24,000 bases of DNA from Streptomyces sp. NBC_00576 (GTDB taxonomy: Bacteria > Actinomycetota > Actinomycetes > Streptomycetales > Streptomycetaceae), in NCBI RefSeq assembly GCF_036345175.1, contig NZ_CP107780.1, forward strand, positions 4,958,871 to 4,982,870. Direction: 5' to 3'. Shown here in pieces: positions 1-24,000 of this stretch. The notes under the pieces are model-generated. The model had not been told where the DNA came from. It searched no databases and saw only the letters and a list, made by a program, of their open reading frames with translations. The first letter of the stretch is position 1, and the number at the start of each line of letters is the position of its first letter. A program made the translations under genes and the position numbers.

Positions 1-2
1 AC

Positions 3-527
3 GACACCCTCACCTGGACCGGCGCTCGTACGGTCCTCCTCGACCTCGCCGTACGCACCCGGCGCGGCGACCCCTTCGTCGTCTCCGACCTGGACGCACC
101 CGGCTGGCTGGAACGCTTCACCGCGCAGGACCGCACCCTCGCCCCGGCCGGCGAGCAGCTCCTCCAGGGCCAGTTCCCGATCGCCCCGCGCGCCTCCCGT
201 ACCGAGGGCATCGCCCGCGCCGAACAACTGCTCGACCTGGCCTTCGACGGCTGGCGCGAACGCGTCACCTGGCGCCGCGAGGCCACCGCGAACGGCCGTA
301 CCGGCGCGGTCGACCTGCCGGGTACGAGCTGGCGCGACCGGCCCGCGATCGAACGCGGCGACGGCGTCTACCTCGCCGGCGACCAGGTGGCCGCCCCCGG
401 CGTCCTCGCGGAGGTCTCCTTCAACAGCGCGCTGACCGCCGTTTCACTGGCACTGGGCAACCGCCGAAACCGCGACCGCCTCCACCATCTCGACCCTCTC
501 AACCCTCTTGACCTCAAGCGCGCTTGA
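3..527 (+). CDS. 3' end of an FAD/NAD(P)-dependent oxidoreductase (phytoene-desaturase/amine-oxidase-like); 5' end lies outside the window
   Basis: Frame open from nt 3 to TGA 525-527 with strong GC3 bias. The C-terminal sequence ...ERGDGVYLAGDQVAAPGVLAEVSFNSALTA... resembles the C-terminal FAD-binding motif of this family. It is absent from the ORF track because it has no in-window start. Confidence 0.55.
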   Translation, partial: DTLTWTGARTVLLDLAVRTRRGDPFVVSDLDAPGWLERFTAQDRTLAPAGEQLLQGQFPIAPRASRTEGIARAEQLLDLAFDGWRERVTWRREATANGRTGAVDLPGTSWRDRPAIERGDGVYLAGDQVAAPGVLAEVSFNSALTAVSLALGNRRNRDRLHHLDPLNPLDLKRA

Positions 528-538
528 GGTCAAAGAGT
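508..538 (+). promoter_or_regulatory. SoxR-type (MerR-family) operator inside a 19-bp-spacer promoter
   Basis: Perfect 26-bp palindrome TTGACCTCAAGCG|CGCTTGAGGTCAA at 508-533. Its core CCTCAAG-N4-CTTGAGG has the same half-sites and spacing as the E. coli soxS operator CCTCAAGTTAACTTGAGG (from memory). -35 TTGACC at 508-513, 19-nt spacer, -10-like AAGAGT at 533-538. Confidence 0.55.
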
Positions 539-617
539 AGGGACCCCAGCCGCCCACCACACCCTCGAAAACCGCGGCACGACCGGCAAGGTGGTACTGG
601 AGCCATGACGCACAGTT

Positions 618-649
618 GAGGGGGCGAGCCCACCAAGGCCCGCCCCCTC
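618..649. terminator. GC-rich hairpin between convergent genes (no U-tract)
   Basis: GAGGGGGCG (618-626) pairs perfectly with CGCCCCCTC (641-649). Extra GCC/GGC pairs are possible inside the loop. Confidence 0.4.
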
Positions 650-668
650 ACCGTTCGAACCGCCGAAC
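642..668 (-). repeat. Degenerate direct copy of the tRNA-Thr 3' end (acceptor 3' strand plus T-arm); putative att remnant
   Basis: GCCCCCT (642-648) and TTCGAACCG (654-662) are identical to 6275-6281 and 6288-6296 of the tRNA gene. Orientation is the same and the spacing differs by 1 nt. About 22 of 28 aligned positions match. Confidence 0.55.
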
Positions 669-684
669 CGCCGAACCGCCGAAC
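653..684. repeat. Tandem 8-mer CGCCGAAC: 3 perfect copies plus 1 degenerate
   Basis: Read directly: perfect copies at 661-668, 669-676 and 677-684, preceded by degenerate gttcgaac at 653-660. Confidence 0.95.
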
Positions 685-746
685 CGATAACGACCGACAA
701 CGACCGACAACGACCGACAACGACCGACAACGACCGACAACGACCG
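681..746. repeat. Tandem 10-mer CGACCGACAA: 5 perfect copies plus partial copies at both ends
   Basis: Read directly: five perfect units at 691-740, partial cgaccg at 741-746, and a degenerate unit gaaccgataa at 681-690. Confidence 0.95.
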
Positions 747-773
747 TCCACCAGCCGCCCCGGCCGCCTCAAC

Positions 774-3700
774 TCACCGCGCGACCGCCCCCGTCGCCTT
801 GCTCACCGCGACCCCGTCCTGGTGCCCGGCCCGCCGCGCGGTCACCTTCACGGTGATCTTCTTGCCCTTCTGGGCCGCCTTCAGCACGAGCGAGGACTTG
901 GTCGCCCCCGCGATCGCCTGACCGCCCGCGTACCACTGGTACGCGTACGACGTCGCCGCCGGACTCCACGTCCCGGCCGACGTCTTGAGCGCCTTCCCGA
1001 CCTTCGCCGTCCCGCCGATCACCGGCAGCTTCGTCGCCTTGGGCGCATCCCCCCTCGCCACGGCCACCGCGGCCGAGGTCGCCGACCCGCTCTTCCAACC
1101 GCCCTTGACCGCGGTGACGGTCACACTCAGCTTCCTGCCGAGCTGCCCGGCGGGAACGACATACGCCGCCGCAGTCGCCCCCGCTATCGCCTTGCCGTCG
1201 GCCTTCCACTGGAAGCTGTACGAGGACGGAGCCGCCGACCAACTCCCGGGCGCCGCCGTCACCTTGGCACCGACCTTGACCGTGCCGGTCACCTTCGGCG
1301 GGGCGGTGCTCCTCAGCTGGGGCTCGGCCACGGTGAAGAGTCCCCGCTGGAACTCCCGGCCCCGCGCGATCACGCTGACGCTCCACGTACCGGTAGCGGT
1401 TTCGCCGGTCAGGTCGAGGGTCGCCGTCAGCGTCCGGTTGTCCGGGGACACGCCTACCGTCCGCGCGGTCAACGTCCTACCGGACTGCGCCAGCCTGACC
1501 ACGGAATCCGCCGGAAGCGCGGCCCCCGTCACCGTGAGAGTGACCTTCGTGCCGGCGGCTCCCGTCGCCGGACTCACCCCTGTGACATCGAGTTTCTCAG
1601 GGCCGCACTGCGCATACGAGCACACCAGCCTGGCGCTGTAGGAGGTAGCGGACACCTTCTCCGGCAGACCGAGCACGAACACACTCGGAGTACTCGCCCA
1701 GGATGAGCCGAGCGGGTCGCAGTCGTAACCCTCCGGGATGTAGTGGATGCAGCCATTGGCCCAGGTCGACGCGTTGTACAGCGCAGGCACCGCCGTGTCC
1801 GCGGCGCCGGTCGTGTCCTTGATCTCCGTCTTGAAGTGGTCGAACCCGGACGTCGGCAGCGCCGCACACACCGCCGTGTGCGCCTCGTCCAGCCTGCCCA
1901 GGATCGGCCCATACCCGTACGCCACCGACGGCACCTTCACGCACTCCGGCGCCGGACCCTCGGCGGTCGCGATCCGCAGGGCGTCCAAACGGAAGGCATC
2001 CGGCGCCCTCAGGGTCGCCGGGACCTGCACGAGGACCTGGTGACTGGTGGAACCGGTAACCGCACAGGCGTTGTTGCGATACGAGCACTCCGTGTTCCCG
2101 TCAGCACCGATGACCGCGATGTTGCCGGTGCCCAGAGCGTCCCGCACGTTCATGTGCACCACATCCGTGGCGCCCGACGTGGTGATCCGACGGCAACTGA
2201 GGGTGCCCGGACCTCCATACGCACCGACAAGGGACGCGCCACCCACCTTGGCCGCCGCACTCGTGACACAACCCGCCGAACCAGCGCTAGCCGTCACGTC
2301 CCGGCGCGCCAGCGTGTACGTGGCGACCTTGTCCCAGCCATTGACGAGCACCGTGTGAGCGCTGCCCGGAGTGAGTCCACACACCGTCCAGCCATTGGTG
2401 GTGGCCCAGCGTTCACAGACCTGCTTGCCCGTGGAGTCCACCACCGAGAAACCCGCGCTCACCCCGCCCGAGGTGGCGATCAACTGGAAAATCTCCGCCT
2501 TCGTGTGTCCGTTCGCCGGGATGGTCAGACAGTGCGCGAAGACACCGCCCCCAGTGGCGAAGGACGCCTTGGCACCGTTCACGTCGAAACTACCGGCAGG
2601 CAGTTCGGCACAACCCTGCGCAGTGTCCGTACGAACCAGGTCGATGCCGTACGCCCCCGCCAACGTCCCAGAATCCGAGTGAACCAGCAGACGATAGGGC
2701 GCAGTGCCGGTGGGCGCACACGTGCCCGCACTCAGCGTCGTCTCGTCGCACTGCCCGACACCCGCGCTGTCGACAACCTCGTAGTCCGCATCAGGCCGCC
2801 CGCCGAGCGAGGTCAACGCCCCGAACGGCACCCCCCGCGCACCCGGCAGCACCAGACAGTCGTACTGACCCGGACCACCGAACTCACCCTGGTACAGCCC
2901 CCAACCGACCGTACGACACCCCTCGGTGCCCGTCCGGTCGAGGAACACCGTGGCGTACTCCGAGTCGCTGACCGCAGTGGGGTCACCCACCACCAGCGTG
3001 TACGTACCGGCGGCGGGAAACGCGCACCAACCACCCGCCTGACAAACCTTCCTGCCCGCACCGTCATAGACGTACGACCACAGATCGTCGCCCTGCTCAC
3101 GGCCGATCGGATTCACCAGATACCGGCCCGCGGCGAGCACACTCAGCGAACGGCAACGCACCCCACCCGCCTCGGGCACCGTCCCATACACACCGACCGC
3201 CACCACCGGGCAACCCTCGGCGTCAGACAGCCTTCGGACCTGGAACTCGTAGTCATACGGCAGCTGGTCGTCGTTGAAGACGTACGACAGCACGCGATAC
3301 GGGCCATCACCAGGCAGCACACACCCGTCCTCGTCGTCGCGCACACAGATGTCCGTACCGCTCGCGTCAGTGATCCACTGCCGTACATTCGAGCCGCGAT
3401 AGACGACAACACGCTCACCCGGCGCGCCCCGGAACGACCGGCAGTCGACCTCGACCGGGCTGACCGCCGTACCGCTCGTCACCGGCTGCCCCCAGGACGT
3501 ACCGACAGGCTCGGCACAACCCTCGGACCCGGCCAGCGCGACAACGGCCAGCTGATAGTCCGTGGCCCCGGAGGAACCCGAGTTGTCGACCACCACGGTG
3601 TACACACCCGCCGCCGGAAAATCACACCACCGCACGCCGTAACCAGGCGCCGTGCACTCGACGGACGCACCGTCGGCATCCACGACATTCGCGTAAGCGC

Positions 3701-3986
3701 CGTCCCGGGGATCCTCCACAGACACCTGATGCCGCCCCGCCTGGGCCGTCACCGTGTAACAGGCCTGCGCCCCACCCTCCAGCGTGCCCCGGGCCACGGC
3801 CTCCCCCGGATCACCGAACGGCGCGAGCGCGAGCGGCGCACACTCCGACTCAACGGCCCGCGCGGGCGCCGCCCCCACCGTCGTCGTCAACGTCAACAAC
3901 GAGCCGAGCAGCGCGACCAGGACGGCCCAGACGAGCAGCGGCACCGCCGACCGCCCGCGTCTTTCGGACAGGCAGAAGCCAAACAT
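774..3986 (-). CDS. Large secreted Cys-rich repeat protein: 7 PPC-like beta-sandwich modules, an IPT/TIG-like domain and 2 Ig-like repeats; no recognisable catalytic domain
   Basis: The track ORF is 774..4106. I place the start at ATG 3986 (MFGFCLSERRGRSAVPLLVWAVLVALLGSLLTLTTTVGAAPARA|VE), which has a GGGGGGA Shine-Dalgarno 5 nt upstream and gives a Sec signal peptide with an AxA site. Seven ~100-aa modules each carry 4 Cys in the recurring pattern GC...xC...C...C. Confidence 0.8.
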   Translation of the reverse strand: MFGFCLSERRGRSAVPLLVWAVLVALLGSLLTLTTTVGAAPARAVESECAPLALAPFGDPGEAVARGTLEGGAQACYTVTAQAGRHQVSVEDPRDGAYANVVDADGASVECTAPGYGVRWCDFPAAGVYTVVVDNSGSSGATDYQLAVVALAGSEGCAEPVGTSWGQPVTSGTAVSPVEVDCRSFRGAPGERVVVYRGSNVRQWITDASGTDICVRDDEDGCVLPGDGPYRVLSYVFNDDQLPYDYEFQVRRLSDAEGCPVVAVGVYGTVPEAGGVRCRSLSVLAAGRYLVNPIGREQGDDLWSYVYDGAGRKVCQAGGWCAFPAAGTYTLVVGDPTAVSDSEYATVFLDRTGTEGCRTVGWGLYQGEFGGPGQYDCLVLPGARGVPFGALTSLGGRPDADYEVVDSAGVGQCDETTLSAGTCAPTGTAPYRLLVHSDSGTLAGAYGIDLVRTDTAQGCAELPAGSFDVNGAKASFATGGGVFAHCLTIPANGHTKAEIFQLIATSGGVSAGFSVVDSTGKQVCERWATTNGWTVCGLTPGSAHTVLVNGWDKVATYTLARRDVTASAGSAGCVTSAAAKVGGASLVGAYGGPGTLSCRRITTSGATDVVHMNVRDALGTGNIAVIGADGNTECSYRNNACAVTGSTSHQVLVQVPATLRAPDAFRLDALRIATAEGPAPECVKVPSVAYGYGPILGRLDEAHTAVCAALPTSGFDHFKTEIKDTTGAADTAVPALYNASTWANGCIHYIPEGYDCDPLGSSWASTPSVFVLGLPEKVSATSYSARLVCSYAQCGPEKLDVTGVSPATGAAGTKVTLTVTGAALPADSVVRLAQSGRTLTARTVGVSPDNRTLTATLDLTGETATGTWSVSVIARGREFQRGLFTVAEPQLRSTAPPKVTGTVKVGAKVTAAPGSWSAAPSSYSFQWKADGKAIAGATAAAYVVPAGQLGRKLSVTVTAVKGGWKSGSATSAAVAVARGDAPKATKLPVIGGTAKVGKALKTSAGTWSPAATSYAYQWYAGGQAIAGATKSSLVLKAAQKGKKITVKVTARRAGHQDGVAVSKATGAVAR
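777..1298 (-). repeat. Intragenic tandem duplication: two 83-aa Ig-like repeats at the C-terminus of the secreted protein
   Basis: PKVTGTVKVGAKVTAAPGSWSAAPSSYSFQWKADGKAIAGAT... aligns with PVIGGTAKVGKALKTSAGTWSPAATSYAYQWYAGGQAIAGAT... (about 1050-1298 and 777-1025), separated by an 8-aa linker. Confidence 0.75.
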
Positions 3987-4115
3987 CGAAATCCCCCCGG
4001 AACAATGGTCGTTGAGGCCCATGAAGGCCAACGTGACGATGGTGGCACACAGATCTGACACAACACCCGCCCACATCCGGGCAACAAACGGAGGGCCAAG
4101 CGACAAGGCCGAACA

Positions 4116-4769
4116 TCAACGCCTCAACGCCCCCAGCGTCTCCCTCGGACTCCACACCTCCCCACCCCGCCGACCCGTCAACGGCCAACAGGCAAACCCA
4201 ACAAGCACCGCAGTGAAATGCCCGAGATCAGTGAACGTACGAGACAAGACGAGCGGCACCCCGTACACCACAAGAACACCCCCCACATACGCATACCGCC
4301 AAGGCCGCGCCACCCGATACGCGAGCACGGCCACCACCCCCGCCAGCCCGTAACTCACCCCGAAATCCATCGTGTCCGCCGCCGACGCCGGCGCAGAACC
4401 GTCCCGGATCGCCCGCCACACCGCACCCTGACTGACCAACGTCGCCAACACATGCGCACTCACACACACCACAAGCCACCGCACGGTCCCCAACCACCGC
4501 TCGACCGACGCATGAAACACCGAATACAGAACGAGGTACGGAGTCCACCACCCGTCGATCCACATCGCACTGGAGATCAACACCCGCACCGGATGGTCCG
4601 ACAACTCATTGATGTTCGTCGACCGCTGCCGCAGGAACTCCTCCTGAAACTCCGCCGACATGTGATGTATGGCCACCGTCGTGAAGAACAGGACCAGCAG
4701 CCACACATAAGTGCCCGGAGCACTACGAACGTAAGCCCACACCCCGCGCGGACCCGCCGAAAATCGCAT
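4116..4769 (-). CDS. Polytopic membrane protein, rhomboid-like fold (divergent)
   Basis: 217 aa with about 6 hydrophobic segments. ASVERWLGTVRWLVVCVSAHVLATLVSQG resembles the GlpG segment [23 protein letters not shown]. It has a GxSxGxxG motif (FGVSYGLAGV) and a late-TM His (DLGHFTAVLVG), but no TM2 HxxxN motif. It lies upstream of, and on the same strand as, the secreted protein gene. Confidence 0.6.
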   Translation of the reverse strand: MRFSAGPRGVWAYVRSAPGTYVWLLVLFFTTVAIHHMSAEFQEEFLRQRSTNINELSDHPVRVLISSAMWIDGWWTPYLVLYSVFHASVERWLGTVRWLVVCVSAHVLATLVSQGAVWRAIRDGSAPASAADTMDFGVSYGLAGVVAVLAYRVARPWRYAYVGGVLVVYGVPLVLSRTFTDLGHFTAVLVGFACWPLTGRRGGEVWSPRETLGALRR

Positions 4770-4775
4770 GCCCCA

Positions 4776-4781
4776 AATTTA
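4776..4781 (-). promoter_or_regulatory. -10 box TAAATT for a leaderless transcript starting at ATG 4769
   Basis: The minus strand reads TTGGCG-16 nt-TAAATT-tggggc-ATG. The 6-nt gap between -10 and start codon is typical of leaderless actinobacterial mRNAs. Confidence 0.45.
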
Positions 4782-4791
4782 CGCACGCACA

Positions 4792-4797
4792 TACAGT
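4792..4797 (+). promoter_or_regulatory. -10 box TACAGT for a leaderless transcript starting at GTG 4804
   Basis: The plus strand reads TACAGT-cgccaa-GTG with a 6-nt gap. No Shine-Dalgarno precedes either candidate start. Confidence 0.45.
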
Positions 4798-4803
4798 CGC
4801 CAA

Positions 4804-5691
4804 GTGATCCGCATCCGCGTCCCCGACGAACTGGCCGCCACACAGCTCAAGTACAACGGGGAGGCAGGCCGCGCCTTCATCACCGCACTCCCCACCCGCA
4901 CCGCCGACTTCCTCGACCACTGGAACCTACGCATCGACGGCCAGGCAATGCACGGCGTAACAGCCCTGGTCCTCCCGGTCCTACGCGCCGACGACACCCC
5001 AGCCGCCCTCAAACTCCAACTCCCGGACGACGAGAGCAAAGACGAACCAACCGCCCTCCGCCACTGGAACGGCGACCACGCCGTACGCCTCCTGGACCAC
5101 GACCCCACCACCGGAACGATGCTCCTGGAACGCCTCGACCACACCCGAATGCTGTCCCACCACCCCGACGCCCACGAAGCCACCCTGATCATCGCCGACC
5201 TCCTGACCCACCTCACCGCCATACCGGCCCCACCCGGCATCCGCCTCCTCGGCGACATCGCAGAAGGAATGCTGAACGAAGCGCCACAGGCACTCCCCCA
5301 AATCCCGGACCCCGAAGCCCGCACCCTCCTCAAGGACTGCGCGGCAGCCCTACGCGAAGTGGCCCCGGAACCCGGCGACCGCCTCCTCCACTGGGACCTC
5401 CACGACGAAAACGTCCTCGCCGCCCACCGCGCCCCCTGGCTCGCCATCGACCCGAAACCCCTGGCCGGAGACCCCGCCTTCGACCTCTGGCCGGCCATCA
5501 ACAACCGCTTCGACGCCAACGACATCCTCTGGCGCTTCGACGCCCTGACAGACGCCCTGTCCCTGGACCGCGAACGGGCACGCGCGTGGACCCTCGCCCG
5601 GGTACTCCAGAACACCCTGTGGCACATCAAAGACGGCGACCCACCAGAGGAACCGGACCTGGAGATCGCACGCCGACTACGCCACCCCTGA
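4804..5691 (+). CDS. Aminoglycoside phosphotransferase, APH(6)/streptomycin-6-kinase/hydroxyurea-resistance kinase family
   Basis: Kinase catalytic-loop motif LLHWDLHDENVL followed by IDPKPLAGDPAFDL, as in the APH(6) family. The track start ATG 4768 overlaps the divergent gene's ATG within CATG. In-frame GTG 4804 with a leaderless -10 is preferred. Confidence 0.75.
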   Translation: MIRIRVPDELAATQLKYNGEAGRAFITALPTRTADFLDHWNLRIDGQAMHGVTALVLPVLRADDTPAALKLQLPDDESKDEPTALRHWNGDHAVRLLDHDPTTGTMLLERLDHTRMLSHHPDAHEATLIIADLLTHLTAIPAPPGIRLLGDIAEGMLNEAPQALPQIPDPEARTLLKDCAAALREVAPEPGDRLLHWDLHDENVLAAHRAPWLAIDPKPLAGDPAFDLWPAINNRFDANDILWRFDALTDALSLDRERARAWTLARVLQNTLWHIKDGDPPEEPDLEIARRLRHP

Positions 5692-5720
5692 CCCACGGCG
5701 ACGGCAACCGGAACCACTAC

Positions 5721-6221
5721 TCACACAACGCACTCCATACACACCAGCCGCTCCCGCCCATCCCACGACTCGGTGACGACGAACCCGAACCGCTCGTACA
5801 GAGCAATGGCCCCGACCCGCCACTCCCACACGGACAGCCGCACGCTGCTGACCCCACCTTCCGCAGCACCCGCAAGCGCGGCACGGAGCAGACCGGAAGC
5901 GATCCCCCGCCCCCGGAACTCCGGATCCGTCCACAACCTCTTGATCTCCGACCGCCCACCGACGGAAGCGGCCACCACCACACACCCCACGGCAGCGCCC
6001 CCGCTCAGGGCCACCAGCACGACATCGCCGACGAACGCGGCCCGCGGATCCGAGATCTCCGCCCGATACCGCCCCGGCAGCCCGTCCACGTCGGCAACGG
6101 CCTGGCCCTTCTCGGCCTCGGTCCGCAGGTGATAGGCGGCCAACAGCCCGGCCAGCCCGCTATCAGCGGAAGGGGACTGCTCCGGCCAGCGGACGACCAC
6201 AACCTCGCGCTGATCAGTCAT
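5721..6221 (-). CDS. GNAT-family N-acetyltransferase
   Basis: 166 aa with acetyl-CoA-binding motif A ...RLWTDPEFRGRGIASGLLRAAL... and a typical GNAT C-terminal beta-strand (YERFGF). TATGCT-cgcgcc-ATG suggests a leaderless start. Confidence 0.85.
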   Translation of the reverse strand: MTDQREVVVVRWPEQSPSADSGLAGLLAAYHLRTEAEKGQAVADVDGLPGRYRAEISDPRAAFVGDVVLVALSGGAAVGCVVVAASVGGRSEIKRLWTDPEFRGRGIASGLLRAALAGAAEGGVSSVRLSVWEWRVGAIALYERFGFVVTESWDGRERLVCMECVV

Positions 6222-6230
6222 GGCGCGAGC

Positions 6231-6266
6231 ATAAAAGAAGCCCAGGTCAGCTCGGAGCTGACCTGG
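6231..6266 (-). terminator. Intrinsic terminator downstream of tRNA-Thr
   Basis: Minus strand: CCAGGTCAGCTC-c-GAGCTGACCTGG (12-bp arms at 6242-6253 and 6255-6266) followed by GCTTCTTTTAT. Confidence 0.65.
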
Positions 6267-6273
6267 ACTGTTG

Positions 6274-6347
6274 AGCCCCCTGTCGGATTCGAACCGACGA
6301 CCTGATCATTACAAGTGATCTGCTCGTTCCAGCTGAGCTAAGGAGGC
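6274..6347 (-). tRNA. tRNA-Thr (anticodon UGU), 74 nt, CCA not encoded
   Basis: Hand-folded cloverleaf. Acceptor GCCTCCT/AGGGGGC (one G-U pair), D stem GCTC/GAGC, anticodon stem GATCA/TGATC with loop CTTGTAA, variable loop AGGTC, T stem GTCGG/CCGAC with loop TTCGAAT, discriminator U. Confidence 0.9.
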
Positions 6348-6383
6348 ACCGCGCACCACAACGCCGTACGCGAAGGCGGCTCC

Positions 6384-6389
6384 ACTGTA
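6384..6389 (-). promoter_or_regulatory. Candidate -10 (TACAGT) for the tRNA-Thr promoter
   Basis: A TACAGT on the minus strand lies about 36 nt upstream of the mature tRNA 5' end. The -35 (TGGCCT) is weak. Confidence 0.3.
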
Positions 6390-6439
6390 CACAGAGCGCG
6401 ATCCCCCAGGCCACGGAGTTCGTGTTTGACCTGGGCGTC

Positions 6440-8150
6440 GAAAACCAAACGTAACCATCCGCGCACCCGTTCGTTGATCGCTCTGACGTGCGTTCCGAAG
6501 ATCGGATCGTCGGGGAGGGATTCATGGGGAAGCCGGGGGAGTCGGTGGAGAAGCCGAGGCTGGAAGCGGTGACAGGCGAGGAGGCCGAGCGCATCAAGCG
6601 CGAGGCCCTCGGTATCGGCGACCGCCGCAAGCACCACCAGCGCACGGCGACTCCGTTGAAGGCGCACGTCAAGGAGCCGGATACGCAGCACCGCCTGTAC
6701 CGCTTCCGCTTCTACCCGACCGCCGAGCAGGCGGAGCAGTTGGCGAAGACGTTCGGTGCCTGTCGGTGGGTCTACAACGAGGGGCTGGCGCTGCGGTCCG
6801 GGGCGTGGGAGCGGCATCGGGTGAATGTGGGGTTCGCGGAGTCGTGTCGGGCGTTGACGGGCTGGAAGCGGGCGGAGAAGACGGCATGGCTTGGGGAGGT
6901 GTCGTCGACGGTGCTGCAGCAGTCGTTGCGGCATCTCGATCAGGCGTTTGGGCGGTTCTTCAAGGGGTCGGGGAAGTATCCGCAGCGGAAGAAGAAGGGG
7001 CGTTCGCGGGATTCGGCGACGTATGTGCGGACCGGTTTCCGGTGGGTGGAGGATTTGGAGCGGCCGGGTACGGGGCTCATCACGCTGGCGAAGCAGTCGG
7101 TGCCGTTGGATGTCCGGTGGTCGCGGGCGCTGCCTGTGGGAACCGTTCCGGTGCGTTTGTCGGTGACGCGGGACCGGGCTGGGCGCTACTTCGTGTCGAC
7201 GCTCGTGGAGGAGCGGATCGCGCCTCTGCCTACCGCCTTTGTGCCGGGTTCGCTGGCGCCGATGGCGGTGGGGCTGGATCTGGGGTTGGCGTCGCTGGTC
7301 ACTCTGGACGACGGGACGAAGGTCGATCATCCGCGTCTGTTGAGGCGGTACGCGGAGAGGTTGGCGCGGTTGCAGCGGGAGCTGCACAAGAAGGTGAGGG
7401 GTTCGGCCAACCGGGACAAGGTGAGGCGGAAGATCGCGCGTCTTTACGCGCTCATCGGTGACGTTCGCAGGGACATGTTGGACCAGTTCACGACCCGCCT
7501 GGTGCGCGAGAACCAAGTGCTCGTGGTGGAGGATCTGGCCATTGCGAATCTGATGCGTCCGGCGCGTGGCAAGGGTCGTCGTCGGAAGGCGAAGTTGAAC
7601 GAGGCGATCATCGATGCCGCCTGGGGCGAGTTGTTGCGGCAGCTGCGGTACAAGTGCGAGTGGTACGGGCGGACGCTGGTGATCGTCGACCGGTTCTTCC
7701 CCTCCACGCGGCGCTGCTCCGCGTGTCATACCAAGGGTCCGAAGTTGGATGTCTGGGTCCGGGAGTGGACGTGTGCCGAGTGTGGGGTCGTCCATGACCG
7801 GGATGTGAATGCGGCTGTGAACCTTCGTGACGAGGGCCTGCGGTTGTATTGGCTGGTGGCGGCCGGGCTGCCGCCCACGAAGGGAGTACCGGCGCTGATC
7901 AGGGCGTCGGAGCTGGAGGATTGTCTGCTGGCCGCTTAGCGGCGGCTGGGTGGTACGGACCGACGGGCCGTCGGCCGGAATGCCTGTGGAGCGCGTGTAA
8001 GACCGTTCGGGCGCAGTTCATGAAGGCTGTGTGCGTCGGCGGTGCGTGATGAAGCAGGAAGCCTCACGGCAAGGTCAAAAGTGCGGTGCTCTGCCTACTC
8101 GTAAGTTTCCGTCTCGAAAATTCTCGCGAAGTTCACATCCCCCCAGGTAC
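6440..8150 (+). mobile_element. IS200/IS605-superfamily tnpB-only element (IS1341-like); boundaries approximate
   Basis: Contains only tnpB and no tnpA. Imperfect palindromes lie near both ends: CCGAAGATCGGATCGTCGG at 6495-6513 and CCGACGGgCCGTCGG at 7960-7974. Codon bias differs from both flanks. The right limit is inferred from where coding-like host sequence resumes, at about 8156. Confidence 0.35.
6524..7939 (+). CDS. tnpB: TnpB (OrfB) RNA-guided endonuclease/transposon-associated protein
   Basis: N-terminal YRFRFYPTAEQ...CRWVYN, RuvC-I GLDLG, RuvC-II VVEDL, zinc ribbon CSAC...CAEC, RuvC-III HDRDVNAAVNL. Start placed at ATG 6524, with GGAGG 5 nt upstream; the track start is GTG 6488. Confidence 0.9.
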   Translation: MGKPGESVEKPRLEAVTGEEAERIKREALGIGDRRKHHQRTATPLKAHVKEPDTQHRLYRFRFYPTAEQAEQLAKTFGACRWVYNEGLALRSGAWERHRVNVGFAESCRALTGWKRAEKTAWLGEVSSTVLQQSLRHLDQAFGRFFKGSGKYPQRKKKGRSRDSATYVRTGFRWVEDLERPGTGLITLAKQSVPLDVRWSRALPVGTVPVRLSVTRDRAGRYFVSTLVEERIAPLPTAFVPGSLAPMAVGLDLGLASLVTLDDGTKVDHPRLLRRYAERLARLQRELHKKVRGSANRDKVRRKIARLYALIGDVRRDMLDQFTTRLVRENQVLVVEDLAIANLMRPARGKGRRRKAKLNEAIIDAAWGELLRQLRYKCEWYGRTLVIVDRFFPSTRRCSACHTKGPKLDVWVREWTCAECGVVHDRDVNAAVNLRDEGLRLYWLVAAGLPPTKGVPALIRASELEDCLLAA

Positions 8151-8155
8151 TGACA

Positions 8156-8260
8156 GACGCCGAAACCCCGGGTACCGTCCTGAACCAGTCCGCGTACGTG
8201 GACTACACCACCTTCCACTACGGATCGTCCGGCACGTTCCTGCCGGTGAAGGGGGCCTAG
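8156..8260 (+). pseudogene. Orphan 3' fragment of a protein-coding gene (...DAETPGTVLNQSAYVDYTTFHYGSSGTFLPVKGA*)
   Basis: 34 codons ending at TAG 8258-8260, of which 31 have G/C at position 3 and about 50% have G/C at position 2, a typical coding signature. The frame is open only from 8105 and has no ATG, GTG or TTG start. The frame differs from msiK. Confidence 0.4.
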
Positions 8261-8265
8261 TACCC

Positions 8266-9402
<1,137 letters not shown>

Positions 9403-9418
9403 GACGCGACCTGAACAC

Positions 9419-9452
9419 CGAAGGGCCCTGCGGCTTGCTGCGGGGCCCTTCG
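9419..9452 (+). terminator. Hairpin terminator after msiK
   Basis: CGAAGGGCCC (9419-9428) pairs with GGGCCCTTCG (9443-9452), 17 nt after the stop codon. Confidence 0.65.
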
Positions 9453-9603
9453 CATGCGCGCGCTCCCCGATGTCCGATACCCCGGCAGACCAGTCATTTC
9501 GAATCGCGTACGTCAACGCCCTACCCATAAAAAGGCACCAGTTCATCCCCCGATTGGGTGACTAAATGTCGCCAAATCAGCACCGAGCGCTACCCTCACT
9601 CGC

Positions 9604-10053
9604 GTGAAGCACTCCACTAACCAACTGACGCGAAGTGGCCGTGGCCCCGCCCGCCGGATCGGCCGTAGCCTCGCCCTTGTCCTGCCCGTCGTCCTGGTGC
9701 TGTCCGGGACCCTCGCGGTCACCCGAGTCAACTGGTCGGGGAATCCCTCGGACTCGGTGCTCACGGCAGCCTCCGAGGACTTGGCCGCCCGGGCCGCCGC
9801 TGCCCCCGCACCGCAGGACGTCCTGCGGGACCAGCTTCTCCTGGAGCTCCAGGAGAAGGACCCCGGCATCGCCCTCACCCACCTCCAGCAGGCGGTGAAC
9901 GGCCACCCGACGCTGGCGAGGCACTGCACCTCCATCGCCCGCGCCCTGGGCCGTGCCGCGGTCCGCATGTACGGCCCGTCGCGCGCCCAGTCGTTCGCCC
10001 GCCCGGTCTGCGACACGTCCTTCGCCACGGGAGTGGCGGCGGTCCACGGCTAG
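9604..10053 (+). CDS. Small secreted or membrane-anchored protein of unknown function
   Basis: 149 aa with a GTG start, high GC3, and an N-terminal basic region followed by a hydrophobic segment (RRIGRSLALVLPVVLVLSGTLAV). TACCCT lies 7 nt upstream of the GTG, a possible leaderless arrangement. Confidence 0.6.
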   Translation: MKHSTNQLTRSGRGPARRIGRSLALVLPVVLVLSGTLAVTRVNWSGNPSDSVLTAASEDLAARAAAAPAPQDVLRDQLLLELQEKDPGIALTHLQQAVNGHPTLARHCTSIARALGRAAVRMYGPSRAQSFARPVCDTSFATGVAAVHG

Positions 10054-10062
10054 GCGTCAGAC

Positions 10063-10102
10063 GCCTCTGGAGGCGCCCCCGCAGGGGGCCGCCTCCAGGG
10101 GC
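10063..10102 (+). terminator. Long GC hairpin after the 9604-10053 gene
   Basis: GCCTCTGGAGGCGCCCCC-GCA-GGGGGcCGCCTCCAGGGGC: about 18 bp with one bulge and one G-U pair, starting 10 nt after the stop. Confidence 0.55.
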
Positions 10103-10104
10103 GC

Positions 10105-10146
10105 GGGGATCTGCGCGCCCAGCCCCCACCGGACCCGCAGATCCCC
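10105..10146. repeat. Second inverted repeat immediately after the terminator hairpin
   Basis: GGGGATCTGCG (10105-10115) and CGCAGATCCCC (10136-10146) are perfect 11-bp arms around a 20-nt C-rich loop. Confidence 0.5.
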
Positions 10147-10208
10147 ACCCCCAGTTCCACCCCGTCCGCACCCCCAGACCTCGCCCGCCAAACCCGCGGA
10201 GCGCCCCG

Positions 10209-10214
10209 TACAGT
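10209..10214 (+). promoter_or_regulatory. -10 box TACAGT for a leaderless transcript starting at ATG 10221
   Basis: TACAGT-tcgaac-ATG with a 6-nt gap and no Shine-Dalgarno. Confidence 0.45.
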
Positions 10215-10220
10215 TCGAAC

Positions 10221-10952
10221 ATGACCGATCCGAACGCCACGTCGCGCCCCACTCAGGCCGTGGTCCTCGCCGGCGGCCAGGGCTCCCGGCTCCGCCCGTA
10301 CACCGACGACCGGCCCAAGCCGATGGTCGAGATCCCCGGCACGGGGACGCCGATCATCGGCCATCAGCTTGTCTGGCTCGCCGAGGAGGGTGTGACGGAT
10401 GTCGTGGTCAGCTGTGGCCATCTCGCCGAAGTCCTCCAGAAGTGGCTGGAGACGGCCGATCTGCCGCTGAACGTCACGACGGTCGTCGAGACCGAGCCCC
10501 TGGGCCGTGGTGGCGGCCTCAAGTACGCGGCCGCACACCTTCCCGCCCCGGATCAGCCCTGGTACGCCACCAACGGTGACATCTGGACCCGTTTCTCGCT
10601 GCGTGACATGGCCGACTTCCATGCCGAGCGGGACGCTGTGGCGACCCTCGCGCTGGCCCGTCCGCGGCTGCCGTGGGGCGCTGTCCAGACGGACGGCTTC
10701 GGTCACATCACGGACTTCATCGAGTCCCCTCCGTCGACCTTCGAGATCAACGCGGGCGTGTACGTCTTCTCCTCCGAGTTCGCCGCCCTGCTCCCGGAGC
10801 GCGGCGACCACGAACGCACCACGTTCCCCCACCTGGCCCGGGAACTCCGCCTGGCCGGCTTCCCGATCCCGCACGGTGCCTACTGGCGTGCCATCGACAC
10901 CGCGAAGGACCTGACGGAGGCCGCGAAGGAGCTGGCGGCGCTGGGCCGTTGA
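10221..10952 (+). CDS. Sugar-phosphate nucleotidyltransferase (NDP-sugar pyrophosphorylase family)
   Basis: N-terminal AVVLAGGQGSRLRPYTDDRPKPMV (the GxGxRLxPxT motif) and a 243-aa single NTP-transferase domain. Confidence 0.85.
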   Translation: MTDPNATSRPTQAVVLAGGQGSRLRPYTDDRPKPMVEIPGTGTPIIGHQLVWLAEEGVTDVVVSCGHLAEVLQKWLETADLPLNVTTVVETEPLGRGGGLKYAAAHLPAPDQPWYATNGDIWTRFSLRDMADFHAERDAVATLALARPRLPWGAVQTDGFGHITDFIESPPSTFEINAGVYVFSSEFAALLPERGDHERTTFPHLARELRLAGFPIPHGAYWRAIDTAKDLTEAAKELAALGR

Positions 10953-11035
10953 GGCGTTAGCCGTCGGCCGGCCCTTCGCCTCTTCGCCTCCTCGCCAAAG
11001 GCCTTTGTACGTATGGCTGTTACGGCGGTTACGTC

Positions 11036-11072
11036 GATGGGGTCCCGCACTTTCACAGTGCGGGACCCCATC
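11036..11072. terminator. Bidirectional terminator between convergent genes
   Basis: Perfect 16-bp stem GATGGGGTCCCGCACT/AGTGCGGGACCCCATC with loop TTCAC. Flanking bases extend the pairing imperfectly. Confidence 0.7.
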
Positions 11073-11088
11073 CTCGTAGTTACCGCTG

Positions 11089-12810
11089 CTAGCCCAGGAG
11101 GCCGCCCACCAGTCCCGGCTGGCCCGTGGAGGAGCCGCCGGTGCTGCCGTCGCCAGTGCCTCCGGTGCTGCCGCCCGTGGAGCCGCCGTTGGTGCCGCCG
11201 GGGGTGCCCGTGCTGCCCGACGAGGACGGTCCGGCGCTGGTGCTGGGCGCCTGCTGGGCCGGGGTGGTCTGCTGCGGCGGGGCCTGGCCGGCGCTGCCCT
11301 GGGTCTGGCTGGGCCGGCTTCCGGTGACGCTGCCGCTCTCGCGGGCCTCCTCGGGGGTGGTGGCGGCGTCGCCGGTCGTGGGTGCGGCCGAAGTGGCGCT
11401 CTGGGTCGGTGACTTGGTGGCCGCCGAGGGGCTCTTCGAGGCGCGGCGTTCGCCGGACTCCTCCGGGAGCGGGGAGCCGGGGAGTTCGTTGCGCGGGGCC
11501 TCGCCGGGGCCGGGGACGACGACGCGGTCGGCGTCTCGGACGGCGCCGCCGAGGAGCGAGCCGATGAGGAGGGTGAGCCCGATGACGACGGCCGTGACGA
11601 GGGCACCGCGGCGCAGGACGTAGGCCCGCAGTTCCCAGATGTCCGTACGGGGTCCGAGTCGGCGCCAGGCGCTGCCGGCGAGTCGGCCGTCGATGGAGTA
11701 GACGGGTGCGCCGGCGATGATCAGCGGCGACCAGGCGGCCAGGTAGATGATGTCGGGGGCGTCGTAGACGGGGACGCTCTTCCAGCTGACGGTGACGAGC
11801 AGTGCGCCGGAGAGCAGCGCGCCGCCGACCGCGGCGACGCGCTGCCACAGGCCCAGGACCGTGAGGACTCCCACGATGACCTGGAGGAAGGCGATGACGA
11901 GTCCGGAGCCGACGGGGTGCTGGAGAGCGAACTGCCGTAGTGGCTCGGCGACTTCCCAGGGGTGCAGGGTGTTGAGCCACTTCATCATGGAGCCGCGTTT
12001 GCCGCCGTCGAAGTAGACGGGGTCACAGAGCTTGCCCATGCCGGCGTAGATGGAGATGAAGCCGAGGAAGATGCGGAGCGGGAGCAGGACGACGCCGAGG
12101 TTCATCCGGCGGCCGGGGTAATAGGCGTGCCGTACGGGGTCGTTGGCGTGGCGCTTCCGTCTCCCGTCGGTGTCCCGCTCGTGGCCTTCGTGGCCCTCGT
12201 AGTCGAACTCGTCGTCCCCGTAGCCGGGTTGGCCGTATCCGGAGTCGCCGTATCCGGTCTCCTCGTATGCGCTGCCGGCGGTGCGCATGTTGGGGAGCAG
12301 GCGGCCGGTGTCGGGGTCGGAGCCGTGGGTGCGTTGGCTGCCGACGATCGGCGTCTCGACGGTCTGGTCGAGGGTGCTGCCTGCGTAGTCGAGTTCGTCG
12401 TCGATGCGGGGGATGACCTGCGTCGCTCCGGCGTCGGCGACCGGCGGCTGCTCGCCGTGGCGCACGCTGGAGCCCCGTACGGCCTGGAGCAGCCGGTGGG
12501 CGCCGGTGTCGTCGGGCGCCGACTTCCCGCTCCAGACGACGGGTGCCCGGCGTCGGACGGCCGTGACGCCGCCGGCGCCTGCGACGGGGATGCGCGCCGT
12601 GTCCTCGGAGGCGCCGAGGTGCCGGGCGACGCGGGACGACGGTGCCGCCCGCCGCGTCGAGGCCCCCAACTGCACGCGGAAGCTCGCATGGTTGACGATG
12701 ACCTGCGCCGGATCGCTCGGCACCTTCACCATGCTCAGCGCGGGAGCGTCGTCGTATCCCGACGAGCGGTCCCCCGTGGGTGTGCGGGGTGTTCTGGTGT
12801 CCACACTCAT
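11089..12810 (-). CDS. DoxX-family membrane protein with a long low-complexity N-terminal region and an S/T/G/P-rich C-terminal tail
   Basis: The central part, ...LLPLRIFLGFISIYAGMGKL...GLVIAFLQVIVGVLTVLGL...ALLSGALLVTVSW..., resembles DoxX. The tail is ...GGSTGGSTGGTGDGSTGGSSTG. The start is uncertain; M27 is an alternative. Confidence 0.7.
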   Translation of the reverse strand: MSVDTRTPRTPTGDRSSGYDDAPALSMVKVPSDPAQVIVNHASFRVQLGASTRRAAPSSRVARHLGASEDTARIPVAGAGGVTAVRRRAPVVWSGKSAPDDTGAHRLLQAVRGSSVRHGEQPPVADAGATQVIPRIDDELDYAGSTLDQTVETPIVGSQRTHGSDPDTGRLLPNMRTAGSAYEETGYGDSGYGQPGYGDDEFDYEGHEGHERDTDGRRKRHANDPVRHAYYPGRRMNLGVVLLPLRIFLGFISIYAGMGKLCDPVYFDGGKRGSMMKWLNTLHPWEVAEPLRQFALQHPVGSGLVIAFLQVIVGVLTVLGLWQRVAAVGGALLSGALLVTVSWKSVPVYDAPDIIYLAAWSPLIIAGAPVYSIDGRLAGSAWRRLGPRTDIWELRAYVLRRGALVTAVVIGLTLLIGSLLGGAVRDADRVVVPGPGEAPRNELPGSPLPEESGERRASKSPSAATKSPTQSATSAAPTTGDAATTPEEARESGSVTGSRPSQTQGSAGQAPPQQTTPAQQAPSTSAGPSSSGSTGTPGGTNGGSTGGSTGGTGDGSTGGSSTGQPGLVGGLLG

Positions 12811-12878
12811 CTAACCGAGTGACGTGAGGTTAGGACACTGCTTTGACCTGGCGGATGTGTCCGGACCCCGTCAAGGTC

Positions 12879-12914
12879 ACGTCACCCGCCCGGATTCCCC
12901 CGTACGGGTGACGT
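12879..12914 (-). terminator. Hairpin 14 nt downstream of the rlmB stop
   Basis: ACGTCACCCG (12879-12888) and CGGGTGACGT (12905-12914) form perfect 10-bp arms. Confidence 0.5.
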
Positions 12915-12927
12915 CATGCACGCGTGT

Positions 12928-13869
12928 TCAGGCGCGTCGGCGGGCCGCTTCGTACAGCACGATCCCGGCGGCGACACCGGCGTTGAGGGACTCGGTGCCA
13001 CCGGGCATCGGGATCCGTACGAGGTGGTCGCAGGTCTCCCCGACGAGCCGGGACAGCCCCTTGCCCTCGCTGCCGACGACGATGACGACGGGCCCGCCGA
13101 GGGCGGCCAGATCGCTGAGGTCCGCGTCCCCGTCGGCCGCGAGACCGACCACCAGGATCCCGGCCTTCTGGTACGCCTCCAGGGCGCGCGTCAGGTTGGT
13201 GGCACGGGCGACGGGCGTACGGGCGGCGGCGCCGGCGGAGGTCTTCCAGGCGCCGGCGGTCATGCCGGCGGCGCGCCGCTCGGGCACGACGACGCCGTGC
13301 CCGCCGAAGGCGGAGACGGAGCGGACGACGGCGCCGAGGTTGCGGGGGTCGGTGACACCGTCGAGGGCGACGATGAGGGGGTCCACGCCGTTGTCGTAGG
13401 CGGCGTTGGCGAGGTCCTCGGGGTGGGCGTACACGTACGGCGGGACCTGGAGGACGAGGCCCTGGTGGTTGAGTCCGTTGGTCATCCGGTCGAGCTCGGG
13501 ACGGGGGGCCTCCATGAGGTGGATCCCGCCGCGCTCGGCCACCAGCTGGAGTGCCTCGCGCACGCGCTCGTCGTTGTCGATGAACTGCTGGACGTAGAGC
13601 GTGGTGGCCGGGACGCCCTCGCGGAGTGCCTCGACGACCGAGTTGCGTCCGACGACGAGTTCGGAGGAGGCCTTACCGCCGCGCCCCTTGGGTGCGGGCC
13701 GGCGCTGGATCTGCTTGGCCTTGGCACCGGCAATACGGTTCTTCTTGTGACCCTTGCGCGCCTCGGCGGGCGGCGTCGGGCCCTTGCCCTCGAGCCCTCG
13801 GCGCCGCTGGCCGCCACTGCCGACCTGCGCGCCCTTCTTGCCGGACATGCGGCGGTTGTTAGCGGCCAT
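12928..13869 (-). CDS. rlmB: 23S rRNA 2'-O-ribose methyltransferase, SpoU/TrmH family (RlmB-like)
   Basis: Basic N-terminal extension, a SpoU substrate-binding region (GRNSVVEAL) and SPOUT motifs [26 protein letters not shown] and [22 protein letters not shown]. Confidence 0.85.
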
Positions 13870-13916
13870 GACCTACCTGTCTGTGTGAAGGCGTGCGTGT
13901 GTACGTCTATGAGTGT

Positions 13917-13938
13917 GCCGCCCGGAGACCCGGGCGGC
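13917..13938 (-). terminator. Hairpin in the cysS-rlmB spacer
   Basis: GCCGCCCGG-AGAC-CCGGGCGGC, a perfect 9-bp stem about 40 nt downstream of the cysS stop. It has no U-tract and may only attenuate transcription. Confidence 0.4.
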
Positions 13939-13978
13939 CCAATCGATCAAGGAAATGCAGGTATTTGCGGGGAAATGG

Positions 13979-15382
13979 TCAGCGCGGGCCGAGGGTCCAG
14001 CGCGGTCCCTGCGGGCCGTCCTCGATGACGAGGCCCGACTGGTTGAGCTGGTCGCGGATGGCGTCCGCGGTGCCCCAGTCCTTGCGCCCGCGGGCGGCCT
14101 CACGCTGATCGAGGACGAGTCGTACGAGACTGTCGACGACCCCGTGCAGATCTTCACCCCGGTCGCCGACGTCCCCGGCCCAGTGCGGGTCGAGCGGGTC
14201 GAGGCCGAGGACGCCGAGCATGGCGCGTACCTCGGCGAGCCGGGCGACGGCGGCTTCCTTGTCGTCGGCGGCGAGGGCGGAGTTGCCCTGCCGGACGGTG
14301 GTGTGGACGATGGCGAGGGCCTGCGGCACGCCCAGGTCGTCGTCCATGGCCTCGGCGAAGGCGGGCGGCACCTCGGCGGCGGGCTCGACGACACCCCCGG
14401 CCTTCTCGACGACGCGCTGGACGAAGCCCTCGATCCGGGCGAACGCCGACTCGGCCTCGCGCAGGGCGTCTTCGCTGTACTCGATCATCGAGCGGTAGTG
14501 CGGGGTGCCGAGGTAGTAGCGCAGGACGATGGGGCGCCAGGCCTTGACCATCTCGCTGACGAGGACGGAGTTGCCGAGGGACTTCGACATCTTCTCGCCG
14601 CTCATGGTGACCCAGGCGTTGTGCAGCCAGTACGCGGCGAAGTCGTCGCCGAAGGCCTTGGCCTGGGCGATCTCGTTCTCGTGGTGGGGGAAGATCAGGT
14701 CGAGTCCGCCACCGTGGATGTCGAAGGCGGTACCCAGGTACTTGTGCGCCATGGCGGAGCATTCGAGGTGCCAGCCGGGCCGTCCGCGCCCCCAGGGCGT
14801 CTCCCAGCTCGGCTCGCCCGGCTTCACGGCCTTCCACATGGCGAAGTCACGGGAGTCGCGTTTGCCGGTCTCGCCGTCCCCGGAGGGCTGGAGCAGGTTG
14901 TCGAGCTCCTGGTTGGACAGCTGCAGGTATCCGGGGAAGGAGCGCACGTCGAAGTAGACGTTTCCGTCGGCCTCGTAGGCGTGTCCGCGTTCGATGAGCC
15001 CGCGCATCATCTCGACCATCTCGGTCACGTGCCCGGTGGCACGCGGCTCGTAGGTCGGGGGCAGGCAGCCGAGCGCGTTGTAACCGTCGTTGAAGGCCCG
15101 CTCGTTCTCGAAACCGATGGACCACCAGGGGCGCTCCTGTTCGGCGGCCTTCCTGATGATCTTGTCGTCGATGTCGGTGACGTTGCGGATGAACGTGACG
15201 TCGTACCCGCGGTACGTGAACCAGCGGCGCAGGATGTCGAAGTTGAGGCCGGACCGGATATGCCCGATGTGCGGGGCGGCCTGCACGGTGGCGCCACAGA
15301 GGTAGATCGAGACACAACCCGGCGTGAGCGGGGCGAAGTCACGGATCTGCCGGGCGCTGGTGTCGTACAGGCGAATGGTCAC
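13979..15382 (-). CDS. cysS: Cysteine--tRNA ligase
   Basis: VTIRLYDTSARQ..., the HIGH motif (APHIGH) and the KMSKS motif. I place the start at GTG 15382, giving 467 aa (a typical length), preceded by TACCCT-ggaccc. The track start is 15439. Confidence 0.95.
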   Translation of the reverse strand: MTIRLYDTSARQIRDFAPLTPGCVSIYLCGATVQAAPHIGHIRSGLNFDILRRWFTYRGYDVTFIRNVTDIDDKIIRKAAEQERPWWSIGFENERAFNDGYNALGCLPPTYEPRATGHVTEMVEMMRGLIERGHAYEADGNVYFDVRSFPGYLQLSNQELDNLLQPSGDGETGKRDSRDFAMWKAVKPGEPSWETPWGRGRPGWHLECSAMAHKYLGTAFDIHGGGLDLIFPHHENEIAQAKAFGDDFAAYWLHNAWVTMSGEKMSKSLGNSVLVSEMVKAWRPIVLRYYLGTPHYRSMIEYSEDALREAESAFARIEGFVQRVVEKAGGVVEPAAEVPPAFAEAMDDDLGVPQALAIVHTTVRQGNSALAADDKEAAVARLAEVRAMLGVLGLDPLDPHWAGDVGDRGEDLHGVVDSLVRLVLDQREAARGRKDWGTADAIRDQLNQSGLVIEDGPQGPRWTLGPR

Positions 15383-15388
15383 GGGTCC

Positions 15389-15394
15389 AGGGTA
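15389..15394 (-). promoter_or_regulatory. -10 box TACCCT for leaderless cysS
   Basis: The minus strand reads TACCCT-ggaccc-GTG(15382) with a 6-nt gap. Confidence 0.4.
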
Positions 15395-15481
15395 GTGGCC
15401 CACACCCGGTGCGCTGCGACCCTTGTCCACAAGGGCCACATATTCGTGACATTGCCGTCTACGACCCAGCCCTTCGGGGGC

Positions 15482-15988
15482 TCAGCCCGTCCGGGCCACC
15501 AGTGCCGTGGCCACCGCCATCAGTCCCTCCGCCCGCCCCGGGAACCCGAGCCCGTCCGTCGTAGCGCCGGACACCGAGACCGGCGCCCCCACCGCCTCCG
15601 ACAACACCTTCTGCGCTTCCTCGCGCCGCTTCCCGATCTTGGGCCGCGGCCCCACCACCTGCACGGCGACGTTGCCGATCGTGAACCCGGCCGCCCGGAC
15701 GATCCGCGCCGCCTCCGTCAACAGCGTCACCCCGGAAGCCCCGGACCACTCCGGGCGTCCGGTACCGAAGTGCTGCCCCAGGTCGCCGAGGCCGGCCGCC
15801 GAGAACAGCGCGTTGCACGCGGCGTGGGCGACGACGTCCGCGTCGGAGTGACCCGCGAGCCCCGTCCCCTCGCCCTCCCACTTCAGGCCGGCGCACCACA
15901 GCTCGCGGCCCTCCTCGAAAGCGTGAATGTCGGTACCGATACCGACCTGGGGCAGAACCGGCCCCCCTGCGGCAATCTCAGAAGCCAT
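15482..15988 (-). CDS. ispF: 2-C-methyl-D-erythritol 2,4-cyclodiphosphate synthase
   Basis: GIGTDIHAF...[11 protein letters not shown]...TTDGLGF, the hallmark motifs of IspF. Confidence 0.95.
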
Positions 15989-16730
15989 CGTTCAGCCTCC
16001 TCCGTGCCAGTACCGCCTCCGCGAGTACGAGATCCAGTGGCCTCGTCACTTTGAACGCCTCCTCGTGGCCGGGCACGACCACGACCGGCAGGCCCAGCTG
16101 TTCCACCATGCTCGCGTCGTCGGTGACGTTCTCGGTGACCGTCGCGTGGGCCCGTACGAGCGTGGCGACGGCGAACCCCTGCGGTGTCTGGACCGCGCGG
16201 AGCCGCGCCCGCTCCGGTGTCGCCAGCACCGGCTCCGGTTCCCCGGGCGTCATGGCCGGCTCGACCTCCTTGACGGTGTCCGCGAGCGGCAGCGCGGGAA
16301 CCACGGCCTGCGCACCTTCCCGTACCGCCTCGATCACGGCGTCCACCGTGTCCACCGGTACGAGTGGGCGGGCGGCGTCGTGCACGAGGACGATGTCGAT
16401 GCCGGGCGGCAGCGCGTCCAGGCCGAGCTTCACCGACTCCTGCCTGGACTCGCCCCCGGGTACGACGAGGAAGTCGGTGCGCTCGGGCAGCGCGTGGGCG
16501 TCGAGGAGGGTCTTGACCTCGGCGGCGCCGTCCGGCGGGGCCACGACGACGACGAGCGAGACGGCGCGGGACGCGGCCATCGCGCGCACCGCGTGTACGA
16601 GCATGGGCGTGCCGTTCAGCGCGCGAAGCGCTTTGGGGGCGCCCGGGCCGAGGCGTACGCCCCGGCCGGCGGCCGGAATCACGGCGGCCGTACGTGCCCC
16701 GGGCGGTGTGGGGCGCGATTCGTCAGACAT
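15978..16730 (-). CDS. ispD: 2-C-methyl-D-erythritol 4-phosphate cytidylyltransferase
   Basis: [14 protein letters not shown]...PKAL..., 250 aa, overlapping ispF by 11 nt. Confidence 0.95.
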
Positions 16731-17153
16731 CGGTTCCTGTCAGGTTTGTGTGCCGAGCCCACGTGGGTATGGCCTGGAGGAGTGCCGGGCGCGAGCCTCG
16801 ATCGGACCCTTCCGTGACTTCCGGTCGAGTCGGTTCCGGGCCCGGCACACAAGTATCAGTACTTCAGTGCTACTGGCAGACCGCAGAGAAAGTACGACTG
16901 CGGAGAACCAACTGCCGGTGGGGAAATCTGCTGGAGAATCCGCAGCTGCTGCTGGGGTCCCGGATACCTCGTCCGCGATACCTCGCAGATCGCAGGACAT
17001 CCGGGCATGAACATGCCGCAGCGCCCGGCGACATTGGATACGTCATCGGGCACCGCGGCATTTCACTGTGCTGCTTGATGAGCTGACTGTGCTGCCGAAC
17101 TGAGTGCGCGGGCTTTTCAGGGCCTGCGTTCAGTCAGGTTCGTTCAGTCGGAT

Positions 17154-17636
17154 TCAGGACGCGAGCACCTCGTCGAGCAGGGCCTCGGCCTTGTCCTCGT
17201 TCGTGTTTTCCGCCAGCGCGAGCTCGCTCACCAGGATCTGGCGAGCCTTGGCGAGCATGCGCTTCTCACCGGCGGACAGTCCGCGCTCACGCTCACGACG
17301 CCACAGGTCACGTACGACTTCCGCAACCTTGATGACATCGCCGGAGGCGAGCTTCTCCAGATTTGCCTTGTAACGACGCGACCAGTTCGTGGGCTCCTCG
17401 GCATACGGAGCGCGCAGGACCTCAAAGACCCGGTCCAGCCCTTCCTGACCAACCACATCACGTACGCCGACGAACTCCGCATTGTCCGCTGGCACACGTA
17501 CAGTCAGGTCACCCTGGGCGACCTTCAGCACCAAGTAGGTCTTGTCCACGCCTTTGATCTGGCGAGTTTCGATGGCCTCGATCAGCGCGGCCCCGTGATG
17601 GGGATAGACCACGGTGTCGCCAACCTTGAACGTCAT
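17154..17636 (-). CDS. carD: RNA-polymerase-binding transcription factor CarD
   Basis: [20 protein letters not shown]... (CarD/TRCF-RID N-terminal domain), 160 aa, with a GGAAGGGG Shine-Dalgarno upstream. Confidence 0.95.
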
Positions 17637-18170
17637 GTGACAGGTACCCCTTCCGTGGCTATCCAGGGTAACACGGAAACGGCGGCTTCTGAATGGCGTT
17701 TTCGCAGGTCAGGGCATATCTCGGGGCTTGACAACTGCAACAGGAACGTGCTTCGGCAGGGCCCCGGAGACGAAGGCGAGGGGGGTATTCGCAGGTCGGA
17801 GCGGCTCTCCGAACGAAGTGAAACCCGGACGCCACACACACCCGGAGGCCCTTGCGGGCGACCAAACATCCACTTATGTCCGCTTCCAAGTGTGCGACTT
17901 ACGCTACTCCGTTCGGTGAGCGGAGTCGGGCGCGGGACGAATCCGGAATTGATCACGACGCTTGATGATCCGGCGGATGGCCGAGCAGACTCTCCATGAG
18001 TGATCAATTTCCCGATGCCGTCCATTCCTTCACCGGAATTTTGCAGGACAGGATCCTCTGTTTGCCGACGGCGCTTATGTGAATGCCGGACTGCCGTGCC
18101 CTGAGAAGGATCAAGAAGGGGGTCAAAGTGACTCCCGAGGCACCCGCGCTCTCCTGAGCCGGCTCCCCCG

Positions 18171-18188
18171 CCCGCCTCTAGAGGCGGG
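18171..18188. repeat. Perfect 18-bp palindrome CCCGCCTCTAGAGGCGGG in the carD/lipoprotein intergenic region
   Basis: Read directly. It follows a 9-codon mini-ORF (18128-18157) that has its own Shine-Dalgarno. Confidence 0.6.
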
Positions 18189-18268
18189 TCGGGTGCGGTG
18201 GCACGGGAACGGCTCGGTAACCTAAGGCCGCTGACAGTCACTTAGGGCGGCTTTATAAGGAGCTGCCC

Positions 18269-18298
18269 GTGCGTTCCAAGGAGTTGCCGCCGCCGTGA
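18269..18298 (+). CDS. Candidate 9-codon upstream ORF (M)RSKELPPP*, stop overlapping the lipoprotein start (GTGA)
   Basis: AAGGAG (18257-18262), 6 nt, then GTG 18269. TGA 18296-18298 overlaps GTG 18295-18297. Confidence 0.3.
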   Translation: MRSKELPPP

Positions 18299-18981
18299 GC
18301 AGCAGCCTTCGACGCGGCGCCCTCGCCGCATCCGCCCTCGCGTTCTCGGTCGCCACGCTCGCCGGGTGCGCAGCCGGAAACAACGCCCAGACGCTGGAGA
18401 TCAAGCCGGACAACGCGGCCAAGACCGTTGGCGTCATCAAGCTGCAGAACGTCGTCGTCATCACGCAGCCGGAGCTGGAGTCGACCGGCCCGGCCGCCGT
18501 CTCGGCGACCGTGTTCAACACCGGCGCCACCGCCCAGACGCTGGAGTCGATCACCGTCCCCGGCACCGGCAAGACCGCCGAGCTGAAGCCCGCCAAGGGC
18601 GGCAGCCTGAGCATCCCGGCCGGCGGCTCGCTCATCATCGGCGGGGCGAACAACGCGTCCGCCGTGCTGGCCAGCAGCCGCGAGGCGGTCCAGGACGGCA
18701 ACGCGCAGAAGATCACCTTCACCTTCAGCAAGACCGGTGACGTGAGCCTGCGCGCGTTCGTCGTCCCGGCGGAGGGCTTCTACGCGTCATGGGGCCCGAC
18801 GGAGGCCCCGGCGGTACCGGGCGGCGCCACCGGCGCCTCCCCCTCGCCCTCCACCTCCGGCGAGCCGGCAACGGCCGGTTCCCCGAGCCCGACCCCCACG
18901 GGGCCCGGCACGACGCCCGAGGCCGGGACCACGCCGAACATCTCGGCGACGGCCACGGATGCGGCGGTCGCCGGTCAGTAA
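18295..18981 (+). CDS. Lipoprotein of unknown function with a P/S/T-rich C-terminal tail
   Basis: Signal peptide (V)SSSLRRGALAASALAFSVATLAGC with lipobox LAGC. 228 aa with high GC3. Confidence 0.8.
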   Translation: MSSSLRRGALAASALAFSVATLAGCAAGNNAQTLEIKPDNAAKTVGVIKLQNVVVITQPELESTGPAAVSATVFNTGATAQTLESITVPGTGKTAELKPAKGGSLSIPAGGSLIIGGANNASAVLASSREAVQDGNAQKITFTFSKTGDVSLRAFVVPAEGFYASWGPTEAPAVPGGATGASPSPSTSGEPATAGSPSPTPTGPGTTPEAGTTPNISATATDAAVAGQ

Positions 18982-19015
18982 CCGCGGTCGGCGGCCACCG
19001 GGCCGTCGTACACGA

Positions 19016-19072
19016 GCGCGTACGTCGAAGGGCGGGACCTCTCCAGGAGGTCCCGCCCTTCGACGTACGTGC
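19016..19072. terminator. Very long bidirectional hairpin between the lipoprotein gene and phoP
   Basis: GCGCGTACGTCGAAGGGCGGGACCTC / GAGGTCCCGCCCTTCGACGTACGTGC: about 26 bp with one G-U pair and a 3-5 nt loop. Confidence 0.8.
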
Positions 19073-19095
19073 GGCGGCCGGGTGTTGGGGCCGGT

Positions 19096-19776
19096 TTACG
19101 GCTCGAACTTGTATCCGAGACCGCGGACCGTCACCAGGTACCTGGGCGCACCCGGGTCCGGCTCGATCTTGGCGCGCAGGCGCTTGACGTGGACGTCGAG
19201 GGTCTTGGTGTCGCCGACGTAGTCGGCGCCCCAGACCCGGTCGATGAGCTGCATACGGGTCAGCACGCGGCCGGCGTTGCGCAGCAGCATCTCCAGCAGG
19301 TCGAACTCCTTGAGCGGGAGGTCGACCTTGGCACCGGAGACGGTGACCACGTGGCGGTCGACGTCCATGCGGACCGGGCCGGCCTCCAGCGCGGCCGGGC
19401 TGACCTCCTCGGGCTCGCCGCGGCGGCGCAGGACGGCGCGGATGCGGGCGACCAGTTCGCGGGAGGAGAAGGGCTTGGTGACGTAGTCGTCGGCCCCTAT
19501 TTCCAGGCCGACGACCTTGTCGATCTCGCTGTCCTTGGCGGTGACCATGATCACCGGGACGTTGGACTTGACGCGCAGCTGACGGCAGACCTCCGTGCCG
19601 GGCAGGCCCGGCAGCATCAGGTCGAGCAGGACCAGGTCGGCGCCGTTGCGCTCGAACTCGTCGAGTCCGTCGGGCCCGGTGGCCGCGATGGCGACCTCGA
19701 AACCCTCTTTGCGGAGCATGTACGACAGGGCGTCGGAGAAGGATTCCTCGTCCTCGACGACGAGCACTCGGGTCAC
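19096..19776 (-). CDS. phoP: Phosphate-regulon response regulator PhoP (OmpR family)
   Basis: Receiver domain (VLVVEDE...DLVLLDLMLPG...TAKD) plus a winged-helix domain. The ATGA overlap with phoR and divergent phoU support the assignment. Confidence 0.9.
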   Translation of the reverse strand: MTRVLVVEDEESFSDALSYMLRKEGFEVAIAATGPDGLDEFERNGADLVLLDLMLPGLPGTEVCRQLRVKSNVPVIMVTAKDSEIDKVVGLEIGADDYVTKPFSSRELVARIRAVLRRRGEPEEVSPAALEAGPVRMDVDRHVVTVSGAKVDLPLKEFDLLEMLLRNAGRVLTRMQLIDRVWGADYVGDTKTLDVHVKRLRAKIEPDPGAPRYLVTVRGLGYKFEP

Positions 19777-21098
19777 GGATGGACCTCCGGGGCGTGAAGC
19801 GGATCGTAAGGGGATGTACCGGTGGTCCGGTCGGCCACTTCGCCGTGGTCGGACGGTCCGTCCCCGGCTTCGGGGTCGGAGTCTGGGAGTGACTCGGGGT
19901 GTGAGTCATGGTCGTACAGGTGCGGCCGGTTCGCGCGGGCTCGGCGGCCGGTGCCCGCCTCCGGCAGCCGCAGGGTGAACGTGGAGCCCTGACCCTCGGA
20001 GCTCCACACCGTGACCTCCCCGCCGTGCGAGGCGGCCACGTGCTTGACGATCGCCAGCCCGAGACCCGTACCGCCGGTGGCGCGGGAGCGGGCCGGGTCG
20101 ACGCGGTAGAAGCGCTCGAAGATGCGCTCCTTGTCCTTGTCGGAGATGCCGATGCCCTGGTCGGTCACGGCGACCTCGATCAGGTCCCCGCCAGGCGCGT
20201 TCACCCGGCGGGCCGCTATGCCGACGCGGGTGGCGGAGGGCGAGTAGTTGACGGCGTTCTCGACGAGGTTGCCCAGGGCGGCGGCGAGCTGGCCGCGGTT
20301 GCCCCAGACGCGCAGGTCGGCGGTGCCTCCGGCGGCCATGGTGATGTGTTTGGTGCCGGCCTGGTGGCGGCAGCGGTCGACGGCCTCGGCGACGAGCTCG
20401 TCGACGCGGACCGGCTCGGCGTCCTCCAGCGGGTCGTCGTTCTGCACCCGGGAGAGGTCGATGAGTTCCTGGACGAGGCTGGTGAGGCGGGTCGCCTCGA
20501 TCTGCATCCGGCCGGCGAAGCGCTCGACGGCCTCGGGGTCGTCCGAGGCGCCCATGACTGCCTCGGAGAGAAGGGAGAGGGCGCCGGTGGGGGTCTTGAG
20601 CTCGTGGCTGACGTTCGCGACGAAGTCGCGTCGTACGGCCTCGATGCGCCGGGCCTCGGTGAGGTCCTCGACGAGGAGGAGCACGAGCCGTGAGCCCAGC
20701 GGGGCGACGCGCGCCGAGACGGCGAGGGCTTCGCCGCGGCCGGTGCCGCGTCTGGGGAGGTCCAGCTCGACCTGGCGTATCTCGCCGTCGCGCCGGGTGT
20801 CGCGGGCCATCTGGAGCATCGGCTCCACCGAAAGCTTTCCGCCACGGACCAGTCCGAGGGCGTACGCCGCCGAGCTGGCCTTGACGACGGCGTCCGCCTC
20901 GTCGAGTACGACGGCCGAGGACCGCAGCACGGACAGCACCGTGTCGACGCCGGGCGGCAGTACGGGGTCGGTGTGCAGGGAGGTGCGGGTGGGCCGTTTC
21001 TGGTCACGCTCGCTCCAGCGGAACGCCAGCATGGCGATGACACCGGTGAGTACCCCGGCGATCGCTGCCGCTGCGGCGACTGCCGCGTTCACGTCCAT
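19773..21098 (-). CDS. phoR: Phosphate-sensing histidine kinase PhoR
   Basis: One N-terminal TM segment, H-box FVANVSHELKTP, N box LVENAVNYS, and G boxes DQGIGI and GTGLGLAIVKH. Confidence 0.9.
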   Translation of the reverse strand: MDVNAAVAAAAAIAGVLTGVIAMLAFRWSERDQKRPTRTSLHTDPVLPPGVDTVLSVLRSSAVVLDEADAVVKASSAAYALGLVRGGKLSVEPMLQMARDTRRDGEIRQVELDLPRRGTGRGEALAVSARVAPLGSRLVLLLVEDLTEARRIEAVRRDFVANVSHELKTPTGALSLLSEAVMGASDDPEAVERFAGRMQIEATRLTSLVQELIDLSRVQNDDPLEDAEPVRVDELVAEAVDRCRHQAGTKHITMAAGGTADLRVWGNRGQLAAALGNLVENAVNYSPSATRVGIAARRVNAPGGDLIEVAVTDQGIGISDKDKERIFERFYRVDPARSRATGGTGLGLAIVKHVAASHGGEVTVWSSEGQGSTFTLRLPEAGTGRRARANRPHLYDHDSHPESLPDSDPEAGDGPSDHGEVADRTTGTSPYDPLHAPEVHP

Positions 21099-21171
21099 GC
21101 ACTCAGGTTAGGCATGGGATACGACCCGGCCACAGCCATCAGGGTGCGACCTCGAACACTCGTCGCCCAGA

Positions 21172-21204
21172 GTTCACCTTGGAGCCAGTATTGGTTCATT
21201 TGTC
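21172..21204. promoter_or_regulatory. PHO-box-like 11-nt direct repeat units in the phoRP/phoU divergent region
   Basis: GTTCACCTTGG-AGCCAGTATTG-GTTCATTTGTC. The GTTCAC and GTTCAT cores are 22 nt (2 x 11) apart, matching the Streptomyces PhoP-box periodicity (from memory). Confidence 0.55.
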
Positions 21205-21301
21205 GGGGCGGAAAACGACGCGTGCAGGGCCGAACGTGGGAGCGTGGGGGTCACGGGGCCCGGTGCTTGCCCCCGAACGGACGTCAAGAGAGGGACACCT
21301 G

Positions 21302-21991
21302 ATGCGTGACGCGTACCACGAGGAACTTGACTCGATCGGCGATAGTCTGGTCGAAATGGCCCGACTTGTCGGGTCGGCTATCGGGCGTGCCACGACGGCG
21401 ATACTCGATGCCGACCTGAAGCTGGCCGAAAGTGTCATCGAGGCCGACGCCAGGGTCGACGAACTCCAGCACGACCTGGAAGGCCGCGCCATTGCGCTGC
21501 TGGCCCGCCAGCAGCCGGTGGCGACCGACCTGCGGATCGTCGTCACGTCGCTGCGGATGAGCGCCGATCTGGAACGCTCCGGCGACCTGGCCCAGCACGT
21601 CGCCAAGCTGGCCCGGCTGCGCTTCCCGGAGCGCGCGGTCCCGCGCGACCTGCACGCCACGATCCTGGAGATGGGCCAGCTCGCGCAGCGCCTGATGGCG
21701 AAGGCGGCCGAGGTCATCATCACCAAGGACGTCGACCTGGCGATGCAGCTGGAGACGGACGACGACGAGATGGACCTCCTGCACCGCACACTCTTCCGGC
21801 ACCTGATCGACGAGCGCTGGAAGCACGGCATCGAGACGGCGGTCGATGTCACGCTGCTGGGCCGTTACTACGAGCGCTTCGCGGACCACGCGGTGTCGGT
21901 CGCCAAGCGTGTGGTGTTCCTGGTGACGGGTGAGCACGCGGACGAGCTGCAGCAGGACGTGCAGCCGCCCACCGGGGTCGAGGGCGCGTAA
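21302..21991 (+). CDS. phoU: Phosphate signalling modulator PhoU
   Basis: MRDAYHEELDSIGDSLVEM... with two PhoU repeats. Start at ATG 21302 with a GAGAGGGA Shine-Dalgarno. The upstream track extension from 21179 is not supported. Confidence 0.9.
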   Translation: MRDAYHEELDSIGDSLVEMARLVGSAIGRATTAILDADLKLAESVIEADARVDELQHDLEGRAIALLARQQPVATDLRIVVTSLRMSADLERSGDLAQHVAKLARLRFPERAVPRDLHATILEMGQLAQRLMAKAAEVIITKDVDLAMQLETDDDEMDLLHRTLFRHLIDERWKHGIETAVDVTLLGRYYERFADHAVSVAKRVVFLVTGEHADELQQDVQPPTGVEGA

Positions 21992-22099
21992 CCCTCCGAG
22001 CCTCTGTGCGCCGTTGATGCGCCCGGCGGGACGGGCATGCAATGGGGAGAAAGTACGAGAAGGCACCCGTCTCCAGGACCAGCTCTCCAGGAGGGCCCC

Positions 22100-22252
22100 A
22101 TGGCCGAGACCCCCAGCACGCCCGACCCGACGCAGGAACGCGAGACGCAGCACCCCGCCGAGATCAAGAACCTGCCCCTGTTCGGCGCCTGCGGCTGCGG
22201 CTCCGGCTGCGGATGCGGCTGCCAGTCGGGCAATCCCTGCCAGTGCGGTTGA
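22100..22252 (+). CDS. mtpA: Small Cys-rich metallothionein-like protein (50 aa)
   Basis: MAETPSTPDPTQERETQHPAEIKNLPLFGACGCGSGCGCGCQSGNPCQCG with an AGGAGGG Shine-Dalgarno 5 nt upstream. Its position next to phoU matches the mtpA locus described in S. lividans/coelicolor (from memory). Confidence 0.7.
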   Translation: MAETPSTPDPTQERETQHPAEIKNLPLFGACGCGSGCGCGCQSGNPCQCG

Positions 22253-22354
22253 CGCATCGCCACTGGACAGGACATCGGATACGGCTTCAGGTACGACATC
22301 AGATTCCGGCTCGGATTCGGCTCCAGATCGGCATCAGTGCGGCTCGGCGTCCCA

Positions 22355-22392
22355 GGGACCCTGCCTCCATCGCGGAGGCGGGGTCCTTTTGT
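22355..22392 (+). terminator. Intrinsic terminator about 100 nt after mtpA
   Basis: GGGACCCTGCCTCC-ATCGC-GGAGGCGGGGTCC followed by TTTTGTGTG. Confidence 0.8.
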
Positions 22393-22608
22393 GTGGGGTT
22401 TGTGTGCGGTGGGGCCCGTTCGCCCTGTTCGGAGCATCAGAAGGCGACATCGATCATCGTTGAACCGGCATACACTTCACAGCAGTTGACGCTCAGGCGC
22501 TGTCCATGCACAGCAGGCACCCTGTTGCCATCTCGTTAACCAGCACTTCTTGACGTCACGTGCTGCCGCCGCGTTGGCTTCCGTATCTGTTCTGTATCTG
22601 GGTTCGTC

Positions 22609-23775
22609 ATGCTGTTCCCCGCCTGGAAGGCACCTGCCGTGAACGCTCGTACCCCCCGTCGGACCGCCGTACGCCGTACCGCCATCGCGGTGACGGCTGC
22701 TGCCTCGGCCTTCTCGCTCGCCGCGTGCGGTGTCCTCGACGGCACCGGCGGAAGCAGCGGCTCCGCGGCGCCGAAGAAGGGCGACGACATCACGGTGGGG
22801 CTCCTCCTGCCCGACAAGAAGACGAAGCGCTTCGAGAAGTTCGACTACCCGCTCTTCAAGAAGCAGGTCACCGCCCTCACCAACGGCAAGGGCAAGGTCC
22901 TCTACGCCAACGCCGAGGCGAACGAGGCCAAGCAGGGCAAGCAGCTCGAGGAGATGATCGCCGAGAAGGTGGACGTCCTCGTGGTGGACGCGATCGACGC
23001 CAAGACCATCGCGCCGGCGATAGAGAAGGCCAAGGAGGCGGACATACCGGTCATCGCGTACGACCGGCTCGCGGAGGGCCCGATCGACGCGTACGTCTCC
23101 CACGACAACGAACTCGTCGGTGAGGTGCAGGGCCGCTCGATCGTCGAGGCCCTCGGCGAGAAGGCCGCGACCAGCAAGATCGTCATGATCAACGGCTCGC
23201 TCACCGACCCGAACACGGCGCGGTTCCAGACCGGCGCGATGAACGAGCTCGAGGGCAAGGTCCAGATCGCGGCGTCGTACAACACCAAGGACTGGCTGCC
23301 CGAGGTCGCCAAGACCAACATGGAGACGGCGATCAGGTCCGTCGGGCTCAGCAACATCGCCGCGGTCTACTCGGCGAACGACGGTATGGCCGGCGCGGCC
23401 ATCGACGCGATGAAGGAGGCGGGAGCCTCGAAGATCCCGCCGGTGACCGGGCAGGACGCGGACCTCCAGGCGGTGCAGCGGATCGTCTCGGGCGAGCAGT
23501 ACATGAGCGTCTACAAGTCGTTCATCCTGGAGGCCAACAACGCCGCGTCCATGGCGGTGGCCAAGGTCCAGGGCCGCTCGATCGAGTTCGACGCGCTGAC
23601 CCGCGACAGCGTCGACAGCCCGACGCAGAAGAAGATCCCGTCGCAGCTGGTACCGGTGGTGGCCCTCACACGGGACAACATCAAGGACACCGTGATCCAG
23701 GACGGCGTCTACACCATCCAGGACATCTGCACCCCGGAGTACGCGGCGGCCTGCGCTGCGATCGGCCTCAAGTAA
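22609..23775 (+). CDS. Sugar ABC transporter substrate-binding lipoprotein (periplasmic-binding-protein type 1, XylF/RbsB-like)
   Basis: Lipobox FSLAAC. ...ITVGLLLPDKKTKRFEKFDYPLF...VDVLVVDAID...IPVIAYDRL...SANDGMAGAAIDAMK... is typical of CUT2-type sugar binders. GTG 22639 is an alternative start. Confidence 0.85.
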   Translation: MLFPAWKAPAVNARTPRRTAVRRTAIAVTAAASAFSLAACGVLDGTGGSSGSAAPKKGDDITVGLLLPDKKTKRFEKFDYPLFKKQVTALTNGKGKVLYANAEANEAKQGKQLEEMIAEKVDVLVVDAIDAKTIAPAIEKAKEADIPVIAYDRLAEGPIDAYVSHDNELVGEVQGRSIVEALGEKAATSKIVMINGSLTDPNTARFQTGAMNELEGKVQIAASYNTKDWLPEVAKTNMETAIRSVGLSNIAAVYSANDGMAGAAIDAMKEAGASKIPPVTGQDADLQAVQRIVSGEQYMSVYKSFILEANNAASMAVAKVQGRSIEFDALTRDSVDSPTQKKIPSQLVPVVALTRDNIKDTVIQDGVYTIQDICTPEYAAACAAIGLK

Positions 23776-23780
23776 CGGGC

Positions 23781-24000
23781 GTGACCGGCGAGTTGCTTCG
23801 CCGAAGCCGGGGCTCGGAGCTGACGGAGGAGGACTGCTGGGCCCTCTACACCCACGTCGGCGCGGGCAGGAATGATCTGACCGCTGCGGCGACCGCAGCG
23901 CTCCCCGACCTGCTGCGGCTCGCCGCGTCTCCCGGCGGGGTACGGGTCGACCTCGTCGACCTGGTCGGCACGCTGGCCCGGAAGGCAGCGACCGCCCCGC
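23781..24000 (+). CDS. 5' part of a hypothetical protein; 3' end lies outside the window
   Basis: GTG 23781, 5 nt after the preceding stop. 73 codons with about 88% GC3 (VTGELLRRSRGSELTEEDCWALYTHVGAGRNDL...). I recognise no motif. Confidence 0.4.
   Translation, partial: MTGELLRRSRGSELTEEDCWALYTHVGAGRNDLTAAATAALPDLLRLAASPGGVRVDLVDLVGTLARKAATAP

Follow-up and report, generated by a model that had tools for sequence, protein, structure and literature searches.

The soxS promoter of E. coli is the prototype of promoters activated by SoxR and the MerR family, at which the activated regulator untwists the DNA. Its operator, CCTCAAG-N4-CTTGAGG, is centred in an over-long 19-bp spacer, and the -35 hexamer overlaps the left half-site. 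The SoxR targets of Streptomyces differ from soxS in that they are enzymes and transporters and not a second regulator. Their 19-nt spacer architecture and the untwisting mechanism are common to the E. coli promoter (PMC8867992). One of these targets, SCO4266 (ecaD), has been confirmed in S. coelicolor, where its expression is down 29-30-fold in a soxR mutant. Its S. avermitilis orthologue, sav_3956, is expressed in a SoxR-dependent manner, and the sav_3956 promoter is bound by SoxR in EMSA (PMC8867992). Table S4 of Naseer et al. 2014 places the S. canus orthologue of SCO4266 at 78720-79704, with the soxbox CCTCAAGCATGCTTGAGG at -61 (PMC4146615).

Here, we analysed a 24-kb stretch of Streptomyces DNA (the window, by which we mean the whole of it), in which a preliminary description had drawn attention to a perfect SoxR-type palindrome that points at no gene. 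It had been suggested that this site drives a small RNA or an antisense transcript, that it is a promoter which lost its target when an island integrated, or that it is a palindromic terminator. Judged from the sequence and its relatives, the palindrome reads as the SoxR operator and promoter of ecaD, a gene for an MDR-type NAD(P)H quinone oxidoreductase that is known to belong to the SoxR regulon of Streptomyces. We put at roughly nine in ten the probability that this box was stranded by an internal deletion of ~950-970 bp that removed nearly all of ecaD, and that it is what a lost gene left behind rather than a novel small-RNA system. Read in this way, the locus is a known promoter in a degenerate state, an ordinary evolutionary relic.

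Architecture and conservation of the SoxR box

The palindrome, TTGACCTCAAGCGCGCTTGAGGTCAA, can be read directly from the sequence at positions 508-533 of the plus strand; it is perfect over 26 bp, as originally claimed. Its core, CCTCAAGCGCGCTTGAGG (512-529), matches the 18-bp inverted repeat CCTCAAG-N4-CTTGAGG exactly, and the identical 18-mer is listed 5' of the SCO4266 orthologues of S. gancidicus, S. hygroscopicus, S. prunicolor and S. venezuelae (PMC4146615). Within the 24 kb this is the only match to the repeat, even when two mismatches are allowed, against a chance expectation of 0.06 per shuffled window at that tolerance. As at soxS, the box is centred in a 19-bp spacer (514-532) between a -35 hexamer, TTGACC (508-513), that overlaps its left half-site and a -10-like hexamer, AAGAGT, at 533-538 on the plus strand, the same geometry being found in relatives. 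Both hexamers and the spacer length had been recognised in the preliminary description and stand; the -10 position that it implied, 534-539, does not. From the -10 hexamer, transcription is predicted to start at about 544-547. This promoter differs from soxS in its weak -10, its GC-rich context and the lack of a downstream gene. Taken together, these features point to a rightward SoxR-type operator and promoter, with the spacer of MerR-style activation, that has no target gene in this genome.

Promoter activity in the leftward direction was considered and rejected. The -10 would be AGAGGG, and the flank that would supply a leftward -35 is not conserved, reading GGTTGAA in most loci; the reverse orientation is indeed the poorer one, as had been noted. 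A generic scan for sigma-70 promoters and terminators made no call at the palindrome region, because it allows spacers of 16-18 bp only and requires a T-tail. In keeping with the earlier statement that the window holds no soxR, the SoxR-type cluster motif CxGCGCxS is not encoded in any frame of the 24 kb.

Whether the box is conserved in related genomes had been proposed as a check, and we carried it out with 80 Streptomyces loci (designated L001 and so on), one per species, fetched with the 174-residue end of the protein encoded upstream. The box is present in 78 of the 80 at the same position, where it overlaps or closely follows the end of the same FAD-oxidoreductase gene, and in 71 of the 80 an intact ORF of 326 aa begins ~55-300 bp after it. 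In a box-anchored alignment of the 71 species with an intact downstream gene, TTGACCTCAAGC..GCTTGAGGT is at least 90% conserved, compared with 35-60% in the flanks. Relatives have the consensus TTGACC-N19-AAGAGT or AAGGCT, with GGG next to it, and both the 19-bp geometry and the hexamers are kept in all 71; the variable positions of the box are its central 4 nt.

The identity of the gene behind the box was settled by coordinates. One of the loci (L025) is S. canus NZ_KB911609.1, with the box at contig positions 78642-78659 and the ORF at 78721-79704; since these coincide with the published S. canus coordinates, the conserved box is the soxbox of ecaD (SCO4266). The 326-aa ORF has the N-terminus MHAIRLH and the C-terminus ENRGTTGKVVLEP, contains ADH_N and ADH_zinc_N domains, and among NCBIfam models is most similar to the PIG3-type NAD(P)H quinone oxidoreductases (quinone_pig3-like). 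No exact match to the published SCO4266 qPCR primer was found in the loci; the 326-aa ORFs do contain the encoded peptides, MGILQF and VQYAKN. The window thus has the ecaD soxbox at the same genomic position, as judged by synteny and the S. canus coordinates, with the same type of 18-bp box, the same overlap of box and -35 and the same 19-bp spacer, and differs in that the regulated gene is gone, its last 19 codons, stop and terminator being all that is left.

These comparisons bear on the suggestion that the palindrome is mainly the transcription terminator of the upstream FAD-oxidoreductase gene and that its resemblance to a SoxR box is incidental. The palindrome does overlap the stop codon of that gene, as first described, the TGA at 525-527 lying inside the right half-site, and as RNA it folds to -19.4 kcal/mol. 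Against a terminator, the half-sites are invariant in more than 70 species with no compensatory changes, and where single-base variants occur, as in CCTGAAG...CTTGAGG, the pairing is broken and the other arm is left uncompensated. Such a pattern is typical of a protein-binding site and not of an RNA stem. Variation confined to the central 4 nt is also what a SoxR box predicts, a conserved -10 lies at exactly 19 bp, no T-tract follows the palindrome, and the locus is that of the published ecaD soxbox, at whose orthologous promoters binding of SoxR has been shown. A terminator that merely looks like an operator fits this evidence poorly, and we consider that reading highly improbable; a secondary role in termination, in addition to that of operator, is possible.

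Remains of ecaD behind the promoter

Between the upstream stop codon and the convergent gene, whose end lies at 774, are 246 bp (528-773) with no credible ORF, in agreement with the approximately 240 bp reported before; a 4-codon ATG..TGA is present at 605-619. When window positions 1-1200 were compared with the loci by blastn, the homology fell into two blocks. The first, from 1 to ~540-550, takes in the box and reaches just into the leader. The second, from 549/550 to 609-631, has its counterpart in relatives ~970 bp downstream, where ecaD comes to its end. Over the final ~60-80 nt of the gene, identity is 82-90% in the close relatives L001, L002, L003, L006, L007 and L009, and more distant loci also match the ecaD 3' end of the window. 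With the ecaD protein as the tblastn query, only residues 308-326 were found in the window, at 549-605 and with 84% identity, and these are followed by the stop TGA at 606-608.

The ecaD remnant on the plus strand (549-608) accordingly comprises codons 308-326, ending in AAHHTLENRGTTGKVVLEP, and the stop. The C-rich tract CCCAGCCGCCCACCACACCC, previously remarked on as part of a possible transcript, belongs to it and corresponds to the codons ...AAHHTL, where relatives read ...AAAHRAL. No in-frame start codon precedes the remnant, which is therefore untranslatable. The deletion junction, at 540-549 of the plus strand, is where homology to the ecaD leader ends and homology from codon ~308 begins, as seen with blastn, in the alignments and by comparison with the L081 sequence. 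Missing are ~950-970 bp, made up of the leader with its ribosome-binding site, the start codon and the rest of the first 307 of 326 codons. As a target for the promoter, then, there are codons 308-326 without a start, and the next gene is convergent.

Among relatives with these neighbours on either side of the locus, L081 is the closest, a metagenome contig from ENA with 89-92% nucleotide identity. There, the FAD oxidoreductase gene is followed by the box, a full-length ecaD, the GC-rich hairpin that the window has behind the remnant, and the convergent gene for a protein of 1070 aa. Positions 1-547 and 549-650 of the window match positions ~970 bp apart in this contig and in L001, L007 and L009; both ends of the locus are collinear with the intact one, the interior is missing, and synteny with L081 holds on both flanks. 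Because L081 has the same neighbours and still carries ecaD, the deletion is specific to the lineage of the window. The alignment of L082 (87% identity) to the window stops at 552, where ecaD continues in L082, and from 566 on 41 nt of the window are identical to it. A microhomology, CCCAG/CTCAG, is possible at the junction.

Two peculiarities of ecaD were observed in these relatives. In L081 (7317-8296), the gene is called as two ORFs, of 268 and 59 aa, owing to a 1-nt gap at ..GTCTT-GGCTGG.. that is either a frameshift or an error of metagenome assembly. In L082 (3581-3640), ecaD is without a stop and has gained an (E/D)PNP-repeat tail, and the hairpin is absent.

In the window, a GC-rich hairpin without a T-tail follows 9 nt past the ecaD stop, at 617-650 of the plus strand. 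With a folding energy of -27.8 kcal/mol and a z-score of -5.3 (0 of 200 shuffles were as stable), it bears out the stable structure that had been placed at 618-649. In L081, the same hairpin sits about 40 nt past the ecaD stop, and many relatives have their own hairpin after the stop of the gene. The hairpin is ecaD's own terminator, probably bidirectional and shared with the convergent gene.

On this reading, the deletion extends from a few bases past the predicted start site, at about 544-547, to codon 307, and has joined the promoter directly to what is left of ecaD: 19 terminal codons, the stop and the terminator hairpin. If SoxR is present in the organism, the oxidised protein would be expected to occupy the intact box and to switch the promoter on by untwisting the 19-bp spacer. 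The outcome would be an untranslatable RNA of ~100 nt that ends at the hairpin, a by-product rather than an evolved regulator.

Such a promoter could, in principle, have been put to new use. It would fire upon oxidation of SoxR, and the ~100-nt RNA (545-650), the box as a decoy site for SoxR, or read-through transcription antisense to the gene for the 1070-aa protein would have gained a regulatory role and come under selection. In favour of such use, the box and both hexamers are intact in the window while other orphaned boxes have decayed (see below), and a strong terminator hairpin would yield a discrete product of ~100 nt. If this were true, the locus would be a snapshot of the birth of an sRNA from a gene remnant under a redox-sensing promoter. 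The evidence from the transcribed region goes the other way. No Rfam match was found in window positions 1-2000 at E <= 1; the 545-650 segment consists of ecaD codons 308-326 and the terminator of that gene, and relatives have it only within the full gene; and the fold of 116 nt is weakly structured and not robust outside the terminator. Among the loci compared, none from another genome showed this truncated arrangement. What had been put forward as an sRNA is therefore the last 19 codons of ecaD, its stop and its terminator, and not a conserved RNA, and we regard exaptation in any of these forms as very unlikely.

A different concern is that the deletion is an artefact of assembly and that the strain really has an intact ecaD. 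The near-identical short-read contigs L083 (100%) and L085 (99.8%), which look to be of the same strain, end at window position 717, so that the junction is uncovered by them, and all three of L083, L084 and L085 stop at or before this position. However, the breaks in L083 and L085 fall inside a 10-bp tandem repeat, 170 bp from the junction. The contig from which the window was taken is, at 10.9 Mb, chromosome-scale, and the junction is not flanked by any long repeat through which ~960 bp could have been collapsed; an assembly artefact is unlikely on both counts. Loss or decay of ecaD is, moreover, common in related lineages. We would give this explanation hardly any weight, and the least of those considered here.

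Loss of ecaD and decay of its box in other lineages

Orphaned ecaD boxes were encountered at several other loci in our comparison. No ecaD was found after the box in S. echiniscabiei (L004), NBC_01390 (L005), S. graminilatus (L008) or S. scabiei (L040), and for S. scabiei no SCO4266 orthologue is listed in Table S4 (PMC4146615). These four share another downstream sequence and, therefore, probably descend from one older event. S. graminilatus keeps the ecaD start ATGCACGCCATCCGC (MHAIR, the first five codons) before the breakpoint. The boxes of the four have 1-3 mismatches and lie at about 5477-5495, except in S. graminilatus, where the box is at 936; the -35 has become TCGACC in L004, L005 and L008, and in L040 no -35 is left.

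Three further loci have each taken another course. In Streptomyces sp. NPDC097941 (L031) the whole of ecaD has been lost and the box abuts the convergent gene. S. thermocoprophilus (L045, 5543-5943) has an ecaD pseudogene with an internal deletion, in which only residues 3-42 and 231-326 match, behind a box with an intact core and the -35 TCGACC. In S. acidicola (L076, 5486-5942), a perfect soxbox in the same position is followed not by ecaD but by a gene for a 143-aa DUF4440/SnoaL-like protein; from its sequence, this could be a SoxR promoter that acquired a different gene.

The orphaned boxes of L040, L004, L008, L031 and L045 resemble that of the window in being the same promoter left without an intact ecaD after a deletion. 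They differ in representing independent events with other breakpoints, and most of them carry 1-3 mismatches or the -35 TCGACC, whereas the box of the window is perfect. Boxes with two or more mismatches make up 3 of the 8 loci without an intact ecaD and 1 of the 72 with one (Fisher p = 0.003), a difference that is only suggestive since the losses are phylogenetically non-independent. To account for the still-perfect box of the window we favour a recent deletion; the upstream ORF, whose end overlaps the box, could also have constrained it, or some use may have been retained.

These observations have implications beyond the window. A regulator site of textbook perfection that has no gene to drive can be a fresh scar of gene loss, and predictions of regulons from motifs and predictions of sRNAs would both misread such a locus, which calls for caution in annotation. 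EcaD emerges as a dispensable member of the SoxR regulon that has been lost repeatedly: the roughly 80 species compared account for at least four or five independent events. The orphaned boxes have decayed to differing degrees and, as a small natural series, could be used to gauge the rate at which an unused operator erodes.

Flanking genes and minor features

The gene upstream of the box enters the window as its 3' part only, 174 codons and a stop at 3-527 of the plus strand, in frame 3. Searches of the 174-aa fragment against Pfam and NCBIfam gave no match. From its translation, the names of its homologues (FAD-dependent oxidoreductase, phytoene dehydrogenase-like) and its full-length orthologue in L081, a protein of 429 aa with NAD_binding_8 and FAD_oxidored domains, we assigned it to the phytoene-dehydrogenase-like FAD-dependent oxidoreductases. 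Its tail (480-527, the last ~20 codons, ending in HHLDPLNPLDLKRA) contains 3.2 copies of the 9-bp repeat CTCAACCCT, and the stop codon is supplied by the box. This C-terminus is variable, in that many orthologues match residues 1-152/154 only, and the tail is more likely to be read-through into promoter sequence than an extension with a function.

Between the hairpin and the convergent gene lie two perfect or near-perfect tandem arrays, 3.9 copies of CGAACCGC (656-686) and 6.4 copies of ACCGACAACG (683-746), both absent from L081.

The convergent gene, at 774-3986 of the minus strand, encodes a secreted IPT/TIG-domain protein of 1070 aa, as judged from a domain search and the names of its relatives, which are called 'Tat pathway signal protein' or PPC-domain protein and are widespread in Streptomyces at 55-60% identity. 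In L034, L062, L063 and L081, the gene lies directly tail-to-tail with ecaD. Since it adjoins ecaD in these relatives, both flanks of the window's locus are ancestral, the loss being confined to the body of ecaD. Integration of an island, the cause of loss envisaged in the preliminary description, is rejected on these grounds: the promoter did lose its target, but by a simple internal deletion that left an ancestral ecaD neighbour in place. Further on are genes for a Rhomboid_2 protein (4116-4769, minus strand), an APH(6)/hydroxyurea-kinase-like protein (4768-5691, plus strand) and a GNAT acetyltransferase (5721-6221, minus strand), followed by an IS605-type TnpB gene with OrfB_IS605 and Cas12f1-like TNB domains (6488-7939, plus strand). 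This last element may be what had earlier been taken for an island.

Follow-up and report, generated by a model that had tools for sequence, protein, structure and literature searches.

Strand asymmetries centred on genes are described from several systems. Transcription-associated asymmetry, in the form in which Green et al. (2003) is cited in PMC6130373, is an excess of G+T on the non-template strand, and around the tRNA genes of eukaryotes transcription-associated mutagenesis extends about 40 bp into flanking DNA (Thornlow et al. 2018, PMC6130373). Long-range bidirectional strand asymmetries at human CpG islands and transcription start sites (TSS) are credited to Polak & Arndt (2009) as ref. 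111 of PMC3269016, and CpG-island promoters carry an R-loop-linked GC skew (PMC3787257). The locus presented here, which lies in a window of 24,000 nucleotides of Streptomyces sp. NBC_00576 (the whole stretch of DNA that was analysed), shares with the eukaryotic tRNA loci and the asymmetry of Green et al. the excess of C→T and A→G on one strand, the G+T enrichment, the association with RNA genes and the strand leaving the transcription start; however, it extends over 5–8 kb (8–24 kb at rRNA operons), overrides gene orientation and is also found upstream of the RNA gene. With human CpG islands and TSS it has in common a promoter-centred outward V of kilobases on each side, with sharp upward jumps but no sharp downward ones; the human pattern belongs to a vertebrate with RNA polymerase II and has been ascribed in part to replication origins, whereas ours is a bacterial pattern at stable-RNA genes with a far larger silent-site amplitude. 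As in the leading/lagging skew at oriC, the outward 5'→3' strand is G/T-rich, with deamination of a single strand as the putative source, but the centre is 390 kb away from dnaA (dnaA at C1:5.353 Mb, window at 4.959–4.983 Mb), and the skew is local, several-fold stronger and decays within about 8–12 kb instead of running replichore-long. In its magnitude, in the near absence of one base at silent sites whatever the gene orientation and in its shifted amino acids, the locus resembles the heavy/light asymmetry of vertebrate mtDNA; there, however, the asymmetry extends over an entire small replicon that replicates by strand displacement, whereas here it concerns a few kilobases in a 10.9-Mb chromosome.

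The skew is centred on a tRNA-Thr(UGU) gene (6273–6347, minus strand; ARAGORN), immediately 3' of which lies a terminator-like hairpin (6239–6269, minus) with a 14-bp stem and a short T-tract. The left arm comprises a GNAT acetyltransferase gene (5721–6221, minus; Pfam), whose ATG is 13 nt past this T-tract, an APH(6)-type kinase gene (aph; 4804–5691, plus; Pfam APH_6_hur, 3e-38) convergent with the tRNA, a Rhomboid_2 family gene (rho; 4116–4769, minus; Pfam, 2.6e-95) and, distally, a large secreted-type protein gene (774–4106, minus) with a weak TIG domain in Pfam and plasmid homologues annotated as Tat-signal protein. On the right, a 140-bp spacer with presumed divergent promoters (6348–6487) precedes tnpB (OrfB_IS605/Cas12f-like TNB; 6488–7939, plus; Pfam) and the conserved anchor gene msiK (8086–9402, plus; Pfam).

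Third positions in the 295 codons of aph are C194 G53 A48 T0, and its A/C-rich coding strand mirrors its neighbours, namely rho (G130 T50 C35 A2), the GNAT gene (G87 T28 C50 A1) and the large gene (T3 172 against A3 18). tnpB (G295 C114 T65 A9) makes the plus strand G/T-rich, with K3 of +0.49 and a polarity opposite to that of the block, while the oxidoreductase fragment flanking the block is balanced (A3 10, T3 11). A recount reproduced exactly the codon numbers and the tnpB polarity given by the sequence-only reading, and its claim of a plus-strand bias regardless of gene orientation holds as well, the pattern fitting a deamination-type signature (C and A of the minus strand; G→A and T→C on the plus strand). 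The binomial p for A versus T ranges from 2e-7 to 6e-30. The same reading had confined the bias to the block, which is right for its strong part only; C3 still clearly exceeds G3 in the flanking oxidoreductase gene (306 vs 102), and a weaker bias of the same sign reaches about 8–12 kb from the tRNA before it has decayed. Its description of msiK as free of bias is correct for C3/G3, which is ordinary (A17 C228 G148 T45), but T3 exceeds A3 (45 vs 17), with the sign of tnpB.

No other ordinary coding DNA of the genome is as strand-skewed as the block. When the 10.97 Mb were scanned in 21,939 windows of 2 kb for AT skew minus GC skew, the top value (0.69, sd 0.14) fell within it, and the sole larger absolute value belonged to a gene for a His-rich repeat protein. 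By the absolute residual |R| among 6,035 genes, tnpB ranks 7th, aph 14th and GNAT 20th; the strongest residual of the left arm is that of rho (R = -0.77). In the third-position profile the sign flips inside 6222–6487, about 270 bp holding the tRNA gene and its upstream spacer, and on either side the G+T-rich strand is the one running 5'→3' outward. Among the V-type switches of the genome this one ranks first (D = 0.81). The arms are unequal, about 5–8 kb on the left (about 5.5 kb in the arm comparison) and about 1.5 kb on the right, and a gradient is visible within the large gene, where plus-strand third-position A/(A+T) falls from 0.95 (2501–3500) to 0.75 (1001–1500).

The shift occurs in every 2-fold and 4-fold codon family. 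T-ending codons are enriched 1.4- to 4-fold in 8 of 8 4-fold families with no 5' base preference, A3 is reduced about 10-fold, and first and second codon positions are shifted in the same way as the third. These properties bear on two further explanations. Selection on codon usage, tied to expression level or to transcript composition, could draw on the preference of highly expressed Streptomyces genes for C- and T-ending codons and on the r-protein genes of this genome, in which T3 far exceeds A3; however, the sign is set by the DNA strand and not by the coding strand, the orientation test described below contradicts selection, aph has 16% A-ending codons although this class is disfavoured (5% genome-wide), and replacement positions are shifted too, so that we regard selection as extremely improbable. 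A DNA cytosine deaminase (toxin-type or APOBEC-like) that hypermutated one strand episodically and left clustered, strand-coordinated C→T changes would agree with the strand-coordinated, transition-type excess and the locally lower GC3. It is nevertheless a very unlikely cause, given the enrichment across all eight families without a preferred 5' base, the additional need for an A→G-type change, the intactness of every ORF and the presence of the pattern at the orthologous position in species only 65–70% identical in protein. Intact ORFs together with this orthologous position in divergent species therefore point to a long-standing equilibrium rather than an event.

Composition of this kind next to a tRNA gene invites another interpretation. 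According to the sequence-only reading, the skew marks the block as foreign and hints at the replication mode of its source, which would have passed through single-stranded DNA. The source would then be a replicon such as a rolling-circle plasmid or AICE that integrated at tRNA-Thr in fixed orientation. The location at the 3' end of a tRNA gene is indeed a classic integration site with a weak att-like remnant at 641–666, GC3 of the block (down to about 0.82) is below that of its flanks, the region left of tRNA-Thr differs between species, and one genome (G017) has an island integrated at this site. Yet Pfam finds in 774–6221 only TIG (weak), Rhomboid_2, APH_6_hur and GNAT, with no integrase, Rep or transfer gene. 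The search of the block against plasmids, AICEs and phages gave a match for the large gene alone (about 73%, to Streptomyces linear replicons of 1–2.3 Mb) and no notable phage match; there was no similarity to small plasmids or AICEs and nothing resembling a rolling-circle plasmid. The block genes are syntenic within Streptomyces, tRNA-Thr(UGU) adjoins msiK in 43 of the 44 genus loci examined, and the rho–aph pair stands beside tRNA-Thr in several divergent species.

Among orthologues, K3 ranges from -0.64 to +0.65 in aph and from -0.70 to +0.66 in rho, according to orientation and distance relative to the tRNA. Of 45 copies of aph, rho and 'big' situated left of the tRNA, 43 have a negative third-position skew on the plus strand whichever way the gene points, and the two exceptions are aph and rho of one genome, about 10 kb from the tRNA; the mean is -0.39 in both orientations within 3.5 kb and -0.14/-0.19 beyond. 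Copies in inverted orientation show an inverted gene-relative skew, so that position rather than the gene determines it. Where the block is not beside the tRNA (G019, G009) skew is near zero, whereas unrelated genes occupying the same position in other species have the same plus-strand bias, and the 44 loci with their varied gene content give a mean residual of -0.13 to -0.16 within 5 kb and -0.05 at 8–14 kb. tnpB has the mirror skew although it lies outside any att-bounded element, and its nine paralogues in the genome are without it (K3 -0.26 to 0.00). Elsewhere in this genome similar islands extend over core genes, among them the proteasome operon and the rRNA operon flanks. K1 and K2 follow K3 across orthologues (r = 0.90/0.83 for aph, 0.80/0.61 for rho), thus the cause is mutation pressure, not selection. 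Judging from these comparisons, the asymmetry is written in place by a position-dependent, strand-specific mutation pressure and not inherited from a foreign replicon. Genus synteny, the orientation-dependent sign of aph, rho and 'big' and the weakness or absence of the skew away from the tRNA speak against it as a mark of foreignness or a record of replication mode. A rolling-circle or AICE source is largely refuted, its compositional signature failing to travel with the genes, and we consider it a highly improbable origin.

The same footprint recurs elsewhere in the genome. The V flanks 6 of 6 rRNA operons independently of gene orientation, and in four other Streptomyces genomes it was found in 20/20 downstream and 19/20 upstream flanks of rRNA operons in both gene orientations. 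The arms there are strong over about 8 kb and weak to about 24 kb, those upstream being as strong and long as those downstream, where upstream genes mostly point toward the operon. Plus-strand residuals are correlated genome-wide between neighbouring genes of opposite strand (r = 0.24, n = 1800), sharp V-type switches outnumber inverse ones 22 to 1 at |D| > 0.6, and of 15 V peaks, 6 have a tRNA gene no more than 2.1 kb away. The strongest-V tRNAs, Thr(UGU), Leu-CAA, Leu-UAG and Gln-UUG, all read rare codons. The seven rRNA operons examined in a neighbouring family (two genomes) lacked the V, and no description of an outward-pointing footprint at Streptomyces rRNA operons was found in the literature. 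We hold with middling confidence that the block is the extreme case of an undescribed, lineage-specific Streptomyces footprint, in which all rRNA operons and some tRNA genes centre an orientation-blind outward enrichment of silent-site G+T that extends 8–24 kb on both sides, exceeds the oriC skew several-fold and reshapes proteins. If so, stable-RNA genes would host a process that exposes ssDNA, such as widespread outward transcription accompanied by R-loops, or strand displacement that R-loops prime, and this process would be absent, or repaired, in the neighbouring actinobacterial family.

We hypothesize, in a reading with about an even chance of being correct, that damage to single strands (C→T, A→G) is linked to transcription leading outward from untranslated RNA genes or to R-loops formed at them. 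RNA polymerase leaving strongly promoted untranslated RNA genes would keep the non-template strand single-stranded, and in R-loops the displaced strand would be open to deamination while the template strand is protected or repaired. The strand running 5'→3' away from 6222–6487 would steadily lose C to T and A to G, thus the minus strand would turn G/T-rich on the left and the plus strand over tnpB on the right; outward-facing genes would gain G/T-ending codons and aph, the sole gene facing the centre, C/A-ending ones. The left arm may arise from read-through past a weak tRNA terminator into GNAT, antisense aph, rho and the large gene, and the right arm from tnpB/guide-RNA transcription. Being under weak codon selection, the accessory genes of this locus may display nearly the whole pressure. 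The asymmetry starts at the tRNA and the divergent spacer (6222–6487), as at a transcription start, and in four of five genes (large gene, rho, GNAT, tnpB) the coding strand is the G+T-rich one, as expected from transcription-associated asymmetry, while the inverted aph would require dominant antisense read-through. Since its ATG is 13 nt past the terminator tail, transcription of GNAT from anywhere but the tRNA side is hard to envisage.

For a scaling with transcription the indirect evidence is mixed; rRNA operons have the V, while no clear V was seen at the highly expressed r-protein and rpoBC operons or at tmRNA, RNase P and SRP RNA genes, which counts against transcription. Further observations of this kind are the long, strong upstream arms of rRNA operons, hard to explain by divergent transcripts, the rare-codon tRNAs, which need not be strongly transcribed, the strong 14-bp hairpin of tRNA-Thr, the lack of correlation between downstream hairpin stability and skew in 66 tRNA units, and msiK, which in genomes without tnpB adjoins the tRNA and is not G/T-rich.

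An alternative is origin-like synthesis, in which R-loops at rRNA operons and some tRNA genes would prime outward bidirectional strand displacement or replisome restart, and the displaced lagging-strand template would stay single-stranded for kilobases and deaminate. The arms of rRNA operons are symmetric, with equal amplitude and range regardless of local gene orientation, the polarity matches a bidirectional origin exactly, sharp V switches lack matching sharp inverse ones as at mammalian origins, and the V is specific to untranslated RNA genes rather than highly expressed protein operons. On the other hand, oriC, from which every fork diverges, gives only ±0.05–0.2 locally and ±0.03–0.05 out to 200 kb. 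Because it is so weak, ordinary forks cannot give the ±0.25–0.6 of the V, for which unusually long-lived single strands are required, and since the amplitude exceeds that of oriC, a process recurring many times per replication cycle, e.g., transcription, fits. Moreover, the arms at tRNA-Thr are very unequal, and those of the close relative G076 end at the gene ends of rho and tnpB, like transcription units. To our knowledge, there is no evidence for oriC-independent initiation in Streptomyces, which also counts against this explanation, and we consider it rather unlikely.

Strand-skewed DNA with lower GC3 beside a tRNA is usually read as a horizontal island. Here its composition arises in place, so that composition-based island callers will return false positives at such Streptomyces sites. 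The footprint could serve as a long-term record of the exposed strand around rRNA and tRNA genes and as a sequence-only handle on R-loops, read-through and replication restart; rRNA operons are also sharp chromosome-domain boundaries in Streptomyces (PMC9723626). At a single locus, local mutation pressure can drive the aph and rhomboid-like families to opposite amino-acid compositions by gene orientation alone.

The att-like match to the 3' end of the tRNA at 641–666 (21/26 bases; score 25 in local alignment, with 19 as the background mean) is weak and suggestive only, and sits close to the site at which the strong A3/T3 asymmetry weakens.

The strand-skewed block of this window (774-6221) is best read as an extreme case of a mutational footprint in Streptomyces that is centred on a locus and points outward, and of which we found no earlier description. 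Our recount of third codon positions gave figures identical to the hand counts of the sequence-only reading for the kinase, rhomboid-like and GNAT genes. The APH-like gene aph (4804-5691, plus strand) comprises 295 sense codons, of which 194 end in C, 53 in G, 48 in A and none in T, and on the minus strand T-ending and A-ending codons number 50 and 2 in the rhomboid-like gene rho (4116-4769), 28 and 1 in the GNAT gene (5721-6221), and 172 and 18 in the large gene (774-4106), with binomial p for A versus T third positions of 2e-7 to 6e-30. The shift is present in all 2-fold and 4-fold codon families. Between the block and tnpB (6488-7939, plus strand) lies tRNA-Thr(UGU) (6273-6347, minus strand), and the third bases of tnpB (G 295, C 114, T 65, A 9) bear out the opposite polarity, in plus-strand terms, that had been ascribed to it. 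Gene identities and strands are backed by Pfam (Rhomboid_2, APH_6_hur, GNAT and OrfB_IS605/TNB), which rules out that the APH frame is an antisense shadow ORF. The asymmetry had been described as confined to the block, but the oxidoreductase gene to its left still has 306 C-ending versus 102 G-ending codons, and a weaker bias extends out to about 8-12 kb.

The base changes required on the minus strand are a loss of C and A and a gain of T and G, i.e., the deamination-type asymmetry proposed earlier. Its mutational character is supported by the shift of every codon family, by a gradient of the bias along a single gene, and by codon positions 1 and 2, which track position 3 across orthologues (r = 0.90 and 0.83 for aph, 0.80 and 0.61 for rho), so that protein composition is dragged along. 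Selection as the source of the skew is highly improbable, and the same holds for enzymatic hypermutation. The bias is independent of the 5' base, and GC3 is about 0.82 in the skewed DNA versus 0.89-0.95 in the flanks.

The window covers G000:C1:4958871-4982870 of a high-GC genome of 10.97 Mb, which consists of two contigs and has terminal inverted repeats; a crude GC-frame gene caller found 6,639 genes in it. The coding-strand skew at third positions, K3, was defined as (G3+T3-A3-C3)/n (genome mean -0.111, sd 0.147), and R is its residual expressed on the plus strand; for plus-strand third-position values the reading frame alone matters, not the strand assigned to the gene. Sliding windows and single genes both confirm the block as a genome-wide compositional outlier: it holds the maximum of AT skew minus GC skew among 21,939 2-kb windows (0.69; genome sd 0.14), and by |R| tnpB, APH and GNAT rank 7th, 14th and 20th among 6,035 genes. 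A larger absolute all-site skew is found only at C1:5.9105-5.9155 Mb (contig coordinates), where a 1,594-aa protein is encoded that combines a long low-complexity stretch rich in His with TPR repeats at its C terminus (G000:C1:5910294-5915078, L021:6294-11078, minus strand; this is the genome's maximum). This region was rejected as a comparable skew island, as the amino-acid repeats account for its skew.

At third positions, the plus-strand A/(A+T) ratio is 0.91-1.00 over 2001-6500; it drops to 0.04-0.22 over tnpB and to 0.00 over the distal two-thirds of msiK. The sign flips inside 6222-6487, which comprises the tRNA gene and a 140-bp spacer to tnpB, and on both sides of this interval the G/T-rich strand is the one running 5'->3' away from the centre. 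We refer to such an outward-pointing switch as V and to its amplitude as D; the one at 6222-6487 is the strongest V-type switch of the genome (D = 0.81). A 14-bp terminator-like hairpin directly follows tRNA-Thr, and the ATG of the GNAT gene (6219-6221, minus strand) lies 13 nt past the T-tract of this hairpin. This leaves no space for a GNAT promoter between the tRNA and the gene and implies their co-transcription.

The skew is positional and is not carried by foreign DNA. In many species of the genus, tRNA-Thr(UGU) and msiK are adjoined by counterparts of rho, aph and the large gene (57-71% protein identity). Of 45 such genes situated left of the tRNA, 43 have a negative silent-site skew on the plus strand, irrespective of gene orientation. 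Accordingly, aph has K3 of -0.25 to -0.64 where it converges on a tRNA close by and of +0.04 to +0.65 in the inverted orientation; K3 of rho spans +0.66 to -0.70 across species, and that of the large gene is +0.27 in the window and -0.28 to -0.41 in inverted copies that abut the tRNA. The mean plus-strand skew of the three genes is -0.39 in both orientations within 3.5 kb of the tRNA and -0.14/-0.19 beyond. In two genomes (G019 and G009) whose copy of the block lies away from the tRNA, the skew is close to zero. At 44 msiK-anchored loci of the genus, which differ strongly in the genes left of the tRNA, residuals average -0.13 to -0.16 up to 5 kb away and -0.05 between 8 and 14 kb, in both orientations. 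These relations contradict the view that the asymmetry marks the block as foreign. The related proposal of a rolling-circle or AICE-like source replicon also fails, since Pfam reveals no resemblance to an integrase, Rep or transfer gene in the block, and only the large gene has plasmid matches, which are on linear replicons of megabase size. The earlier interpretation is thus supported as to mutational asymmetry, with all codon families and positions 1 and 2 shifted, and not supported as to the foreign origin, because the skew follows position. A relic of foreign DNA is therefore very improbable as the cause; part of the DNA may once have arrived by integration, as a faint att-like match at 641-666 (21/26) would suggest, but the skew does not stem from that. 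A composition intrinsic to TnpB, through the single-strand transposition of IS200/IS605, was rejected, since K3 is ordinary in nine further tnpB paralogues of the genome. Among aph orthologues, the three with the strongest skew (K3 -0.64, -0.57 and -0.54) are all in genomes with tnpB or a fragment of it between tRNA-Thr and msiK (the window and loci L022, L014 and L013 have this arrangement); aph at the same distance in genomes without tnpB reaches K3 of -0.41 to -0.44, a phylogenetically confounded comparison. In one genome (G059; L058, 4260-5834) an inverted rho(+)/aph(-) pair with K3 of -0.70 and +0.65 lies 6-7 kb from tRNA-Thr, from which two unskewed genes separate it; a recent insertion may have moved the pair away.

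Throughout the genome, the plus-strand residuals of neighbouring genes on opposite strands go together (r = 0.24, n = 1800), and among sharp switches (|D| > 0.6) the V type outnumbers the inverse 22 to 1. A tRNA gene lies within 2.1 kb of 6 of 15 V peaks and of none of 8 inverse peaks (chance expectation about 2%), and mean V is +0.065 at tRNA units versus 0.002 at random sites. The V peaks at 4.4755, 4.4875, 5.5703 and 10.2998 Mb were judged not to be positional, being simply convergent C3-rich gene pairs. V is largest at four tRNA loci, Thr(UGU), Leu(CAA), Leu(UAG) and Gln(UUG) (C1:4965143, 8492040, 6998812 and 4281218), each of them single-copy and reading codons rare in this high-GC genome. 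Orientation-independent islands elsewhere span core genes. In the proteasome region (G000:C1:9061586-9065847; L020:7586-11847) silent sites are rich in G and T in the plus-strand prcB, prcA and an MFS gene, and a minus-strand LacI-family gene among them has the most extreme K3 of the genome (-0.89; C3 289, G3 17, A3 31 and T3 2 of 339 codons); the preceding arc and dop have the opposite sign. The second island (G000:C1:8481340-8491143; L019) contains pepN, a lysine/ornithine N-monooxygenase gene (C3 385, G3 49 and T3 1 of 494), a minus-strand 5'-nucleotidase gene and pyruvate kinase, and its polarity flips near tRNA-Leu(CAA).

All six rRNA operons of this genome exhibit V in both gene orientations, with R of -0.18 to -0.30 upstream (0-8 kb) and +0.19 to +0.25 downstream (0-6 kb), and the effect fades by about 24-32 kb. 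Among 20 rRNA operons of four other Streptomyces genomes, the skew is positive in all 20 downstream flanks and negative in 19 of the 20 upstream ones, and genes on the plus and minus strands behave alike (-0.23/-0.24 upstream, +0.18/+0.19 downstream). Gene strand calls were confirmed by Pfam at one operon. Since each of the six loci has orthologues in the other genomes, the evidence amounts to six independent loci, not 26. No V-shaped flank skew was found at seven rRNA operons (L082-L088) in two genomes (G026 and G036) of a neighbouring family of the same order, so the footprint, present in five Streptomyces genomes, appears to be lineage-specific.

Only processes with outward polarity fit, that is, transcription or DNA synthesis leaving the centre. 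Recurrent double-strand breakage at the tRNA/tnpB site was rejected, as 5'->3' resection, by its established polarity, would expose a strand running towards the centre and predicts a sign opposite to that seen. Replichore effects were likewise rejected, because genome-wide asymmetry at third positions amounts to about +/-0.02-0.05 and reverses in the arms. Even at the true origin (dnaA at 5.353 Mb) the skew is +/-0.05-0.2 nearby and +/-0.03-0.05 as far as 200 kb away, so small that ordinary fork direction cannot explain +/-0.25-0.6. Transcription leaving the centre would expose single-stranded DNA outward on both sides, and we give roughly even chances to such transcription or R-loop exposure as the cause. 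At the tRNA-Thr locus it is favoured by the flip at a divergent promoter region, by the implied co-transcription of GNAT with the tRNA, by convergent read-through transcripts known in Streptomyces (PMC3765725), and by unequal arms that resemble transcription units, one of 5.5 kb and the other, tnpB, of 1.5 kb; in a close relative (G076) the arms end where rho and tnpB end. It is disfavoured by the long and symmetric upstream arms of rRNA operons, by the rare codons read by the strongest-V tRNAs, by the lack of a terminator effect, and by the lack of V at highly expressed protein operons. Leaky tRNA terminators were rejected as a general predictor, since hairpin energy is uncorrelated with skew, as was a general rule of high expression, since clear V is absent at r-protein and rpoBC operons and at tmRNA, RNase P and SRP RNA genes; a 6S RNA gene was looked for in the genome and not found. 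DNA synthesis leaving the centre by R-loop-primed strand displacement or restart is an unlikely cause, though less so than a foreign relic, hypermutation or selection.

Streptomyces rRNA operons are known as chromosome-compartment boundaries, and the main paper does not mention skew (PMC9723626); our literature search for skew flanking rRNA operons in bacteria found no description. At eukaryotic tRNA loci, the asymmetry and mutagenesis associated with transcription have the signature seen here, but reach only about 40 bp (PMC6130373). In shape, the footprint most resembles the asymmetry that extends over long distances in both directions from human CpG islands (Polak & Arndt 2009, cited in PMC3269016); R-loop-linked GC skew belongs to the same comparison (PMC3787257).

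What the first reader, a model, noticed from the sequence alone, without database searches (positions are those of the whole stretch)
6440..8155. Solo tnpB with intact nuclease motifs and a coding 55-aa N-terminal extension, wedged between the tRNA-Thr promoter and a truncated host gene
The 471-aa TnpB retains all three RuvC motifs (GLDLG, VVEDL, HDRDVNAAVNL) and the CxxC...CxxC zinc ribbon, so it is probably active. No tnpA (Y1 or serine recombinase) is present in the window. In TnpB systems generally, the omega/reRNA scaffold overlaps the 3' end of tnpB and runs to the right end of the element. That places it here at roughly 7800-8150, with the guide just beyond. Imperfect palindromes of similar flavour sit near both ends (6495-6513 and 7960-7974). 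A TTGAT at 6474-6478 matches the ISDra2 target-adjacent motif, but this may be coincidence. An unusual feature is about 55 charged residues (MGKPGESVEKPRLEAVTGEEAERIKREALGIGDRRKHHQR...) before the canonical YRFRFYPT start. These codons have clear GC3 coding bias. The element has codon-skew polarity opposite to the islet on the other side of the tRNA, so this tRNA locus has been hit by two independent mobile elements.
Basis: partly seen in the sequence, partly recalled or inferred. Interest (0 to 1): 0.6.

Follow-up and report, generated by a model that had tools for sequence, protein, structure and literature searches.

The report
Immobilised TnpB nuclease fixed beside msiK
This is a transposon-derived RNA-guided nuclease gene (tnpB) with its guide RNA that has lost its transposon ends, sits at the same chromosomal spot between a tRNA-Thr gene and the sugar-transport gene msiK in many Streptomyces species, and is still kept intact by selection, which is unusual for a supposedly selfish, mobile gene.

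Summary
The ORF is real: 6524-7939, 471 aa, a bona fide TnpB with an intact RuvC triad and zinc ribbon. The N-terminal extension is also real and conserved.

- The downstream gene (msiK, 8266-9402) is complete and has its own known 5'-UTR motif.
- The guide-RNA scaffold lies downstream of the stop codon (about 7955-8095), not inside the ORF. It is structured, with strong covariation. It is RAGATH-18/HgcC-like but below every Rfam threshold.
- TTGAT lies inside a conserved upstream block, not at a junction.
- The element is not a recent insertion. It is single-copy, and the same tRNA-Thr / tnpB / msiK arrangement occurs in all 80 best relatives (71-95% aa) and in about 6-9% of sampled genomes of the genus, alongside decayed remnants and empty sites.
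- Mobile, multi-copy relatives (about 50% identity) have classic IS200/IS605 hairpin ends. This lineage lacks both hairpins and has gained N- and C-terminal extensions and an extra RNA hairpin.

dN/dS is 0.19 for the core. The tnpB tree is no more discordant with neighbouring host genes than they are with each other.

Best reading: an immobilised, vertically inherited, nuclease-competent TnpB-guide RNA module, either selfishly retained or host-exapted. Guide, TAM and activity remain untested. An earlier first-stage note in this scan flagged an ortholog in another genome.

The parts
6273..6347 (-). tRNA-Thr(TGT), the left syntenic anchor
   Evidence: ARAGORN and Rfam tRNA at 61.9 bits. The same tRNA flanks 79 of the 80 orthologous loci (L125 is cut at the contig end) and the empty sites.
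6348..6449 (.). tRNA-proximal segment specific to the occupied allele. It includes a left copy of GTCGAAAA at 6437-6444.
   Evidence: It is conserved among occupied loci but largely different from the 30-75 nt found in empty alleles. TCGAAAA recurs at 8114-8120.
6450..6523 (+). Conserved upstream block (CGTAACC...). It contains TTGATC at 6474-6479 and the Shine-Dalgarno GGGGAGGG at 6512-6519. It is probably the tnpB promoter and 5' UTR (inferred).
   Evidence: Conserved in all occupied loci. The Shine-Dalgarno before the start codon is conserved. The strict sigma-70 scan found no promoter. It has no homology to the left ends of mobile relatives.
6524..6688 (+). N-terminal extension of TnpB (residues 1-55), with a conserved EAxRIKREAL helix at residues 19-28
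   Evidence: Start codon conserved in 72/78 orthologs and dN/dS 0.42. In the AF2 model residues 19-28 form a helix and residues 1-11 and 37-46 are disordered. No Pfam or NCBIfam match. Absent from mobile relatives.
6689..7939 (+). TnpB core plus a roughly 37-aa C-terminal tail and the stop codon. RuvC residues: D252 (7277-7279), E336 (7529-7531), D427 (7802-7804).
   Evidence: Pfam. NCBIfam guided_TnpB 302.9 bits against a cut-off of 100. DED triad and 4 Cys invariant in 78/78. dN/dS 0.19 for the core and 0.28 for the tail. AF2 model matches ISDra2 TnpB 8H1J at TM 0.84.
7957..7976 (+). Lineage-specific, near-invariant RNA hairpin (GG-CCGACG / CGTCGG-CC) just after the stop codon
   Evidence: Helix 1: 99.7% of cells paired and 2 pairs with compensatory changes. 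Not present in mobile relatives.
7983..8060 (+). Core of the guide-RNA (omegaRNA/reRNA) scaffold, RAGATH-18-like / HgcC-like
   Evidence: Rfam RAGATH-18 at 26.7 bits, below the gathering score of 44.9. Covariation: 14 pairs change on both sides against 7.1 in shuffles (0/500), and 96.8% of cells are paired against 31-48% when slid. Model R1 finds the same RNA after tnpB in mobile relatives.
8061..8095 (+). 3' part of the scaffold: a short variable hairpin, then the conserved motif GGTCAAAAGTG-nnnn-GCTCTGCC (8073-8095)
   Evidence: Present in nearly all orthologs and tandemly repeated 2-3 times in some. Unique in this genome. It occupies the place of the right-end hairpin plus GGATGTCAA of mobile relatives; that homology is inferred.
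8096..8137 (+). Candidate guide region and right junction: a 16-nt diverged duplicate (8096-8111), TCGAAAA (8114-8120), then TTCTCGCGAAGTTCACA (8121-8137)
   Evidence: Homology with empty sites (GTCGAAAATTTCCGCGAAGTTCACA) resumes at about 8112-8114. The guide start is not determined.
8203..8261 (+). msiK 5'-UTR RNA motif (RF01747). Not part of the element.
   Evidence: 56.5 bits against a gathering score of 33.
8266..9402 (+). msiK (ABC sugar-import ATPase), intact, the right syntenic anchor
   Evidence: Pfam ABC_tran, OB_MalK and TOBE_2. 85-98% nucleotide identity in all loci.

Best explanation
What it is (shown): a TnpB RNA-guided-nuclease gene with its adjacent guide-RNA scaffold. It descends from the IS200/IS605 (Y1-type) lineage and no longer has transposon ends or a transposase. 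It sits as a single copy at one fixed site, between tRNA-Thr(TGT) and the msiK promoter region. A minority of Streptomyces species share it at that site, and there it evolves under purifying selection like a resident gene. Compared with its mobile relatives, this lineage has gained a roughly 55-aa N-terminal extension, a roughly 30-aa C-terminal tail and an extra RNA hairpin, and it has lost the left- and right-end hairpins.

How it most likely works (inferred): transcription from the conserved upstream block yields the tnpB mRNA. Its 3' UTR (about 7955-8095) folds into the scaffold, and its 3' end continues into the adjacent msiK-upstream DNA, which serves as the guide. The TnpB-RNA complex cuts DNA that joins a target-adjacent motif to that guide match, meaning an allele lacking the insert. 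Such an allele could arise by deletion in a multigenomic hypha or arrive by conjugation. Recombination with an occupied copy then restores the insert. The module would therefore persist by RNA-guided retention or homing without transposition.
For: TnpB identity and nuclease competence:
- Pfam and NCBIfam matches, the PDB profile and the fold match.
- DED triad and zinc cysteines invariant in 78/78 orthologs.

IS200/IS605 lineage, not IS607:
- IS200_TnpB model 302 bits against 174 for IS607_TnpB.
- ISDra2 TnpB 309 bits against 191 for the IS607 ISFba1 protein.
- The nearest relatives (47-55% identity) are multi-copy, roughly 1.4-kb solo-tnpB elements with subterminal hairpins at both ends and a right end finishing in GTCAA.
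- Paralogs linked to a serine recombinase are only 31-32% identical.

Immobilised:
- Single-copy at the DNA and motif level.
- No homology to the relatives' left ends, and no right-end hairpin.

Fixed locus:
- All 80 best relatives have msiK downstream, and 79 also show the tRNA-Thr (L125 is cut at the contig end).
- In 150 sampled genomes of the genus there are 8-9 full-length copies, 4-5 remnants and the rest are empty.
- In the family-wide sample, copies bearing the N-terminal extension occur only in the window's GTDB genus.

Selection and inheritance:
- dN/dS is 0.19 (core), 0.42 (N-terminal extension) and 0.28 (C-terminal tail), at a median dS of about 0.8.
- Shared bipartitions out of 69: tnpB-msiK 24, tnpB-downstream gene 26, msiK-downstream gene 21.

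Structured RNA.

No second-site target for any candidate guide in the genome, as expected if the only target is the alternative allele.

The retention mechanism itself is established for IS200/IS605 TnpB (Meers et al., PMC10055086).
Against: - No expression data.
- The guide start and the TAM are not determined.
- In several orthologs the bases just 5' of the flank match are the same in occupied and empty alleles (GCC, or even GTCGAAAA). A short TAM there would also allow self-targeting.
- In the window's own clade, a 16-nt diverged duplicate (8096-8111) follows the scaffold. If the guide starts there, it no longer matches empty alleles well.
- A homing element would be expected to show more phylogenetic discordance than host genes do. 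None was seen.
- Without excision by a transposase, the benefit of a retention nuclease is unclear, so long-term purifying selection could instead reflect a benefit to the host.
- The 80 orthologs analysed are the best-scoring hits and are therefore biased towards intact copies.
Confidence: 0.5

Rival explanations
1. Host-exapted, nuclease-active TnpB. The module has been domesticated and provides a cellular function at or near its own locus, for example RNA-guided binding or cutting in the shared tRNA-Thr/msiK control region. Alternatively it does another job that needs the RuvC site. The new N- and C-terminal extensions and the extra RNA hairpin would be adaptations to that role.
For: - Fixed single locus, loss of transposon ends, and purifying selection lasting over a dS of about 0.8.
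- Tree discordance no greater than that of host genes.
- The lineage-specific extensions are themselves under constraint.
- It sits next to an ABC-transporter ATPase gene, as oppF-associated TldRs do (PMC13622181).
- The guide is templated by a sequence that is highly conserved across the genus (GTCGAAAATTTCCGCGAAGTTCACA).
Against: - It is present in only about 6-9% of sampled genomes of the genus, with frequent decay and loss. A useful host gene would be expected to be more widespread.
- Known exapted TnpBs (TldRs) have lost RuvC activity, whereas the triad here is invariant.
- No distal target for the candidate guides.
- The sequence right after the scaffold is not conserved between clades.
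Confidence: 0.27
2. Ordinary non-autonomous IS200/IS605 element (essentially the first reader's picture). On this view it is a solo tnpB transposon that inserted near the tRNA and can still be moved in trans by a Y1 TnpA encoded elsewhere in the genome.
For: - About 75% of tnpB genes lack a nearby tnpA (PMC10055086).
- This genome encodes four intact Y1 transposases and a fifth that is split.
- TCGAAAA flanks the insert on both sides in the window's clade. This resembles the TCATCGAA-type left junctions of some mobile relatives.
Against: - Single-copy in this genome.
- Found at the same site in all 80 best relatives from different species.
- No left or right subterminal hairpins, whereas every mobile relative examined has them.
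- A clean identity gap (68% or more against 56% or less) separates it from the mobile family.
Confidence: 0.05
3. Functionless relic. On this view it is a dead transposon remnant that has simply not yet decayed in the lineages where we still see it.
For: Remnants with internal deletions or truncations exist (L025, L031, L032, L039). One ortholog has an in-frame TAG (G451). Loss is frequent.
Against: At a median dS of about 0.8, a neutral 1.4-kb ORF would not stay open in dozens of species. dN/dS is 0.19, the catalytic and zinc residues are invariant in 78/78, and the start codon is conserved. The RNA keeps its pairing through compensatory changes.
Confidence: 0.08

Closest known systems
ISDra2 TnpB / IS200-IS605 TnpB-omegaRNA systems (PDB 8H1J, 8EXA)
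   Same: - Same protein family and fold (309-bit profile match, TM 0.84).
- Intact RuvC and zinc ribbon.
- A guide-RNA scaffold encoded at the 3' side, with the guide taken from the flanking DNA.
- The mobile relatives at about 50% identity have typical IS200/IS605 hairpin ends.
   Different: - No left or right hairpins, no tnpA, and single-copy at a fixed locus shared across species.
- The scaffold lies wholly downstream of the stop codon.
- Extra N-terminal (about 55 aa) and C-terminal (about 30 aa) segments, and an extra RNA hairpin.
- The TAM is unknown; TTGAT is not at a junction here.
IS607 TnpB with RAGATH-18-derived reRNA (ISFba1; Ren et al. 2024, PMC11061315; PDB 8IAZ)
   Same: The RNA lies downstream of the ORF rather than overlapping it. 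The core shares the RAGATH-18 outer stem and the kink-turn-like loop sequences CCUGUGGAG...GAUGAAGCAGGAA.
   Different: - The Rfam score is below the gathering threshold (26.7 against 44.9).
- The protein is closer to IS200/IS605 TnpB (302 against 174 bits).
- No serine recombinase is present.
- The relatives have Y1-type hairpin ends.
- The paper reports that RAGATH-18 co-occurs only with IS607 TnpB, so this RNA is at best a distant cousin of that family.
HgcC (RF00062) and sotRNAs (RF02656) of IS1341-type tnpB (Gomes-Filho et al. 2015, PMC4615843)
   Same: The mobile relatives' RNAs give sub-threshold HgcC and sot0042 hits. These hits include the right-end hairpin with a UUNA-type loop and the GGAGGUCA terminus.
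   Different: The Streptomyces fixed-locus RNA has lost that right-end hairpin and gives no hit to either family.
TldR (TnpB-like nuclease-dead repressors), for example the oppF-associated TldR (PMC13622181)
   Same: A TnpB derivative that is no longer in a transposon. It is kept at a host locus next to an ABC-transporter ATPase gene, together with its guide RNA.
   Different: TldRs have an eroded RuvC site and guides that match host promoters elsewhere. Here the RuvC triad is invariant, and no distal target was found.
Homing endonuclease genes (the cycle of invasion, fixation, decay and loss)
   Same: Presence/absence at a single conserved site, with intact copies, decayed remnants and clean empty sites interleaved among close relatives.
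   Different: Targeting would be RNA-guided. The tnpB tree shows no more discordance than host genes do. Cleavage of the empty allele has not been tested.

Membership tests
TnpB (RNA-guided endonuclease; NF040570, PF01385 + PF07282) | Profile match above the curated cut-off | tested here: met
   NF040570 scores 302.9 bits against a cut-off of 100. PF01385, PF07282 and PF12323 are all above their cut-offs.
TnpB (RNA-guided endonuclease; NF040570, PF01385 + PF07282) | RuvC D-E-D triad and CxxC...CxxC zinc ribbon | tested here: met
   D252, E336, D427, C398, C401, C417 and C420 are present in the window and invariant in 78/78 orthologs.
TnpB (RNA-guided endonuclease; NF040570, PF01385 + PF07282) | TnpB fold | tested here: met
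   AF2 model with pLDDT 85.8. Foldseek match to 8H1J at TM 0.84 and E 1.7e-27.
TnpB (RNA-guided endonuclease; NF040570, PF01385 + PF07282) | Adjacent structured guide-RNA scaffold | tested here: met
   Covariation-supported structure at 7957-8060. The same RNA follows tnpB in the mobile relatives.
TnpB (RNA-guided endonuclease; NF040570, PF01385 + PF07282) | RNA-guided, TAM-dependent DNA cleavage | not testable with these tools
   Needs biochemistry or an interference assay.
IS200/IS605 transposable element | Subterminal imperfect-palindrome hairpins at the left and right ends | tested here: not met
   The relatives have them. The window shows no similarity to the relatives' left ends, and a different motif stands in place of the right-end hairpin.
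IS200/IS605 transposable element | Y1 TnpA in cis, or multiple mobilisable copies | tested here: not met
   No Y1_Tnp in the window. Four intact Y1 genes and a fifth split one lie elsewhere in the genome. The element is single-copy.
IS200/IS605 transposable element | TnpB protein of the IS200/IS605 type | tested here: inconclusive
   NF038281 scores 301.9 bits. That is the best specific model but falls below its strict cut-off of 425. The protein is closest to ISDra2 among solved structures.
IS607 element | Serine-recombinase TnpA upstream of tnpB | tested here: not met
   No Resolvase domain in the window. Only about 175 bp separate the tRNA from the start codon.
IS607 element | IS607-type TnpB | tested here: not met
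   NF038280 scores 173.7 bits against a cut-off of 350, lower than the IS200 model. The IS607-linked paralogs in this genome are 31-32% identical.
RAGATH-18 RNA (RF03064) | Score at or above Rfam's gathering threshold | tested here: not met
   26.7 bits against 44.9. Not detected in divergent orthologs or in the mobile relatives.
RAGATH-18 RNA (RF03064) | Conserved outer stem and internal-loop sequences | tested here: met
   CCUGUGGAG...GAUGAAGCAGGAA aligns to the model consensus. The same helices are supported by covariation.
TldR (nuclease-dead exapted TnpB) | Inactivated RuvC site | tested here: not met
   The triad is invariant in 78/78 orthologs.
TldR (nuclease-dead exapted TnpB) | Guide complementary to a host promoter elsewhere | tested here: not met
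   Four candidate guides have no match with fewer than 3 mismatches elsewhere in the 11-Mb genome. The guide start is uncertain.
Homing-endonuclease-like element | Patchy presence/absence at one conserved site, with decayed remnants | tested here: met
Homing-endonuclease-like element | Element phylogeny more discordant than that of flanking host genes | tested here: not met
   Shared bipartitions are 24 and 26 (tnpB against each host gene) and 21 (host gene against host gene), out of 69.

The most novel reading that the evidence does not exclude
A nuclease-active TnpB that the host has exapted: a fixed-locus, RNA-guided enzyme with new N- and C-terminal modules and a remodelled guide RNA. It would act on the tRNA-Thr/msiK control region or on another cellular substrate. 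That would make it the first catalytically intact counterpart of the nuclease-dead TldR regulators.
Probability: 0.22. Interest if true: 0.85.

Novelty: new variant of a known kind. Interest (0 to 1): 0.62.

Why it matters
TnpB is understood as a selfish accessory of IS200/IS605 and IS607 transposons. The only described exaptations in bacteria (TldRs) have lost nuclease activity. Here a TnpB-guide RNA pair has lost every hallmark of mobility, yet it keeps an invariant catalytic centre and a covarying RNA across dozens of species at a single chromosomal address.

If it persists by RNA-guided retention or homing alone, it shows that TnpB can sustain an element without any transposase. If instead it serves the host, it is a new kind of domesticated RNA-guided nuclease.

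Either way it offers a natural, compact, high-GC-adapted TnpB with an RNA scaffold fully separable from the ORF. It also offers a tractable system (occupied, remnant and empty alleles in close relatives) for testing how such modules are maintained.

Tried and rejected
1. IS607 assignment. The RAGATH-18 hit and Ren et al. 2024 suggested it. I rejected it because the protein models, the PDB profile, the paralog linkage and the relatives' end structures all point to IS200/IS605.
2. Defining the ends from other copies in the genome. This is impossible because the element and its terminal motif are unique.
3. An apparent resemblance between the start-codon region and the relatives' left-end hairpin. 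Local alignment scores equal the shuffled null, so it was chance.
4. A conserved guide with a distal target. No target was found for four candidate guides.
5. The tRNA gene as part of the cassette. tRNA alleles do not segregate with occupancy.
6. Single-sequence RNA folding is uninformative at this GC content (z = -0.01).
7. The strict promoter/terminator scan found nothing, so the promoter role of 6450-6523 is inference only.
8. Rfam did not detect RAGATH-18 in divergent orthologs.
9. Public RNA-seq look-up.
10. AU tests of specific tnpB/msiK conflicts. The script stopped on a missing row and I did not repeat it. The bipartition comparison from the same call is what I use.
11. Origin of the N-terminal extension from upstream sequence of mobile relatives. 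Only weak similarity over residues 37-55 in one relative, so this is not established.
12. Candidate tnpA ORFs upstream of the mobile relatives' tnpB genes. No transposase domain was found.
Full report
**Observation**

The window holds an ORF at 6524-7939 (+), 471 aa counted from an ATG preceded by GGGGAGGG. It has the three Pfam domains of TnpB and passes NCBI's general TnpB model (302.9 bits, cut-off 100). An AlphaFold2 model (pLDDT 85.8) superposes on ISDra2 TnpB (8H1J, TM 0.84).

tRNA-Thr(TGT) lies at 6273-6347 on the minus strand. No Y1 or serine transposase lies in the window.

The downstream gene is not truncated. msiK starts at 8266, encodes 378 aa with all expected domains, and is preceded by the curated msiK 5'-UTR motif at 8203-8261 (56.5 bits). 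The long GTG-initiated ORF starting at 8086 is an artefact of high GC content.

**The same arrangement in many species**

The element is single-copy in its 10.97-Mb genome. The ten tnpB paralogs there are at most 51% identical.

A scan of one genome per prokaryote species found 250 relatives. The best 80 (71-95% aa identity) are all Streptomyces and all have msiK downstream. 79 of them also show tRNA-Thr(TGT) upstream; the last, L125, is cut at the contig end.

In a random sample of 150 genomes of the genus:
- 8-9 carry a full-length copy at this site.
- 4-5 carry remnants. L031 has an internal deletion, L025 is truncated, L032 is partial, and L039 retains only the left segment.
- The rest have an empty site, with the tRNA followed by 30-75 bp and then GTCGAAAATTTCCGCGAAGTTCACA.

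That sample includes one genome flagged as unpublished (G130), which contributes only to the tally.

In a family-wide sample of 200 genomes from 19 GTDB genera, copies at 68% identity or more that carry the N-terminal extension occur only in the window's GTDB genus. Everything else is 56% identical or less, usually starts at about residue 55, and is often multi-copy.

**Selection**

Across 78 orthologs:
- The RuvC triad and the four zinc cysteines are invariant.
- Nei-Gojobori dN/dS is 0.19 for the core, 0.42 for residues 1-55 and 0.28 for the C-terminal tail, at a median dS of about 0.8.
- The column aligned with M1 is M in 62 and V (GTG) in 10 of the 78.
- Where the first ATG lies at that position, a Shine-Dalgarno sequence precedes it, and the frame stays open although the extension varies between 43 and 58 codons.

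So the extension is coding and conserved. AF2 predicts one short helix (residues 19-28, the conserved EAxRIKREA block) between disordered linkers. No family matches it.

It is met for the mobile relatives, so the extension is specific to this lineage.

**The RNA**

A weak RAGATH-18 hit at 7983-8060 (26.7 bits, below the gathering score of 44.9) matched the consensus outer stem and loop sequences. That led me to Ren et al. 2024 (PMC11061315), where RAGATH-18-derived RNAs guide IS607 TnpBs and lie wholly downstream of the ORF.

An alignment of 78 orthologs gives a consensus fold made of a lineage-specific hairpin (7957-7976) and a three-helix RAGATH-18-like domain. On that fold:
- 96.8% of cells are paired, against 31-48% when the partners are slid.
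- 14 pairs change on both sides, against 7.1 +/- 1.3 in shuffles (0 of 500 shuffles reach the observed value).

Downstream of it, every ortholog has a short variable hairpin and then GGTCAAAAGTG-nnnn-GCTCTGCC (8073-8095). In some species this motif is tandemly repeated (35-nt period in L063).

So a structured RNA exists, but at about 7955-8095 rather than at 7800-7939.

**Which family**

A covariance model of the RNA (R1) finds:
- the 51%-identical paralog in the same genome;
- multi-copy hits in other actinomycete genomes, with 7-8 copies each in G228, G152 and G293. One single hit is in an unpublished genome, G164, which I do not use further.

Copies within one genome share a discrete unit of about 1.41 kb, made of about 140 nt, a tnpB of about 380 aa, and about 125 nt. 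Their ends are classic IS200/IS605:
- TCATC at the left junction, followed by a GC-rich hairpin.
- A similar hairpin at the right end, followed by GGATGTCAA and then the flank.

Their RNAs give sub-threshold hits to HgcC and sot0042. These are the RNA families described at the 3' end of IS1341-type tnpB genes (PMC4615843).

The protein models agree:
- IS200_TnpB 302 bits against IS607_TnpB 174 bits.
- ISDra2 TnpB 309 bits against the IS607 protein 8IAZ at 191 bits.
- In this genome, the paralogs next to serine recombinases are the most distant (31-32%), while the Y1-linked and hairpin-ended ones are closer (42-51%).

The element therefore descends from the IS200/IS605 lineage, and I rejected the IS607 idea. 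The RAGATH-18-like core seems to be shared more widely among TnpB guide RNAs than the Rfam family boundaries suggest.

**Immobilisation**

The Streptomyces fixed-locus lineage has neither end hairpin. Its left region has no detectable similarity to the relatives' left ends, and the GGTCAAAAG...GCTCTGCC motif stands where the right hairpin would be. Relative to the mobile family it has also gained the N-terminal extension, a C-terminal tail of about 30 aa, and the post-stop hairpin.

Comparing closely related occupied and empty genomes shows:
- a sharp right boundary, GCTCTGCC | CCGT(T)CGAAAATTTCC;
- a left side in which the whole interval up to the tRNA differs.

In the window's clade, TCGAAAA occurs at both junctions (6438-6444 and 8114-8120), so the insert is about 6445-8113, give or take 7 nt. 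The tRNA gene itself does not segregate with occupancy.

**Inheritance**

On an msiK tree, occupied, remnant and empty genomes are interleaved, needing at least 8-11 changes of state.

The tnpB and msiK trees agree only moderately (Spearman 0.48 on patristic distances). A third marker, the gene at 10221-10930, shows that this is background noise or recombination. Shared bipartitions out of 69 are tnpB-msiK 24, tnpB-third gene 26, and msiK-third gene 21.

So tnpB behaves like a resident gene that is often lost, not like an element that moves more than its neighbours.

**Mechanism**

*Shown:* a nuclease-competent TnpB and a covarying scaffold RNA, both under constraint, at a fixed site and without transposon ends.

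*Inferred:* the RNA's 3' end runs into the msiK-upstream DNA and supplies the guide. No candidate guide has another target in the genome, so the only plausible target is the alternative, insert-less allele. This matches the donor-joint cleavage and recombinational restoration shown for IS200/IS605 TnpB (PMC10055086). Streptomyces hyphae hold many chromosomes and exchange DNA by conjugation (general knowledge), which would supply both targets and repair templates.

*Weak points:*
- The guide start is unresolved. It could follow GGTCAA, GCTCTGCC, or the right-hand TCGAAAA.
- The TAM is unknown.
- Self-targeting cannot be excluded.
- In the window's own clade, a 16-nt diverged duplicate follows the scaffold.
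- Without a transposase to excise the element, it is unclear why a retention nuclease would stay under selection.

The main rival is therefore host exaptation of a still-active nuclease. An ordinary mobilisable IS and a functionless relic are both poorly supported.

**Novelty**

I found no paper linking TnpB to msiK or describing a fixed-locus, nuclease-intact TnpB lineage. These searches cover only the held library. The scan itself has one earlier, unverified first-stage note of an ortholog in another genome.

I file it as a new variant of a known kind: a TnpB-guide RNA system, but immobilised, remodelled and vertically maintained.

Noticed in passing
window 6273-6347 and the orthologous tRNAs in L017-L125: The anticodon stem of this tRNA-Thr(UGU) is extremely variable between species. 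There are dozens of different 5-bp stems, mostly kept paired by compensatory changes, while the rest of the tRNA is conserved.
   Followed up: partly
window 8096-8111: A 16-nt diverged duplicate (TACTCGTAAGTTTCCG) of the adjacent msiK-upstream box (TCTCGAAAATTCTCG) sits between the RNA scaffold and the flank. It is present in the window's close relatives (L047-L050) but not in L046.
   Followed up: partly
L063 4501-4594; also L052, L053, L056, L064 and others: The right-end motif together with about 12 nt of following sequence is tandemly duplicated 2-3 times (35-nt period, 89% matches in L063). The cause is unknown.
   Followed up: partly
window 4768-6221: An APH(6)-like kinase (4768-5691, +) and a GNAT acetyltransferase (5721-6221, -) lie on the 3' side of the tRNA. 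In the fetched loci the GNAT matched only one empty-site relative (L029, 88%) and none of the 80 orthologous loci, so this side of the tRNA is variable. No att repeat or integrase was seen within the window.
   Followed up: partly
window 673-762: A tandem repeat of the 10-nt unit ACCGACAACG, about 8 copies.
   Followed up: no
L024 (about 800 bp) and L072 (about 1.6 kb), between the RNA and msiK: Two orthologous loci carry extra DNA inserted between the tnpB RNA region and the msiK upstream region.
   Followed up: no
own genome, loci L006-L015: Ten further tnpB paralogs: five next to Y1 transposases (one of those transposases is frameshifted), two next to serine recombinases (IS607-type), and the others solo. 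One paralog has an in-frame TAG.
   Followed up: partly
left flanks of occupied loci (window 6410-6422) and right flank (8121-8137): All occupied loci carry a CCACGAAGTTC-like box 12-35 nt left of the conserved upstream block. It resembles CCGCGAAGTTCACA of the msiK-upstream region. The significance is unexplained.
   Followed up: partly
L166 (G451:C9:76451-77758): An ortholog at 81% identity has an in-frame TAG, so it is possibly a recent pseudogene.
   Followed up: no
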